A stretch of DNA of 64,000 nucleotides from Labilithrix sp. (GTDB lineage Bacteria > Myxococcota_A > Polyangia > Polyangiales > Polyangiaceae): contig JAHCIY010000002.1 of the NCBI GenBank assembly GCA_026128965.1, positions 1,640,108 through 1,704,107 on the forward strand, written 5' to 3'. Positions 1 to 64,000 of the stretch are shown here, in pieces (position 1 is the first letter of the stretch; every line of letters begins with the position of its first letter). A program made the position numbers and the translations under genes. The notes below the pieces were generated by a model, which worked only from the letters and a program-made list of their open reading frames with translations, was not told where the DNA came from and ran no database searches.

Positions 1-2
1 CC

Positions 3-854
3 CGCGCGCTGATCGCCAATCTGTCCGCGCGCTCCGACGTCGAGCTGCACCTCTCGCACGAGGTCCGCGGTCTCCGCCGCGACGGCAAGACGTGGTGCGT
101 CGACGTCCACGACCTCGCGACCGGCGCCGAGCGCACCGTCCGCGCGAAGTTCGTATTCATCGGCGCCGGCGGATATTCGCTTTCGCTCCTGGAGCAAAGT
201 GGCATTCCGGAGGCGGCGGGTTATGGCGCGTTCCCTGTTAGTGGGCAATGGCTGAAATGCACGAACCGCGCCGTCGTCGCACGGCATCACGCGAAGGTCT
301 ATGGATGTGCGGAGGTCGGCGCCCCGCCGATGTCGGTGCCGCACCTCGACTCGCGATGGATCGGCGGCGAGCAGGAGCTCCTCTTCGGGCCGTACGCCGG
401 GTTCACGACGAAGTTCCTGAAGCAGGGCTCGTGGCTCGACTTGCTCCGCTCGGTCGGCGTCCACAACGTCGGCGCGGTGATGAGCGCGGGGCTCGAGAAC
501 CTCGATCTCACGCGTTACCTCGTGGGGCAGGCGATGCTCTCGGTCGAAGAGCGGATGGCGCTCCTGCGTCGCTACTACCCCGCGGCGGCGGACGACGACT
601 GGGAGCTCCAGATCGCGGGCCTCCGCGTCCAGATCATCAAGGCGACCGGCGACGGCCGCGGCGAGCTGAAGTTCGGCACCGAGGTCGTCACCGCCGCCGA
701 CGGCTCGATCGCGGCCCTCCTCGGCGCGTCCCCCGGCGCCTCGACCGCGGTCGCGATCATGCTCGACCTCCTCGCGCGCTGCTTCCCCGATCGCTGGAGG
801 TCCGAGGCCTGGCGGACGCGCCTCGCGGCGGTGCTGCCGTCCCGCGTCACGTAG
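3..854 (+). CDS. mqo: malate:quinone oxidoreductase, 3' portion (5' end lies outside the window)
   Basis: The frame is open from nt 3 and reads ...FVFIGAGGYSLSLLEQSGIPEAAGYGAFPVSGQWLKCTN...LLFGPYAGFTTKFLKQGSWLDL..., which is the characteristic Mqo C-terminal region. GC3 is high. Confidence 0.85.
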   Translation, partial: RALIANLSARSDVELHLSHEVRGLRRDGKTWCVDVHDLATGAERTVRAKFVFIGAGGYSLSLLEQSGIPEAAGYGAFPVSGQWLKCTNRAVVARHHAKVYGCAEVGAPPMSVPHLDSRWIGGEQELLFGPYAGFTTKFLKQGSWLDLLRSVGVHNVGAVMSAGLENLDLTRYLVGQAMLSVEERMALLRRYYPAAADDDWELQIAGLRVQIIKATGDGRGELKFGTEVVTAADGSIAALLGASPGASTAVAIMLDLLARCFPDRWRSEAWRTRLAAVLPSRVT

Positions 855-888
855 TATGTACGACAGGAGCGCGCCGGTACGTGCTAGG

Positions 889-1390
889 GATGGCGTTCGT
901 GTACCGTGGCTCCCACCGCAACGGTAAACGCGTCGCGATCGAAGGTCCTTCACGCCGACCTGTGACTGCCGTGGCTGGCAATCTGAGGACGGCTCGGGTC
1001 GCGGGGGGGCTCATTTTTGCGCTGCTCGCTTCAGTGAGTCTCGTCCCCGCGTGTGCGGATGATAGAACCTTCACTTTCGTTGGGAAAGCGGGAGGAGCGT
1101 GTCAATCTTGCGATCCACAATGCTCTCCCGACTTAGTATTCGGCAATGATGATAGTAAGTGCGTCTGCGAGTCGTGCATCAGGTACGGCTACGATCCCGA
1201 CGCGAGAATCATGTTGCTGTGCGCGGAGTCGATCTGGCGCATTGCAGCCTGCTGTCCTGGTGGTGTCTCGGCGTCGTGCTCGGACGGTCGCGAGGTGCTT
1301 CGCTGCTTGAATGCGTCCGGACAGGAAGTGCCGGCCGCCGAGTTTGGTCAAACATGCCAGCGGATTCCTAATGCGGGGTGTTCCTGTTAG
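889..1390 (+). CDS. Cys-rich secreted lipoprotein (about 16 Cys), hypothetical
   Basis: Signal peptide with lipobox ...LIFALLASVSLVPAC, then a C-rich module (CQSCDPQC, CVCESC, AACC). The alternative start GTG 962 gives a cleaner signal peptide. Local GC is lower than the window average. Confidence 0.4.
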
Positions 1391-1515
1391 CGGTCGGAGG
1401 TGCATGCGTGGTTGGTCTCTCTTCGCTGTCGGAGCGAGTACGTGCGCGCTCGTCGCATCGTTCGTCCGAGGCGAACGGCGCGAGAGCCGAGCGGGAGCGG
1501 CGCCGCCGACTCCGA

Positions 1516-1683
1516 TCTGGTGCCCCGCTGTTTGGGGTCTTGGTCGCGGATGGTAGGCAGGGTGCGATTGCAATGACCGCCGCGCACTGCCTTGTCTCCG
1601 AGGCTCCTCTCGTGGTCTCACGCGCAGGGGGCTTACCGTCCAGTGTGCAACGCCGATGGATCCATCCTCGATTCAAGAGCTGC
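1516..1683 (+). pseudogene. remnant of a trypsin-like serine protease (His-box region only)
   Basis: The frame encodes ...SGAPLFGVLVADGRQGAIAMTAAHCLV...RRWIHPRF, matching the CGG..VLTAAHC / v..HP.y region of S1 proteases. No Asp or GDSGG parts follow. It overlaps the next gene on the opposite strand and sits in a lower-GC patch. Confidence 0.3.
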
Positions 1684-1852
1684 GGGGGAGAGCCCGCCAG
1701 CGCAACGGTCGCAGCTCCCGACGCCGCGATGGATGGATCCGCGCCGATGAGCGTCGTCGAGGCTGGAGCGACTGGCGGCTTGGACGCCGACGCTGGAGAT
1801 CGCGGGCGACTTGACCCGGTATGCGAAGAGGTACGGGCGAGCGGCGAGCGTG

Positions 1853-2512
1853 TCATCGCTTCGTCCCGAGGAAGAGGACGTGGCGCGCGCGGGAGCCGGG
1901 GTGCACCGGGACGCGGACCACCTCGGTCGCGAAGCCGGCCTTCGCGAGGCGCGCGGCGTAGGCGTCGCTCGGGCCCGCCGACCAGACGCCGAGCACGCCG
2001 CCGGCGGCGAGCGCGTCGCGGCACGCTCGCACGCCGCGGTCGGTGTAGAGGCGCCGGTTCTCCGCTTGCGAGAGCGCCTCCGGGCCGTTGTCGACGTCGA
2101 GGACGACGACGTCGAAGGCGGCGCGCGCGCTCGCGAGCACGTCGAGGACGTCGCCGGTGACGACCTCGACGCGCGGATCGTCGAGCGCGCCGGCGTGGAC
2201 CGCGGCGAGGTGGCCGCGGTTCCACGCGACGAGCTCCGGCACGAGCTCGGCCACGACGACGCGCGCGCTCGCGGGGAGGCGATCGAGCGCGGCGCGGAGC
2301 GTGAAGCCGAGCCCGAGGCCGCCGATCAGCACGCGCCGCGGTGAGGCGGCGCGCGCGATCGCTCGAGCGGCGAGCTCGATCTCGGACTGGTGGGTCCGGC
2401 TCGACATGAGCGTGCGGCCGTCGACGCGCACGACCCACTCGTCGCCGCGCCGCGCGAGGACGAAGTCGTGCGCTCCGATCCGCGCGCGTTCGACCGTGAC
2501 CCATTCCACCAT
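1853..2512 (-). CDS. spermidine-synthase-like (polyamine aminopropyltransferase fold) protein
   Basis: ...VLIGGLGLGFTLRAALD...VVVAELVPELV...VVTGDVLDVL...FDVVVLDVDNGPE...LYT... is a typical SpeE-like Rossmann arrangement. Confidence 0.7.
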   Translation of the reverse strand: MVEWVTVERARIGAHDFVLARRGDEWVVRVDGRTLMSSRTHQSEIELAARAIARAASPRRVLIGGLGLGFTLRAALDRLPASARVVVAELVPELVAWNRGHLAAVHAGALDDPRVEVVTGDVLDVLASARAAFDVVVLDVDNGPEALSQAENRRLYTDRGVRACRDALAAGGVLGVWSAGPSDAYAARLAKAGFATEVVRVPVHPGSRARHVLFLGTKR

Positions 2513-2535
2513 CGAGGAGGCGGGTCGATGTTACG

Positions 2536-2949
2536 TCACTTCGCGGCGGTCCAGGTCGCCGCGCCGACGAGCTTCTCCTCGTCGTCGACCTTCGCGTAGA
2601 GCTCGACCTCGATCTCCGTCCCGGCCGCGTCGGCGCCGAGCACGTTCGTCGCGCCCTCGGTGCAGACGAGGGAGTCGCCCTTGTCGAGCTTGGCGTTCGA
2701 GTTGGCGTCGGTCGTCGTGCACGACACGGTGAGCGCGTCCTTGCCGTCGCGGAGCGCCTTCACGGTGAGGCCGTCGAGCGCGTAGCCCTCCTCCGGCGCG
2801 TCGTCGACCTTCACCGTGAAGAGCGCGTCGTTGGGGTTGTCGGTCGGCGGCGTCGTCGCCGCCTCCACCGTGATCTCGCCGTCGCCGGCGGAGCAGCCGG
2901 TGACGAGGGCGAACGAGGCGAGCAATGCGAAGAAGACGGTCTTGGTCAT
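2536..2949 (-). CDS. small lipoprotein, hypothetical
   Basis: MTKTVFFALLASFALVTGC lipobox signal. High GC3. Confidence 0.65.
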   Translation of the reverse strand: MTKTVFFALLASFALVTGCSAGDGEITVEAATTPPTDNPNDALFTVKVDDAPEEGYALDGLTVKALRDGKDALTVSCTTTDANSNAKLDKGDSLVCTEGATNVLGADAAGTEIEVELYAKVDDEEKLVGAATWTAAK

Positions 2950-2978
2950 GATGTTCTCCAGTCTCGAGTCGAAAGGGA

Positions 2979-2992
2979 GCGGGACGTCCCGC
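2979..2992. promoter_or_regulatory. perfect 14-nt palindrome GCGGGACGTCCCGC in a divergent intergenic region
   Basis: Seen directly. It lies between the divergent starts of the lipoprotein gene (2949, minus) and the FHA gene (3065, plus). Confidence 0.35.
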
Positions 2993-3064
2993 CGGGAATC
3001 ACCATGCGACGGCGGCGCCTGACACGCGACTGGCTCGAAATGACATCTCGGATACGCTCACGGC

Positions 3065-3946
3065 GTGTTTCGCATCACGGTCGAGGACCGTCGCGGCCCG
3101 CGGACCTTCACCTTCGTGAAGGACGCCGTCACGATCGGGCGCGCGCCGGAGCGTGACCTCGTCCTCGAGATCGACCGCGTCTCGCGGCTTCACGCCGAGG
3201 TCCGCTTCGATCGCGCGCGCGGCGCGGTGCTGCTCGAGGACCGCTCCGCCAACGGGGTGTGGCGCGGGGACGAGCGCGTCGAGGGCCCGTACGTGGTCCG
3301 CCCCGACGACTGGCTCACGATCGGCAGCGTGCGGATCCGCGTCCAGCACGACGACTACGAGCTCGGAGGCGTCGCGGCGCCGGAGGAGCAGGCGTTCCTC
3401 GCCGCGCTCCTCGCCGATCCGCGCGACGACGAGACGCGGCTCGTCTACGCCGACTGGCTCGAGGAGCACGGCAAGACCGCGCACGCCGAGTTCCTCCGCA
3501 CCCAGGTCGCCGCGCGCGGGAAGAGGAAGGACGGTCCCTCCGCCGCGGAAGGCTTCGCGGAGGCGAGCGCGCGGCTCGCGGAGCTCGCGCCGCTCGTCGA
3601 GGTCGCGTGGCGGGCGCGCGTCGCGATGGCGGCGGTCCAGGCGTGCGGCGAGCAAGCGACCGGTCGCCCCGGCCGCGTCGCGTTCGAGCTGGAGTGCACC
3701 CAGCGCTGGGACGACATGGTGCCGACCGAGATCGAAGGGATCCGCCGTTGCACCGCGTGCCGAAAGGACGTCGCGTACGTCACGACGCTCGAGCAGGCGT
3801 ACGGCTGGGCGGAGGAGGGCGGCTGCGTCGCCGTCGACGCCGGGATCTCGCGGACGGCGGCCGGCGTCGACGTCCCCCTCGCGTCCCTCCGCGGTCGCCT
3901 CGCGCCAAACGTCGCGTCTCGCGGCACGAAGCGCCTCTCGTTCTGA
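3065..3946 (+). CDS. FHA-domain protein fused to a TIGR02996-type repeat-companion domain
   Basis: N-terminal FHA signature (TIGRAPERDLVLEIDRVSRLHAEV...ANGVWRGDERV). LVYADWLEEHG...AEFLR is the hallmark of the TIGR02996 domain. GTG start. Confidence 0.75.
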   Translation: MFRITVEDRRGPRTFTFVKDAVTIGRAPERDLVLEIDRVSRLHAEVRFDRARGAVLLEDRSANGVWRGDERVEGPYVVRPDDWLTIGSVRIRVQHDDYELGGVAAPEEQAFLAALLADPRDDETRLVYADWLEEHGKTAHAEFLRTQVAARGKRKDGPSAAEGFAEASARLAELAPLVEVAWRARVAMAAVQACGEQATGRPGRVAFELECTQRWDDMVPTEIEGIRRCTACRKDVAYVTTLEQAYGWAEEGGCVAVDAGISRTAAGVDVPLASLRGRLAPNVASRGTKRLSF

Positions 3947-4149
3947 GCGCCTCTCGTTCTGAGCGGCACGCGCGCTGCAGCTCCACGTCGCGTGGCCGAT
4001 CGAGCGCGCGCGGCTCGACTCGTTCGTCCGCTACCGGCGCTGTCGGCCATGTGGCTTCTCTCCTTATGGCGCGCTCGGCGCGCACCGTTCAGCTCGGCCT
4101 CCGTCACTCCGTGCATCGACGCGGGAGTGATGTGTAGGCGCTGCGAGGC

Positions 4150-5193
4150 TCATGCCGCGGCGCGGGTCCAGCGCGTGCGGCTCTGGAGGAGCTCGATGAT
4201 CTCCGCCTCCGATTTCTCGGCGCCGTCGAGCTTCACGTAGCGGCGCGCGAGCCAGTCGTAGCGCTTCAGCATCAGGAACATCCACACGATGAAGAAGTCG
4301 ATGCCGTCGAAGACGACCGCGCCTTCCTTCGCGTAGGTCGCGAGGTTCTTCGTGAAGTCCTCCGGCATCTCGGTCCAGTGCCGGGTCTGCTTCACGTGGT
4401 GTCCGATGTGATAGCCGTCGTTGAAGCAGCGCCGGTTGTAGCCCGTGTTGATGCAGGTGATGCTGTTCCGATAACAGTTCTCCGGCGCGGCTTCGTCGAC
4501 GAACGCGTGCTGCCCCCAGTTCCCGCACATCATGAGGAACCGCGTCGAGACGTAGGGGACGACGAGCACGGCGACGACGGCGCGCCAGTCCGTGAAGTAT
4601 GCGAGCGCGCCGGTGACGGCGAAGAACAAGAGCTCGCCGGCGAGGCTCTTCACCACGAGCGAGCGCCGGTTCTTCCGCAGGAAGTAGCGGGGGAGCTCGA
4701 CGATGACGCCGAAGAAGAAGCGGAGGAAGTAGCGAACGAAGCCGCGGACGGAGTCGCGGCGGTAGGGGAGGGTCGAGCTGAGGTCCTCCTCCATGTTGTT
4801 CTCGGGGTGGTGCATCCCGACGTGATGGGCGAAGTACGTGTCCGGCGTCTCGCCGAAGAAGGGCCCGAGGAACCACGGGATGAAGTGGTTCAGGCGCTCC
4901 CACTTCTTCTTGAAGAGCTTCCGGTGGCTCGTGTTGTGGAGCATCAGGATGTACGGCCCGAGGAACCAGAACACGAGGACGAGGTGCACCGCCGCGTGCC
5001 ACCAGCGGAAGCCGCTCACGATCATGAAGACGCCGCTCGGCACGACCGTCAGCAGGAGCGTCGCGATCAGCTTGAGGAACGGCGTGTCCCGTACGTCGTT
5101 GATGAAGACGAGAGAGGCGCGGTGGAACGCGTTCGGCTCGCTCGTGGTCCAGGTCGGATCGGTGAGGCTGACCTGCTGCATCGGGTGCGGCAA
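4150..5193 (-). CDS. membrane fatty-acid desaturase family protein
   Basis: Three His boxes (HNTSHRKLF, HHVGMHH, HIGHH) and multiple transmembrane segments. Confidence 0.85.
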   Translation of the reverse strand: MPHPMQQVSLTDPTWTTSEPNAFHRASLVFINDVRDTPFLKLIATLLLTVVPSGVFMIVSGFRWWHAAVHLVLVFWFLGPYILMLHNTSHRKLFKKKWERLNHFIPWFLGPFFGETPDTYFAHHVGMHHPENNMEEDLSSTLPYRRDSVRGFVRYFLRFFFGVIVELPRYFLRKNRRSLVVKSLAGELLFFAVTGALAYFTDWRAVVAVLVVPYVSTRFLMMCGNWGQHAFVDEAAPENCYRNSITCINTGYNRRCFNDGYHIGHHVKQTRHWTEMPEDFTKNLATYAKEGAVVFDGIDFFIVWMFLMLKRYDWLARRYVKLDGAEKSEAEIIELLQSRTRWTRAAA

Positions 5194-5259
5194 CCTAGCA
5201 CGCCAGCCCGGCGGTTCGAAGGAGAAGACGCGCCCCGAGAGCCGCGACTCACGAGCGGG

Positions 5260-5691
5260 CTACTTGACGAGGAGCTGCGCGACCGCGGCGACGTAGAGCG
5301 AGAAGCCGGCGATGAAGAGGGCGGTCGCGGCGCGGAGGAACCGCGACTTGTGGTTCCGGATCTGGATCGCGGTGCGGAGCGTCTCGAGCACGTCGTCGCG
5401 CAGCATCTGGGTCAGCCACTTCAGCCGCAGCACACCCCACATCGCGCACGCGGCGGCGGCGAGCACCAAGGTCAGGCCGCTCGCGATGCAGCCGCGCGCG
5501 AGCGCGCCCGTGTCGGCGATCGCGCGGCCGGAGAAGCCGGTGACGGTGATGACGATGCCGCTCAGCGAGAGCATCACCTGCGTGCGGAGCACGAGCACCG
5601 CGAGCTGCGCCTCGACCTTCTCGAAGGCCTTCAGCTTGTCACCGTCGCAGAGCGCGAGGATCGCGCGCGCTTCGTCGTTCTCGTCGCTCAT
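5260..5691 (-). CDS. hypothetical integral membrane protein
   Basis: 143 aa with 3-4 hydrophobic helices. High GC3. Lies between selO and the desaturase gene on the same strand. Confidence 0.5.
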   Translation of the reverse strand: MSDENDEARAILALCDGDKLKAFEKVEAQLAVLVLRTQVMLSLSGIVITVTGFSGRAIADTGALARGCIASGLTLVLAAAACAMWGVLRLKWLTQMLRDDVLETLRTAIQIRNHKSRFLRAATALFIAGFSLYVAAVAQLLVK

Positions 5692-5697
5692 CGAGGG

Positions 5698-7143
5698 TCA
5701 GGTCCCACAGAAAGTGCGGTAGTCGTGCTGCTCGGGGCCGGGCGGCTCCGCCAAGTCGGCGTTCTCGGGTTGATCGTCATGAGGTCGCGCGAGGACCGCG
5801 TTCAGGCGCTCGAACGGCGCGTAGTTGCCATTGTTCGCGGCGGCGATCATCTCCTCGATACGGTGGTTGCGCGGAATGAAAGCGGGATTCGCGCGCCGCA
5901 TCGATTCGGCGCGCGCGGAGGGAGAGACATCCTCCTTCGCGGTGCGCCGCCGCCACGCCTCGGCCCAGTCGTGGAACGCGCCGGGATTGGCAAATAGCTT
6001 CGCGGCGGCGTCGGCGTCCTCGCCGAGGCGCCGGAAAAATAGCGTGAAGTCGACCTCGTTCGTGGCCATTCGCTCGAAGAGGTCGTTCGCGAGCGCGCGG
6101 TCGCCGTCCTCTTCGGTGTGGAGGCCGAGCTTCGCGCGGAGCACGCGCGCGTACGCGGCGTCGAACGCGTCGGCGAAGCGGTTCAGCTCGCCGGTCGCGA
6201 GGTGGACCTGCTCCTCTTCGCTCTCGGCGAGGAGCGGGAGCAGCGTCTCGGCGAGGCGCGCGAGGTTCCACTGCATGATCTTGGGCTGCACCGCGAAGTG
6301 GTAGCGGCCGCCGCGGTCGATCGAGCTGAACTTGCGGCGCGGGTGGTAGATGTCGAGGAACGCGCACGGGCCGTAGTCGATCGTCTCGCCCGAGATCGAC
6401 GTGTTGTCGGTGTTCATCACGCCGTGGATGAAGCCGACGCCGAGCCAGCGCGCGACGAGGTGGGCCTGCGCGTCGATCACCTGCTGGAGGAGGACGAGCG
6501 CGGGCGGCGCGTCGCCGGCGGCCGCGAGCGCGGCGGGGTAGTGGCGCGCGAGCGCATAGGAGACGAGCGCCGCGATCGCCTCGCCGTCCTCGCGCGCGGC
6601 GAAGTACTCGAAGGTGCCGACGCGGAGGTGGCTCGCGGCGACGCGGGTGAGCACGGCGCCCTGGAGGAGCTCTTCGCGCGCGACGGGCTCGCCCGTCGTC
6701 ACCGCGGCGAGCGCGCGCGTGGTGGGGACTCCGAGCGCGTGCATCGCCTCGCTGACGACGTACTCGCGGAGCACGGGGCCGAGCGCGGCGCGTCCGTCGC
6801 CGCCGCGCGAGAACGGCGTGCGGCCCGCGCCCTTGAGCTGGACGTCGCGCCGCCTGCCGTCCTTGCCGACGACCTCGCCGAGCAAGATCGCGCGGCCGTC
6901 GCCGAGCTGGGGCACGAAGTTGCCGAACTGGTGACCCGCGTACGCGAGCGCGATCGGGTCGGCGCCCTCGGGCACGCGGTTGCCGGAGAGCGTCTCCGCG
7001 TCGAGCTCGTCCGCGGGGACGCCGAGCTCCTCCGCGAGCGCGCGGTTCACCTCGATGAGCGCGGGCGCGCGGACGCGGGCGGGCGCGACCTTGGCGAAGA
7101 AGCGCGCCGGCAGCCGCGCGTACGAGTTGTCGAAGGCGATCAT
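5698..7143 (-). CDS. selO: protein adenylyltransferase SelO (YdiU/UPF0061 family)
   Basis: 481 aa. ...HQFGNFVPQLGDGRAILLGE...GAGRTPFSRGGDGRA...GVMNTDNTSISGETIDYGPCAF... is characteristic of SelO. Confidence 0.9.
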   Translation of the reverse strand: MIAFDNSYARLPARFFAKVAPARVRAPALIEVNRALAEELGVPADELDAETLSGNRVPEGADPIALAYAGHQFGNFVPQLGDGRAILLGEVVGKDGRRRDVQLKGAGRTPFSRGGDGRAALGPVLREYVVSEAMHALGVPTTRALAAVTTGEPVAREELLQGAVLTRVAASHLRVGTFEYFAAREDGEAIAALVSYALARHYPAALAAAGDAPPALVLLQQVIDAQAHLVARWLGVGFIHGVMNTDNTSISGETIDYGPCAFLDIYHPRRKFSSIDRGGRYHFAVQPKIMQWNLARLAETLLPLLAESEEEQVHLATGELNRFADAFDAAYARVLRAKLGLHTEEDGDRALANDLFERMATNEVDFTLFFRRLGEDADAAAKLFANPGAFHDWAEAWRRRTAKEDVSPSARAESMRRANPAFIPRNHRIEEMIAAANNGNYAPFERLNAVLARPHDDQPENADLAEPPGPEQHDYRTFCGT

Positions 7144-7155
7144 GCGCGTGGCAGC

Positions 7156-8745
7156 TTAGCGCGCGGCGCGGTCTTTGAAGGCCGGCGGACGATCGGCGTC
7201 GGCGACCCTACGGCCGACCTCGAAGAGGAGCGCTACGTCCTCCGCCGCGCCGGCGAGGTCCCAGTCGTCGTGGATCACGTCGTCCGGCTGGTGGTACATG
7301 CGCGCGACGTATTCGGCGCGTTTCTTCGCGCCGAAGTCGGGCGGCTTACCGATCCACTCCGCGCCGGGGTGCAAGAAGGAGAGCGCGGGGACGCCCGTCT
7401 TCACGAGCTCGTAGTGGTCGGAGCGGAAGTAGTAGCCCTTCTCCGGCTCGGGATCGGGGACGACGCGCCGGCCTTGCTTCGCGGCCTCTTCGCGGAGCGG
7501 CTCATCCATCGTCGTCTCGCCGTCGCCGACGCTGACGATCGCGCGCGTTTTGCCCCACGGGTTCATGATGTCCATGTTGATGTCGGCGACGACGCGGTCG
7601 TGCGGCTGCGACGCGTAGTGCTTCGAGCCGAGCAGCCCTTGCTCCTCGGCGGTGAACGCGGCGAAGACGATCGAGCGGCGCGGTGCGCGCGGGAGCTCAC
7701 GGTAGAGGCGCGCCGTCTCGAGGAGCCACGCGACGCCGGAGGCGTTGTCGAGCGCGCCGTGGAACACGCCCTCCGCGCTCTTGCCGAAGTGATCCCAGTG
7801 CGCGCTGTACATGACGTGCTCGTCGCGGAGGCGCGGATCGGAGCCGGGGAGCTTCGCGACGACGTTGCGCGACACGAGCTCGCGCGCGGTGAGGCGCACC
7901 TCGAGGTCGGCGCGCGCGGCGCGGATCGGCGCGGGGCGGAACGCGCGATCGAGGGCGGAGGCCTTCGCGCGATCGAAGTCCTCGAAGAGCTCTCGCGCGC
8001 GACTCTCGTGGATCCAGCCTTCGATCGGCACGTGCGCGGCGCGCGCTTCGGCGGTCGCGATCTCGTAGCGCTCGTGCGTGGCGCCGCCGGCGACGACGTT
8101 CCAGCCGTACCCGGCGGGGCCGGTCTCGTGCACGATGAGCGCGGCGGCGGCGCCCTTCTTCGCCGCGATCTCGTACTTGTAGCGCCAGCGGCCGTAGTAG
8201 GTCATCGCGCGTCCGCGGAAGGTCGCGTCGTCGAGGCGGGTCGGGTCCTTCGGATCGGGGACGGGCGGATCGCCGACGAGGAACACCGCCGTCTTGCCGC
8301 GGAGGTCGACGTCCTTGAAGTCGTCCCACGCATGCTCGGGCGCGACGACGCCGTAGCCGACGAACACGAGCTCCGAGCGCTCGAGGTGGACGTCCGGGCT
8401 CGTGCCGTACGACCACGCGACGAAGTCCTCGCCGCTCCGCCACGCCTTGCCGTCGATCGCGAGGGACGCCCGCGACCCGATCGCGACGAGCGGCACCGGC
8501 TGCACCTCCGGCGCGAGGCGCAGCTTCCGCAGCTCGTCCTGGAGATACGCGATCGTGAGCTCCTCGCCCCGCGTCCCCGGCGCGCGGCCTTCGAAGCGAT
8601 CGGAGGAGAGGACCCGCACGTGCTCGACGAGGCGCGGCGCGATCGCGACCCACGGCGGCGCCGCCGCGGCGGGCGCGCGGGGCGGCGCGCTGCACGCGAC
8701 CGCGGCGGCGAGGAGGAACCAGAGAGTAGAGCGTCGACGCGGCAT
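7156..8745 (-). CDS. M28-family aminopeptidase with PA domain, secreted
   Basis: HWDHFG...GALDNASGVAWLLE and EEQGLLGS metal-binding motifs. Signal peptide MPRRRSTLWFLLAAAVACS. Start chosen at ATG 8745 rather than the upstream ATG 8772. Confidence 0.8.
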   Translation of the reverse strand: MPRRRSTLWFLLAAAVACSAPPRAPAAAAPPWVAIAPRLVEHVRVLSSDRFEGRAPGTRGEELTIAYLQDELRKLRLAPEVQPVPLVAIGSRASLAIDGKAWRSGEDFVAWSYGTSPDVHLERSELVFVGYGVVAPEHAWDDFKDVDLRGKTAVFLVGDPPVPDPKDPTRLDDATFRGRAMTYYGRWRYKYEIAAKKGAAAALIVHETGPAGYGWNVVAGGATHERYEIATAEARAAHVPIEGWIHESRARELFEDFDRAKASALDRAFRPAPIRAARADLEVRLTARELVSRNVVAKLPGSDPRLRDEHVMYSAHWDHFGKSAEGVFHGALDNASGVAWLLETARLYRELPRAPRRSIVFAAFTAEEQGLLGSKHYASQPHDRVVADINMDIMNPWGKTRAIVSVGDGETTMDEPLREEAAKQGRRVVPDPEPEKGYYFRSDHYELVKTGVPALSFLHPGAEWIGKPPDFGAKKRAEYVARMYHQPDDVIHDDWDLAGAAEDVALLFEVGRRVADADRPPAFKDRAAR

Positions 8746-8844
8746 GACGGGCGGAGCCGAGCAGGGTAGCACCGCAGCGCGCGCTCACCGCCGGGCCCTC
8801 CGGCGCGAGGCCTGTTCCGCGCGAACGATGATACGTTCGCTGGG

Positions 8845-9528
8845 ATGCGGACGTCGCGGGCGTTTCTCGTCGTCGCGGCGATCTCGTGCGGCGGCTCGCG
8901 TCCTCCTCCGGAGCCGCAGTCGATCCGCGTCGGAGCCGCGACGGGGGCGTCGATCCCCGCGCCTCCGCCGGCGGCGCCGCCGTGCGATCCGCTCCTCGCG
9001 ACGACGCTTCAGCGCATCACGAAGAGCCCCTACGCGTTCGATCGAGAGCCGTTCCGCCCGACGGTGCCGGAGCTCGGCCTGCAAGGTGAGGTCATCGACG
9101 GCTTCACGTACACGACCCACGACGCCGTCCTCACCGATGCGAAAGGGCGCGCGACGCGGGCGGAGGTCTTTGCGCTCGTCGTGACGCGCTGGGACGGCGC
9201 CACGACGACGACAGCGGAGGAGAAGCTCCAGCTCGAGAACACGATCGAGCTCCAGAAACGGCATCCGAAGATCGCGCTCCCCGGCGGACGAACGGCGGGC
9301 ATGGTCCACCTCCCTGGCGTGATCTTCGTCGACATGCCGCGCGCCGACGGCAAGACGTGGCTCCGCCTCATGTGGTTCGGGATCCCTCGCGAAGCGAAGG
9401 AGCCTCCGGAGCTGACCGCGTGGCTCGAGCCGTACACCGCCGACTTCTACGGCCCGACCGGCGGTCCCGGGGCGGCGGTGGAGTGGCGTCGCGTCGTGAG
9501 CGAGCTCGACGCGTGCGTGCCGCGCTGA
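8845..9528 (+). CDS. lipoprotein, hypothetical
   Basis: Signal peptide (FLVVAAISCG). Diverse amino-acid composition. High GC3. Confidence 0.6.
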   Translation: MRTSRAFLVVAAISCGGSRPPPEPQSIRVGAATGASIPAPPPAAPPCDPLLATTLQRITKSPYAFDREPFRPTVPELGLQGEVIDGFTYTTHDAVLTDAKGRATRAEVFALVVTRWDGATTTTAEEKLQLENTIELQKRHPKIALPGGRTAGMVHLPGVIFVDMPRADGKTWLRLMWFGIPREAKEPPELTAWLEPYTADFYGPTGGPGAAVEWRRVVSELDACVPR

Positions 9529-9611
9529 TCGGAGCGCATCCCACCTTGGCGCCTCATGGTTCGGGCGTAGCGCGCTGAGCGCCGCGTGGCTCCTCGCGTT
9601 CGTCGTGAGCG

Positions 9612-12185
9612 TCAGGGCGAGGCGGTCGCGATGGCGCGGATGTCGAACATGCCGGCGCCGAGGGTGACGACGTCGGCGCCGCGCGCGGAGGCGGCGACGC
9701 TCTTGAAGCCGGCCTTGATGAAGCGCTGGCGCGGGTTGAAGAACGTGCTCTCGACCTCGGCGTCGACCTTCATCGCGACCTCGAGGCTCTGCACCGGAAC
9801 GAGCCAGCCGAGCGGATAGAGCGCGGCGTGCTCGGCGTGGAGGCCCGCGCCGAGCTCGAGGCCCTCCGCCTCCTTGCGGAGCCCGTCGTAGAGGCGCGTC
9901 GCCACGATCGCGCGCTCCTGGCTCGTCGAGCGGAGGACGACGCTCTCGAGCGCGCCCGCGCTGCCGCTGCTCACCTCGAAGCGGATGCCGACCGGATGCG
10001 CGACGTAGGGCCGGTTCGCGAGCACCGCGGGGAGGCTCTTCTCGGCCTGGAGGATGCGCTGGTAGGCCTGCGCCTCGACGTCGAAGCGCTCGATCATGCG
10101 GTCGGCGGCGCCGTTCGAGCGATCGAGGACGATCTTCGCGAAGTAGTCGCGGTCCTGCGGCCGGCGCACGTCGCGGCGGTTCGAGGACACCATGCCGATG
10201 TACGAACGGAGCGCGCGGCCGTAGTCCGTCTTCGACATCGCCGTCAGCGTGTCGAGCGCCTGATCGTCGAAGCGGACGTCGGACGAGATCGCGACCTTCG
10301 GCCCGCCCGTCGCGCTGAAGCCGTGGACGCCGACCGACTGGAGCGTCAGGCGGAGATCGGCCGCGGTGCGAACGAGCTTCTTGTAGTCCTCCGGATAGGG
10401 GCCGAGCTTCGCCTCCACCGCCGCGAGGGCGCGCGTCTTCATCGCCTTGAAGCTCGGATCGTCGAGGAGCCGCACGTTGCAGCGCTCGTCCCAGCGCGGG
10501 GTGGAGGAGCCGCCGTGGTCGCCGCTCGCGTCGTTCTGGACGGGGCATTTGCGCCAGAGCGTGCGCTCGATCTCGTTGCCGTGCTCGTCGAGGACGTCGA
10601 CGATCTCGTTCGCGCCGAGGCTGAGCAGGAGCCCGTCGACGTTGTCGAGGACGAAGTCGTTGTCCATGTGCTTGTCGGCGGAGACCGTCTGGATGAACAG
10701 GTTCGCGCTGCTCTTGAAGTGCGTCGGCGAGGTCGCGTCGATCGACTCGGCTGCGACGCCGGTGCGCGAGAACGCGTGGCGCCGCTGGAACCAGCCCTCC
10801 TCGCGCTGGAGGTGATCGAAGAGGATCGCCCTCGCTCCGTCCGGCGTCTGGAGCACGAACGTGCCTTCGCGGTCGACGATCGCCTTGTGGAAGACGTTCA
10901 TCCCGAGGACCTCGAAGCCGAAGTTGCGCGTCGTCGTCGTCGCGGCGCGCACGGCGTCGAAGTCCACCGTGACCGGCGGCTTCGGCTGAGCGAGGTCGCG
11001 GTTGTACATCGCCTGCGCGAGGCGGAGGTCGAACTTGAGGAGCTGCTGGAGCGCGGCCTCGACCTCGTGCGGCGCGCCGCGATCGAGGTGGAAGCGGAAG
11101 CGCGAGAGGCTGACGCGCGAGCTCGAGACGCCGGAGGACGCCGCGACCTGGAACGTCAGGTACTTGTTCACCTGCTTCTCGATCGCCTTCTCGACGACCT
11201 GCGCGAGATCGAGCGACTGCCCCGCGACCTGCACCGCGCGGAGGCAGCGCTGGCCGTCGTCGCAGATCCCCTTGATGCCGAACTGATCGCCGATGCCCGC
11301 GCGGAACGAGACGCCGCGGCCCTTCTCGACGCCGAGATCGATCACGACCTCGTCGCCCGGCAGGCGGACGAGCTGCACGTCGATCTGTCCGGAGACGACG
11401 CCCGCGACGCCGCCGGAGACGACGATGCTGTACGTGAGCGGCCCGACCGGGCCCGCGACGAAGATCGGCGCGCCGACGCCGAAGTTCGCGCCGAGCTTGC
11501 CCTGCCCGCGGAGCGCGAACATCTCGCCGGGCTTCATCCCGCGGATGTCCGCCACCGAGCGCGGATAGATGAAGCCGCGCATCTCCTTCATCGCGGCGAG
11601 CGGCGCGGAGAGGAGCGAGCGGACGCCGTCGTTCTTCGTCGCGACGATGACGCGCGACGAGAGCTCGGTGCTCGCCTCGAAGCCGAGGTTCACGCCGAGG
11701 CCGCCGGCGGGGAAGCTCCAGCTCGGCACGAGCCCCGCGTTCGCCGCGAAGCCGGACTCGATGAAGTAGTCGTCGGCCGTGCCCTCGAGGTGGGCGAGGC
11801 GCGCGGCGTTGACCTGCGTGCTGAGCTCCTTCTCGCCGAAGCGCGCGGCGAGGCCGCTGACGATCGTGTCGAGGGCCTTCACCTCCGCGCTGTCCGGGAG
11901 GACGGAGCTCGGCTCCGCGCGCGCCGCGAAGACGCCCGGCTTCTCGAAGCGAATGCCGGCGTGCACCGGCCCCGCCGTCACGCTCAGCCGATCGTTGAGC
12001 GCCTCGGTGCCGAACCCGACCGCGACCCGCGTGAGGTCGGAGAGATCGAGCTTCTTCGCGTCGGCGAAGTACACCTTGAGGTCCTGGAGCTGGGCCTCGT
12101 CGGTGGCGGCCTCGTCGCTCTCGGCCGCGCAGGCGGCGAGGACGAAGGCAAGGAAGGGCGAGAGACGAAGAGCGAGGGACCGCAC
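9612..12185 (-). CDS. large (857 aa) secreted lipoprotein, hypothetical
   Basis: MRSLALRLSPFLAFVLAAC lipobox. Long ORF with complex, non-repetitive composition. No motif recognised. Confidence 0.6.
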   Translation of the reverse strand: MRSLALRLSPFLAFVLAACAAESDEAATDEAQLQDLKVYFADAKKLDLSDLTRVAVGFGTEALNDRLSVTAGPVHAGIRFEKPGVFAARAEPSSVLPDSAEVKALDTIVSGLAARFGEKELSTQVNAARLAHLEGTADDYFIESGFAANAGLVPSWSFPAGGLGVNLGFEASTELSSRVIVATKNDGVRSLLSAPLAAMKEMRGFIYPRSVADIRGMKPGEMFALRGQGKLGANFGVGAPIFVAGPVGPLTYSIVVSGGVAGVVSGQIDVQLVRLPGDEVVIDLGVEKGRGVSFRAGIGDQFGIKGICDDGQRCLRAVQVAGQSLDLAQVVEKAIEKQVNKYLTFQVAASSGVSSSRVSLSRFRFHLDRGAPHEVEAALQQLLKFDLRLAQAMYNRDLAQPKPPVTVDFDAVRAATTTTRNFGFEVLGMNVFHKAIVDREGTFVLQTPDGARAILFDHLQREEGWFQRRHAFSRTGVAAESIDATSPTHFKSSANLFIQTVSADKHMDNDFVLDNVDGLLLSLGANEIVDVLDEHGNEIERTLWRKCPVQNDASGDHGGSSTPRWDERCNVRLLDDPSFKAMKTRALAAVEAKLGPYPEDYKKLVRTAADLRLTLQSVGVHGFSATGGPKVAISSDVRFDDQALDTLTAMSKTDYGRALRSYIGMVSSNRRDVRRPQDRDYFAKIVLDRSNGAADRMIERFDVEAQAYQRILQAEKSLPAVLANRPYVAHPVGIRFEVSSGSAGALESVVLRSTSQERAIVATRLYDGLRKEAEGLELGAGLHAEHAALYPLGWLVPVQSLEVAMKVDAEVESTFFNPRQRFIKAGFKSVAASARGADVVTLGAGMFDIRAIATASP

Positions 12186-12344
12186 GAAGGGGTCTCCTAC
12201 ATGTAGTATGCCTGGCTGCGGGCCAGTGTTTACGAGGGTTTAGGCAAGGCACGCCCATCCTCATGGGGAACGCGTTCGAGGGCCCGCGGCACCACACGAT
12301 CGATCGGATCAGGACGGTGGTACGAACTGGCGCCGCCGCGAGGG

Positions 12345-12977
12345 ATGGAGGACGTACGGTCCGTCGAGTACCGCGCGCTCCGCGAGACCGACACGAAGGC
12401 ACTTGCGAAGTACACGCAACTCGTCGAGCTCACGCTGCGTGGGGCGCCGGGCCGGCTCACCGACGCGAGCGGTCTCGCCGCGTTGAAGGGCCTCCGCGAG
12501 CTGACGATCGCGGAGCTGTACGAGCTCGACGCGAAGCGCTGGCCCACGAGCTGGCGGTTCGACGGGCTCACGATCCGCGGGCTGAACAAGGCCGACGCCG
12601 CGGCGCTCGCGAAGTCGCAGGAGGGCGCCGGCGCGCTCGCGATCCGCGGGGCGAAGAGCGACGCGTGGATCGCCGAAAACCTCGGCAATCCGTTCCGCCA
12701 CTGGGAAGACGACGAGCCCGCGTTCGGCCGCGCGGCGATGGCGGCGTGGAAGAAGGCCAACGCCGCCGCGAGGAAGCTCGGCGCGAAGGCGGCGAAGCCG
12801 AAGGCGAAGGTGGTGCTCGACGACCTCGTGAAGGCGCTCAATCGCGTCGACGCGAAGCACGCCATCGACACGCTCCGTCGCGACGAAGCGGCCGACGCGT
12901 ACTTCGCGCTCGCTCGCGGGATGGCCGTCGCTGCCGCCGACGCCGAGCGCTGGCTCGACGACCTCCGCGAGTGGTGA
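12345..12977 (+). CDS. hypothetical protein
   Basis: 210 aa with a diverse composition (K/E/W-containing). GC3 is much higher than in the antisense 213-aa ORF. Confidence 0.5.
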   Translation: MEDVRSVEYRALRETDTKALAKYTQLVELTLRGAPGRLTDASGLAALKGLRELTIAELYELDAKRWPTSWRFDGLTIRGLNKADAAALAKSQEGAGALAIRGAKSDAWIAENLGNPFRHWEDDEPAFGRAAMAAWKKANAAARKLGAKAAKPKAKVVLDDLVKALNRVDAKHAIDTLRRDEAADAYFALARGMAVAAADAERWLDDLREW

Positions 12978-13018
12978 GTCAGGTCGCGACGGACGAGCGC
13001 GCTCGCCGGCGCGGCGGG

Positions 13019-15299
13019 TCAGTAGTCGTACGGGCTCGTCGGCTTCGCGTCGGGGTCGGCGACGGAGACCTCCTTCACGTCGGCGCCGAGGTTCGGGAGC
13101 GCGTTGGCTTTGATGCGCGTGTCGCTGACGCTGTAGACCCAGTCGTCCATCACGATGCTGCGCTTCACTTCGCTCTTCGCGTTGCTCCACCAGTTCGAGC
13201 AGGCGGAGTCGTAGTAGCCCCAGGTGTTGACGCTGCCGTACTGCTGCTCGTCGACGGCGCTCGGGTGCGCGACCTTGCCGCGGAGCTTGAAGCCGCCCTG
13301 CGCGGTGACGTCGTAGACCATGAGGCCGCTGAACGTCATCTGCGTGCCGTAGCCGCCGTTCGTGTCGCCGCCCTCGCAGACCGTCATCGGCAGCGCGAGG
13401 AGGTTCTTCGGCGCGAAGTAGGTGAAGGCGAGGTGGTTCGTGAGCGCCTCCGAGCTCGAGCCGCGCGTGCCGATGACCTCCTTGTGCGTGAGCCTCGGAT
13501 CGGTCGGGTTCGACACGTCGAAGATCTGGAGGAGCACGCCGGTGAAGTAGGCGAAGTCGCCGTGGTCCGCCGCGTCGTACCCGATCGTGAGGAGGTGGGT
13601 CGGGTCCATCATGTGGATGTAGGTCGAGAACCCCGGGATCTTCAGCTCGCCGAGCGTCTTCGGCGCGCGCGGATCGGCGAGGTCGAAGACGAAGAGGGGG
13701 TCGGTCTTCTTGAACGTGACGATGTAGCCGCGGTCGCCGTCGAAGCGCACGGAGCGGATGTCCTCCGACGGCGCGACGTTATCGATTTTGCCGGTCTCGA
13801 CGAGCTCGCCGTTCTTCGTCTCGAGGATCGAGATCGTATTGTGCGCGTTGGGGGAGGGGAGGTGGCCCGTCGTCGTCGCGACGCGGAGGAAGCCCTTGTC
13901 CTCGTCCATCGCGAGCTGGTTCAGGACGCGGCCCTTCACGAAGCCCGACCCGACGTACGAGGTGGCGCGCGCGTCCGCGCCGACGGCGAACTTGTGGATG
14001 GTGGAGAGCTCCTTCTCGGAGCGGCCTTCGTACCAGCCCCAGCCGGAGATCTGCTGGTGCGGCACGGCCATGTAGAGCGCCTCCGACGACGCGTAGACCC
14101 AGCCGGGGCGGCTGATGACCGACGCGATCGAGAGCTTGTCCGCCGTCGTCATGTCGACGGAGAGCACGCTCGTCAGCGCCGTGCCGTCGGGCATGCTCGA
14201 CGTGTAGAGGCCCGTCTCGATCGGCGCGCCCGCGCTGTCGCTCCAGCTCGGGAGGAGCTGGCCCTCGATCTTCTGCGCGTCGATCTCGCGGAGGCGCTGG
14301 TCGAGGGCGCGGCCGTACGCGGCGTTGACCGCGGCCTCGGTCGCGTCCTCGGGCAGGTCGACGTAGACGTACGTGCCGGCGCCCGAGAACGGGGACGGCT
14401 GCCCGAGGACGGTGTGGATCGCCTTGCCGACCCGACGCGCGGCGATGAGCGAGCTCGACGAGTGGATGCTCCGCACGAGCCGCGGCGCGGAGAGGGTGGA
14501 GATGTCGAAGATCGATATTTCGGTCTCGGTGCCGTCGCCGGACGGGACGCAGCCGTCGTAGCCGTACGTGCACTCGCCGCCGCTCCCGCCGTACGGGTCG
14601 TAGCCGCCGCTCTGGCGCGGGATGGACGAGTAGATGACGGCGCGCGTGCCTTCGACGAAGAGCTTCTTCGCCGTCCCGGGCACCGTCACGTCGGCGATCT
14701 GGTGCATGTTCGAGCCGGGGAAGGCGTCGACGATGCGGAAGTGCGAGCCGTTGACGACGTAAATATACTTGTTGTCGTTTTTGACGAAGTCGGCCTCGTC
14801 GACGCCGGCGACTTGGTTGTTGGTGCCCGACGCCTGCTTCGCGCTCTCGGCCGCCGGCGGAGCGGACCCTCTGGCCGGCGCGCCGGAGGTCGACGACGAG
14901 AAGGCTCCGGCGTCCGCCGACCAGCCGTCGCCCGTCGCCCGTCGCCCAGCGCTCCGGGTCCGGCTTCAGCGAAGCGCAGCGCACCGTCGCGATCCGAGCG
15001 ACGCGGTCGCGCTCGACGCTGACGCGCACGGAGCCCTTGAGGTTCTCGCGCATCGCGTTCGCGACGGTGGTCGTGTCGGTCGCGATGAGATGCGCGCCGA
15101 ACGGGCCCTTGGGGTCCTCGCCGCTCGCGCCGTTGCTCGCCGACTGACCGAGCCGTGTCCGCTCGTCGTCGAGGCAGCGCTGGTAGTCCGCCTGGGCTTC
15201 TTCGAAGGTGGATGGGCCTCGGGACTCTCCGCCGGCGCAGCCGATGTAGAACGCGGCGAGGGAGACGGGGACGGCGAGCAGGGTAGGGAAGCGACGCAT
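13019..15299 (-). pseudogene. beta-propeller-domain (PF09826-like) lipoprotein gene interrupted by a +1 frameshift inside a triplicated 7-nt repeat
   Basis: The 5' part (15299 down to about 14940) encodes MRRFPTLLAVPVSLAAFYIGCAGG...ERWATGDG. The 3' part (frame of ORF 13019..14707, open up to 14968) encodes GDGWSADAGAF...GTNNQVAGVDEADFVKNDNKYIYVVNGSHFRIVDAF..., the typical start of the beta-propeller domain. Deleting one copy of GTCGCCC (14927-14947) fuses both parts into one reading frame of about 757 aa. Confidence 0.7.
14926..14947. repeat. (CGTCGCC)x3 heptanucleotide tandem repeat inside the beta-propeller lipoprotein gene
   Basis: Seen directly. A copy-number change of one unit shifts the reading frame by 1. 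Confidence 0.8.
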
Positions 15300-15399
15300 G
15301 ATGGTCCGTCTTCCGCAAGGGCGGTGCCACCTCGCGGTGCCTACAATTGCCGGCGATCGCGCGCTCGCGGCTGTGCCAATCCGTGCCGCGCCGGACTCG

Positions 15400-17205
15400 G
15401 TGATCTATCGTGCGGGCGTGCTCCGTCTCATCGGCTTCGCGGTCCTCGTGGTCTCGTTCACCGTGTTCCTCCCGCCCGACGCGAAGGCGTGCGGGATGTT
15501 CACGCGGCCTTCGGCCGAGAGCACGGAGGACACGCTCAAGACGCCGTACCTGAGCGTCGAGCGCACGCTCCTCGTCTGGGATCGAGAGACGAAGGAGGAG
15601 GACTTCGTGCGCGAGGCTCGCTTCGAGCGCGCCGCGCAGGGCTTCGGCTTCGTCGTCCCCACGCCGACGAAGCCCGAGGTCTTCGCGGTGAAGGATCCGC
15701 CGTTCGACCGGCTGCAGCAGCGGATGCCCTACGTCCCCTACAAGGCCCCGCCGCCGATGAAACACGTGCCGGGCCTCGGGGGAGGGGGCGCGTCGGCGGC
15801 CAAGCCGGACGCCGAGCCGGTGGAGGTCCTCGCGCAGCAGAAGATCGGGAGCTTCACCGCGTTCACGCTCCAGGCCTCGGAGGCGGGGGCGTTCGACGAG
15901 TGGCTCGGCGACAACGGCTTCGTGATCCCGACGGAGGCGCGCTCCTGGCTCGAGCACTACGTCAGGCTGAAGTTCTTCTTCGTCGCGTTCAAGTACGACG
16001 CGCCCGCCTCCGCGACGAAGAGCATGACGAGCGAGACGGTGCGGATCCGCTTCAAGACGCCGAAGCCGTACTACCCGTACATGGACGCGACGCATCCGAA
16101 GGGGATGGACCTCCTTCGCCCGCGCACGCTCCTCGGGTGGACGATCACGCGCGATCGGATGATCGACGTCGCGCGCTGCACGAAGGACGCGGGGCCGGGG
16201 AAGGCCGTCGGATGGCGCCGGCCGTGGTCGTACAGCTGGCAACCCGAGGTCACGCCGGAGGACGTCGCCCTCGCGCTGGGCCCCGACCTCGCCGCGATCG
16301 TGCCGCGCGCGCCGAAGCTCTGGGTGCAGCCGTTCCGCGATTTGAAGTCGTCGCGAGAAGGATACGGCGACGTCGTCCTCGTGAACCTGTTCAACGACGA
16401 GACGTTCACGCGCGCGGACGAGGACGCGCATCGCGTGCTCCTCGGCGTGCTCGATCCCGCGCTCGCCGGCGGTGAGGGCGACGTGCTCCAGAGGATGAAG
16501 TACACGCGGCGGCAGCTCGACGAGGCGGCCGACGAAGAGCAGAAGAAACGCTCCGCCTCGTGCGCGACCGCGCCCGGAGCCGCGGGCGGCGGCGGATGGG
16601 TCTTCGCGCTCGCGGCGATCGCGCTCCTTCGTCGGCGCGGGTTCGTCCTCGCGCTCGGGCTGCTCGGATGCCGGCGCACCGAGGCGACCGACGCTGGAGC
16701 TCCGGCGGCGTCGTCCGCCGCCGAGCCCTTCGACGCGGAGGCGCTGATGCGTCCGTACACGACGGCCGAACGTGAAGAGAGGGTGTTCGACGTCTTGCGG
16801 GGGAAGGATCCGGGCTACGTGCTCGAGGATCCCGACGCGCGTCCCACGCCGACGGTGGACCTCTCGTTCGAGGCGAAGCCGGGCGGCTTCGTTCCTCCGG
16901 ACTCCGGCGCTCGCGACCTCACGCGCGATCGCGCCCTTCGACGTTGTTATCTCGACGCGCGGAGGTCGGCTCCAACCCTCGACGTGGCGACGGTGGTGTT
17001 GCACCTCGTCGTCGACGCCGAGGGCTACATCTCGACCGCGGACGGCGTGAGCGCCGACGCCGGAGCAGTCGACCTTCCGAGCTGCGTCCTCCGTAGCGTC
17101 CGCCAGCGGAGGCAGGTCGTCGAGATCGCGCGCGAGACCAACGTGACGCTCCAGATCACGTTCCGCGCGGGCCCTCCCGACGAAGATGGATCCACGCGGG
17201 AGTAG
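15400..17205 (+). CDS. secreted protein with a C-terminal AgmX/PglI-like (TonB-C-like) domain; N-terminal part possibly DUF2330-like
   Basis: Signal peptide VLRLIGFAVLVVSFTVFLPPDAKAC. Internal hydrophobic GWVFALAAIALLRRRG. C-terminal ...RRCYLDARRSAP...VVLHLVVDAEGYIS...PSCVLRSVRQ...VTLQITF resembles the AgmX/PglI C-terminal domain. An in-frame ATG at 16747 with a GGAGG 5 nt upstream could mark a separate downstream product. Start is uncertain (ATG 15298 overlaps the divergent gene; GTG 15400 or 15418 preferred). Confidence 0.55.
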   Translation: MIYRAGVLRLIGFAVLVVSFTVFLPPDAKACGMFTRPSAESTEDTLKTPYLSVERTLLVWDRETKEEDFVREARFERAAQGFGFVVPTPTKPEVFAVKDPPFDRLQQRMPYVPYKAPPPMKHVPGLGGGGASAAKPDAEPVEVLAQQKIGSFTAFTLQASEAGAFDEWLGDNGFVIPTEARSWLEHYVRLKFFFVAFKYDAPASATKSMTSETVRIRFKTPKPYYPYMDATHPKGMDLLRPRTLLGWTITRDRMIDVARCTKDAGPGKAVGWRRPWSYSWQPEVTPEDVALALGPDLAAIVPRAPKLWVQPFRDLKSSREGYGDVVLVNLFNDETFTRADEDAHRVLLGVLDPALAGGEGDVLQRMKYTRRQLDEAADEEQKKRSASCATAPGAAGGGGWVFALAAIALLRRRGFVLALGLLGCRRTEATDAGAPAASSAAEPFDAEALMRPYTTAEREERVFDVLRGKDPGYVLEDPDARPTPTVDLSFEAKPGGFVPPDSGARDLTRDRALRRCYLDARRSAPTLDVATVVLHLVVDAEGYISTADGVSADAGAVDLPSCVLRSVRQRRQVVEIARETNVTLQITFRAGPPDEDGSTRE

Positions 17206-17371
17206 GGAGCTCGGCCTTCGGACATCCGCCGGATCGCGGCGACGTGGATGGGCCGGCTGGCGAAGGAGGACTCACGGAGACGCAAAATATTCTCGAAAAA
17301 ACCGCTCGACAATCGGCGTGTAGGAGTCAAAACCACATGGTCACCAAGGCCCCACCTGAGGAGTCATCGTC

Positions 17372-18025
17372 ATGCGTCTTCTTTCCATCGTCGCTCTCGG
17401 CACCTTCGCTCTCGCTCTCTCCACCGTCGGCTGCTCTGCGGACAGCGGCGAAGAGGCCCCCGCGGCCAGCGAGAACGAGCTCTCCGTCGCGGCCGAGGAG
17501 ATCGCGACCGACGCCGACGAGGGCAAGACCGTTCGCGTCTACGAGGGGCAGGACTTCGTGCTCCGTCTCCCCGCCAACGCGACGACGGGCTACCAGTGGA
17601 AGGTCACGCGGACCAACCGCACCTTCGCGTATCCGTACGCGTCGACCTACGAGACCGCCGCGACGCGCGGTCGTCCGACGCTCGAGGGCGAGCCCACCGG
17701 TCTGCCGATCGCCCCGCCGGTCGGCTCGGGCGGCACCGCCGTCTTCAAGTGGCACACGAACCCGGTCACGGACGTGACGGGCGCGCCGGTCATGTCGAAG
17801 ATCGGCAAGCACGCGCTCACGCTCGAGTACCGCCGCCCGTGGGAGTCGGCGGACGCTCCCGCCGCGAAGACCTTCAGCATCACCGTCGAGGTCGTGCGGA
17901 TGCCGGACTTCCCGTTCCCCCCGAAGAACGACGATCAGTGCGGCGACGACGTCTGCAGCGACGGCCAGAGCTGCCAGTTCTGCTGGGGCCAGCTCGCCTG
18001 CATCCCGCGCGGCGCGATCTGCTGA
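17372..18025 (+). CDS. chagasin-family (I42) peptidase-inhibitor lipoprotein with a Cys-rich C-terminal tail
   Basis: Lipobox LSTVGC. FVLRLPANATTGYQWKV matches the I42 NPTTGYxW motif. The C-terminus is CGDDVCSDGQSCQFCWGQLACIPRGAIC. GAGGAG ribosome-binding site upstream. Confidence 0.7.
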   Translation: MRLLSIVALGTFALALSTVGCSADSGEEAPAASENELSVAAEEIATDADEGKTVRVYEGQDFVLRLPANATTGYQWKVTRTNRTFAYPYASTYETAATRGRPTLEGEPTGLPIAPPVGSGGTAVFKWHTNPVTDVTGAPVMSKIGKHALTLEYRRPWESADAPAAKTFSITVEVVRMPDFPFPPKNDDQCGDDVCSDGQSCQFCWGQLACIPRGAIC

Positions 18026-18030
18026 GCCGG

Positions 18031-19065
18031 TCAGGGGTTGTCGAGTCGCATCAGGTCGTTGCGGGGGGTGTGGACGAGGAAGTAGAGGCCGTCGGGTGCG
18101 GATGTCAGGCTCGATATGGAGCCGGCGCCGCGGCGGACCACGATGGGCTCGCCGCCGTCCTTGGGCGCGCTCATCAGCGCGTACCCTGGGCCGCGGATCT
18201 CGAGCCAGAAGGCGCGCTGCTCGTCGACCGCCAAGGCGTGGGTGGAGGTCGCCATGCCGGCCGGTGCGACGTCCGTGGCCCGCCCGCCGCTCCTCGGCAC
18301 GCGCACGAGGACCGAGCCGCGCGACGTCATCGCCAGCGCGTAGACGAACGCGCCGTTCGGCACGATGTCGAGGATCGTGGAGTCCGGCTGCAGCGTCGCG
18401 AGCGTCCGTACCGCGCCGCCGGCGCGAGGGACCGCCGAGATCGTGTGCTCGCTGGAGAAGAGCACGTCGTCGCCGTCGAGCCGTAACGAGAGCCCCATGC
18501 AGGACTTGCCGGTCCCGCGCGCGAGGACGATCGGCGAGCCGCCGGCGCGCGCGACCTTCTTCACGGCGCAGTCGCGCGTGAGGACGAAGAGCGACGTCGG
18601 GTCGAGGGCGACGTCGGTGATAGCCCAGGAGTCGTGAAAGAGGGGGACGGACGCCTTGCGAGCGCGATCGACGAGGAGGACGTCGAAGCTCGTCGCGATC
18701 GCGACGCTGTCCGCGTCGACCTCCAGCGCGACGATCGAATCGTTCAGCGCCGGACGGAGATCGGTGACGAGCTCGGCGTCGATCCCATCGTCGAGGCCGT
18801 GCCGAACGAGCGCCGTCCGGGCCGCGTACTCCCGCACCATGAAGAGCTCCCGCCGCGCGATCGTGTAGAGCTCGACGTTCGACGCCACGAGGCACGGCGT
18901 GCGCGCGCAGCTCGGCGGTGGCGCGCTCGGCGCCGCGTCCGCGCGCGACGCGCCCGCGTCGATCGGCGCGATCTCGAGGGGCGCCGCCGAAGGCACCGGC
19001 GCGATCGCGACGGCCCTCGGCTCGGCGCACGCCGCGAGCAGGACGAGAGGAAGGAGCGCACGCAC
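18031..19065 (-). CDS. lipoprotein, hypothetical
   Basis: Probable GTG start giving VRALLPLVLLAAC. The listed upstream 68 codons look like non-coding read-through. Confidence 0.45.
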   Translation of the reverse strand: MRALLPLVLLAACAEPRAVAIAPVPSAAPLEIAPIDAGASRADAAPSAPPPSCARTPCLVASNVELYTIARRELFMVREYAARTALVRHGLDDGIDAELVTDLRPALNDSIVALEVDADSVAIATSFDVLLVDRARKASVPLFHDSWAITDVALDPTSLFVLTRDCAVKKVARAGGSPIVLARGTGKSCMGLSLRLDGDDVLFSSEHTISAVPRAGGAVRTLATLQPDSTILDIVPNGAFVYALAMTSRGSVLVRVPRSGGRATDVAPAGMATSTHALAVDEQRAFWLEIRGPGYALMSAPKDGGEPIVVRRGAGSISSLTSAPDGLYFLVHTPRNDLMRLDNP

Positions 19066-19190
19066 CGCGCCCGGCACGATAGCGCGCCCCAAACCGAGGC
19101 GGTCGCGCTCCACGACTCGCCGACGATCCGCCAAAAATGCGAGCAAATTGCATGTAGGTAAGTGGCGCACGTTGTGCACCAGGTCTCGGC

Positions 19191-20462
19191 ATGCGCCACC
19201 ATCTTTCGCCGGCTCTCCTGGTCTTCGGTCTCTCGTCGGGCGCGCTCGCCTGCAGCGCGTCGGCCCCACCGGCGGAGGTGACCGCCGAGAGCCAGTTCTC
19301 CGTCCCGCGCGTGAAGGAGCTCATGAGCGGAGACGGGCTCGGGCTCGTCGCGAGCGCGGTGGACAGGGCGGGGGGCGTTCATGCCGTCGTGAGGAACGGC
19401 GACGACGTCTGGTACGTGACGAACGCGAGCCAGGGAGAGCGTCGCTGGACGACGAAGAAGCTCGCGTCCACCGCGGAGCTGCTCGCGAGCATGGGCCACG
19501 ATCCCCATCCGGCGTGGGTTGCGCTCCAGCAGACCGCGATCGCGGTCGACGAGGACCGCAACGTCTCCGTCGCGTTCGAGCTCGACGCCGATCTCGCCGG
19601 CGAGCGGGTCCACACCTTGATGGCGCTCCAGGCGATCAACGGAACGTCCCAGCCCGCGGGCCCGACGATCGTCGCGCAGGGGAAGCACACCTACGACCTC
19701 GCGCTCGGGGCGAGCCGCGGCCGGCTGCAGGTCGCGTACTGGTCCGCCGATCCGAACGCGACGAAGCTCGACGAGATCCGCTACCGCGCCACCGCTCCCG
19801 GCGCGAGCGTGTTCGGATCCGAGGTCGCCGTCGCGTGCACGGGCGACGCTGCCGGCGATTGGACGACGCGGAAGCAGCTCAAGATCGATCACGACGCGTC
19901 CGGACGAGCGCACGTCTTCTGCGCCGGCGGCGTGACCCTGAGCCACGCCACCGAGCTCGAGCCCGGCTCCGGGCAGTTCGGACCCGGCGAGCTCGTGCCC
20001 GATCCCGGCTACCCCAACCCGTCGATGATGGGCGTCGCCGTGGACGGGACTCCGCACGTCACGCTGCTGGCGCATGGCGGTCACGGCAGCCTCGACGCCG
20101 TTCATCGCCGGTCTGATGGAGAGTGGATCCATCGCGCGTACTTCGACGAGTCCGTCGATCAACCGCCCCTCGGGGCTTGGGAGCACGCGGTGTACCCGAT
20201 GGCCAACCAAGCGGCGCAGGCCTTCGACCGCGCCGGGCAGCCCGTCCGCGTCGCCCTCATCAACAAGCAGAGCAAGGAAGGCGCGCTCGAGAAGCAGACG
20301 CTTGCCTACTTCGGCCCGGACCTCGCGCGCCACGACGTCGCCGACCTCGATCCCGCGAACCCGGTCTGGAACCTCACCCTCGCCGTCAGCCCGGTCGACG
20401 ACGACGCGATCGTCCTCTTCACGACGCTCGGCACGACGATCAAGCTCTGGGTCGCAGAGTGA
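19191..20462 (+). CDS. lipoprotein, hypothetical
   Basis: MRHHLSPALLVFGLSSGALAC signal. 423 aa with complex composition. Confidence 0.6.
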   Translation: MRHHLSPALLVFGLSSGALACSASAPPAEVTAESQFSVPRVKELMSGDGLGLVASAVDRAGGVHAVVRNGDDVWYVTNASQGERRWTTKKLASTAELLASMGHDPHPAWVALQQTAIAVDEDRNVSVAFELDADLAGERVHTLMALQAINGTSQPAGPTIVAQGKHTYDLALGASRGRLQVAYWSADPNATKLDEIRYRATAPGASVFGSEVAVACTGDAAGDWTTRKQLKIDHDASGRAHVFCAGGVTLSHATELEPGSGQFGPGELVPDPGYPNPSMMGVAVDGTPHVTLLAHGGHGSLDAVHRRSDGEWIHRAYFDESVDQPPLGAWEHAVYPMANQAAQAFDRAGQPVRVALINKQSKEGALEKQTLAYFGPDLARHDVADLDPANPVWNLTLAVSPVDDDAIVLFTTLGTTIKLWVAE

Positions 20463-20847
20463 CGAGCGCGGCGAGGACGACCTCGGCGGTCGCCTGCTCG
20501 TCCGCCGCGGTCGCCGTCGCGCGGACGTGCTCGACGATGGGAGGCAGCGGCTCGACCCCGCGCTCGTCGACGCGCAGGTACGCGAGGCCGTCCTTCGTGA
20601 GGCCGCCGTAGCCGTCGCCATAGCCGTTGCTCCAGAGCGGGACGAAGCCGTCGATCTCGATCTCGATCTCGATCTCGAGGTCGTCCTCCTCGAAGTGGAG
20701 CCCGAGCTGCGCGAGCGCGCGCCGCAGCGTCGGGTCCTCGTCGACCGCGCCGACGAAGGCTCGCACGTCGGGCGGAATCGGGAGGTTCGCCTCTCGCGCG
20801 CGCTCCGCCAGCGCGGGCGCGATCGGCCTCGCGACCAGGCGCTCCAC
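20440..20847 (-). CDS. small hypothetical protein, possibly SMI1/KNR4 (SUKH)-like, containing an (EI)n repeat
   Basis: ...EEDDLEIEIEIEIDGFVPLWSNGYGDGYGGL...RVDERGV.... The (GATCTC)x4 hexanucleotide repeat at about 20654-20680 encodes EIEIEIEI. Family assignment is tentative. Confidence 0.4.
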   Translation of the reverse strand: MERLVARPIAPALAERAREANLPIPPDVRAFVGAVDEDPTLRRALAQLGLHFEEDDLEIEIEIEIDGFVPLWSNGYGDGYGGLTKDGLAYLRVDERGVEPLPPIVEHVRATATAADEQATAEVVLAALVTLRPRA

Positions 20848-21071
20848 GCGGCGCGGCGCAGCGGGGCCGAGCGTGTAGCGCTCCGTCTCGCGCGAAGCCG
20901 CGGCGCCGGCGAGACGCCATCGCTCCCACGCTGGAGGAGGAACCGAGACGCGTCGAGGGCGCCGACGAGCGTGGTGCCTCCGTCGAGCACGAAACGAACG
21001 CCGTGAACGGTCATGGGCAGCTCCTCCAGGCGGTGGCGAAGACGACGCAAAGAGTAGAGAATCGACGCGGC

Positions 21072-22268
21072 ATGACGATCGAAGCGGAGGAGCGCCCGCG
21101 GCTCGCCCGCATCCTGCCGTTTTTGACGCTCACCGTCTTCCTCGATCTTGTGGGCTACGGGATCATCCTGCCGCTCTTGCCCTCGTACATCGGCGAGCTC
21201 GGCGGCTCGCCGCAGGTCGTGGGGATCCTCTTCGCGTCGTTCGCGGCGGCGCAGCTCGTGGCGATGCCCGTCCTCGGCCGCACGTCCGATCGCCACGGGC
21301 GGCGGCGCGTGATCGCGATCTCGCTCGCGGCCAACGCCGTCGCGATGATCCTCTTCTCCCTCGCGATCCGTCATCACGCGCTCTGGCTCCTCTTCGCGTC
21401 GCGCATCCTCGCGGGCGTGACCTCGGGGAACATCGGCGCGTGCCAGGCGGCGATCGCGGACATCTCGGAGGGCGCGGAGCGCGTGCGCGCGATGGGCAAG
21501 GTCGGCGCCGGCATCGGGCTCGGCGTGATGCTCGGCCCCTGGATCGGCGGGCGCGCGAGCACGCTCGGCGACGCGGCGCCTCCGCTCTTCGCGGCGGCGA
21601 TGGCCTTCGTCGCGCTCGTCGGCGTCCTCGTCTTCCTCCCGGAGACGAACACGCGCGCCCTCGTCACCGCGCGCCCGCACCTGTCGCTCAAGGCGCTCGG
21701 ATCGAACCCGAAGATCGCGATCGTGATGACGCTCTATTTCTTCATGTTCCTCTACATGACGACCCTGCAGACGGCGCTCGCGCTCCTCGTCGCCGAGCGC
21801 TTCGGATGGACGAAGGAGCGCGTCGGCGATCTGTTCGGGCTCTTCGGGCTCGTGACGCTCGTGATGCAGTTCGGCGTCGTCGGCCCGATCTCGCGCCGCA
21901 TGACGTCGCCGAGCGTCCTCTCCGGCGCGGGGGTCCTCGCCGCGATCGGCCTCGCGGCGATCGCGCTCGCGTCGTCCTCCACCGTCCTCGTCGGCGGTCT
22001 CGTCGTCCTCGCGATGGCGGTCGGCCTCTCGCATCCGCAGCTCGCGTCGCTCGCCTCGCAGTACGCCGGCCCCGGCCAGCAAGGGACCGTGCTCGGGTTC
22101 GCGCAGTCCTCCGGCGCGCTCTCGCGCACGATCGGGCCCATCCTCTGGGGCTCGCTCTATCACCACCTCGGCCCGTCGGCGGCGTTCCTGGGCGGGACCT
22201 CCGCCGCCGTCGTCGTCGCCGTCGTCGCGTCGATCGCGCGCAAGGCGCCGCGTACGGTCGAGCCATGA
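21072..22268 (+). CDS. MFS transporter
   Basis: 12 transmembrane segments. MFS motif GRTSDRHGRRRV between TM2 and TM3. Confidence 0.8.
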   Translation: MTIEAEERPRLARILPFLTLTVFLDLVGYGIILPLLPSYIGELGGSPQVVGILFASFAAAQLVAMPVLGRTSDRHGRRRVIAISLAANAVAMILFSLAIRHHALWLLFASRILAGVTSGNIGACQAAIADISEGAERVRAMGKVGAGIGLGVMLGPWIGGRASTLGDAAPPLFAAAMAFVALVGVLVFLPETNTRALVTARPHLSLKALGSNPKIAIVMTLYFFMFLYMTTLQTALALLVAERFGWTKERVGDLFGLFGLVTLVMQFGVVGPISRRMTSPSVLSGAGVLAAIGLAAIALASSSTVLVGGLVVLAMAVGLSHPQLASLASQYAGPGQQGTVLGFAQSSGALSRTIGPILWGSLYHHLGPSAAFLGGTSAAVVVAVVASIARKAPRTVEP

Positions 22269-23104
22269 CCGACACGACCGCCGCGCTCGGCGCCGCGTTC
22301 CTCCTCCTCGGCGGCCTGCGGCTGTGGCTCGCGTGGCGGTCGCGGAGCGTCGTCGTCGGCGAGCGGAACGGGACCGCGGTGATCGTCCGGCGCCGCGGGC
22401 GCTACCGCGAGCTCGTGCTGCGGAAGGACGGGCGCGAGCTCGTGCAGTCGCGGCAGGCGGTGGGGGACCCGCTCGACTCCGGACCCGGCTACGTCGACGG
22501 CTTCCACGTCGCGATGCTGCTCGAGCCGCGCCCGGAGCAGGTCCTCTTCCTCGGCGGCGGCGCCTGCATCGCGCCGCGGCAGTTCGAGGCGGCATATCCC
22601 GACGTGAGCATCGACGTCGTGGAGAACGATCCTTGGGTGATCGCGGCGGCCAATCGGTATTTCGGATTCCGCATTACGAAGCGCATTTCCGTCCACGCGA
22701 CGGACGCGCGCAAGTTCGTCAAGGAGTCGACCTTTGGCCCTTATGACCTCGTCGTGCTCGACGTCTACGACGCGCACGGTATTCCGCCTTCGCTCCGCGG
22801 CCCCGAGCTCTTCGGCGCGTTGCGGAGCGCGCTCAAGGACAGCGGCGCGCTGATCGCCAATCTGGTCGCGGGCTCGGACGACGTGCGCGCGCGTATCGCG
22901 GAGGCGTTTCGCGGGTGGGAGATCGCCGACTTCGTCGTCGACGACCAGAACACGCTCGTCCTCGCCGCGCCGTCGATCCCGCCGCGCGAGGTCCTCCGCG
23001 AGCGCGCTCGATCGACGAAGTCGCGGGCGGGCGACGTCCTGCGAGCCGCGCGCAACGGCAGCCCATCGGCCGGCATCGAACCGAGCCATGGGCGAGAAAC
23101 GTGA
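22265..23104 (+). CDS. spermidine-synthase-like protein, downstream half of a split 'fused MFS/spermidine synthase' pair
   Basis: ATGA overlap with the MFS gene. ...VLFLGGGACIAPRQF...DVVENDPWV...YDLVVLDVYDAHGIP... SpeE-like fold. Confidence 0.75.
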   Translation: MTDTTAALGAAFLLLGGLRLWLAWRSRSVVVGERNGTAVIVRRRGRYRELVLRKDGRELVQSRQAVGDPLDSGPGYVDGFHVAMLLEPRPEQVLFLGGGACIAPRQFEAAYPDVSIDVVENDPWVIAAANRYFGFRITKRISVHATDARKFVKESTFGPYDLVVLDVYDAHGIPPSLRGPELFGALRSALKDSGALIANLVAGSDDVRARIAEAFRGWEIADFVVDDQNTLVLAAPSIPPREVLRERARSTKSRAGDVLRAARNGSPSAGIEPSHGRET

Positions 23105-23750
23105 CGTGCGCATCGATGTCTGGTCGGACGTGATCTGTCCGTGGTGCTGGCTCGGCCGTGCGCGGCTCGAGAAGGCGGTCGCGGCCTTCGGGAGCGAGCG
23201 GGTGGAGGTGGTCTTCCGCAGCTTCGAGCTCGATCCGAAGAGCGATCCCGACCTCGACGTCTCGACGAACGAGATGCTGCAGAAGAAATTCGGGATCGGT
23301 CCGGCGCAGCTCGAGGCGATGCACGACCGGCTCAGGAAGCTCGGCGCCGCCGACGGGATCGAGTACCGCTTCGACAAGACGCGGACCTCGAACACCTTCG
23401 CCGCGCACCAGCTCGTCGTCTTCGCGAAGGAGAGCGGCAAGCAGCTCGCGATGGTCGATCGCCTCTTCGCCGCGAACTTCAAGGAGGGGGTCCGGATCGG
23501 CGATCGCGCCGCGCTCGTGAAGCTGGCCGGCGAGGTCGGCCTCGACACGTCGGCGGTGGAGGCCGGCCTCGCCGAGGACCGCTGGGCGGAGGCGGTGCGC
23601 GCGGACGAGGCGGAGGCGCGCACGATCGGGATCTCGGGCGTTCCGTTCTTCCTCTTCGACGGGAAGGTCGCGGTGTCCGGCGCGGAGTCCGCCGAGGTGC
23701 TCGGCCGCGCCCTGACGAAGACGGTCGCTCCGCCCGTATCGAGGTGTTAA
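23088..23750 (+). CDS. DsbA-family (FrnE-like) thiol oxidoreductase
   Basis: IDVWSDVICPWCWLG CxxC active site in a thioredoxin-fold context. Confidence 0.85.
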   Translation: MGEKRDVRIDVWSDVICPWCWLGRARLEKAVAAFGSERVEVVFRSFELDPKSDPDLDVSTNEMLQKKFGIGPAQLEAMHDRLRKLGAADGIEYRFDKTRTSNTFAAHQLVVFAKESGKQLAMVDRLFAANFKEGVRIGDRAALVKLAGEVGLDTSAVEAGLAEDRWAEAVRADEAEARTIGISGVPFFLFDGKVAVSGAESAEVLGRALTKTVAPPVSRC

Positions 23751-23754
23751 AGCA

Positions 23755-24081
23755 GTGGGCATGCTCTTCGGTTTGTTCGGGAAGTTCGTCGCCGTCGAAG
23801 GCCAGCGCGATGCGCTCGTGCAGAAGCTGCTCCGCGCCGCCGAGCTGATGCAGTCCGTCCCGTCGTGCCTGCTCTACGTCGTCAACACGTCGTCGTCCGA
23901 GCCGGACGCCGTGCTCGTCACCGAGATCTGGAGCGACGAGCGCGCGCACGGCGCGTCGCTGTCGATGCCGGGCGTGCGCGAGCTCATTCAGACGACGATG
24001 CCGCTCGTCGCGTCGGCGCCGGAGGGCACACGCTTCACGCCGGTCGGCGGCAAAGGTCTGTCGGCGCTGACCGGGAAGTGA
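23755..24081 (+). CDS. antibiotic-biosynthesis-monooxygenase (ABM) domain protein
   Basis: 108 aa with ABM-like ferredoxin-fold pattern (...LLYVVNTSSSEPDAVLVTEIWSDERAH...). Confidence 0.65.
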   Translation: MGMLFGLFGKFVAVEGQRDALVQKLLRAAELMQSVPSCLLYVVNTSSSEPDAVLVTEIWSDERAHGASLSMPGVRELIQTTMPLVASAPEGTRFTPVGGKGLSALTGK

Positions 24082-24997
24082 GCGCGAACACGAGCCGGTG
24101 CGCGGCGGCGACGTCGTCGATCGCGAGCGGCCTCGGCGCGGCGAGCGCCTCGTGGATGAACGGCACGAGGAGCGGGCTCCCGAGCGCGCCGGCGGGGGCG
24201 GGGTAGCGGACCGCGCGCGGGCCGCGCCACGAGAGCGGCGTGCCGGTCGGGTCCGCCTCCGCCGCGTGGAGGTAGGCGGTCGTGCCGTCGCCTTCGACCG
24301 CGAGGCGCACGTCGCACGCGCGCGGCTCGTCGAGCGTGATCGCGACCCGCGCCGACGCGCCGCCCTCGAGCTCGAGCGCGATCTCGCCCGCGGTCGCGAC
24401 GTCGATCGTAGGGCGGCCGAACCCTTCGCGCCCGCGCGACGCGACGACGCGGCGGTTCGCGATCCAGAGCACGAGGTCGAGCGCGTGAATGCCGATCGAC
24501 AGCATCGCGCCGCAGCCCCAGCGCGCGGCGTCGCGGCGCGCGAAGTAGGCGGCGTCGCGCCAGAGCCGGAGCTCGCAGTGGATGCGCGGTCGCGCGCCGA
24601 ACACGCCGGCCTCGATCGCGGCGCGCAGCTCCGACGCGCTCCGCCCCGATCGCCACTGCACGATCGGCACGACGCGCGGCAGCGTCCGCAGACGCTCGAG
24701 CTCCTCGTTCGAGAGCGCGACCGGCTTCTCGACGAAGACGAGGCGGCGCCCGTCGGCGAGCGCGGCGGCTTGCGCGACGTGGTGGATCGGGGGGCTGCAC
24801 ACCGCGGCGATCGCGGCGTCGTGACGGAGCGCTCGATCGAGCGAGGTGCACGGCTCACCGCCGACGAGCTCGACGAGGTTCCGTGCGCTCGCGCGGTCGG
24901 GATCGAAGACGGCCGCGATGCGGACGCCGGCCGAGCGGAGCGCGAGGGCGTGGAGGAACCCGGAGGCGCCGGCGCCGGCGATGAGCGCGCTCTGCAT
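24035..24997 (-). CDS. Gfo/Idh/MocA-family oxidoreductase
   Basis: N-terminal Rossmann (IAGAGASGFLHALAL). ...EKPVALS... consensus. Confidence 0.75.
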   Translation of the reverse strand: MQSALIAGAGASGFLHALALRSAGVRIAAVFDPDRASARNLVELVGGEPCTSLDRALRHDAAIAAVCSPPIHHVAQAAALADGRRLVFVEKPVALSNEELERLRTLPRVVPIVQWRSGRSASELRAAIEAGVFGARPRIHCELRLWRDAAYFARRDAARWGCGAMLSIGIHALDLVLWIANRRVVASRGREGFGRPTIDVATAGEIALELEGGASARVAITLDEPRACDVRLAVEGDGTTAYLHAAEADPTGTPLSWRGPRAVRYPAPAGALGSPLLVPFIHEALAAPRPLAIDDVAAAHRLVFALTSRSAPTDLCRRPA

Positions 24998-25050
24998 GAC
25001 GATCGTGTGTCACGCCGCGAGCGCGGGCGGCACTGACACGGGCTGACGTT

Positions 25051-26928
25051 CTAGGAGGTGGCGAGCGCGAGCGGTACGTCGGGATCGATGAGGTAGCCTT
25101 CGTCGCGCGTGACGAGCGCGTCGGAGAGGCCGAGCGCGCGGAGACGGCGGATCGTCGTGTAGACGCGCAGCGTGGCCGCCTCGTGCTGCATCTTCTCGCC
25201 GGGCCAGCCCGCCTCGATCATGTCGAGGGTGGAGATGGCGGCGCCGGGGCGCTCCGTCCGCGCGACGGCGAGCGCCCACAAGACGCGGCGCACGGGGCCG
25301 TGACGCGCGAGGTCGTGCACCTCGCCCGACGGCAGGGTGAGGTTCCGTCCGTCGTGCCCGACCACGATCGGCCGCGCGGCGGTGCTCGCCTCGCTCGCCT
25401 CGACGATCGCGCGCACGACGGTGGAGGCCGGCATCCGCGACACCATCGCGGCGGCGCGTGCTTCGAGGAGCCGCTTCCGTTCGGCCTCGGCGTCGCCGCG
25501 CGCGCGCGCCGCGATCGCGAGCCGGGCGAGGGCGAGCGCCTCACGCCAGCGCTGCCCGCTCGCGCGGAACTCGGCGACCTGCGCCCCGAGCCGGACGCTG
25601 TCGGCGGCGTCGTCGCGCGCGTCGGGCAAGAGCTCCATCATCCCGCGGACCGCTCCTTCGCGCGGCGCGTCGCGCATGACGACGTGGATCGCGACCGCCT
25701 CTTCCAGGAGCGCGCGCGCGGCGTCGGGCTCGCCGCCGAGGAGCGCGTGGATCCCGAGCCCCGCCGCGGCGTCGGCCTGACCGCGCGGATCGTCGGCCGT
25801 GAGGCGGCGGGCCTCTTCGAACGCCGCGCGGGCGGCGTCGAAGTCGGTGAGCGCGAGCGCCGCCCAGCCCGCCCCGCGCAGCGCCTCGGCGCCGAGCACG
25901 TCCGACGTCGCGAGCGCCATCGCCTCCGCGACGAGCGCCTTCGCGGCGGCGGGCTCTCCGCGCTCGAGCATCGCGCGCCCCGCGACGAGCCGCGCGCGCA
26001 GGCTCTCAACGTCGGGGGCGTTGCCCCCGCCACCCCCACCCCAGACACGGTCAACGTCGGGGGCGTTGCCCCCGCCACCCCCACCCCAGACACGGCCCGC
26101 CGGAGACGGCGGGTCGCTGCGCGACCGCTGGTGCGGCCGCTTCTGGGGCCCCGGTGGCGCGATCGTGTCGTCGTCGGCGGTCATGGTGTTGGCGGTGAGG
26201 GCGTCGGCGACTTCGATGGCGCGGGTGAAGGCGGGGGCGTCGAAGGGGAGGGCGTCGGCGAAGAAGAGGGCGTCGGAGGCGGCGTTCCAGAGCGTGAGGC
26301 CGCGGGCGCGTGTCTCGGGCGCGTCGGCGAAGAGCGCGCGCGTCGCGAGCGGGATGGCGGCGGCGAGCTCGGCCAGCGTCGCGCGTGAACGAGGGCCGTA
26401 GCTCGCGGGCCGGAGCTCGATCGCGCGCCGGATCCACGCGTCGAGCCATCGGTCTGCTGCGTCCGGGGCAGGCGTACGGCTCGCGTCGACGTGATGGAAC
26501 GCGCGGACCGAGTAGGGGACGGCGAGCGTGACGACGCCAGCGCGTGTCGTGCGGGTGACGAGGCGCGCGCCTTCGAGCCGGCAGATGCTCTCGATCGACG
26601 TGTCGGGCGCGACGGACTCGAGCACGTCCCACGCGAAGGGCGCGTCGCACGCGGCGAGGGTGGAGAGGAGGGCGGCGTCTTCGGGCGAGAGCGCGGCGAT
26701 CGCGTCGTCGACCTCGTCGCGCCACGGCAAGCGCGCGTCGGGCAGCGTCCATCCGACGAGGCGGGGGCGGAGCGGGCCCCAGCCGATCGTGCGCGCGAGG
26801 CCGCCGGCCCACGTGAGCACCGCGCGCTCGCGGCCGAGGAGCGCGGCGACGTCGGCGAGGTCCCCCTCGTCGCCCGACTCGGCCGCGAGGATGCGGACCG
26901 CCTCGGCTTCGTCGACCGCCTCGAGCAT
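25051..26928 (-). CDS. TPR-rich regulator with a C-terminal OmpR/PhoB-type winged-helix DNA-binding domain (reverse arrangement of an AfsR/SARP-like protein; no P-loop)
   Basis: Central Ala-rich TPR-like helices. C-terminal ...VLWALAVARTERPGAAISTLDMIEAGWPGE...LRVYTTIRRLRALGL...GYLID fits the trans_reg_C pattern. Contains an exact 15-aa tandem duplication RVWGGGGGGNAPDVD. Confidence 0.6.
   Translation of the reverse strand: MLEAVDEAEAVRILAAESGDEGDLADVAALLGRERAVLTWAGGLARTIGWGPLRPRLVGWTLPDARLPWRDEVDDAIAALSPEDAALLSTLAACDAPFAWDVLESVAPDTSIESICRLEGARLVTRTTRAGVVTLAVPYSVRAFHHVDASRTPAPDAADRWLDAWIRRAIELRPASYGPRSRATLAELAAAIPLATRALFADAPETRARGLTLWNAASDALFFADALPFDAPAFTRAIEVADALTANTMTADDDTIAPPGPQKRPHQRSRSDPPSPAGRVWGGGGGGNAPDVDRVWGGGGGGNAPDVESLRARLVAGRAMLERGEPAAAKALVAEAMALATSDVLGAEALRGAGWAALALTDFDAARAAFEEARRLTADDPRGQADAAAGLGIHALLGGEPDAARALLEEAVAIHVVMRDAPREGAVRGMMELLPDARDDAADSVRLGAQVAEFRASGQRWREALALARLAIAARARGDAEAERKRLLEARAAAMVSRMPASTVVRAIVEASEASTAARPIVVGHDGRNLTLPSGEVHDLARHGPVRRVLWALAVARTERPGAAISTLDMIEAGWPGEKMQHEAATLRVYTTIRRLRALGLSDALVTRDEGYLIDPDVPLALATS
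26005..26094. repeat. perfect 45-bp tandem duplication (2 copies) inside the TPR/winged-helix gene
   Basis: Seen directly. Each unit contains the hairpin-capable GGGGGCGTTGCCCCC and encodes RVWGGGGGGNAPDVD. Confidence 0.8.
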
Positions 26929-26957
26929 GACTCCTGTCTACTCCCTTCCGCGCACGT

Positions 26958-27050
26958 CTTCACGAATTGGCTCCGATCGCGAGATGCGCGCGCGGCGGGC
27001 CCTTCCGCCCGCGGTGCGCGGCTTCACGAATTGGCTACGATCGCGTGATG
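26958..27050. promoter_or_regulatory. two about 29-bp direct repeats (CTTCACGAATTGGCT[C/A]CGATCGCG[A/T]GATG) about 64 bp apart in the divergent promoter region; the second copy contains the ATG of the downstream gene
   Basis: Seen directly. The TPR/winged-helix gene is upstream on the minus strand and the multi-receiver gene downstream on the plus strand. Confidence 0.4.
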
Positions 27051-28679
27051 ACCCCGCGCCAGATGGACGTCGCGTTCGTCCTCGAGTCGGTCGCGGGGGT
27101 ACGCGGGGTCTATGCGGTCGAGCCGGGCCGGGTCCCGCTCGACTTCGTCGTTCACGTCGAACAGAGCACGCGCGTCCTCGCGTCGGCGCACTACGCGCTC
27201 CTGCGTGTCGTCACGCACGCCGAGTGCGAGCGCATTCTCCTCTTCCATGACGACGCGCCGCCGGGGCTGATCGGTCGTCTCCGGCCGCTGGTCCTGTCGC
27301 ACGCCGATCGCCAGAGCGCGCGCGCCCGCGTTCCGCCAGCCCCGCCGTTCGACCTCGCGCCGCCGTTCGTCTTCGCGGCGCCGTCGTCCGAACGCGTGGC
27401 CACGCCGAGCAGGCGCGCCCTCGAGCTTCTGATCGTCGACGGCACCGAGCGCGATCTGTGGGCCGTGCGCGAGGTGTTCGACGTCGAGCCGGCGACCTGC
27501 TCCGACGTGCTCACCGCGGTGGGGCTCGCGCGCGCGAGGCCGTTCGACGCGATCCTCTGCGACGCGGGGCGTGCCTTCGGCGAGCACGGGCTCCTCGCCG
27601 CGCTGCCGATCGAGACGGCGCAGCGCGTGCTCGTCGTCGCGGCGCGCGCGCAGCTGGTCGACGCGCGATGGCGACTCCAGGGCACCGAGCGCATCCTCGA
27701 GCGACCGCTCTTGCGCTGGCGCCTCCGTCAGCGCGTCCTCGCGCTCGTCGCGACGACCTCATCGGCCTCGCCCGCGCCGCCCGCGCCCCCCGCGGCGTCG
27801 GCCCCGCCCGCGCCGCCCGCGGCCGCAGTAGCGGCGGCGCCGTTGCGGCGTGTCGCTGCGATTGCCACGGTGGACGAGTCGCTTCGCGTTCTCTTCGTCG
27901 ATCTCGACGCCGAGCAGGTGCGCGCCTTTCGCGAGCCGCTCGGCGGCGCCGCGGGCGAGCTCCTCGTCGCGGCGGCGGACGACGCGGCGGAGCGTGTGCT
28001 CGCGGAGCGATTCCATCTCGTCGTGTGCAGCGCGTCGTCGGCGCTCCATCCGACCGGGTTCCTCGCGTCGCTCGCGCGTATCGACATGCTCGCGGCCGAT
28101 CGCGTCGTCGTGCTCGTCCCCGCGCTCGACGCCGCCTTCGTCGCGGAGGAGCTCGCGAAGATCGGCCGCGAGAGCCCCGTCCTCGCGCTGCCGCTCGAGC
28201 AGGCCGCGGTCCGACGCGTCGTCGTGCGCGCGTATCCACCGGCCGCGGCGCAGGTGGCCGTCGCCGACGTCTCTGCCGCCGCGACGGAGGGCCCGCCGTC
28301 GAAGGCGCGGAAGGTCGCGTACCGCCGCCTCGCCGTGCTCGTGGTGGACGACGACACGTCGACGAAGATCCTCTTCTCCGCGTCGGCGGCGCATCCGCAC
28401 GCCGACATCGCGCTCGCGTCGACGACGATGGAGGCGTTCGAGCACGTGGTGACGCGCGCGGTCGACGTCCTGGTCGTGAGCGCCTCGATGCGCGGCGAAG
28501 GCGAGCCGTTCTACCGCGTCCTCTGGCGGCTCCAGCCGGCGCTGAAGAGCCGCACCGTGCTCATCGTCGGACCCGACGCGATGCCGCCGTCCGCTCCGCC
28601 GAGCCGCCGGCCGCGCATCCTCGAGCGCCCGGTCTCGCGCGACGCGGTGGGGCGCATCGTGACCGCGTTCCAGGAGTGA
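27048..28679 (+). CDS. protein with three tandem receiver (REC)-like domains, two apparently lacking the phospho-acceptor Asp
   Basis: Three CheY-like starts (LELLIVDGTERD, LRVLFVDLDAEQ, LAVLVVDDDTST). The expected acceptor positions read ILCDAG (Asp kept), LVVCSAS and VLVVSAS (Asp replaced). Confidence 0.6.
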   Translation: MTPRQMDVAFVLESVAGVRGVYAVEPGRVPLDFVVHVEQSTRVLASAHYALLRVVTHAECERILLFHDDAPPGLIGRLRPLVLSHADRQSARARVPPAPPFDLAPPFVFAAPSSERVATPSRRALELLIVDGTERDLWAVREVFDVEPATCSDVLTAVGLARARPFDAILCDAGRAFGEHGLLAALPIETAQRVLVVAARAQLVDARWRLQGTERILERPLLRWRLRQRVLALVATTSSASPAPPAPPAASAPPAPPAAAVAAAPLRRVAAIATVDESLRVLFVDLDAEQVRAFREPLGGAAGELLVAAADDAAERVLAERFHLVVCSASSALHPTGFLASLARIDMLAADRVVVLVPALDAAFVAEELAKIGRESPVLALPLEQAAVRRVVVRAYPPAAAQVAVADVSAAATEGPPSKARKVAYRRLAVLVVDDDTSTKILFSASAAHPHADIALASTTMEAFEHVVTRAVDVLVVSASMRGEGEPFYRVLWRLQPALKSRTVLIVGPDAMPPSAPPSRRPRILERPVSRDAVGRIVTAFQE

Positions 28680-28680
28680 C

Positions 28681-29805
28681 TCACTCCAGCGCCGCCCGCG
28701 CCAGCGCCGCCGCGATGCTCCCGTTCGTCCGGGGCCGCCCGAGGTCGACCGGCGCCTGCGACCAGAGCACGATCGCGCGATGAAGGGCAGGGAAGTAGAG
28801 CGTCTCGAGGCGGACGTTCCCGAAGCTGCCGGGACGTTCGACGAGCAGCGTCGGCCCTGCCTCCGCCCCGGCGAACGGAAATGCCCAACATCCCGCCGCG
28901 GCGTGGTTGTTCTTCGCGTCCGCCTCGAACAAGAGCGCACGCGACGGCTCGTCGAGCAAGGTCCCGGCGTCGAGCGCATCGAAGAACGCGAGGAGGTCGC
29001 TCGCGCTCGCGTACCCGTTCCCGGCGGTGAAGAAGTTGTGCGGCCGCACCCTCCCCATCGGCCCGAGATCGAGACCGGCCGGCTTGCCGCGCACGAGGAC
29101 GCCGGCATGGCGCATCGTCGCGGGAGCAAATACCTCCTCCTCCAGCACGCTCGCGACCGGCTTGGCCCGCCGCTCCTGCAAGATCGCGCCCAATAACGCG
29201 AACTCCGAATTGCGGTATTTCCAGACCCCGCGTTTCTCCGTTCCGGCGCCGATGTGTTTGGCGAGTACGGGCGCGGGATCGGTAAAGTCGATGTCGGACT
29301 TGGAATAGAATCCGTCGCGATCGTCGAATTCCGGAACGCGCGAGACGTGGTGCAAGAGCTCACGCACCGTGCTGTCGGCCCAGGCCTTCTTCGCGAGCGC
29401 GGGCAGCAGCGCGCGCACCTCGTCGTCGAGCGACAGCTCCTTCCGCGCGGCGAGCCGCAACACCGCGACCGCGACCCACATCTTCGTCAACGACGCCACC
29501 AAGACGGGCTGCTCCGCCGCCGCCTCTTCTGGCCCCGGCACCGCGTACACCACGTGCGCCCCGGCCCCGCCGCTCATCGCCACGAACCCCCGCACCGCCG
29601 TGCCACGCGCCGGCGCGAGCAGCCGCGCCCGCGAAGGCAGCGGCGTCTCCTCCGCCGCTGCATCAGCGACCACGACAGCCTCGGGCGACGACGACGCCGT
29701 CGCGACCGGCGTAGCGTCCTCGCTCGCAGGCGCAGGTGGAGGCGGCGCCGTCCCACGACAGCCAACCGTCATCATCAGCACCACCACGACCGCACGCACA
29801 GCCAC
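28681..29805 (-). CDS. serine hydrolase of the beta-lactamase/transpeptidase family, lipoprotein
   Basis: SLTKMW (SxxK) motif. Lipobox MMTVGC. Confidence 0.8.
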   Translation of the reverse strand: MAVRAVVVVLMMTVGCRGTAPPPPAPASEDATPVATASSSPEAVVVADAAAEETPLPSRARLLAPARGTAVRGFVAMSGGAGAHVVYAVPGPEEAAAEQPVLVASLTKMWVAVAVLRLAARKELSLDDEVRALLPALAKKAWADSTVRELLHHVSRVPEFDDRDGFYSKSDIDFTDPAPVLAKHIGAGTEKRGVWKYRNSEFALLGAILQERRAKPVASVLEEEVFAPATMRHAGVLVRGKPAGLDLGPMGRVRPHNFFTAGNGYASASDLLAFFDALDAGTLLDEPSRALLFEADAKNNHAAAGCWAFPFAGAEAGPTLLVERPGSFGNVRLETLYFPALHRAIVLWSQAPVDLGRPRTNGSIAAALARAALE

Positions 29806-29878
29806 CGAGACTACGGCGGTCTTCCAGGGAAGCCAGCCCGGCGAATGCTAGGATGCGGCACCAGAGGTTTACCTATCG

Positions 29879-30481
29879 ATGGCTCGACTGACGGCTCAAG
29901 AGATGGATGCAGTGGCGGACCAGCTCGAGCTGCCCGTCAAAGGGCGTTTTCCGATCACGTATGCCAACCATCCCCTCCCGGGGGATCCGGCGCGAAAGCT
30001 CGGCATCCAGCGGGTCGACGGGTATCCGTCGCCCGGGTTCAGGACCGCGCTGTCTTATGGGCTCGCCCACGAGTCGTTCGAGACGAGCAACTTCCCGGAC
30101 CGCATCGAGCTGATTCAGGGGTACCGCACGGACGACTGGAGCTTCGAGCGCATTCAGGTGTTCGTCGCCGACAGCGTCGTCACGAGCAACCAATTGCCGA
30201 AGCCCGGGACCGTGTACCAGCACGCGGTCGCGCACGCAGGGCTCGGCGCCCCCGCGAGCCGCATGCCCCACGCGCTCGTCGTATATCCGTATCTGTGGCA
30301 GCGCGACTTTTACAAAGCCGACGTCGCGGACAAGCGGCTGTGGTTCCTCCAGCTCGTCCCGATTCACGAGAACGAGCTTCAGTTCATCACGAAGAACGGC
30401 TTCAAGGTGTTCGAGGAGCTCCTCGATCACTTCGGGATGCAGTTTCACGATCTGAACCGCACCTCGTACGTCGACATGTAG
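29879..30481 (+). CDS. hypothetical cytoplasmic protein in a low-GC3 islet (possibly an immunity-protein-like fold; unassigned)
   Basis: 200 aa. Codon third positions are noticeably less GC-biased (many NNT/NNA codons such as ttt, tat, att, caa, aaa) than in neighbouring genes. Confidence 0.55.
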   Translation: MARLTAQEMDAVADQLELPVKGRFPITYANHPLPGDPARKLGIQRVDGYPSPGFRTALSYGLAHESFETSNFPDRIELIQGYRTDDWSFERIQVFVADSVVTSNQLPKPGTVYQHAVAHAGLGAPASRMPHALVVYPYLWQRDFYKADVADKRLWFLQLVPIHENELQFITKNGFKVFEELLDHFGMQFHDLNRTSYVDM

Positions 30482-30491
30482 CGGTACGCTC

Positions 30492-31397
30492 GTGGCGTTG
30501 GAGAAGACGAACGGCGAGCGAGGGTGGTCGATGCGTTGGGTGGCGCCGATCGCTTTGTTCTTCGCGTGGGGATTTACCATGCACGCGGTCGGGCTCCTGC
30601 TGCACGAGTTCGCCGGGCACGCGCTCGTCGCGGTGGTCCTCGGGTGCGGGATTGACGCGTATGCGCTGACGTTCTTCGGGCACGGGCAGGTGCACCGCGT
30701 GATCTGCGACCGATGGACGTTCGAGCGGGTCATCCTCTGCGATTGGGCCGGGCTCGCGGTGACGAGCGCGGTGGGGCTCGCGGCGGGGCTCTACCTCCGG
30801 CGCCGGCCCGGGCTCGCGCCGATGCCGAAGCTGCTCCTCGCGCTCGTCGCCTTCTTCTTCCTCATCGGGCAACTCGGATATGCCGTCAACGGTGGCTTTC
30901 ACGACCTCTACGATCCCGGCCGCACCGCGCGGTGGCTCGGGGCGCGCGGCGTGCATTGGCTCGCGTGGGTCCCGGCGCTGATCGCTTATGCGGTCGCGGC
31001 GGTGCTGTCGGCGCGGGCGGCGATCGACGCGTTCCGCGCGCATTTCGGATCGCGGAGCCGGCTGCGCACGGTGGGGCAGCTGGCGGGGACGCTGGGGATC
31101 GCCGGTGTTCTCTACTTCATCGCGTTTCGGATCGAGTGGGCGATTCGCACCGATCTCTGGATGCGCGGCGTGGCGGTCGAGGCGGAGCGGATCGCGGCGG
31201 AGAGGCACGTCGCGCCGCCGTTCCCGATCGACAAGGTCCTCCTCGTCATCGCGCTCGGCGCGCTCGTCTGGGCGCTCGCTCGCCCCGTCCGCCAGCCGCC
31301 GCCGCCGCAGCCGATCGGGCGCTCGACGCTGATCGCGGTCGTCGGCTCCACCGCGATCACGTTCCTCCTCGTGCTCGTGCTCGTCCTCGCGAGCTGA
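30492..31397 (+). CDS. polytopic membrane protein with an HEFAGH motif (putative membrane-embedded metallopeptidase-like)
   Basis: At least 7 transmembrane helices. LLHEFAGHALVAVVLG lies in the first transmembrane segment. GC3 is also reduced. Possible alternative start at 30531. Confidence 0.55.
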   Translation: MALEKTNGERGWSMRWVAPIALFFAWGFTMHAVGLLLHEFAGHALVAVVLGCGIDAYALTFFGHGQVHRVICDRWTFERVILCDWAGLAVTSAVGLAAGLYLRRRPGLAPMPKLLLALVAFFFLIGQLGYAVNGGFHDLYDPGRTARWLGARGVHWLAWVPALIAYAVAAVLSARAAIDAFRAHFGSRSRLRTVGQLAGTLGIAGVLYFIAFRIEWAIRTDLWMRGVAVEAERIAAERHVAPPFPIDKVLLVIALGALVWALARPVRQPPPPQPIGRSTLIAVVGSTAITFLLVLVLVLAS

Positions 31398-31409
31398 GCG
31401 AGCTGAGGC

Positions 31410-33476
31410 TCACGTCCCCGTCGCGTTCGCCGCGTGGGACGGGCGGCGCCCCTTGACCACGGTCGGGGCGCCGCCGTCGGCGGAGAACGAGAAGAAGAGG
31501 CGCAGCGGCTTCGGACGCAGCGCCGGCGCGCGCGCGGCGAGCTCCTCGTAGGGCGCGCGACCGACGACGCGGCGATCGTTCACGAGCTCCGCCCAGATCG
31601 CGCCGTCGCGTTGCTCCGCGCGCTCGCAGGCGCGCGGATCGAAGCGGAGGCTCGCCTCGAACGGGCGCTTCGAGCCGAGGACCTCCTCGCGCACGCCGCG
31701 CGCGGCGAGGTCGCGGAAGACGGTGGGGCCGAAGCGGTCGTAGTAGAGGATCGTGTGCGCGGTCGACACCGCTCCCGCCCACGGATACGCGCGGAGGAGC
31801 CAGCCGGACGAGAGCTCGGCGAGCCGATCGTCGACGTCGGCGCGCTCGTCGTCCGTCTTCCACGGATGCTCCGGCGCGAAGAAGAGGCCGAGGCCGAGCT
31901 GGTCTCCCTCGAGCTCCCACGTCTCGCGGATGCCGAAGCGGCGCGGGTCCTGCGCGACGAGCGAGCCGTGGGTGAGGCCGAACTCGCCGACGATGTACAC
32001 CGCGAGGCGGTCGCGCCGCTCGTCGATGAAGTCGAGCGTGTCGAGCGCCTCCTCGTGTGTCTCGGTCGGGAACTCGGTGAAGCACATCGCCTCCGGCGCG
32101 ATGCCGGCGGCGCCGAGGCGATCGACCACGTCGGAGACGACCTCGATCGGGGCGCCCTTGTCGATCAGCTTCAGCACGCGCGGCGAGCCCGACTCGACGC
32201 CGAGCGCACACGCGACCGCGCCGGCGCGGCGGAGGACGTCGGCGCGCTCCTGCGTGAGGTACTTCTCCGGCTTCAGGTCCGTCGCCCAGCGGACGTCGAG
32301 GCCGGCGTCGACGATCGCCTGCGCGAGCTTGATCAGCGTCTTCGGCGCGACGGAGTCCTGCGAAAAATAGAAATGGCGCGTGCCGTGTTTCGTCGCGAGG
32401 GCGCGGAGATGATCGGTAATCGCGGCGACGTCGCGCTCGCGATAAGCGGCAGTCCCGATCTCGGCGAGGCCGTAATGGCAAAAGGTGCATTTGCCCCAAT
32501 AGCAGCCGCGCGTGGGGTCGTAGGGGAGGACGAGGCGCGGCGAGAGGTAGCGATCGAGCGGGAGGCCGTCGAAGTCCGGCGGCGGCAGCGCCTTCAGGTC
32601 TTCCATGCCGTGCCCGGCGAGCCAGCGCGCGCCCATCAGGCGATCGCGGACGACGACGTTCGTGCACTCGCGGAGCGGCTTGTCCTGCTCCAGCGCGCGG
32701 ACGAGGGCGAGGAGCGTGTGCTCGCCTTCGTACACGCACGCCGTGTCGAACGGGCCGAGCGCGCCCGCGAGGCGGCGGCCTTCGAGGCGGATGAGCATCT
32801 GCGTGACGCCGGGGCCGCCGCACGTGACGTGGACGTGGGGGAGCGCGCGCTTGATCTTGAGCGCGAACGCGTAGGCGGGCTGGAGCTGCCCCGGGAAGCA
32901 CACCGAGAGCCCGACGAGCCCCACCTCCGCGGCCGCGAGGCGCGGAACGAGGACGTTCGTGACGTAGTCGTCGAACGGATCGGCGTCCGGCGTCGCGGCG
33001 CGGGCGATCTCGTCCATCGTCGTGAGCCCGAACGGCGTCCGGTACGCGGTGAAGTCGAGGTGGAGCGGATGGTGAACGGCGGAGACGACGCGGAGCGCGG
33101 CGTCGATCGTCGCGACCGCGGCGGCGTACGCGTCGGGATCGTGGAAGCGGGCTTCGTCGCGGAGCGTGTCCTTCGCGCGCGCGATGCCGTCGGGCACGGC
33201 GTGGGCTTCGCCGCGAGCGCGCACGAGCGCGGCGTACTCGAGCTGCTCGACGTGCGTGAGCGAGCGGCGGGCGTCGAGCTCGCGGAGCCGCGCTTCGAGG
33301 CGATCGCGGAGCGCGCCGAGCGACTCCGGGCCGAGGAGCCGATCGAACGCCTCGATGTTCGCGTCGATCGGCAGCACCTCCACGCCGTGGGCGCGGAGGA
33401 ACCCCGTGAGCATCGGCACCGCGAGGTACGGCGCGGTCGGATCGCAGGTCGGCGGGTAGACGAGCGCGACGCGCAT
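31410..33476 (-). CDS. B12-binding-domain radical SAM protein (688 aa) with a long C-terminal extension
   Basis: N-terminal cobalamin-binding Rossmann (MRVALVYPP...LVGLSVCFPG). CYWGKCTFCHYG radical-SAM CxxxCxxC cluster motif. About 230 extra C-terminal residues. Confidence 0.85.
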   Translation of the reverse strand: MRVALVYPPTCDPTAPYLAVPMLTGFLRAHGVEVLPIDANIEAFDRLLGPESLGALRDRLEARLRELDARRSLTHVEQLEYAALVRARGEAHAVPDGIARAKDTLRDEARFHDPDAYAAAVATIDAALRVVSAVHHPLHLDFTAYRTPFGLTTMDEIARAATPDADPFDDYVTNVLVPRLAAAEVGLVGLSVCFPGQLQPAYAFALKIKRALPHVHVTCGGPGVTQMLIRLEGRRLAGALGPFDTACVYEGEHTLLALVRALEQDKPLRECTNVVVRDRLMGARWLAGHGMEDLKALPPPDFDGLPLDRYLSPRLVLPYDPTRGCYWGKCTFCHYGLAEIGTAAYRERDVAAITDHLRALATKHGTRHFYFSQDSVAPKTLIKLAQAIVDAGLDVRWATDLKPEKYLTQERADVLRRAGAVACALGVESGSPRVLKLIDKGAPIEVVSDVVDRLGAAGIAPEAMCFTEFPTETHEEALDTLDFIDERRDRLAVYIVGEFGLTHGSLVAQDPRRFGIRETWELEGDQLGLGLFFAPEHPWKTDDERADVDDRLAELSSGWLLRAYPWAGAVSTAHTILYYDRFGPTVFRDLAARGVREEVLGSKRPFEASLRFDPRACERAEQRDGAIWAELVNDRRVVGRAPYEELAARAPALRPKPLRLFFSFSADGGAPTVVKGRRPSHAANATGT

Positions 33477-33642
33477 GCGGCCTCAGAAGGAGAAGCGATG
33501 GTTCGCGCCCGCGAGCGCGGTCGGAAGAAGTAGAGGAAGGACGCGGAGAAGACGCATGGCGTCATGGGGTTTCGCACACCCTGCGACATTGTCCACACGA
33601 TTTGGTATCGCCCGGAAATCTCGATGTTTCTACCCTCGCTCG

Positions 33643-34320
33643 ATGCCGTCGCCGCGCCTCTCCTTCTTCCTCTCCGCCCTCGCCGCGTGCGCGAGCGATC
33701 CGCCGCCGCCCGCCGTCGTGGTCCCGCCGTCGAACGCCCCCGCCCCCGCGCCCGCACCATCGCCCGCACCATCACCGTCAACGCCGCCGCCCGCACCCGC
33801 ACCCGAGCCGACGGCCGAGCCGCGCGCGCTGCCGTGCCCGCACGGCGATCCGCTCTGCACGCCGCCGTCGCCGGGAGGTTTCGTCGACTCGTCGAGCGGA
33901 GCCGCGCCTTCATCGTCGTCGTCGTCGCTCGACCCCGGCATCCCCGGCACCGGCTCGGGCGGCCCCGTTCCATCGAACACGAAGGCGCCCACGCTTCGCC
34001 ACGGCGCGGTCACGGTCACGGGCCGGCTTCCGCCGGAGGTCATCCAGCGCATCGTGCGCCAGAACTTCGGGCGCTTCCGTCTCTGCTACGAGAACGGGCT
34101 CCGCTCGAACCCCAACCTCGCCGGGCGCATCGCGGTGAAGCTCACGATCGACGGGAGCGGAGCGGTGACGAACCCGACGATCGATCCGGTGACCGACCTC
34201 CCCGACAAGGCGGTCCAGTCGTGCGTGCTGCGCGGCTTCGCCAACCTCAGCTTTCCGCAGCCGGAGGGCGGCGTCGTGGTGGTGGTCTACCCGGTGATTT
34301 TCGCTCCGCCCGCGCCCTAG
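33643..34320 (+). CDS. AgmX/PglI C-terminal-domain lipoprotein with a Pro/Ala-rich linker
   Basis: MPSPRLSFFLSALAAC lipobox. C-terminal GRLPPEVIQRIVRQNFGRFRLCYENGLRSNPNLAGRIAVKLTIDGSGAV...VQSCVLRGFANLSFPQPEGGVVVVVYPVIF is a close match to the myxobacterial AgmX/PglI (TonB-C-like) domain. Confidence 0.7.
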   Translation: MPSPRLSFFLSALAACASDPPPPAVVVPPSNAPAPAPAPSPAPSPSTPPPAPAPEPTAEPRALPCPHGDPLCTPPSPGGFVDSSSGAAPSSSSSSLDPGIPGTGSGGPVPSNTKAPTLRHGAVTVTGRLPPEVIQRIVRQNFGRFRLCYENGLRSNPNLAGRIAVKLTIDGSGAVTNPTIDPVTDLPDKAVQSCVLRGFANLSFPQPEGGVVVVVYPVIFAPPAP

Positions 34321-34386
34321 CGGTGGTACAGGACGCCCGCTTCCGGGTCCCCGGACGCCTTCCTACCGAAACCAGAGAGAATTTCC

Positions 34387-36516
34387 GTGGCCGCTAAGAT
34401 CCCCCTCGAACGAATCCGCAACATCGGCATCTCGGCGCATATCGACTCCGGCAAGACGACGCTGACCGAGCGCGTGCTCTTCTACACGGGCCGCATCCAC
34501 AAGATTCACGAGGTCCGCGGCAAGGACGGCGTCGGCGCCAAGATGGACTCGATGGACCTCGAGCGTGAGAAGGGCATCACGATCCAGTCCGCCGCCACGT
34601 ACTGCGTCTGGACCGGCTCGCAGAAGCAGCTCGAGCCGATCAACATCAACATCATCGACACGCCAGGCCACGTCGACTTCACGATCGAGGTCGAGCGCGC
34701 GCTCCGCGTCCTCGACGGCGCGATCCTCGTCCTCGACTCGGGCAAGGGCGTCCAGAGCCAGTCGATCACCGTCGACAAGCAGATGAAGCGGTACCACGTG
34801 CCGCGCATCGCCTTCGTCAACAAGATGGACAACCCCGGCGCCAACTACGAGAAGGTCGCCGACATGCTGCGCGAGAAGCTCGGTCATCACGCGGTGATGA
34901 TCCAGCTCCCGATGGGCGCCGAGCACGAGTTCAAGGGCATCATCGACCCGATCCTGATGAAGGCCTTCTTCTTCGAGGGCAACGACGGCGAGATCATCAA
35001 GGAGGTCGACATCCCGGCCGAGTACAAGGACGCCGCCGACGCGCGCCGCCAGCACGTCATCGAGAAGGTCGCCGACGTCGACGACACGCTCGCCGAGAAG
35101 TTCCTCGCCGAGGAGCCGATCTCGGTGGAGGACATCCGCGCCGCGATCCGCCGCGCGACCCTCGCGCTCAAGATGACGCCGGTCATGTGCGGCTCCGCCT
35201 TCAAGAACAAGGGCGTGCAGCTCCTCCTCGACGGCGTCTTCCACTACCTCCCGAGCCCGACCGAGGTCAAAAACGAGGCGCACGACCAGGACAAGAACGA
35301 GGAGAAGGTCGCGCTCGAGAACGATCCGAACGGCCCGTTCGTCGGCCTCGCGTTCAAGCTCCAGCAGGACAAGTACGGCCAGCTCACGTACTTCCGCGTC
35401 TACTCGGGCAAGGTCGCGAGCGGCGACACGATCTTCAACACCTCGAACGAGAACCGCAAGGTCCGCGTCCCGCGCATGTTCCGCATGCACTCGGACGATC
35501 GCGAGGAGATCCAGGTCGCCGAGGCCGGCGACATCGTCGCCTTCTACGGCGTCGAGGCGAGCTCGGGCGAGACGTTCACCGACGGCAAGGTCAACTACAC
35601 CCTGACCTCGATGCACGTCCCGGCCGCCGTCATCTCGCTCGCGGTGGCGCCGAAGGACCGCGGCGCGGAGACGAACTTCTCGAAGGCGCTGAACCGCTTC
35701 ACGAAGGAGGACCCCACCTTCCGCGTGCATCAAGATGAAGAGTCCCAGCAGACCATCATCTCGGGCATGGGCGAGCTCCACCTCGACATCTACATCGAGC
35801 GCATGAAGCGCGAGTACAACTGCGAGGTCATCGCCGGCAAGCCGCAGGTCGCCTACCGCGAGTCGATCTCGCGCAAGGCGGACATGAACTACACGCACAA
35901 GAAGCAGACCGGCGGCTCGGGTCAGTACGCGAAGGTCATGGGCTACATCGAGCCGCTCCCGCAGGACGCGGTCGAGACCTACGAGTTCGTCGACGACGTC
36001 GTCGGCGGCGCGATCCCGCGCGAGTACATCCCCTCGTGCGACAAGGGCTTCAAGGAGGCGATCAAGAAGGGCGGCCTCATCGGCTTCCCCGTCGTCGGCA
36101 TCCGCTGCTGCGTGAACGACGGCGCGAGCCACGCCGTCGACTCCTCCGAAATGGCCTTCAAGACCGCCGCGATGATGGGCTTCCGCGAGGCCTACGACAA
36201 GGCCGGCGCGACCATCCTCGAGCCGATCATGAAGGTCGAGATCGACGCGCCGACCGAGTTCCAGGGCGCCGTCGTCGGTCAGGTCAACCAGCGCCGCGGC
36301 GTCATCCTCGAGACGATCGCGGGCGACACCGTCAACGTCGTCGCCGAGGTCCCGCTCACGACGATGTTCGGCTACTCGACCGACCTCCGCTCTGCCACGC
36401 AGGGCAAGGGCACGTTCACGATGGAGTTCGCGAAGTACTCCGTCGTCCCGCGCCAGGAGCAGGACGAGATGATCAAGGCCTACAAGGCCAAGCTCGCCGC
36501 CGAAGCGAAGAAGTAA
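34387..36516 (+). CDS. fusA: elongation factor G (stand-alone copy, not next to rpsL/rpsG/tuf; possibly an EF-G paralog)
   Basis: GTG start. [10 protein letters not shown]1 motif, [12 protein letters not shown]. Full five-domain length (709 aa). Confidence 0.95.
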
Positions 36517-36539
36517 CCGCGCCCACGGCGCGCGCGCCC

Positions 36540-36574
36540 CGAAGCCCTCGCTGCCCCGCGCAGCGGGGGCTTCG
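36540..36574 (+). terminator. GC-rich compound hairpin immediately after the EF-G gene (putative intrinsic terminator)
   Basis: CGAAGCCC-tc-GCTGC-cccgc-GCAGC-gg-GGGCTTCG, 24 nt after the TAA. The U-tract is weak, as is usual in high-GC genomes. Confidence 0.5.
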
Positions 36575-36634
36575 TCGTTCAGGCGCGGGAGCCCCGCTCC
36601 ATCTCGAGGTACGCGGCGCGGCGCGGTAGAGCGC

Positions 36635-36988
36635 GTGGACCACGACCGGCTCGGTCTCCCACGCCGGCAGGAGAGCAGGGGCTCGATCCTCAACGTGTCC
36701 AGCACGTCGGCGTACAAGGCGATGCGCGACCAGTCCGTCTACGCCGCGACGAAGGCGGCGGTCCTCGCGCTGACGCGGTCGTGGGCGCTCGAGCTCGCGC
36801 CGCACGGGATCCGCGTGAACGCGGTCGCGCCCGGTCCGACGGAGACGCCCGGCATCGCGCGCCTCCCGATCCCCCGAATGGCCTCGAGCGACGAGGTCGC
36901 GCATTGGCTCGTCGCGCTCGGCGATCCGCGCTCGACGTGGATGACGGGCCAGGTCCTCGGCGTCGACGGCGGCCTCGGCATCGCGTAG
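36635..36988 (+). pseudogene. 3' fragment of a short-chain dehydrogenase/reductase gene (catalytic half only)
   Basis: ILNVSSTSAYKAMRDQSVYAATKAAV...GIRVNAVAPGPTET contains the SDR S...YxxxK active site, but the N-terminal TGxxxGxG Rossmann half is absent. No in-frame upstream coding sequence. Confidence 0.5.
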
Positions 36989-37038
36989 CACGCACGGCAG
37001 ACCTCGCGCCCGCGCTCGAGCTGCGCTTTGCTTGGGTC

Positions 37039-37545
37039 ATGTCGACGCGCCTGTCGCCGCTGCGCACGATCGTCCGGGAGGCTCGCGCCGCAGATCGCGG
37101 CTTCATCGTGGCGCTGAGCGAGGAGGCCTTCGCGCCGTACGCGCGCAACCCCGCGGCGCACGCGCTGCGGATGCTTCGCGCCGACGCCGGCGTGCTGATG
37201 GCGGAGGACGAGCGGACGATGCGGCGGCTCGGGTTCGTCGTCGTGCGGGTCACGGCGCTGGGGCGCGCGTTTGGGCCGTGGGAGGATCCGAGCGTCGGGT
37301 ACGTCGACGCGATCGCGGTGCGCGACGATCTCCGGCGGCGCGGCGTCGGGCGGGCGTTGCTCGACGCGGCGGAGGAGCACGCGCGGGAGCGGCGCGCCGT
37401 GTCGATGTCGCTCCTGACCGCGGAGACGAACCACGAGGCGCGGGCGCTCTTCGCGCGCGCCGGGTACCGCCCGATCCTGCCGGTCGAGGCGGCGTACGTG
37501 TCGAACCAGCCCGCGATCACCATGACGAAGCCGATCGCGCGGTGA
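37039..37545 (+). CDS. GNAT-family N-acetyltransferase
   Basis: ...IAVRDDLRRRGVGRALLDAAEEHA... acetyl-CoA-binding motif (Q/RxxGxG/A). Confidence 0.75.
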   Translation: MSTRLSPLRTIVREARAADRGFIVALSEEAFAPYARNPAAHALRMLRADAGVLMAEDERTMRRLGFVVVRVTALGRAFGPWEDPSVGYVDAIAVRDDLRRRGVGRALLDAAEEHARERRAVSMSLLTAETNHEARALFARAGYRPILPVEAAYVSNQPAITMTKPIAR

Positions 37546-37563
37546 CGGCGTATCCTCGGCGTC

Positions 37564-38124
37564 GTGTACGCGTTGAAGGACCGCCGGCGGCAGACGGTGC
37601 CCGTGTCGAACGGCGCGGTGAAGGTCGCCGTGATCGCCGACACGCACAGCGAGCCGCACCCGCGCGCGGCCGAGCTCGTCGCGGCGGAGGAGCCGGACCT
37701 CATCCTCCACGCCGGCGACATCGGCGCGCTCTCCGTCGTCGACGACTTCGCGAAGATCGCGCCCACCGTCGCGGTGCGTGGCAACATCGACGCCCACGCG
37801 CTGCCGGACGCGGTCACGCTCGACTTCGTCGACGGCGACGCGAAGCTCTTCACGCTGCTCCTCCTCCACATCGCGGTGAACGGCCCGAAGCTCCGCGCCG
37901 ACGCCGCGCGCCTCGCGAAGAGCGAGCACGCGCAGCTCGTCGTCTGCGGCCACTCGCACGTCCCGTTCATCGGGCGGGACAAGGACCTCGGCGTCTTCAA
38001 CCCGGGCTCGATCGGCCCGCGCCGGTTCCACCTCCCGATCGTCTTCGGCGTGATGGAGCTCGCCGCCGGCCGGCTCGCGATGAAGCACGTCAGCTGCGAG
38101 ACAGGAAAAACGTGGCTTCCGTGA
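37564..38124 (+). CDS. metallophosphoesterase (YfcE-like phosphodiesterase)
   Basis: VAVIADTHSE, HAGDIG, GNID, CGHSHVP signature blocks. Confidence 0.8.
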   Translation: MYALKDRRRQTVPVSNGAVKVAVIADTHSEPHPRAAELVAAEEPDLILHAGDIGALSVVDDFAKIAPTVAVRGNIDAHALPDAVTLDFVDGDAKLFTLLLLHIAVNGPKLRADAARLAKSEHAQLVVCGHSHVPFIGRDKDLGVFNPGSIGPRRFHLPIVFGVMELAAGRLAMKHVSCETGKTWLP

Positions 38125-38130
38125 GCCTCG

Positions 38131-38508
38131 TCAGGCGGCGGCGCGGAAGGCCGGGGCCGCGGTGCGGGCGCGGCGGCGGTAGACGCCGGGCGGCAGGCCG
38201 TACGCGCGCTTGAACGCCTTCGCGAACGCGAACTCGCAGGCGTAGCCGACGAGGGCCGCGACGCGCGCGAGCGTGAGGCCCGACGTGCGGAGCCGCTCCG
38301 CCGCGAGCGTGAGGCGATGCTCGGCGAGCCAGCGCAGCGGCGAGATGCCGGTCGCCTCCTTGAAGCGCCGGGCGAACGCCGCGCGCGAGAGGCCCGCGCG
38401 GCGCGCGAGCTCCGCGACGGTCCAGCGGCGGGCGGGATCGGCGCGCATCGCGTCGAGCGCGCGCGCGACGTGCGGGAGCGAGGCCGGCGGTACGAGCGGG
38501 AGGTCCAT
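38131..38508 (-). CDS. small AraC-family regulator consisting of the dual-HTH domain only (MarA/SoxS-like size)
   Basis: 125 aa. ...WTVAELARRAGLSRAAFARRFKEATGISPLRWLAEHRLTLAAERL...ARVAALVGYACEFAFAKAFKRAYGLPP is the AraC C-terminal signature. Confidence 0.6.
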   Translation of the reverse strand: MDLPLVPPASLPHVARALDAMRADPARRWTVAELARRAGLSRAAFARRFKEATGISPLRWLAEHRLTLAAERLRTSGLTLARVAALVGYACEFAFAKAFKRAYGLPPGVYRRRARTAAPAFRAAA

Positions 38509-38598
38509 GGGTCCAGGATGGCTCGAACCACGGCCGCGGTCCACGCCTGGCCCGAAGATCGAGACGATCGGACATGGGCCCGCGCCGGGAAGCGGACG

Positions 38599-39192
38599 AT
38601 GCTCTCCGCCATGCCCCAGCAGGAAGTCGTCAAGGAGGCGGACGCGTTCCTCGGACGAGCAGCGGAGGCGCTCTTCTCGTCGCGCACCGTGCTCGTCTAC
38701 GGCGAGGTCGACACCAAGCTCGCCCGTTCGGTCTCGGCTCAGCTCGTCGCCCTCGCGGCCGCGAGCGACGAGCCGATCCGGATGCTCGTCCACTCGCAGG
38801 GCGGGCACGTCGAGGCGGGGGACACGATCTTCGACCTCGTGCGCGCGGTGGCGCCCGACGTCGTCATGATCGGGACCGGCTGGGTCGCGAGCGCGGGCGC
38901 GCTGATCTACTGCGCGGCGAAGAAGGAGAACCGGTTCGCGCTCCCGAACACGCGCTTCATGCTCCATCAGCCGCTCGGCGGGATGGGCGGGAACGCGTCC
39001 GACATCGAGATCGAGGCGGCGCAGATCGTCCAGATGCGGGAGCGGCTGAACCGCATCTTCTCCGCCGCGACGGGGCAGCCGTACGACAAGATCGTACGCG
39101 ACACCGATCGCAACTTCTGGATGAACGCGAGCGAGGCCCGCGCGTACGGCCTCGTTCACCGCGTGATCGAGCGGTTCTCCGACGCCGCCTGA
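38599..39192 (+). CDS. clpP: ClpP-family protease subunit, orphan paralog (no clpX or clpA adjacent)
   Basis: Strong ClpP similarity: GWVASAGALI (Ser), RFALPNTRFMLHQP (His), RDTDRNFWMNASEARAYGL (Asp). Confidence 0.8.
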   Translation: MLSAMPQQEVVKEADAFLGRAAEALFSSRTVLVYGEVDTKLARSVSAQLVALAAASDEPIRMLVHSQGGHVEAGDTIFDLVRAVAPDVVMIGTGWVASAGALIYCAAKKENRFALPNTRFMLHQPLGGMGGNASDIEIEAAQIVQMRERLNRIFSAATGQPYDKIVRDTDRNFWMNASEARAYGLVHRVIERFSDAA

Positions 39193-39839
39193 ACGCCGAA
39201 CGGCGCGAAGAACGCCGTTGCCTCCGCGAGGATGCGCGGCACCGAGCGCGCGAGCTCGTGGCCGTCGTCGACCTCGACGAGGCGCACGTGTCGCCGGTCG
39301 CGCGCCCACGCGCGGGAGAGCTCCACGTCGACGACATCGTCCTTCGTTCCATGCACGATGCACGTAGGCACGCGGACGTCGGGGAAGCCCACGTCGAGCG
39401 CCTCGAGCTCGGCGACGAAGCCGTGGTCGACGAAGGTCGTCTTGCCGGTAGCGTGGTCGGGCACCTCGAGCGCGTCCTGCTCCTTCCACCGCCGCCACGC
39501 GTCTTCGCCGAGCCGCGCGCGCCATCGCTCCGCGAGCCGGAACGCGGGGGCCATCAGGAAGAGCGCGCAGACGCGCGGTTCGACCTCGGCGACGCGGCAC
39601 GCGGTGAGCCCGCCGAGGCTCGAGCCGATGAGCACGACGCGGTCCTCCGCTCCGATCTCCGCGCGCACGCGGAGGAGGATGCTCGAGAAGCGGAGGTGCT
39701 CGAGCGACGGGACCCGGAGATCGAGCGCGCGCACCGCGAGGCCGTGCTCCTCGCCCCACTTCACGAACGCGCGCGCTTTGTTCGACGCCGGGCTCGACGC
39801 GAAGCCGTGGAGGTAGAGCCACGTCGGACCTTGATTCAT
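39156..39839 (-). CDS. alpha/beta hydrolase, YqiA-like esterase
   Basis: MNQGPTWLYLHGFASSP N-terminus. GSSLGG nucleophile elbow. C-terminal D/H. Confidence 0.7.
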   Translation of the reverse strand: MNQGPTWLYLHGFASSPASNKARAFVKWGEEHGLAVRALDLRVPSLEHLRFSSILLRVRAEIGAEDRVVLIGSSLGGLTACRVAEVEPRVCALFLMAPAFRLAERWRARLGEDAWRRWKEQDALEVPDHATGKTTFVDHGFVAELEALDVGFPDVRVPTCIVHGTKDDVVDVELSRAWARDRRHVRLVEVDDGHELARSVPRILAEATAFFAPFGVQAASENRSITR

Positions 39840-39876
39840 GCCGGACAGCATACGGAGTATCCTGGCCGGCGATCCG

Positions 39877-40395
39877 ATGACGGGCATCGCGGCCGAGCAG
39901 CTCCTGCCGCTCGTGTACTCCGAGCTCCGGCGCCTCGCGGCCGTGCGCCTCGCGCGTGCGGCGCCGGGGGCCACGCTCCAGCCCACCGCGCTCGTCCACG
40001 AGGCCTACCTCGGGCTCGTCGCGAACGGCGATCCGGGCTGGAACGGGCGCGCGCACTTCTTCGGCGCCGCCGCGCGCGCGATGCATGACATCGTCGTCGA
40101 CCGCGCGCGCCGCCGCGCGGCGCAGAAGCGCGGCGGCGGCGCGAAGCACGAGGACGTCGCGGCGATCTCGATCGCGGCGCCGGGATCGGACAGGGTCGAC
40201 GACGTGCTCGCGCTCTCGGCCGTGATGGCGCGGCTCGCGGTGGAGCACCCGCGCCGGCACGAGGTCGCGATGCTCCGCACGTTCGCGGGCCTCACGGAGG
40301 AGGAGATCGCGGAGCTCCACGGCGTGAGCACGCGAACGATCGAGCGAGAGTGGCGCTTCGCGCGCGCCTGGCTCGCGCGAGAGCTCGGATCATGA
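39877..40395 (+). CDS. ECF (sigma-70 family) RNA polymerase sigma factor
   Basis: Region 2 (LLPLVYSELRRLAAVRLAR) and region 4 (LTEEEIAELHGVSTRTIEREWRFARAWL). The ATG at 39838 would overlap the divergent hydrolase start, so 39877 is preferred. Confidence 0.8.
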   Translation: MTGIAAEQLLPLVYSELRRLAAVRLARAAPGATLQPTALVHEAYLGLVANGDPGWNGRAHFFGAAARAMHDIVVDRARRRAAQKRGGGAKHEDVAAISIAAPGSDRVDDVLALSAVMARLAVEHPRRHEVAMLRTFAGLTEEEIAELHGVSTRTIEREWRFARAWLARELGS

Positions 40396-41834
40396 CGCGC
40401 ACGGCGCGGATCGAGGAGCTGTTCGACGACGCGGTCGTCCTCCCCGCCGCCGAGGTCGAGCCGTTCCTCGATCGCGAGTGCGCGGGCGACGCGTCGCTCC
40501 GGCGCGAGGTCGTCGAGCTGCTCGAGGCCGATCGCCGCGCGGGGCAGGTCGCGCCCGAGCGCATCGTGGAGGACACGCTCGCGTCGGAGCTCGAGCCGCG
40601 GAGCATCGGCGCGTTCGAGGTCGTGCGCCGGATCGGCGCGGGCGGGATGGGGATCGTCTACGAGGCGAAGGACGCGCGCCTCGATCGCCGCGTCGCGGTG
40701 AAGGTCGTCGGCGCCGGCGCGGCGCTGCTCGAGGAGGCGCGCGCGCTCGCGAAGGTCGTGCACCCGAACGTGGTCGCGATCCACGAGGTCGGTCACGCGG
40801 GCGGCGAGGACTTCATCGTGATGGAGCTCGTCGAGGGCGGGACGCTCGCGACGTGGCTCGCGCGCGAGCCGCCGCGATCGTGGCGGGAGGTGCTCTCCGT
40901 CTTCGCCGCGGCGGGGCGCGGGCTCGCCGCCGCGCACGCCGCGGGCGTGGTCCATCGCGATTTCAAGCCGGAGAACGTGCTCCTCGGCGCGGACGCTCGG
41001 CCGCGCGTCGTCGACTTCGGCGCCGGTGTGATCGGCACGCCCGCCTACATGGCGCCGGAGCAGTTCCTCGGCGAGCCGGTGGACGCGCGCAGCGATCAGT
41101 TCGCGTTCGCGGTCGCGCTCCACCGCGCGCTCTATCACCGCGCTCCGTTCGCGGGCGAAGACGTGCTCGCGCTGCGCGACGCCGTCGTCGCGGGGAGGCG
41201 CGAGCCGATCCCGGCGTCGGAGGTCCCCTCCGAGATCGGCGCCGCGATCGCGCGCGCGCTGGCGCGGGAGCCGAGCGCGAGGTTCGCGTCGATGGAGGAG
41301 CTCCTCGCCGTCGTCGGCGCCGATCCCGACGCGGCGGTCTCGCGGAACAAGCGACGCCTCGCGGCCGCGATCCTCACGATCGCCGGGATCGCGACGGCGG
41401 GCTCGCCGGTCTCCGCGACGACGGAGGGGCTCCTCGGCCTCGCGCTCTTCGCGTTCGGCGCGATGGTCGTCGTCGGCGTCGTGTTCCGCCGGATGCTGAT
41501 CGAGAGCGCCTACAACCGTCGCATCGCGCTCCTCTTCGTCCTCCCGGTCATCGGCTTCATCGTGCACCGCCTCTTCGCGCTCCGCCTCGGGTCTTCGGGG
41601 CAGGAGATCCTCCTCGGCGACGCGATCTCGATGGCGATCCTCCTCACGTACGCAGCGATCACGACCGAGCGGTGGATGGGGCTCGTCCCGCTCTTCTGCG
41701 TCGTCTACATCGGCGCGGCGACGATCTACCCGGCTTGGGCGGCGCCAGGCTTCGGTGCATTGCTCTGTCTTTCCGCGGCGATACCGGTCGTCTTCTGGCA
41801 GACGCCGATCGTCGCGAAGAAAATGAGCGAATGA
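40392..41834 (+). CDS. ECF-sigma-associated Ser/Thr protein kinase with a C-terminal polytopic membrane domain
   Basis: N-terminal sigma-associated module (ARIEELFDDAVVLP...FLDRECAGDASLRREV). Kinase motifs GAGGMGIVYEA, VAVK, HRDFKPENVLL, DFG, APE, but with an unusually short activation segment. Five or six C-terminal transmembrane segments. ATGA overlap with the sigma gene. Confidence 0.8.
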   Translation: MTRTARIEELFDDAVVLPAAEVEPFLDRECAGDASLRREVVELLEADRRAGQVAPERIVEDTLASELEPRSIGAFEVVRRIGAGGMGIVYEAKDARLDRRVAVKVVGAGAALLEEARALAKVVHPNVVAIHEVGHAGGEDFIVMELVEGGTLATWLAREPPRSWREVLSVFAAAGRGLAAAHAAGVVHRDFKPENVLLGADARPRVVDFGAGVIGTPAYMAPEQFLGEPVDARSDQFAFAVALHRALYHRAPFAGEDVLALRDAVVAGRREPIPASEVPSEIGAAIARALAREPSARFASMEELLAVVGADPDAAVSRNKRRLAAAILTIAGIATAGSPVSATTEGLLGLALFAFGAMVVVGVVFRRMLIESAYNRRIALLFVLPVIGFIVHRLFALRLGSSGQEILLGDAISMAILLTYAAITTERWMGLVPLFCVVYIGAATIYPAWAAPGFGALLCLSAAIPVVFWQTPIVAKKMSE

Positions 41835-41873
41835 CGTGTCGGGTCCCGCCCCGCGTCTGCGGACGTACGGTCG

Positions 41874-42776
41874 ATGATCCCCGCCGTCTACTCCCATTCC
41901 GAGAACCGCCGCCCGCTCCCGTCCTCGCTCTCCGTCCGCGCCGCGCGTGACGCCTACCTCGAGGAGAACGGCTTCGACGTCGGCGGCTACACCGCGGACA
42001 CCTTCGACGTCGAAGCGTTCGGCCGCAAGTACACCTTCACGAATTCGTCCGATCGCAAGTGGGCGATCCCGCTCCACGACCTGCATCACGTCGCGACCGG
42101 CTACGGCACCGACCTCGTCGGCGAGGCGGAGATCGGCGCCTTCGAGCTCGTCGGCGGGTGCCGGACGCCGGTCGTCTACGCGCTCAACGTCGTCGCCGTG
42201 CTCGTCGGCTTCGCCCTCGCGCCGGTGCGCACGCTGCGCGCGTTCCTGCACGCCCGCCGCGCCGGCGCGCGCGCCCTCTATCGATCGGTCCCGAGCGTCG
42301 ATCCGGTGCTCGACATCCCGCTCGGCGATCTCCGCGCGCGGCTGGGGATCCCGCGCGGCGGCCTGAGCTCCGAGCGGCGCCGGCTCCACGACGAGGGCGA
42401 GGCGCGCCGCGCCGACGCGCTCCCGAGCGCGCCGCCGCAGCGGCGGTGGGTCGTCGCGCTGGGCCTCGTGAACGGCCTCGCGACCGCGGGCACGGTCATG
42501 TTCGAGCTGTGGCGCGGCCGCACGCTCGAGGGCGTCCCGCTCGCCGGCGGCGCGCGCGCCGTCGCGTACGGCGTCCTCGCGGCCGGCCTCGTCATGGCGG
42601 CGAGCGCGCCGTCGCTGCGGCGGGGCTCGATCGGCGGCCGTGCGCTCTTCGGCCACGCCGCGCTCGCGCTGATCGTGCTCGACGTCGTGTCGGCGCTGCG
42701 CTTCGGCATGGCGCCCGCCCTCGCCGCGGCGGCGTGCGCGGCGCCGATCCTGCTCCTCCTCCGCTTGATGCGATAA
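41874..42776 (+). CDS. Coq4-like membrane-associated protein
   Basis: HDLHHVATGYGTDLVGE reproduces the Coq4 HDxxH-x11-E metal-binding motif. Hydrophobic C-terminal half. Confidence 0.6.
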   Translation: MIPAVYSHSENRRPLPSSLSVRAARDAYLEENGFDVGGYTADTFDVEAFGRKYTFTNSSDRKWAIPLHDLHHVATGYGTDLVGEAEIGAFELVGGCRTPVVYALNVVAVLVGFALAPVRTLRAFLHARRAGARALYRSVPSVDPVLDIPLGDLRARLGIPRGGLSSERRRLHDEGEARRADALPSAPPQRRWVVALGLVNGLATAGTVMFELWRGRTLEGVPLAGGARAVAYGVLAAGLVMAASAPSLRRGSIGGRALFGHAALALIVLDVVSALRFGMAPALAAAACAAPILLLLRLMR

Positions 42777-42788
42777 GCTCGCGCGGCG

Positions 42789-44042
42789 ATGCGCGTCGGG
42801 CTCGACATCGGAACCACCAACAGCGCCGTCGCGGTCATCGACGACGAGGCGAAGGCGCCCGTCCGGCTCGCGCGCTACACGTCCTCGGCCGGCGCGACGG
42901 AGACGTTCCGCTCGATCCTCTATTTCCGGTCGGGCCAGCGGCCGGTCGGTGGGCCGCGCGCGATCGACGGCTACCTCGCGGCGGAGGGCGACGGCCGGCT
43001 CATCCAGTCGATGAAGTCGTACCTCGCGGACCGCACCTTCCAGGCGACGAGCATCTTCGGGCGCACGACGTCGCTGGTCGATCTGCTCGCGACGCTCCTC
43101 CGCGAGCTGCGGGCGGCGGCGGAGTCGGACCTCGGGCCGCTCGGCACGCGCGCGGTGGTGGGGCGGCCGGTCCACTTCGCGAGCGAGAAGGGGAGCGAGG
43201 ACGAAGCGCTCGCGGTCGAGCGGCTGCGCGCGGCGCTCGCGGCGGCGGGGTGGGACGACGTCGAGCTCGAATACGAGCCGGTCGCGGCGGCGCATTACTA
43301 CGAGACGCAGCTCGACCACGACGAGCTCGTGCTCATCGCCGACTTCGGCGGCGGCACGAGCGACTTCTCGCTCGTGCGCGTCGGTCCGGGGCAGCGCCAC
43401 CTCGGCGCGGGGCGCATCCTCGGGAACGACGGCGTCGGGATCGCCGGTGACGCGCTCGACGCTCATTTGATGAAGAAGCTCGTGGCGCCCGAGCTCGGAA
43501 TGGGCATTACGTATCGGGCATTGATGGGCGAAAAGGACCTACCGGTGCCGGTGTGGATCTATTCGCGATTGCTCCGCTGGCACCATTTCTCTTTTTTGAA
43601 GAGCAAGAAGAACATCGATTTGCTGGAGGGTATCGCGAGCCAGACGCGCGACCGCGCGCCGATCCGCGCGCTCCTCCACGTGATCGAGAACGACCTCGGG
43701 TATCACCTCTATCGCGCGGTCGAGCGGACGAAGGTCGCGCTGTCGAGCGCGACGGAGGCACGCTTCACGTTCGCGGACGATCCGGTGGCGATCGACGTCG
43801 CCGTCACGCGGGCGCAGTTCGAGGAGTGGATCGCGGAGGACATGGCGACGATGGCGTCGTGCGTCGATCGCCTCCTCGATCGCGCGGGGGTGGACCGCAA
43901 GGACGTCGACCAGGTGTTCCTCACCGGCGGCAGCTCCTTCGTCCCCGCGGTGCGCCGCATCTTCGAGGACCGCTTCGGCGTCTCTCGCATCCGCGCCGGC
44001 GGCGAGCTCATCTCCGTCGCAACCGGCCTCGCGCTCCGCTAG
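42789..44042 (+). CDS. Hsp70-family ATPase (YegD/actin-like; NBD only, no substrate-binding domain)
   Basis: MRVGLDIGTTNSAVAV phosphate-1, DFGGGTSDFSLV phosphate-2, FLTGGSSFVPAV adenosine motif. 417 aa. Confidence 0.8.
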   Translation: MRVGLDIGTTNSAVAVIDDEAKAPVRLARYTSSAGATETFRSILYFRSGQRPVGGPRAIDGYLAAEGDGRLIQSMKSYLADRTFQATSIFGRTTSLVDLLATLLRELRAAAESDLGPLGTRAVVGRPVHFASEKGSEDEALAVERLRAALAAAGWDDVELEYEPVAAAHYYETQLDHDELVLIADFGGGTSDFSLVRVGPGQRHLGAGRILGNDGVGIAGDALDAHLMKKLVAPELGMGITYRALMGEKDLPVPVWIYSRLLRWHHFSFLKSKKNIDLLEGIASQTRDRAPIRALLHVIENDLGYHLYRAVERTKVALSSATEARFTFADDPVAIDVAVTRAQFEEWIAEDMATMASCVDRLLDRAGVDRKDVDQVFLTGGSSFVPAVRRIFEDRFGVSRIRAGGELISVATGLALR

Positions 44043-44356
44043 CGCGAGTTGGCGAGGCGCGCGAGCGGGACGCTCCCGACGACGTTGCGGATGCGCTGCG
44101 CCTGCGGCGCCGGCACGTCACCGCGCAGCTGCACCTCGGCGCGCCCAGACGAGCGGACGATGCGCACGCGGAGCCGCGCGATCTTCGGCGTGCGCGCGAC
44201 GTCGCGGAGATCGGCGAGGATCGGCGGAGCGACCCCGCCGCGAACGACGCGCACCGCCCCGTCCTCGATCGCGAGCTCACACACCGTGATCGCCCGCGTC
44301 GCGGCAACGTAGAGCGCGCCGAGCACCCCAGCGACAACCGCGACCCACACGAGCAT
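44039..44356 (-). CDS. small membrane protein (DUF3634-like)
   Basis: MLVWVAVVAGVLGALYVAATRAI...VRVVRGGVAPPILADLRDV... 105 aa with one N-terminal transmembrane segment. Confidence 0.5.
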   Translation of the reverse strand: MLVWVAVVAGVLGALYVAATRAITVCELAIEDGAVRVVRGGVAPPILADLRDVARTPKIARLRVRIVRSSGRAEVQLRGDVPAPQAQRIRNVVGSVPLARLANSR

Positions 44357-44413
44357 GTCCACCCATGCAGCATAGCGCCCGGCGACGCGGCGCGGCGCGG
44401 ACGCACGCCGACC

Positions 44414-44544
44414 GCGCAAGGTTTCGGCCCGCGGTGGAAGGCACGAGGGACGCGCGCAGGTTTGGGGTTGGGCTCGCGGTGGGAGGTACGAGGGCCGCGC
44501 GCAGGTTTGGGTTCGGGCTCGCAGTTGAAGGTGCACAGGGCCGC
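44414..44544. repeat. three tandem degenerate copies of an about 43-nt unit (GCGCAGGTTTGGG.TGGGCTCGC.GT.G.AGGT.C.AGGGCCGC) in an intergenic region
   Basis: Seen directly between the minus-strand genes 44599..45489 and 44039..44356. Confidence 0.6.
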
Positions 44545-44598
44545 AGCTCCGCGACGCCACGAGGGCGCAAAGCCCGCGGCCCTCCGGCGCCGCGAGGA

Positions 44599-45489
44599 TC
44601 AGTCCGCGGCCTTCTTCTTCGCGCTCGTCTTCTTCTTGGCGGTCGTCTTCTTCGCCGCCGCCTTCTTCTTCGCGGGGGGCGCAGCCTCCGCTTCCGCCTC
44701 CGCGGCGGCCTTCGTCTTCTTCTTCGGTGCGGCGGCTGCGGCGGTCTTCTTCTTGGCGGTCGTCGCCTTCTTCTTCGGTGCGGCTGCGGCCTTCTTCTTA
44801 GGCTTCGCCGTAGGCTCAGGCTCAGGCTCGGGCTCGGGCTCGGGGGTTGGCGTTAGCTCGAGCTCGAGCTGGGTGGTCGGGCGGCGGAGCGTGATCGCCT
44901 CGGAGACCGAGACGGGCGCCGGGATCGACGGGGCGCGTGTGAGCGCTTGCTCCAGCGCGGTGCGCGCGGCGCGGTCGCGCATCTCGACGCGGTGGTCGAC
45001 CAGGACGCCGGCGACGTCGGTGCGATCGGCGGCGAAGATGACGCCGGAGCCTTCGCCGAAGAGCATGACGTCGAAGAGCGGACGGCCGCCCTCGCCGAGG
45101 ACGCGGCGCTCCAGCGTGCCGGCGAACGAGTCGTCGCGCTCGCCGTCGAGGCGCTCCTCCGGCTCGAGGTCTTGCCCGTCCCACGTCTTCCCCGCGATGC
45201 GGAGCTGCGCCTCCGCGACGGGCCCGAGATCGAGGACGTCGGCGTCGCGGACGGAGGCGAGCGTCTCGAGCGCGGGCGTGCGCGGCGGGAGACGATGGAG
45301 GCGCCGCATCGTGTCGTCGAGGCGCTCGACGTCCGGCGCGGGGCCGGTCCACGGCTCGAGGGCCTGACGGACGACCTCCGCCGGGAGTCGGTCGAGCTCC
45401 TCGAACGCGGCGAAGACCTCGTCCGAGGTCGCTGTTCCAGCGCTCAAACGCGTGACGATTTCGCGGGCGCGAGCCTCTTCTCCGGGCAT
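44599..45489 (-). CDS. hypothetical protein with a (PE)5 linker and a Lys/Ala-rich histone-H1-like C-terminal tail
   Basis: ...PTPEPEPEPEPEPTAKPKKKAAAAPKKKATTAKKK.... Globular N-terminal 200 aa. Confidence 0.6.
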   Translation of the reverse strand: MPGEEARAREIVTRLSAGTATSDEVFAAFEELDRLPAEVVRQALEPWTGPAPDVERLDDTMRRLHRLPPRTPALETLASVRDADVLDLGPVAEAQLRIAGKTWDGQDLEPEERLDGERDDSFAGTLERRVLGEGGRPLFDVMLFGEGSGVIFAADRTDVAGVLVDHRVEMRDRAARTALEQALTRAPSIPAPVSVSEAITLRRPTTQLELELTPTPEPEPEPEPEPTAKPKKKAAAAPKKKATTAKKKTAAAAAPKKKTKAAAEAEAEAAPPAKKKAAAKKTTAKKKTSAKKKAAD

Positions 45490-45558
45490 GCAGGCGGCAC
45501 GCTACCACGCGCGCCGAAGAAAAGTGATCCGGCTTGTCGATCGCGTCGCCGGAGCGGC

Positions 45559-46287
45559 TCAAGGCTTCGTGAACGCGAGGACGAAGCGATCGCTCGTGCC
45601 GCGTTTGTCGCCCGCCGCGCCGGGCGCCGCGTTCCAGTCGCGTGCGTCGTTCGGGTTGCGGAGGAAAGCCGCTTCGCCGGCGAGCTTGAAGCCGGCCTTC
45701 GTCACGTCGTCGCGGACCACCGACTCCTCGATGCGATGGAGCGTGTCCACCTCCTTCGAGCCGGTGCCCGGGCGGCCGCTGTGATCGACGATGACGAGCT
45801 TGCCGCCGGGCTTGAGCGCCTCGAGGAGCTTCGCGTTCATCTTCGCGCGGTCGGTCCCGACCCAGTAAAGGTCGTGGTAGAAGAGCACCATCACGATCGC
45901 GTCGAGGTCCTTCGCCTCCGGCGGCAGCGGATCGTCGAGCTCGCGCGTGACCTTCACGACGTTCTTGTTCACCGGCCGCGCGAGCCGCGCCGGCCACGCC
46001 TTCGACACGTACTTCTCGATGATCATCGGGCTGTTCATGCCGTACACCACGCCGGTCGGCCCCACCGCGCGGGCGAGCACCTCCGTCGTGTAGCCGCCGC
46101 CCGCGGCGAGGTCCGCGACCTTCATCCCCGGCTTGATGCCGGCGAACGCGACGAGCTCGTCCGGCTTCCGCTGCGCGTCGAGCTTCACGTCTTCGGGATC
46201 GCGCTCGTTCGAAGGCGGCGTGCTCTTGCAGGAGACGCCGAGGGCGAGACACGCGAAGAGGAAGGTCCGGCGCAGCATCGGTCGCAT
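45559..46287 (-). CDS. class I SAM-dependent methyltransferase, secreted or lipoprotein
   Basis: Signal with FACLALGVSC. DLAAGGGYTTEVLA SAM motif I. Confidence 0.8.
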   Translation of the reverse strand: MRPMLRRTFLFACLALGVSCKSTPPSNERDPEDVKLDAQRKPDELVAFAGIKPGMKVADLAAGGGYTTEVLARAVGPTGVVYGMNSPMIIEKYVSKAWPARLARPVNKNVVKVTRELDDPLPPEAKDLDAIVMVLFYHDLYWVGTDRAKMNAKLLEALKPGGKLVIVDHSGRPGTGSKEVDTLHRIEESVVRDDVTKAGFKLAGEAAFLRNPNDARDWNAAPGAAGDKRGTSDRFVLAFTKP

Positions 46288-46293
46288 TAGGCG

Positions 46294-47721
46294 TCAGCGC
46301 TCGCGCGAGAGCAAGTCCGCGAGCGCGGTCGTGAACGCGCGGACGCGCGGGAGGTCGTAGCCGGGGATGAGCTTCTCGAGCTCCGCGCGCATCGCGGCCT
46401 TGTCGTAGCCGGGGCGGGCGCGCTCGAAGAGCTCCATCGCCGCGCGCGGGGAGAGCCCGACCGCGGTCTCGTGGACGGCGGCGACCTGCATCGCGGAGAG
46501 GCACTGGCCGAGCAGCTCGAGGAGCGGACCGCCGCGACGGCGATAGAGCGCGAGCGCCGACTCGATCCAGGCGGCCTCGTCCGCCGGCGTCGGAGGCGCG
46601 AAGTCGGTGACAGGCACGTGCGGCAGAGGTCGGGCCGCCGGATCGGGCGTCCAGTCCGCGAGCTCGATGCGGAGCGCGTCGAGGAGCGCGCGCTGCTCGT
46701 CGTTCACGGCGTGAGAGAGGAGATCGAAGCCGTTCATGAGCTGTGCGTGCGTGACCCACGGGATCGCGCGGCGGAGGAGCTCTGCGGCGCTCGCGGGGGG
46801 CACCGTACGCGCGCTCGTCCAGAGGAAGCCGCCCATCGCGGCGAGGACCGGCGCCGGCCCGTCGAGGTCGTCGCGCCGAACGAGCTCGGCGCGCGCGATG
46901 CCCCAGAGCGCCAGCTGCGCGGTGGTCCACGCGTCGTCGCGCGAGACGCTCGTGACCGCGCCGCAGTGGCGACAGCGCGCGAGGCCCTCGCTCGGCGGAT
47001 CGAGCGGCCCCCCGCACTTCGGACACGCCGCGACGTCGACGTCGACGTCGACGGCGGCGTCGGCGAGGACCTCGACGCGAATGCGCTCCACCGCGCGGAC
47101 GCCGAGGAGGGACGCGTAGCCGCCGATCGCCGCGCGCACCATCTCGCGCGCGTGGTGCGCCGCGCCCTCGCGGAGCGCGCCGGGCGGAGCGCCGGGATGC
47201 GCGAGGAGCGCGTCGTAGTAGCCGCGCGCGGCGGCGAGCATCGCGCGCGCCGCGGCGACGGGATCCCCCTGCGTGAGCGTCACCGCGGCGGCGCTGTAGG
47301 CGCCGAGCCGGCGACCGACCTCCGGATCGAAGGTCGCGATCTCGCTCATCGCGACCGCCTCGCGTACGTGTCGCGCGCGGGCCTCTGGATCGGTCGGGAT
47401 CGGTACGCCGTGCTCCGGGTACACGATCGCCATGAGGAGGATCTGCTCCTCGCACGCGAGGCGCCAGCGTTCGCGATCGCCGGTCGCCGCCGGCATCTCG
47501 AGCATCAGCGCAGTGAGGCGCGCCTCTGCGGCGGTCGGCTTCACGATCTGCCGGAGACCGGCGGCGTGACGCTCGGCGAGCGCGGTCTCCGTCCAGCCGT
47601 CGCCGGCGAACGCGAGGACCGCGCCGCAATGACGGCAGAGCACGACGACCGCGCGCTCCGTCGTCTGCCGCGGCGCACCGCAGACCGCGCAGGTGAAATC
47701 GCGGAGGAGGAGGCCGGTCAC
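46294..47721 (-). CDS. hypothetical protein with two zinc-ribbon-like CxxC...CxxC modules
   Basis: CAVCGAP...CRHCGAV and CPKCGGP...CRHCGAV. 7-nt gap to the methyltransferase gene downstream. Confidence 0.6.
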   Translation of the reverse strand: MTGLLLRDFTCAVCGAPRQTTERAVVVLCRHCGAVLAFAGDGWTETALAERHAAGLRQIVKPTAAEARLTALMLEMPAATGDRERWRLACEEQILLMAIVYPEHGVPIPTDPEARARHVREAVAMSEIATFDPEVGRRLGAYSAAAVTLTQGDPVAAARAMLAAARGYYDALLAHPGAPPGALREGAAHHAREMVRAAIGGYASLLGVRAVERIRVEVLADAAVDVDVDVAACPKCGGPLDPPSEGLARCRHCGAVTSVSRDDAWTTAQLALWGIARAELVRRDDLDGPAPVLAAMGGFLWTSARTVPPASAAELLRRAIPWVTHAQLMNGFDLLSHAVNDEQRALLDALRIELADWTPDPAARPLPHVPVTDFAPPTPADEAAWIESALALYRRRGGPLLELLGQCLSAMQVAAVHETAVGLSPRAAMELFERARPGYDKAAMRAELEKLIPGYDLPRVRAFTTALADLLSRER

Positions 47722-47768
47722 GCCTCACGTCATGGAACCACGAACGCCGGGGCCGGTGCGCGCGAACG

Positions 47769-48650
47769 TCAGCCGAACATCAAGGAGCGATGGGCCGCGG
47801 TCCCGGCGCGGAAGCCGTCGCCGATCGCGAAGGGCACCGCGCCGGCCGCGATCGCGGCGTCGCCGCAGGCGAAGACGCCGGGCACGGTGGTCTCCTTCAT
47901 CGCGTCCGTCTTGATGAACGGACCCATCGGACCTTGCTCGAGCTCGCAGCCGAGCTCCTCCGCGAGCGGAGACGAAGGGCGCGTCTGCGACGCGGCGAAG
48001 AGGCCGGCGAACGAGAGCGTGCGGCCGCTCGCGAGCGTCACGTCGATCGCGCCGCCCACCTTCGCGACCGGCTCGCGCTCGACGTGCACGCCGCGTCGCT
48101 CGAGCAGCGCGAGCTCCTCCGGCGCTGGCTCGTGCGCGCCGTTCGTGAAGTACGTGGTCTCGCCCCAGTCGGGCAGCATCGCCGCCTGGTGGATCGACAT
48201 CGGCGACGTCGCGAGGCAGCCGAGCTTCCCCATCCCGAGCTCGTAGCCGTGGCAATACGGACAGTGAAAGACGCTCTTGCCCCAGCGCTCGCGGAGGCCG
48301 GGGAGGTCGGGCAGCTCGTCGGTGACGCCGAGCGCGAGCACGACGAGACGACCATGATGCTCTTCGCCGGAGGCGAGGCGGAGCGCGAAGCCGTCGCTCG
48401 TCTTGCGCGCGGACGCAGCCTCGCCCTCGAGCCACGTCACGGTCGGGTACGCCTCGACGTCGCGGCGACCCTGCGCCGCGAGGACGGCGGGCTCGACGCC
48501 GTCGCGTCCGAGGAGCCCGTGCGCGTGGGCGGCGAAGCGGTTGCGGCGCACGCCCGCGTCGACGACGAGCACCTTCCGCCGCGCGCGCCCGAGCTGGAGC
48601 GCCGCCGACATGCCTGCGTAGCTTCCCCCCACGATCAGTACGTCGAACAT
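47769..48650 (-). CDS. FAD-dependent pyridine-nucleotide oxidoreductase (thioredoxin-reductase-like; no CxxC in the usual place)
   Basis: MFDVLIVGGSYAGMSAA FAD motif. Second Rossmann motif. ...GVFACGDAA... C-terminal FAD motif. Confidence 0.8.
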   Translation of the reverse strand: MFDVLIVGGSYAGMSAALQLGRARRKVLVVDAGVRRNRFAAHAHGLLGRDGVEPAVLAAQGRRDVEAYPTVTWLEGEAASARKTSDGFALRLASGEEHHGRLVVLALGVTDELPDLPGLRERWGKSVFHCPYCHGYELGMGKLGCLATSPMSIHQAAMLPDWGETTYFTNGAHEPAPEELALLERRGVHVEREPVAKVGGAIDVTLASGRTLSFAGLFAASQTRPSSPLAEELGCELEQGPMGPFIKTDAMKETTVPGVFACGDAAIAAGAVPFAIGDGFRAGTAAHRSLMFG

Positions 48651-48654
48651 CGAA

Positions 48655-49092
48655 TCACCTGTGCTTTCTCTTCGTGCCGGTCCCGCGGACGCTGCGGGCG
48701 AGCTTCGCGAGGGTGAGGGTGTGGAGTCGTTTCATGAGGAGCGCCTCCGCGTCGGCGAGCGCGGCGCCGACGGCGTCGTTCACCGCCCGCTCGACGAGGC
48801 AGCCGGGGCTCTCGTCGCGGACGCCGAGCGCGAACACGGTCGGGGTGCCGAGCGCGGCGTAGACGTCGCCGAGCGTGATCTCGTCGAGCGGTCGCGCGAG
48901 CGTCCAGCCTCCGCCGTGCCCCTTCTCCGAGCGCACGATGCCGGCGCGGCGAAGCCCCGCCATCGTGCGCCGCATCACGACGGCGTTGCTCTCCGCCTGC
49001 CGCGCGAACACCTCCGACGTGATCGGGCTCTCCGCGTCCCCGAGGTGGATGAGGATGTGCAGCGCGACGGAGAGCCGGCTGTCTCGCTTCAT
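48655..49092 (-). CDS. Rrf2-family transcriptional regulator with a single Cys, so probably not an Fe-S-binding NsrR/IscR type
   Basis: MKRDSRLSVALHILIHLG...PITSEVFARQAESNAVVMRRTMAGLRRAGIV winged-helix region. 5-nt gap to the oxidoreductase gene. Confidence 0.85.
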   Translation of the reverse strand: MKRDSRLSVALHILIHLGDAESPITSEVFARQAESNAVVMRRTMAGLRRAGIVRSEKGHGGGWTLARPLDEITLGDVYAALGTPTVFALGVRDESPGCLVERAVNDAVGAALADAEALLMKRLHTLTLAKLARSVRGTGTKRKHR

Positions 49093-49109
49093 GTAACTTT
49101 AAATGTTAC
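49093..49109. promoter_or_regulatory. AT-rich inverted repeat GTAAC-TTTAAAT-GTTAC immediately upstream of the Rrf2 start codon (candidate operator)
   Basis: Seen directly. It is the most AT-rich 17-mer in the neighbourhood, located between the trHb and Rrf2 genes. Confidence 0.45.
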
Positions 49110-49152
49110 GTGATGGCGCGCCTGTCAAGGGCGAGCGGGAGATGGCCGCGAA

Positions 49153-49563
49153 TCAGCCCGTGTTTCGCAGGAAGTCTGCGACCTCGGCGAAGCGGCGCTC
49201 GAGGAAGCCGCGGACGTCGGGCGGGATGCTCGGATCGTCGAGCGCCGCGTTCATGCAGCGGAGCCACGCGTCGCGGAGCTCCACGCCGATCGGGACGTGC
49301 CCGTGCCGCATGCGGAGCCGCGGGTGGCCGTGCGCGGTCGAGTAGTCGCGCGGTCCGCCGAGCCACTCGAGGAGGAAGAGCGTGAAGCGCTCGCGGACGA
49401 TCGGGGCGACGCGCGCGCCGCTCTCGTCGCGACGGTGCACCGCGACGAGCGCGGGCTCGTGCGCGTCCATGTGATCGTAGAAGCGCTTCGCGAGCGCGGC
49501 GGCGGCCTCGGGGCCGATCGCCTGGAAGGGCGTGAAGTCGGGTCCGAGCTTCTGCTCCGTCAT
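49153..49563 (-). CDS. glbO: group II truncated haemoglobin (trHbO)
   Basis: ...FYDHMDAHEP...WLGGPRDYSTAHGHPRLRMRHGHVPIG...RDAWLRCMNAAL closely matches the trHbO consensus. ATGA overlap with the upstream epimerase gene. Confidence 0.8.
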   Translation of the reverse strand: MTEQKLGPDFTPFQAIGPEAAAALAKRFYDHMDAHEPALVAVHRRDESGARVAPIVRERFTLFLLEWLGGPRDYSTAHGHPRLRMRHGHVPIGVELRDAWLRCMNAALDDPSIPPDVRGFLERRFAEVADFLRNTG

Positions 49564-50528
49564 CGGTCGTAGCCTTTGCTGCCGATCGCGCGGGCGAGGT
49601 CGCTCGGGAACGTCTCGCGGAGGGCGCGCGTGAAGTCCCAGCGTGGCTCCCAGCCGAGCTCTGCCCGCGCCTTCGCGTTGTCGTAGATGCGGTCCAAGGT
49701 CGGGTTCATCGTCCATTTCCGCGCGGCGTAGACCGCGCGCCACTCGGGGACGCGAGCGTCGAGCGCGGCGGGAGCGTCGCGGCGGAGCAGCGCGCAGTCC
49801 TCGCGGCGGAAGGGCGTCGTCGCGCTGACGATGTAGCGCGCGAAGCCGATCCGCGGCGCCCGCTCGAGCGCGCGGAGGTGCGCGTCGACGATGTCCTCGA
49901 CGTCGGCGCGGCGATGGAGGAGCTCGTTCGTCTTCAAGTTCTCACCCGCGTACGCGGCGGCGGCGGCCGCGTCGTCGTCGTCCTCGGGGAAGAAGCGCGA
50001 CGTCCGCAAGACGAGGCAGGCGAGCTTCTGGTTGCGATGCGCGAGCGCGCAGAGGTCCTCCGCCGCCGCCTTCGTGACGCCGTAGATGTTCTTCGGGACG
50101 AGCCGCGTCTCCTCCGTGATCCACGCCGCCGGCTCGCCCGCGGCGGGAACGAGCGCGTCGCCGAAGGTGCTCGTCGTGCTCGTGTACACGAACGCGCGCA
50201 CGCCGGCGCGGACGGCGGCCTCGAGCAGCGTCTGCGTCCCGCTCACGTTGACGGCGATGAAGTCGCGCGCCGAGCGCGTCGCGACGTGCGGCTTGTGCAA
50301 CGTCGCCGCGTGTAGAACGGCGTCGACGCCGTCCATCGCCGACGCGACGAGGGCCTCGTCGTCGATCGATCCGACGACGTCCGTGAACGCCGACGCGAGC
50401 CGATCGAGCCCGCGCACCTCCCGCCCCGCGGCGCGTAGGCTGCGGACGAGCGCCTCACCGAGGTGCCCGGCCGAGCCGGTGACGAGGACCGTTCCCATGG
50501 GCTCCGGCATAGTCGAAGGATGGATCAT
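49560..50528 (-). CDS. NAD-dependent epimerase/dehydratase family protein
   Basis: VLVTGSAGHLGEALV Rossmann. YxxxK (YGVTKAAAE). Confidence 0.8.
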   Translation of the reverse strand: MIHPSTMPEPMGTVLVTGSAGHLGEALVRSLRAAGREVRGLDRLASAFTDVVGSIDDEALVASAMDGVDAVLHAATLHKPHVATRSARDFIAVNVSGTQTLLEAAVRAGVRAFVYTSTTSTFGDALVPAAGEPAAWITEETRLVPKNIYGVTKAAAEDLCALAHRNQKLACLVLRTSRFFPEDDDDAAAAAAYAGENLKTNELLHRRADVEDIVDAHLRALERAPRIGFARYIVSATTPFRREDCALLRRDAPAALDARVPEWRAVYAARKWTMNPTLDRIYDNAKARAELGWEPRWDFTRALRETFPSDLARAIGSKGYDR

Positions 50529-50628
50529 CCGCTCCAGGGATTTCGCGTAGATGCGGCCACTGAGTACAGTGATTTCAGGAAATTACAGCCTCGCCGTCGC
50601 TGGCCCACCATGTGCTCCAGTGTAAGTC

Positions 50629-51132
50629 ATGACCGCTCGCTCCCTCCTCTTGTTTGTCCTCCCGATGGTCCTCACGGTCGGCTGCGCCGCCGAGGCGATG
50701 GAAGAAGAGGAGATGGGCGAGACCGAGAGCGCGCAGACGGCGCCGGCGTCGAGCACGCGCCGCGACGCGGTCGTCGATCAAGCGCGCCGCGATCGCCTCG
50801 CGGGCGAGGAGGCGACGGGCTACCTCGGCATCGTCACCGGCGACGCGAAGGGCGCGAAGAAGGCGCCGCGCGATCTCTCCGCCCGCGTCTCGCACATCAA
50901 CATCCAGCGCCGCGCGCTCTACACCGAGATCGCGCAGCGAAACGGCGTCACGGTCTCGGAGGTCGCGCAGACGACCGCGTGCCTCCTCTTCCGCGATCGC
51001 GTCGCGGTCGGCGAGGCCTACCGCACCGACGACGCGCGCTGGGAGATCCACACCGAGAGCGACGCGATCGAAATACCTGCATTCTGCAACCGCGAGACGG
51101 TGACCGTCACGGTGGAGACCGAAGAGCGCTGA
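50629..51132 (+). CDS. YdbL/DUF1318-family lipoprotein
   Basis: Lipobox LTVGC. ...SHINIQRRALYTEIAQRNGVTVSEVAQTTA... is the DUF1318 core. Confidence 0.7.
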   Translation: MTARSLLLFVLPMVLTVGCAAEAMEEEEMGETESAQTAPASSTRRDAVVDQARRDRLAGEEATGYLGIVTGDAKGAKKAPRDLSARVSHINIQRRALYTEIAQRNGVTVSEVAQTTACLLFRDRVAVGEAYRTDDARWEIHTESDAIEIPAFCNRETVTVTVETEER

Positions 51133-51169
51133 AGGTCGCGCAGCATAGGGCGCATTGATCCGAAACGTT

Positions 51170-51766
51170 TCACCGCTCACCCGACCGGCTGATGGACGGC
51201 GATGGGCTGCCGTTCACCGCGGGCACCGTCGGCGTCGGCGCGACGGTGACGGCCTTGTCGGCGGAGGAAGGCACGGACACGTTCCGCGCGAACGGCTCGG
51301 TCGCGTTCCCTTGAAGCTTCGAGGCACGAAGCTTCTGGAGCGCCGTGGCGAGCGACGCGCCGTAGACGACGTGCGCGAGGGCCATCGAGGTCGGCCGTCC
51401 GAAGCGGTCGCGTGACGGCGGGCGCATGAGGTGGAGCTTCGGGATCCAACCGGCGTAGCTCACCGCCCAGATCGCGAGACCGTAGAGCACGCCGCCGCCC
51501 ACGCTCCGCGCGGGGCGCGGGAGCAACCCGAACAGCGCGCCGGCCGCAGCGCCGTACCCGACGTGCGCGGCCGCGGTGGCGAGCTGCAGCTCGGCGCCGC
51601 GAGGACGATGCCCCACGAGGGTCAGAATGCGACGCGTGAGCTTCTTCGGCGGCGGCTCGCCGAGGAGGCCGGTCGCCTTCGCGACCGCAAATTCGAGGGT
51701 CATCACGCCGGTCGCGAGGATCCCCGCGGCGGCGCCGGTCAACGCTCGGCGAAGGACGTCGTTCAT
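51170..51766 (-). CDS. hypothetical membrane protein
   Basis: Four hydrophobic segments with a Pro/Ser-rich tail. High GC3. Confidence 0.5.
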   Translation of the reverse strand: MNDVLRRALTGAAAGILATGVMTLEFAVAKATGLLGEPPPKKLTRRILTLVGHRPRGAELQLATAAAHVGYGAAAGALFGLLPRPARSVGGGVLYGLAIWAVSYAGWIPKLHLMRPPSRDRFGRPTSMALAHVVYGASLATALQKLRASKLQGNATEPFARNVSVPSSADKAVTVAPTPTVPAVNGSPSPSISRSGER

Positions 51767-51811
51767 GATCGCGGGCGGTGCACGCGGAGTGCCACCGGCG
51801 TGGACGTCGCG

Positions 51812-52693
51812 CTACGCGTGAATGAGCGCCCACGCCTCCGCCGGCGCGAGCTCGAGCAGGACCGGGACGACGAGGCCCTCCTCGCGATCGAGGTGATCGA
51901 CGAGCACGTCCTCGAAGCGCGCGAGCGCGGCGGCGGCGTCTTCGCGCGCGGTCTCGGGGCGGAGCGCGTCGTTCACCGCGTCGATCGCGGCGGTCAGCTC
52001 GCCGTGATCGAGGACGAGCTTCTCCGGCGCGCTCCCGGTGCGGCGCTCGACGAAGGGGAAGAGCATCTGCTCCTCCGCGTGATGGTGATGGTGCAGCATC
52101 TCCGCGATCGGCGCGAACGCGCGGCCGACCCAGCCGAGCGGCACGTCGGGCTCGCGCTCGAACATGAAGCGGAGGCGCTCGGTCGCGACGCGGAAGTGAT
52201 CGTGGAGCGTGAGGAGCATCCCCGCGGGGCCCTCGAGCGCGCCTTGCGCCCGCCACCGCGTGCGGCGCGCGCGGCCGAGGACGCGGCTCACCGCGGCGCC
52301 GATGCGCGGGTTCACCGCGAGCTCGGCGAGGCCCTCCGCGCTCGGGAGCCACTTCGCGCCGCGGTGATACGGCGCGTCCCTCACCGGCGCGAGGTCGGGA
52401 TCGAACGCGCCCTCGAGCTCGGCCGCGAAGTAGTGCGTGACGCAGTCGTAGTCGACGCCGTCCCAGCGGAACGGATAGCGATCGACGAGCACGAGGTGCG
52501 ACTGCACGTGCACCGCGACGCCCGTCTCCTCGAGCGTCTCGCGGCGCGCGGTCTCGGCCGGGCGCTCGTCCTCCTCCACGCCGCCGCCGGGCGGGAACCA
52601 GCTCTCGACGCCGGTGGTCGGGTCGCGGAGCCGCACGAGGAGGAGGTGCCCCTCCGCCTCGCAGACGACCGACGCTCGCGTGCGCCTCTTCAT
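51812..52693 (-). CDS. NUDIX hydrolase fused to a hemerythrin-like (HHE cation-binding) domain
   Basis: Nudix box GGGVEEDERPAETARRETLEETG. The C-terminal half has LHHHHHAEEQ...F...DHL... pattern typical of hemerythrin HHE domains. Confidence 0.7.
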   Translation of the reverse strand: MKRRTRASVVCEAEGHLLLVRLRDPTTGVESWFPPGGGVEEDERPAETARRETLEETGVAVHVQSHLVLVDRYPFRWDGVDYDCVTHYFAAELEGAFDPDLAPVRDAPYHRGAKWLPSAEGLAELAVNPRIGAAVSRVLGRARRTRWRAQGALEGPAGMLLTLHDHFRVATERLRFMFEREPDVPLGWVGRAFAPIAEMLHHHHHAEEQMLFPFVERRTGSAPEKLVLDHGELTAAIDAVNDALRPETAREDAAAALARFEDVLVDHLDREEGLVVPVLLELAPAEAWALIHA

Positions 52694-52775
52694 TCTGGAG
52701 AATGTATCATTTCGTGAAATCCGTGTGCGTCCTTCGCCGGGAATCACCCCGCCGTGCCGGTCGTAGACGTAGACT

Positions 52776-53441
52776 ATGGTCGTGCGCTCCCGCCGTCTCT
52801 ATACCGCCATCCTCCTCGTAGCGGCCGCCGTCCTCGCCACGAACCTCATCGTCCTCACCGGCGGCAGGACCGAGGGGCCCCAGAAGCGGGCGGGCCGTGT
52901 CTGGGGCGAAACCCCTGACGTAGAGATCGCGCTCGTGCTCGGCGCGGCGGTGCGGGACGGGAGACCGTCGGACGTGCTGCGCGATCGGTTGGACGAGTCG
53001 CTCGCGCTCTATCGCGCGGGTCGCGTGCGGAAGATCCTGGTCAGCGGCGATCACCGGACCGCGGTGTACGACGAGCCGAACGCGATGCGGCGCTACCTCG
53101 AGGCGAAGGGCGTCCCGCCGGCCGACATCTTCATGGACCACGCCGGCCTCGACACGTACAGCTCGGTCTGGCGCGCGAAGCACGTGTTCGGGGCGCGCAA
53201 GCTCATCGTCGTCACGCAGCAGTTCCACCTCTCGCGTGCGGTCTGGTGCAGTCGCGCGCTCGGGATGGAGGCGGAAGGAGCGGCCTCCGATCGCCATCTC
53301 TACCGCGGCATCGCGTGGCTCCACGCGCGTGAGGTCGTCTCGCGGACGAAGGCGTTCGTCGACGTCACGAGGCGCCGCGTGCCGCGCCACGGCGGCGCGC
53401 CGATCGACCTCGGCGGGGACGGTCGCGTCACCGCGGGCTGA
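52776..53441 (+). CDS. SanA/YdcF (DUF218) family protein
   Basis: N-terminal transmembrane segment. ...ALVLGAAV...ILVSGDH...NAMRRYL... DUF218 core. Confidence 0.8.
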   Translation: MVVRSRRLYTAILLVAAAVLATNLIVLTGGRTEGPQKRAGRVWGETPDVEIALVLGAAVRDGRPSDVLRDRLDESLALYRAGRVRKILVSGDHRTAVYDEPNAMRRYLEAKGVPPADIFMDHAGLDTYSSVWRAKHVFGARKLIVVTQQFHLSRAVWCSRALGMEAEGAASDRHLYRGIAWLHAREVVSRTKAFVDVTRRRVPRHGGAPIDLGGDGRVTAG

Positions 53442-53516
53442 GCCGGAAGAAATCGACCGCGCGCTGTAATCGCGCTGCGGTCCGTGCGTCTGCAGGTTCG
53501 AAGGAGCTGGCGCTCG

Positions 53517-53666
53517 ATGAGCCAGAGAGACGCGATGAACCAGGACGAGAAGAAGGGCTGTTGTGACGTGGCGGACTGCGGCTGCGGCGAGGCGTGCCGC
53601 TGCGGGGAGACCTGCGAGTGCGATCCGTGCACGTGCGCGGATTGTGGGTGCGCGACGGAGGGCTGA
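53517..53666 (+). CDS. 49-aa Cys-rich metallothionein-like protein (12 Cys)
   Basis: MSQRDAMNQDEKKGCCDVADCGCGEACRCGETCECDPCTCADCGCATEG. AGGAG 10 nt upstream of the ATG. The listed ORF start (GTG 53484) lies upstream of the ribosome-binding site. Confidence 0.55.
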   Translation: MSQRDAMNQDEKKGCCDVADCGCGEACRCGETCECDPCTCADCGCATEG

Positions 53667-53686
53667 GCTCCGGCATCGAAGCCCTC

Positions 53687-54397
53687 GTGGCATCCGCGAA
53701 GTCGATCTTCGGGGCGGTGGTGGGCCGCTTCATCTTCACCGAAGCCCGCGTCGCGTCCGTGCGCGACGTGGGCCCGCGCCTGCGCATCGCCGAGCTCGCC
53801 GGCGACGCGCTCCGCGGCGTGGCGTGGACGCCGGGCGACAAGGTCCAGGTGTACCTGCCGGGCCGCGGGATGCGCACGTACACCCCGCTCCGCTGGGACA
53901 AGGAGCGCGGCGAGACGAGCTTCCTCCTCTACGTCCACTCGACGACGACGCCGGGGGCGGCGTGGGCGGCGGGGCTCCGCGCCGGCGACGAAGTGAGCTT
54001 CTTCGGGCCGCGGAGCTCGATCCGCTTCCCGGAGCTGAGCGAGCCGGTCGTCCTCTTCGGTGACGAGACGTCGTTCGCGGCCGGCCGCGCGCTCCACGAC
54101 GCGCGGCGCGCGACGTGCGTGTTCGAGGTCGACGACGAGGCGGCGGCGAAGAGCGCGCTCGACGCGATCGGCCTCGGCGGCGCGACCGTCGTCGCGCGCG
54201 GCGCGGCGGACGCGCACCTCCCCGACGTCGCGGCGCGCATCGCCGAGGAGCTCGCGAAGGACACGCGCGCGTCGCTCGCGCTCACGGGCAAGGCGCAGGC
54301 GATCCAGCTCCTCCGCGCGCGCTTGAAGGCGAGCGGCTCGCTCCGCGCGGGCAAGACGAAGGCGTACTGGTCGGTCGGAAAGAAGGGGCTCGACTGA
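53687..54397 (+). CDS. siderophore-interacting protein (FAD-binding SIP/ViuB family)
   Basis: ...RVASVRDVGPRLRIAELAGDAL...WTPGDKVQVYLP...RTYTPLRWD... (RxYS/T FAD motif) and ...FFGPRSS...VLFGDETSFAA.... Probable GTG start after the metallothionein-like gene stop. Confidence 0.75.
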   Translation: MASAKSIFGAVVGRFIFTEARVASVRDVGPRLRIAELAGDALRGVAWTPGDKVQVYLPGRGMRTYTPLRWDKERGETSFLLYVHSTTTPGAAWAAGLRAGDEVSFFGPRSSIRFPELSEPVVLFGDETSFAAGRALHDARRATCVFEVDDEAAAKSALDAIGLGGATVVARGAADAHLPDVAARIAEELAKDTRASLALTGKAQAIQLLRARLKASGSLRAGKTKAYWSVGKKGLD

Positions 54398-54439
54398 GCT
54401 CGTTCGCGCGACGGGCGCGGGTGATGCATCATCCCGCGC

Positions 54440-54946
54440 ATGGCAACGCTCCAAAAAATCGTCCCGTGCTTGTGGTTCGACACTCAGGCGGAGGAGGCGG
54501 CGAAGTTCTACGTCGGCGTCTTCGAGAAGGGCTCGCGCATCGTCCAGGTGACCCGCTACGGCAAGGCGGGGCAGGACGTCCACGGCCGCGCGGAAGGCAG
54601 CGTGATGACGGTCGTCTTCGAGCTCGAGGGCCAGCCGCTGACCGCGCTCAACGGCGGCCCGCACTTCAAGTTCAACGAGGCGGTGTCGCTCCAGGTGATG
54701 TGCGACTCGCAGGCGGAGATCGATCGCTTCTGGGAGAAGCTCGGCGCCGGCGGCGACCCGAAGGCGCAGCAGTGCGGCTGGCTCAAGGACAAGTTCGGGC
54801 TCTCGTGGCAGATCGTCCCCCGCATGATGGACGACATGTGGAGCGAGGGCGTCTCCGAGAAGACGGAGCGCGCGATGGAGGCGATGCTGAAGATGAAGAA
54901 GCTCGACATCGCGGAGCTGGAGAAGGCCTACAACGGCACGACGTGA
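54440..54946 (+). CDS. VOC-family (PhnB/3-demethylubiquinone-9 methyltransferase-like glyoxalase fold) protein
   Basis: MATLQKIVPCLWFDTQAEEAAKFYVGVF...MTVVFELEGQPLTALNGGP... Confidence 0.8.
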   Translation: MATLQKIVPCLWFDTQAEEAAKFYVGVFEKGSRIVQVTRYGKAGQDVHGRAEGSVMTVVFELEGQPLTALNGGPHFKFNEAVSLQVMCDSQAEIDRFWEKLGAGGDPKAQQCGWLKDKFGLSWQIVPRMMDDMWSEGVSEKTERAMEAMLKMKKLDIAELEKAYNGTT

Positions 54947-55272
54947 CGGCCGACGCGGACCTCGGCCGCGCCGCCTTCCTTCGCGACGCGGCGGAGCTCG
55001 GTCGCGAGGACGCGGAGCCGATCGTACCGGCTCGCGTCGAACGCCGCGATGCGCGCGCGGCGCGAGGGCGGGCGCGGCGCGGTGGGGTCGCCTCTCGCGG
55101 TGGGGTCGGCGCTCGCGGCGCGGGCGGGGAGCAGCGAGGCGCGCGCGTCCGTCACCGCCCAGCCGAGCTCGAGGAGGTCGCCGTGCGCCGGCGTGGCGCC
55201 GCTCGTCTGGCAATCGACGACGAGGACGCGCAGCGCGTCGAGCTCCATGACCGCGCCATGATACAGCTTCAT
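54928..55272 (-). CDS. questionable small ORF (114 aa) upstream of and divergent from polB, with a degenerate DEDD-exonuclease-like start
   Basis: Very high GC3 for this frame. N-terminus LRVLVVDCQTSGATPAHGDLLELGWAV resembles exonuclease motif I (D-x-E-T-T-G) with E replaced by Q. The C-terminal half is Arg/Pro-rich and contains a 12-nt direct repeat. Confidence 0.25.
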   Translation of the reverse strand: MKLYHGAVMELDALRVLVVDCQTSGATPAHGDLLELGWAVTDARASLLPARAASADPTARGDPTAPRPPSRRARIAAFDASRYDRLRVLATELRRVAKEGGAAEVRVGRHVVPL

Positions 55273-55278
55273 CGCGCG

Positions 55279-57501
55279 ATGCCCGAGGTGCGCCGAGTCG
55301 AAGCGTTCCTGCTCTCACGGGAGTGGCGCGACGCGGACGACGGCATCGACCTCGTCCTCTGGGCGAAGAGCGCCGACGGGCCCGTCCGCCTCCGCGTGCC
55401 GCGGCAGGAGGCGGTGATGTTCGTGCCGCGCGACGCCGTCACGCGCGCGGGGCGCCGCGTCGCGCGCGACCTCACGACCTTCGACGGGCGCCCGATCGAC
55501 GCGCTGTACTTCCGCTCGCGCCGCGCGATGTGGGACGAGCGCGACCGGATCCGCGAGGCCGGGTTCGAGACGCTCGAGTCCGACGTGAAGCCGTCCGATC
55601 GCTGGGTGATGGAGCGCTTCGTGACCGGCGGCCTCGCGATCGAAGGCCCCTGCCGCGAGCGGAGCGGCGTCCTCTACTTCGATCGCGGCGCGCGCGTCAC
55701 CGCGGCGGAGCTCCGCCCCGCGCTCTCGCTCCTCGCGCTCGACGTCGAGACCGACGGCTTCGGCGGCCCGCTCCTCTCCGCCGCGATCGCGACCGGCGCC
55801 GAAGAGCGCGTCTTCGTGCGGAGCCCCGCGCGTCCGGTCACGCACGCCGCCGCGATCGTGGTGCCCGACGAGCGCGCGCTCCTCGTCCGCCTCTTCGCCG
55901 AGATCGCGCGGATCGATCCCGACGTCGTGTGCGGCTGGAACGTGCTCGAGTTCGACCTCGCGCTCCTCGATCGACGCGCGCAGGAGCTCGGCGTCCCCTT
56001 CGCGATCGGACGCGGCGGCGAGCGCGCGCGCGTGATCGCGAGCACGACCGGCCGCGCGTCGATCGGGCGCGTCCCGGGGCGCGTCGTCCTCGACGGGATC
56101 GCGACGTTGAAGTCGGCGACGTACTCGTTCGATCGGTACACGCTCGAGGTCGTGAGCCAGGAGCTCCTCGGCCGCGGCAAGAAGATCGCGGCCGCGGTCG
56201 ACCCCGTCGCCGAGATCCGGCGCCTCCACGCCGAGGAGCCGGACGCGCTCGTCGACTACAACCTCGAGGACTGCCGTCTCGTCCTCGACGTCTTCCGCGC
56301 CGCCGACCTCGTCGGGTTCGCGGTGGAGCGCGCGCGCCTGACCGGGCTGCCGATGGACCGGCAGGGCGGCTCCGTCGCCGCGTTCGATCACCTCTACCTC
56401 CCGCGCGTCCATCGCCGCGGCTTCGTCGCGCGCGACGTCGACGCCGACGTCGAGATCCTGCCGAGCCCCGGCGGCCACGTCCTCGACTCGGCGCCGGGGC
56501 TCTACCACGACGTCCTCTCCTTCGACTTCCGCAGCCTCTATCCGAGCATCATCCGCACCTTCCAGATCGATCCGCTCGGCCTCGCCCAACCGGGCGCGGA
56601 TCCGGTCGCGGGCGAGGAGGGCGCGACGTTCGCGCGCGAGGGCGCGATCCTGCCCGCGCTCATCGCGAGCTTGCACGACGCGCGCAGCGCCGCGATCGCC
56701 TCGGAGAACGCCGCCCTCTCGCGCGCGATCAAGATCCTGATGAACTCGTTCTACGGCGTCCTCGGCACGCCGGGCTGCCGCTTCTTCGATCCGCGGCTCC
56801 CCACCTCGATCACGCGGCGCGGGCACGCGATCCTCTCGCGCGCGGGGCGCTTCTTCGAGGAGCGCGGGCTCACCGTCATCTACGGTGACACCGACTCGCT
56901 CTTCGTCGCGGGCGGCGATCCCGCGGCGGGGCCCGCGCTCGCGGCGGAGCTCACCGCGCGGCTCGCGACCGAGGTCCGCGCGGAGCATCGCCTCGAGAGC
57001 TTCCTCGAGCTCCGGTTCGAGTCGCGCTACGAGCGGTTCTTGATGCCGACCCTCCGCAACTCCGATCGCGGATCGAAGAAGCGCTACGCGGGCGCGGTGC
57101 GGAAGGCGCCGGACGGCGCGCGCTCCGTCGTCGTGCGCGGGCTCGAGGCGGTGCGGCGCGACTGGACCCCGCTCGCGCGCCGCGTGCAGCTCGAGCTCCT
57201 GCGCCGCGTCTTCGAGGACGAGCCGTTCGACGCGTGGCTCCTCGAGACCGCGCGTGACCTCGAGGCGGGCAAGCTCGACGCCGAGCTCGTCTATCACAAG
57301 CGAAAGAAGGAGAACGACGTCGCGGAGGAGCTCGTGCTCGTGATGACGACGCGCGGCCTCGAGCCCGCCGCCGCCCGCGCCGCGCCGATCGACTACGGTC
57401 ACTACCTCGAGAAGCAGCTCGCGCCGGTGTGCGACGTGATCCTCCCCTTCCTCGACACGTCGTTCGCGCGCATCGCGGGCACGCAGACCTCGCTCTTCTG
57501 A
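55279..57501 (+). CDS. polB: DNA polymerase II (family B)
   Basis: N-terminus aligns with E. coli PolB (..FLLSREWRDA..GIDLVLWAKSADGPVRLRVPRQEAVMFVPRD..). Exo motifs (LALDVETDG, YNLEDCRLV). Pol motifs DFRSLYPSII, KILMNSFYGVLG, YGDTDS. Confidence 0.9.
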   Translation: MPEVRRVEAFLLSREWRDADDGIDLVLWAKSADGPVRLRVPRQEAVMFVPRDAVTRAGRRVARDLTTFDGRPIDALYFRSRRAMWDERDRIREAGFETLESDVKPSDRWVMERFVTGGLAIEGPCRERSGVLYFDRGARVTAAELRPALSLLALDVETDGFGGPLLSAAIATGAEERVFVRSPARPVTHAAAIVVPDERALLVRLFAEIARIDPDVVCGWNVLEFDLALLDRRAQELGVPFAIGRGGERARVIASTTGRASIGRVPGRVVLDGIATLKSATYSFDRYTLEVVSQELLGRGKKIAAAVDPVAEIRRLHAEEPDALVDYNLEDCRLVLDVFRAADLVGFAVERARLTGLPMDRQGGSVAAFDHLYLPRVHRRGFVARDVDADVEILPSPGGHVLDSAPGLYHDVLSFDFRSLYPSIIRTFQIDPLGLAQPGADPVAGEEGATFAREGAILPALIASLHDARSAAIASENAALSRAIKILMNSFYGVLGTPGCRFFDPRLPTSITRRGHAILSRAGRFFEERGLTVIYGDTDSLFVAGGDPAAGPALAAELTARLATEVRAEHRLESFLELRFESRYERFLMPTLRNSDRGSKKRYAGAVRKAPDGARSVVVRGLEAVRRDWTPLARRVQLELLRRVFEDEPFDAWLLETARDLEAGKLDAELVYHKRKKENDVAEELVLVMTTRGLEPAAARAAPIDYGHYLEKQLAPVCDVILPFLDTSFARIAGTQTSLF

Positions 57502-57519
57502 CTCCGATTCCCGATCCCG

Positions 57520-58716
57520 ATGGACGAGCACGCGACGACCCCGGGCCGCATGATCGTCGCCCTCGCGCCGCCGGTGATGCTCGCGGGCGTGTCGGCGGGG
57601 ATGGCGTTCCCGATCCTCCCGAGCGTCGGGATGCGGGTCGGCTTGCCGGTCGCGTTCATCGGCCTCGTGCTCGCGGCGAACCGCATCGTCCGCGTGCTCG
57701 TGAGCCCGAGCGTCGGCTCGCTCATCGATCGCTTCGGCGGCCGCCGCGCGATGATCGCGGGCCTCCTCCTCCAGGCCGCGGGGATGATCGCCTTCGTCTT
57801 CGGCGTGACGACGGCGTACCCCGGCACGTTCTTCCTCGTGGGCCGGGTCCTCCACGGAATGGGCGGCGCCGGCGTGTTCATCGCCGCGCAGGCGCTCGCG
57901 CTCCACGGCGGCGGCCCCACGCACGCGGGCCGCGTCGCCGGCGCCGTGCGCGCCGCGATCCAGCTCGGCGTCCCGATCGGCCTCGTGAGCGCGGGCTTCC
58001 TCGCCGATCTCTCGAACGAGGTCGTGACCTTCGCCGCCGGCGCCGCGGGCGTGGCGCTCTCCGCGATCACGACGTTCGCGCTCGTCCCCGATCTCCGCGT
58101 GCAGGCGGCGCCGCGCACGCCGGTCGTCCGCGCGCTGCGGGAGATGGCGAACGCCCGCCTCGCCGCGCTCGGCGCGCTCGGGTTCGCGAGCGCGTTCGCG
58201 GGGTCGGGCGTGGTGCTCACCACCGTCGCGCTCCTCGTCCACGTCGAGCGGCTCTCCGCGTTCGGTCTTCCCGAGCGCGCGACGTCGAGCGTGCTCATGG
58301 GCTGGCTCGTCGTGACCGAGGCGGCGGCGATGCCGTGGCTCGGCCGCCTCGGCGACAAGAAGGACGTCCACGCCGAGGTCGCGCTCGCGGGGCTCCTCTT
58401 CACGATCCCGGGCCTCGTCGTGCTCGCCTTCGCGGTGCGCGTCCCGACCGTCGCGCTCGGGATGGGGATCCTCGGCGTCGGGGTCGCGGGGATGGGCCCG
58501 TCGCTGCTCGCGCTCCTCGGGCGCATCGTTCCCCCCGAGCGCCGCGGCCTCGGCATCGGCGCGCTGCAGGTCGCGTCGGACATCGGCGGCGCGCTCGGAC
58601 CGCTCGCCGGCAGCGCGCTCTTCGCCGGCTCGCTCGCGACCCCTTACCTCGTCGCCGCCGCCGTCAACGCGCTCTTGCTCCCGTTCGGATGGTCCCTCGT
58701 TCGCCGCACGCGCTAG
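57520..58716 (+). CDS. MFS transporter
   Basis: 12 transmembrane segments. GSLIDRFGGRR MFS loop motif. Confidence 0.85.
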   Translation: MDEHATTPGRMIVALAPPVMLAGVSAGMAFPILPSVGMRVGLPVAFIGLVLAANRIVRVLVSPSVGSLIDRFGGRRAMIAGLLLQAAGMIAFVFGVTTAYPGTFFLVGRVLHGMGGAGVFIAAQALALHGGGPTHAGRVAGAVRAAIQLGVPIGLVSAGFLADLSNEVVTFAAGAAGVALSAITTFALVPDLRVQAAPRTPVVRALREMANARLAALGALGFASAFAGSGVVLTTVALLVHVERLSAFGLPERATSSVLMGWLVVTEAAAMPWLGRLGDKKDVHAEVALAGLLFTIPGLVVLAFAVRVPTVALGMGILGVGVAGMGPSLLALLGRIVPPERRGLGIGALQVASDIGGALGPLAGSALFAGSLATPYLVAAAVNALLLPFGWSLVRRTR

Positions 58717-58785
58717 CGCTGGGCCGCGCGGCGAGATGGTACGTTGTGCTCACCGATGTGGTTTCGGCGCAACGGCTCCGGGGGC

Positions 58786-59430
58786 ATGAAGATCCTCGTC
58801 GCTCTCGTCTCCATCCTCGGGAGCTCGTGCGATCTGAGCGGGCTCACGGGCGGCGAGCGCGGGCCCTGGGCGTGCCTCGGACGAGAGACGCCGATCGAGC
58901 CGGTCGTGGTCCCGTACAGGGTGCACCTTCGCCGGCTCGTTCCGCCGAATCCGCCGCTCGTCGGAGTGCCGATCAAGGCGTGCGACGTGTTCGACGCCGC
59001 CTGCACCTCACCCGTCGACGTCCCGGCGCGCACGGACGAGACGGGGCGCCTCGACATCTCGCTGACGAGCGGCTTTCGCGGATTCCTCGAGATCGAAGCG
59101 CCCCCGACCCAGCCGGACCTCGTCCCCGGCATCATTTACGCCCTCCCCGTTCCCGACAAGAGCGCGCCCAAGAACGAGATCCGAACGTTCTCGCTGCCGA
59201 CGAAATCGGAGCTCGCGGCGCTGGTCGGAGACATCGTCAGTCCGGACCATGGTCACGTGTTCGTTGCGACGTTGGACTGCGATGAGGCGCCCCTGGCGGG
59301 AGTGACGGTTCAGGCCGAGCCGAAGGCGCCCGAGACCGTGGCCTACTACCTGGACGCGGTGGGCACGCCGAGCGCGACGCAGACGAAGACGTTCGCGAGG
59401 ATGGGCGGCAGATTGCCTTCTACAATGTGA
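58786..59430 (+). CDS. lipoprotein, hypothetical
   Basis: MKILVALVSILGSSC signal. The listed TTG 58744 start is less likely. Confidence 0.55.
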   Translation: MKILVALVSILGSSCDLSGLTGGERGPWACLGRETPIEPVVVPYRVHLRRLVPPNPPLVGVPIKACDVFDAACTSPVDVPARTDETGRLDISLTSGFRGFLEIEAPPTQPDLVPGIIYALPVPDKSAPKNEIRTFSLPTKSELAALVGDIVSPDHGHVFVATLDCDEAPLAGVTVQAEPKAPETVAYYLDAVGTPSATQTKTFARMGGRLPSTM

Positions 59431-59495
59431 TGGTCCGCGCCGGCCACATCACGTGGCTCGTCATGACACCCACCGCGTAGAGGCAGCGCTTCGTC

Positions 59496-60824
59496 GTGTC
59501 CACGAGAGACATTCCGACCGTCACCGTGATGCGTCCCGACGCGGCCCTCCTCCCGTCGCTGCGGCTCGAGGTGGTGGGCGCTTCCTCCGACCAGTCCATT
59601 CCGCTCGGTCTCGAGCCGGTGACGATCGGCAGCGGCCCCGAGTGCGACTTGATCCTCGACGACCGTCGCGTCTCGCGGCGTCACTGCTCGATGCAGGTGT
59701 CGGAGGACGGGCTCGTGTTGCGCGATCTGGGGAGCAAGAACGGGACGTTCGTCGGAGACGTCCGGGTGCGTGAGGTGCTGTTCGCTCCCGACGTGTTCGT
59801 CAGCGCGGGCGGCGTGCAGCTCGTGGTGCGTGCGACCGGGAGCCCCACGCTCGTCGAGCTCTCCGTCAACGCCCGATTCGGCGACGTCGTCGGAGGATCG
59901 ACCGTCATGCGCGCCCTCTTCGCCAAGCTCGCGCGGGCCGCGGCGCTGAAGGAGACCATCTTCCTTCGGGGCGAGTCGGGCACGGGCAAGGAGCTCCTCG
60001 CCGCGGGGATCCACGCGAACAGCCCGCGCAAAGACGGTCCGTTCGTCATCTTCGATTGCGGCGCGGTCGCTCCGAGCCTCGTCGAGTCGGAGCTCTTCGG
60101 ATCCGTTCGTGGAGCCTTCACCGGCGCGACGGATCGCGCCGGCGTCCTCGAGTCGGCGCGGGGCGGCACGCTCTTCCTCGACGAGATCGGAGAGCTGCCG
60201 CTCGACTTGCAACCGCGGCTCTTGCGCGTCCTCGAGTCGAAGCAATTTCGGCGCGTCGGCGCCAACGCCTACGTGCCGTTCGACGCGCGCGTCATCGCCG
60301 CGACCCACCGCGATCTCCGCGCCGGGATGCGAAGCGGGACCTTCCGCGAAGACCTGTTCTACCGCCTCGCGGTGGTCGAGGTCTCCGTGCCGCCGCTGCG
60401 CGATCGCGGGGAAGACCTCGAGCTCCTCATCGAGTTGTTCCTCGCGCGCCTCTCCCCGCCGCGGACGATCGCGGACTTGCCTCCGAACGCGATGCGCATG
60501 CTTCGCTCGTACGATTTCCCCGGCAACGTGAGGGAGCTGAACAACGTCTTGCTACGGCTCGTGACGTTTCCAGAGCTCGGCGCGGAGGCGTTCGACACGG
60601 TCGGCGCCGCGGAGACCTCGCGTCCGCACCCCGAGCTCTTCGAGCTCCCGTATCTCGATGCTCGCGATCGTGTCCTCGAGAGCTTCGACTGCGCGTACCT
60701 TCGAAAGAGGCTCCAAGAGAACGGCGGGAGGGTGGCGGTGGCAGCGAACGCATCGGGGGTGACGCGGCAGTTCTTCTATCGCCTGCTCCATCGCTACGGC
60801 ATGCGCCGGGACGACGAGGAGTGA
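59496..60824 (+). CDS. sigma-54-dependent transcriptional activator with an N-terminal FHA domain (no receiver domain)
   Basis: FHA (VTIGSGPECDLILDDRRVSRRHCSMQVSEDGLVLRDLGSKNGTFV). AAA+ (GESGTGKELLAAGIH, GAFTGA, ESELFG). C-terminal HTH. Confidence 0.85.
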   Translation: MSTRDIPTVTVMRPDAALLPSLRLEVVGASSDQSIPLGLEPVTIGSGPECDLILDDRRVSRRHCSMQVSEDGLVLRDLGSKNGTFVGDVRVREVLFAPDVFVSAGGVQLVVRATGSPTLVELSVNARFGDVVGGSTVMRALFAKLARAAALKETIFLRGESGTGKELLAAGIHANSPRKDGPFVIFDCGAVAPSLVESELFGSVRGAFTGATDRAGVLESARGGTLFLDEIGELPLDLQPRLLRVLESKQFRRVGANAYVPFDARVIAATHRDLRAGMRSGTFREDLFYRLAVVEVSVPPLRDRGEDLELLIELFLARLSPPRTIADLPPNAMRMLRSYDFPGNVRELNNVLLRLVTFPELGAEAFDTVGAAETSRPHPELFELPYLDARDRVLESFDCAYLRKRLQENGGRVAVAANASGVTRQFFYRLLHRYGMRRDDEE

Positions 60825-61642
60825 GCCGCAACCGATCGTGCACGGCGTTGCTCGTCCTGGTCTCGTTCTCCGGGATCGCGTCGTTCTCCGGGATCGCGAG
60901 CGCGGAGAGCAACAAGGCGCGATGCAAGGCCTCGTATGAAGGTGCGCAGCGGACGAAGCGCGACGGCGACATCGTCGCCGCGCGCGCCGACCTCGAGACC
61001 TGTCTCGAGACGTGCCCGGCCGCGCTGACGAAGGACTGCAAGGCCTGGCTCCACGAGATCGACGCGCTCATGCCGACGGTGCGTTTCAGCTTGCGCGATC
61101 GACGAGGTCGTCCCGTCATCGACGCGAGCGTCGTGATGGATGGAACGAAGATCGCGGCGGTCGTCCCCGCCGAGGCGATGACGCTCGAGCCGGGCGATCA
61201 CGTCTTTCGTTTCGAGCGAGGCGACTCCACCTCGGAGGAGGTGCGGCTGACGCTGAAGCCGGCGGAGCATGATCGTCTCGTCGCCGCGTTGATCGATCTG
61301 CCCGCGCCGCCGCCGGCGCGGCCGCCGGTGGAGCGGCCCAGTCGGACGCCTTCGCTCGCGCTCGGCGCGGCGGGGATCGGGCTCCTCGCGACCGCGGGCG
61401 TGCTCACGACGATGGGGCATCTGCAGCGCGCGGACCTGCGCGACACCTGCGCGCCGTCGTGCGCCGCTTCGGACGTCACGACGATCAAGACGCTCTGGTG
61501 GACGTCCGGCGTCCTCGCCGGCGCCGGCGTCGTCTCCATGGCACTCGCCGCCTTCCTCTGGCCGTCCTTCTCCGCCGCGCGCGCGCAAGCGGTCCTCGTG
61601 CCGCTGCCCGGTGGCCTCGCCGTCCAGGCGAGGTTGCCTTGA
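60821..61642 (+). CDS. secreted protein with a C-terminal membrane anchor, hypothetical
   Basis: GTG start overlapping the activator gene stop. Signal peptide containing an 18-nt direct repeat (FSGIAS x2). C-terminal transmembrane segments. Confidence 0.55.
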   Translation: MSRNRSCTALLVLVSFSGIASFSGIASAESNKARCKASYEGAQRTKRDGDIVAARADLETCLETCPAALTKDCKAWLHEIDALMPTVRFSLRDRRGRPVIDASVVMDGTKIAAVVPAEAMTLEPGDHVFRFERGDSTSEEVRLTLKPAEHDRLVAALIDLPAPPPARPPVERPSRTPSLALGAAGIGLLATAGVLTTMGHLQRADLRDTCAPSCAASDVTTIKTLWWTSGVLAGAGVVSMALAAFLWPSFSAARAQAVLVPLPGGLAVQARLP

Positions 61643-61671
61643 GCGAGCTGATTCGAACCCCCGCCGCCGCG

Positions 61672-63039
61672 ATGCGCGCGCAACGACAGGGCGCGCCGGA
61701 GCGACGCATCGGGCGCTACGAGATCTTCGGTGAGCTCGCCTCCGGCGGGATGGGCGCCGTCCACTTCGGGCGAATCGTCGGCGACGCCGGTTTCGCGCGC
61801 GTCGTCGCGATCAAGCGTCTTCATCCGCAGTATTCGCGCGAGGCGAGCTTCGTCGAGATGTTCGTCGACGAGGCCCGGCTCGCCGCGCAGATCCATCACC
61901 CGAACGTGATCGCGACGCTCGACGCGGTCGCGGAGGACGGCGAGCTGCTCCTCGTCATGGAGTACGTCGCCGGCGCTTCGCTCGCGAGCCTCTTGCGCAC
62001 GTACCTGCCGCGCGGGGCGCGTGTTCCGCCGAAGATCGCGCTCCGGCTCGCCAGCGACGTCCTCTACGGTCTTCACGCCGCGCACACGGCGACGAACGAG
62101 GACGGCGCTCCGCTCCAGATCGTCCATCGGGACGTCTCGCCTCAGAACATCCTCGTCGGCAGCGACGGCCTCGCCCGCATCCTCGACTTCGGGATCGCGA
62201 AGGCGGCGAACCGGCTCCACGCCACCACCGGCGATCAGATCAAGGGAAAGCTCGCGTACATGGCGCCCGAGCAGTTGCTCGACGGGGAGGTGGGGCCGCA
62301 GACCGACGTCTACGCGGCGTCGGTGGTCCTCTGGGAGTGCCTCACGGGCGAGCGTCTCTTCGCGGCGAGCAACAGCGGCGCGATGATGGCGAAGGTGTTG
62401 GAGGCGCCCGTCCTCGGGCCGCGCAGCCGCGTTCCGGAGATCGACGAAGGGCTCGACGCGCTCGTGCTGCGCGGCCTCGCGCGCGATCCGGCCGCACGTT
62501 TCCAGACCGCGCGCGAGATGGCCAACGCGCTGGAGACGCACGGGCCGGTCGCGCTCGCGAGCGAGGTCGCGGAGTGGGTCGAGGAGGTCGCGGCGGGTCA
62601 GCTCGCCGAGCGCGCCGAGCGCCTCGCGACCGCGACCGCGACCGCGGTGACGCGCGAGACGCCGAAGCCGCTTCGAGACCCGCCGGTCGAGCTCGCGGCG
62701 CCGAGCCCGGTCGCGTCGCCTCCTCGTGCGAAGTGGCCTCTTCGTCTCGCGGTCGTCGTCGCGCTCCTCGTCGGGCTCGCCGTCGCCGGTGCGCGACTCA
62801 TGCCGCGCTCGACGCCGATCGCGGCGCCGAGCTCGTCGGTCGCCGCCGTCGCGCCGGCGGCGTCGCCGGCCGTGTCCCTCCCGGAGCGCGCGTCGTCCTC
62901 CGCGCCGGCTCCGTCGGCGCCGGCGCCGGCGTCGGCGCGGGCTCCGGCGACACGGCTCAAGCCCGCGAAGCGAAGCTGCGACCCGCCCTACATCGAAGAC
63001 GCCACCGGCATCCGGGTCGTGAAGCCCGAATGCCTCTGA
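61672..63039 (+). CDS. Ser/Thr protein kinase with a Pro/Ala-rich linker, transmembrane segment and conserved Cys-bracketed C-terminal tail
   Basis: GGMGAVHFG, VAIKRL, HRDVSPQNILV, DFGIAKA, LAYMAPE. C-terminal ...CDPPYIEDATGIRVVKPECL. Alternative TTG start at 61639 overlaps the upstream stop. Confidence 0.85.
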   Translation: MRAQRQGAPERRIGRYEIFGELASGGMGAVHFGRIVGDAGFARVVAIKRLHPQYSREASFVEMFVDEARLAAQIHHPNVIATLDAVAEDGELLLVMEYVAGASLASLLRTYLPRGARVPPKIALRLASDVLYGLHAAHTATNEDGAPLQIVHRDVSPQNILVGSDGLARILDFGIAKAANRLHATTGDQIKGKLAYMAPEQLLDGEVGPQTDVYAASVVLWECLTGERLFAASNSGAMMAKVLEAPVLGPRSRVPEIDEGLDALVLRGLARDPAARFQTAREMANALETHGPVALASEVAEWVEEVAAGQLAERAERLATATATAVTRETPKPLRDPPVELAAPSPVASPPRAKWPLRLAVVVALLVGLAVAGARLMPRSTPIAAPSSSVAAVAPAASPAVSLPERASSSAPAPSAPAPASARAPATRLKPAKRSCDPPYIEDATGIRVVKPECL

Positions 63040-63144
63040 CGGATCGGTGTACGGATTCGTTGTCAGACGCGAGCGTCGAAGCCGCTCGCGCTTCGAGCGG
63101 ACCGCTCCAGCGTGCACGGCACGGGCGTTGCCCATACGAGAGGC

Positions 63145-64000
63145 ATGACGAGCTCTTCGTGCAGGTTTCTCGGCTCCTTGACGCTCTGTGCGGTCCTCGC
63201 GGGCTGCGGGGTCGTGTCCGACGGTGAGCGCACGCGTCTCGATCGCTCGTCACCGGAGAAGGATGGGAGGGCCGCGTCCGGCGACGCGCCGCGAGCCCCC
63301 GCCGAGGAGCCGCTCCCCGCGAGCTCGGGGCGCATCCGCATCCATTACCCCGCGGGCGGAGCGACGATCGCGCTCGCGGCGGACGGTGGCGGCGATCTCG
63401 GAGCGCTGACCGCGGTGGAGGACGACGTCTGGGAGCTGACGCTCGAAGACGTTCGCGAGCCGGTCGCGTTCCGGCCGACGCGCGACGGGAGCCCGGCCAA
63501 GGGGCCGCCCTACGTCGTGGAGCCGGGGCAGTCGGTCGAGGTCTACCCGTGGTTCGACCACGAGACGGGGACGCTCGCCGGCTTCGCCGATGCCTTCGCG
63601 TCGCGCGTCCTGAAGAACACCCACGGCGTTCGCATGTACACGCCGCCCAGCTATCGAGAGAACACGGCGAAGCGCTACCCGGTCATCTACATGCACGACG
63701 GTCAGATCATCTTCGAGCGGAACATGGCGCCGCTCGAGGACTCGCTCGCGAAGGCGTCCTTCGGCAGCTTCAAGACCGAGACGACGATGAACGCGGAGAT
63801 CGCCGCCGGTCGAATTCCAGAGGCGATCGTCATCGGCATCGATCTCAACATCGTGCTCGACCCGCGCGATCCGATCCCCGATCGGGTGAAGGAGTACTCT
63901 CCCACGCCCGACGACGCCTTCGCCGAGACGACGGGGACCGGGCAGGGGCCGCAGTACCTCCGCATGATCGTCGACGAGCTCAGGCCGGTCGTGAACGAGA
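63145..64000 (+). CDS. esterase-family (enterochelin-esterase-like alpha/beta hydrolase) lipoprotein, 5' part (continues beyond the window)
   Basis: Lipobox LAGCGV. ...RYPVIYMHDGQ... is typical of the PF00756 esterase family. GAGAGG ribosome-binding site. The frame is open to the window end. Confidence 0.75.
   Translation, partial: MTSSSCRFLGSLTLCAVLAGCGVVSDGERTRLDRSSPEKDGRAASGDAPRAPAEEPLPASSGRIRIHYPAGGATIALAADGGGDLGALTAVEDDVWELTLEDVREPVAFRPTRDGSPAKGPPYVVEPGQSVEVYPWFDHETGTLAGFADAFASRVLKNTHGVRMYTPPSYRENTAKRYPVIYMHDGQIIFERNMAPLEDSLAKASFGSFKTETTMNAEIAAGRIPEAIVIGIDLNIVLDPRDPIPDRVKEYSPTPDDAFAETTGTGQGPQYLRMIVDELRPVVNE

Follow-up and report, generated by a model that had tools for sequence, protein, structure and literature searches.

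A triplicated heptamer at the point of frame loss in a PF09826 β-propeller lipoprotein gene of Labilithrix sp.: a probable recent slippage mutation

Results

Organization of the locus

The window, that is, the whole 64-kb stretch of Labilithrix sp. DNA analysed here, carries on its minus strand a gene whose two parts are read in different frames and meet at a short tandem repeat (Table 1). The neighbouring genes are ordinary chromosomal ones (a divergent DUF2330 gene and genes for a chagasin-type inhibitor, an M28 peptidase and SelO), and a promoter and terminator scan gave nothing above the shuffle expectation. The open reading frame (ORF) that starts at position 15299 begins with MRRFPTLLAVPVSLAAFYIGCAGG and reads ...KPDPERWATGDG up to the repeat, past which the incoming frame turns into an arginine-rich, off-frame sequence until its stop codon. 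The downstream (+1) frame is open from 14965 to a stop codon at 13021-13019, and no further stop or shift is found in this 1.9-kb downstream part. Its first ATG is positioned not only after the motif given in Table 1 but also after the invariant SGTNNQVAGVDEADF motif, and no signal peptide precedes it. The 258-nt start-less leader of the downstream frame has a third-position GC content of 0.90 and is the only such case in the window, the value for the 3′ part being 0.97. The gene is interrupted relative to its intact homologs and its 3′ part has no start of its own, as in a frameshifted pseudogene.

Table 1. Features of the interrupted gene (positions in the window)
Feature	Position	Strand	Description
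5′ part of the gene, original frame	14948..15299	-	ATG at 15299-15297; signal peptide; N-terminal helical hairpin domain
Heptamer repeat	14927-14947	-	GGGCGAC in three perfect copies plus a partial GG (14925-14926); the +1 frameshift occurs here
3′ part of the gene, +1 frame	13019..14926	-	Remainder of the Ser/Gly/Ala-rich disordered linker and the complete PF09826 β-propeller; stop codon at 13021-13019
TGA in the downstream frame	14966..14968	-	Upstream limit for the position of the frame change
First possible start in the downstream frame	14705..14707 (ATG)	-	258 nt into the open frame, past the invariant SGTNNQVAGVDEADFVKND motif; ORF 13019..14707, 562 aa
Stop codon of the frameshifted reading	13779..13781	-	Three-unit allele encodes 122 native and 384 off-frame residues (506 aa)

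Deletion of one repeat unit yields a single ORF of 757 aa, in which WATGDG is joined directly to WSADAG. When alleles with zero to six units were modelled, two units gave 757 aa and five units 764 aa, and all others ended early or out of frame; the frame is open at 2, 5 or 8 units and closed at 3. The two-unit product is referred to below as the repaired protein.

The encoded protein belongs to the PF09826 family

The repaired protein matches the Pfam family PF09826 (Beta_propel) over residues 155-734 (E = 8.3e-128; 427.8 bits, cut-off 22.4). The match spans positions 2-494 of the 495 in the profile and lies wholly in the downstream frame. A database search returned 900 relatives. The matches listed span 94-99% of the query and are for the most part 700-776 aa in length, the best identity to a homolog being 74% (P0001). 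NCBI annotates several of these relatives, in Labilithrix as well as in other Myxococcota, as 'putative lipoprotein' or 'beta-propeller domain-containing protein'. In an alignment of the repaired protein with 22 full-length homologs (23 sequences), every one of the homologs is a single ORF of 710-776 aa that spans both halves, and the signal, N-terminal domain, linker and propeller follow one another in the same order as in the full-length relatives. Two separate genes were also considered and are rejected, as each half matches the same set of single proteins and the second has neither start codon nor signal peptide.

The N-terminus carries a signal peptide with a lipobox, MRRFPTLLAVPVSLAAFYIGC, whose Cys21 codon is at 15239-15237. 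Homolog lipoboxes are of the [LV][AV]GC type, and the tyrosine found here at position -3 is atypical. Residues C21, Y39, C42, R84 and C108 are invariant in the 23 sequences, and a GPF motif is also conserved in the N-terminal domain. The gene product is thus predicted from its sequence to be a secreted lipoprotein. In the AlphaFold model of the protein (mean pLDDT 71), a helical hairpin at the N-terminus (residues 32-107, with helices 32-58 and 76-107) is followed by a stretch of pLDDT below 50 at residues 116-163, predicted to be a disordered linker and holding the repeat-encoded residues, and then by a β-propeller with pLDDT mostly between 70 and 90. The length of the linker differs among homologs. 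No solved structure related by sequence was found, no NCBIfam model matched the repaired protein, a Foldseek search retrieved generic propellers only (for example DDB1, at a TM-score of ~0.3), and a literature search on PF09826 gave nothing usable.

A perfect heptamer repeat, rare in the window, marks the frame change

On the plus strand the repeat reads GTCGCCCGTCGCCCGTCGCCC, that is, (GTCGCCC)x3, and Tandem Repeats Finder reports it at 14925-14947 with a period of 7, 3.3 copies and a match of 100%; in the minus-strand gene, (GGGCGAC)x3 makes up codons 118-124. It is the sole perfect repeat in the 64-kb window with a unit of at least 7 bases, not divisible by 3, and at least three copies, for which 200 first-order Markov simulations of the window gave a mean of 0.02. 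The 21-mer has one site in the window at up to two mismatches and none in 100 shuffles. The only other three-copy arrays with a unit not divisible by 3 are two copies of (CGCGG)x3, at 36612 and 44386, both in stretches with no coding signal. Two-unit heptamers occur elsewhere in the window four times, and their chance rate in this DNA is about one per 13-16 kb. The window also holds a perfect, in-frame tandem duplication of 45 nt within the gene at 25051-26928 and a tandem duplication of 16 nt just across the stop codon of the gene at 3065-3946. The presence of other perfect tandem duplications shows that recent tandem duplications are a feature of this DNA.

The position of the frame change can be delimited independently of the repeat itself. 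In the 22-homolog alignment, homology of the upstream frame to intact relatives extends to ...KPDPE/GDG (...RCxSLKPxP and a common DG), and homology of the downstream frame begins at the linker segment AGAFSSSTSG and is strong from SGTNNQVAGVDEADFVKND on. The phase of third-position GC switches between ~14960 and ~14900. Taken together, the homology limits and the GC phase confine the frame change to ~14951-14915, an interval of about 37 nt, most of which is taken up by the repeat (14947-14925). Given 0.02 such repeats expected per 64 kb and a target of ~37 nt, the probability of a chance coincidence is ~1e-5. A separate 1-nt deletion next to an ancestral three-unit repeat was considered as well and rejected as less parsimonious, since the sequence directly behind the repeat, read in the downstream frame, already agrees in composition with the linkers of homologs and the same coincidence (~1e-5) would have to be accepted.

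The three-unit allele creates the heptamer GGG CGA C in the incoming frame, which brings in a further reading of the locus: ribosomes with GGG in the P site might pause at CGA, a rare codon, and shift to GGC, so that the propeller frame would be regained and a protein of 759 aa made. CGA makes up 12 of the 368 Arg codons (3.3%) in 11 genes of the window, and a +1 shift at this position would read ...WATGDGDGWSADAG... in the open frame. However, the 22 aligned homologs are all uninterrupted and have no conserved frameshift site, and the GGG CGA C motif is itself a by-product of the extra repeat unit. No Shine-Dalgarno-like stimulator is visible upstream, and there is no stop codon close by in the zero frame that would pause the ribosomes. 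We regard programmed +1 frameshifting, of the prfB-like or rare-codon type, as very improbable here.

The downstream half shows no decay

Of the 202 columns invariant among the 22 homologs, the repaired protein retains 201, the lone exception being a change of V to I, and it also retains 95 of 101 nearly invariant ones. Intact relatives miss 0-6 in the same leave-one-out test, so that the repaired protein is as good as they are. This absence of decay downstream of the repeat indicates that the lesion is very recent, or not real, or reversible.

These results bear out every structural claim of an earlier note on this DNA, made from the sequence alone. It had read a lipoprotein start at 15299, which is confirmed; it had placed the loss of frame exactly at (GTCGCCC)x3, and the repeat does fill most of the interval in which the frame must change. 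The downstream frame is open from 14965 to 13019 as it had described, the PF09826 match sets in just downstream of the repeat, and removal of one unit restores the 757-aa protein that it had foreseen. By the note's own account its reading would fail if the two halves had unrelated homologs. Both halves match the same full-length proteins, and the first ATG of the downstream frame, at 14707, lies past an invariant motif and has no signal peptide.

No comparable repeat in the related loci compared

Comparison with related loci, a check that the same note had proposed, found no comparable repeat in them. At the site, the closest homolog (P0001, 74% identity) has the sequence ...PREYYGSQDGGAPTYASS... 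and lacks the heptamer, and none of 8 related myxobacterial loci has a repeat of at least three units, with a unit length not divisible by 3, anywhere in the gene. Two-unit heptamers are present elsewhere in the homologs L002 and L004. As such two-unit heptamers are common both in the window and in homologs, a two-unit ancestor of the present repeat is plausible. A collection of species-representative genomes yielded 27 relatives, the best at 61% identity. A search of a metagenome collection with the exact flanks enclosing one to five units gave no match, and no sequence of the same species was found in it; a query with the N-terminal 248 aa for short fragments spanning the junction returned none above 56% identity over a meaningful length.

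These comparisons weigh on the proposal of a slipped-strand ON/OFF switch, in which the heptamer tract would control a surface lipoprotein, with ON at 2, 5 or 8 units and the sampled population caught in the OFF state. Several features of the gene are those expected of such a switch: the unit is not a multiple of 3 and lies within the ORF, in the 5′ part of a putative surface-protein gene; the tract falls in a disordered linker of variable length among homologs, where 2 or 5 units would both be tolerable; and the downstream frame is perfectly preserved. Three units is also the permissive detection threshold used for heptanucleotides in Haemophilus (PMC2651432), and in Escherichia coli K1 the switching of NeuO depends on a heptanucleotide tract within the 5′ coding region (PMC13001214). 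Yet the present tract has three units only, and working heptamer switches usually have many more. Neither the closest homolog nor any of the 8 related loci has a comparable tract, and no other such repeat is found in coding sequence of the window, both (CGCGG)x3 arrays being non-coding. Two-unit heptamers arise here by chance at the frequency given above, and neither of the two NCBI records described below is in an ON state, with no ON product on record. Where a contingency locus has a tract that is hypermutably long and maintained in relatives, the tract of this gene has three units and is absent from the 8 loci compared. A switch of this kind is distinctly unlikely, and it is the least supported of the three explanations that the earlier note had put forward.

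Database records of the locus

Over 57,721 bases, the window is free of mismatches to JAHBWE010000017.1 of GCA_019637155.1, a record in which the repeat lies at 216294-216314 (window 14947-14927). Eleven proteins of the window are identical to NCBI 'MAG: Labilithrix sp.' proteins (locus tags KIT84_); each of these has two accessions (MBX32321xx and MCW58131xx series), on two contigs, the longer of which measures 2.5 Mb. The gene list of JAHBWE010000017.1 has no gene between a 210-aa gene and the DUF2330 gene, and these two flanking genes carry consecutive accessions in both series (MBX3232210/209 and MCW5813153/154), which implies that neither NCBI record annotates a product for the interrupted gene. 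Between KIT84_19150 and KIT84_19315 the locus tags advance by 33 steps and the protein accessions by 32; as no tRNA or Rfam match is found in the window, the gene is the single non-protein locus in this stretch. The second record seems to agree with the first, as judged from the accession numbering and the absence of an intact product, the two assemblies being possibly not independent of each other. In a collection of 15 billion proteins, neither the 757-aa (two-unit) nor the 764-aa (five-unit) product is present, and an exact look-up of the 506-aa and 562-aa products of the window likewise found neither of them in the protein collection.

The records also bear on whether the third unit could have arisen in assembly or polishing, the organism itself having two units and an intact gene. 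The sequence derives from a metagenome-assembled genome (MAG), some long-read assemblies of relatives contain many split genes, and a gene free of any decay is what would be expected of an error just as much as of an actively switching locus. In one such assembly (contig L034, from a relative), the homolog is split into 218 and 507 aa and the adjacent PepQ is split as well, which is how an error-rich assembly looks. By contrast, a scan of the 64-kb window (~58 genes) for long, coding-type, start-less leaders found no other frame disruption. The single non-protein locus among 33 consecutive ones and the lack of any further start-less coding leader argue that the present assembly is not error-rich. 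The nature of the change points the same way: typical sequencing errors are indels of 1-2 bases in homopolymers, and for an array of three units to gain a complete unit of 7 bases is not known as a typical error of any sequencing platform. The second NCBI record of the same population likewise has no product for this gene. An error introduced during assembly or consensus calling is unlikely on this evidence.

Discussion

Of the explanations left side by side in the earlier note (a sequencing or assembly error, a recently inactivated pseudogene and a slipped-strand switch), recent inactivation fits best, because there is no decay downstream, no start for the second half and no product in two records. 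A recent slipped-strand tandem duplication of 7 bp, from two to three units, has therefore probably turned this PF09826 lipoprotein gene into a young null allele, with the switch ranking last among the three. Such an event is of a kind already known and is an ordinary mutation.

The course of events may be pictured as follows. The ancestor, with the closest homolog available for comparison standing at 74% identity, would have had two adjacent copies of GGGCGAC in its linker-coding DNA, an ordinary direct repeat of the sort that arises by chance. During replication, the nascent strand would have slipped back by one unit, so that a third copy was gained. The 7 extra bases would shift the reading by +1 after codon 122, so that 384 off-frame residues would be added and the propeller would not be made. 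The 3′ part would not be separately expressed, because no start codon precedes the beginning of the conserved domain and no signal peptide is encoded. The three-unit allele would then be a null allele and a very young pseudogene. Judging from the consensus sequence, the three-unit state is probably real in the cells and would be the consensus state of the sampled Labilithrix population. A unit could be lost again, at a low rate, by the same kind of slippage, and nothing points to selection for a switch.

On this reading of a recent 7-bp duplication, the present case adds one more gene to those inactivated by a short tandem duplication, in a place where public annotation already has no product. 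It is a clean and well-localised case, which illustrates how the disordered linkers of the abundant myxobacterial PF09826 lipoproteins can acquire out-of-frame repeats. A working switch of a surface β-propeller lipoprotein in a free-living, predatory myxobacterial population, on at 2 or 5 units and off at 3 or 4, is quite improbable. Were it true, it might serve, for instance, in escape from phage or predators for which the protein is a receptor, and a mixed copy number would point to phase variation of a surface protein in a large-genome environmental predator, a way of life from which hardly any such switches are known. No simple-sequence contingency locus is known to have been described in Myxococcota, and this would then be the first.

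Comparison with known systems

With secreted β-propeller proteins of the PF09826 family, the gene shares a full-length Pfam match, and it aligns over its whole length with homologs of 700-776 aa from Labilithrix-like Myxococcota; it differs from them in that its reading frame is broken. The closest parallel for the mutation is slippage of the Streisinger type at short tandem repeats. As in that process, a short perfect array would have grown by one whole unit, and it is exactly at this array that the frame breaks; the rest of the gene is intact, and the same DNA commonly holds two-unit precursors. Nothing in the present event is different in kind, and it is known here from a MAG consensus sequence.

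Among heptanucleotide switches, neuO of E. coli K1, carried by prophage CUS-3, has an AAGACTC tract of 3-53 units (mode 20) and is ON when the number of units is divisible by 3 (PMC13001214). The two genes are alike in having a 7-base unit in the 5′ coding part, a full-length product at every third copy number and an action, putative in the present case, at the cell surface. The copy numbers that keep the frame open are different, multiples of 3 in neuO and 2, 5 or 8 here, and the neuO tract varies between and within strains (PMC13001214), whereas the tract described here has three units and is not conserved in homologs. In Haemophilus influenzae, heptamers are found at the hmw1A and hmw2A promoters, and strain PittAA has an intragenic (AATTTTG)14 (PMC2651432). 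These repeats resemble the present one in their link to surface-protein genes, and the intragenic tract coincides, as here, with a frameshift (PMC2651432). However, the Haemophilus tracts comprise 13-38 units and belong to a small, host-adapted genome with many contingency loci (PMC2651432), whereas the present tract consists of 3 units in an environmental myxobacterium of 71% G+C.

Tandem repeats elsewhere in the window

In addition to the probable heptamer gain in the beta-propeller lipoprotein gene, the window contains what looks like a further very recent tandem duplication, in which a 45-nt segment, present in 2.0 copies with 100% match, doubles 15 residues, RVWGGGGGGNAPDV(D/E), of a 625-residue protein, and is tolerated because it is in frame. 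A perfect 16-nt repeat (unit AGCGCCTCTCGTTCTG, 2.2 copies) straddles the stop codon of an FHA-domain gene; since every unit contains a TGA, the encoded protein is the same with one or two units. Two other short perfect duplications have periods divisible by three. An imperfect repeat with a 45-nt period and two pentamer arrays are found in stretches without coding signal, where the 45-nt period repeat and one of the pentamer arrays occupy a common gap (~44355-44535).

Table. Positions of repeats, reading frames and other features (window coordinates except for L034)
Feature	Position	Description
45-nt duplication	26006-26095	in gene 25051-26928 (-)
16-nt repeat	3930-3965	at stop of FHA-domain gene 3065-3946 (+)
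18-nt duplication	60863-60898	2 copies
12-nt duplication	33749-33773	2.1 copies
45-nt period repeat	44426-44531	2.4 copies, 85% matches
(CGCGG)x3 array	36612-36626	
(CGCGG)x3 array	44386-44400	
Spurious ORFs	12263-15022 (+) and 14686-17004 (-)	919 aa (antisense to beta-propeller gene) and 772 aa as examples
Split genes on L034	3333-5524 and 6046-7368	
Region without Pfam model	14948-15299	residues 1-117 of repaired protein
AGA codon	14866-14868 (-)	linker

Spurious reading frames and split genes

The window has a G+C content of 71%, at which the length of an ORF carries no meaning by itself, and very long spurious ORFs run antisense to real genes or out of frame with them. On L034, a 95-kb ENA metagenome contig (contig_5691) from a relative, the homologue of the beta-propeller gene is present in two pieces of 218 and 507 aa, and the adjoining PepQ_N/Peptidase_M24 gene is likewise split. 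The splits on this contig look like the product of an error-rich long-read assembly rather than biology.

Linker and N-terminal region of the lipoprotein

The disordered Ser/Gly/Ala-rich linker that precedes the beta-propeller includes an AGA arginine codon, within ...GAPARGS...; across 11 verified genes in the window, none of the 368 codons for arginine is AGA.

No Pfam model covers the N-terminal ~100 residues of the lipoprotein family, which are predicted to form a helical hairpin. Together with this prediction and the lack of a model, two invariant cysteines, C42 and C108, and a conserved GPF motif suggest that the region may constitute an undescribed small domain.
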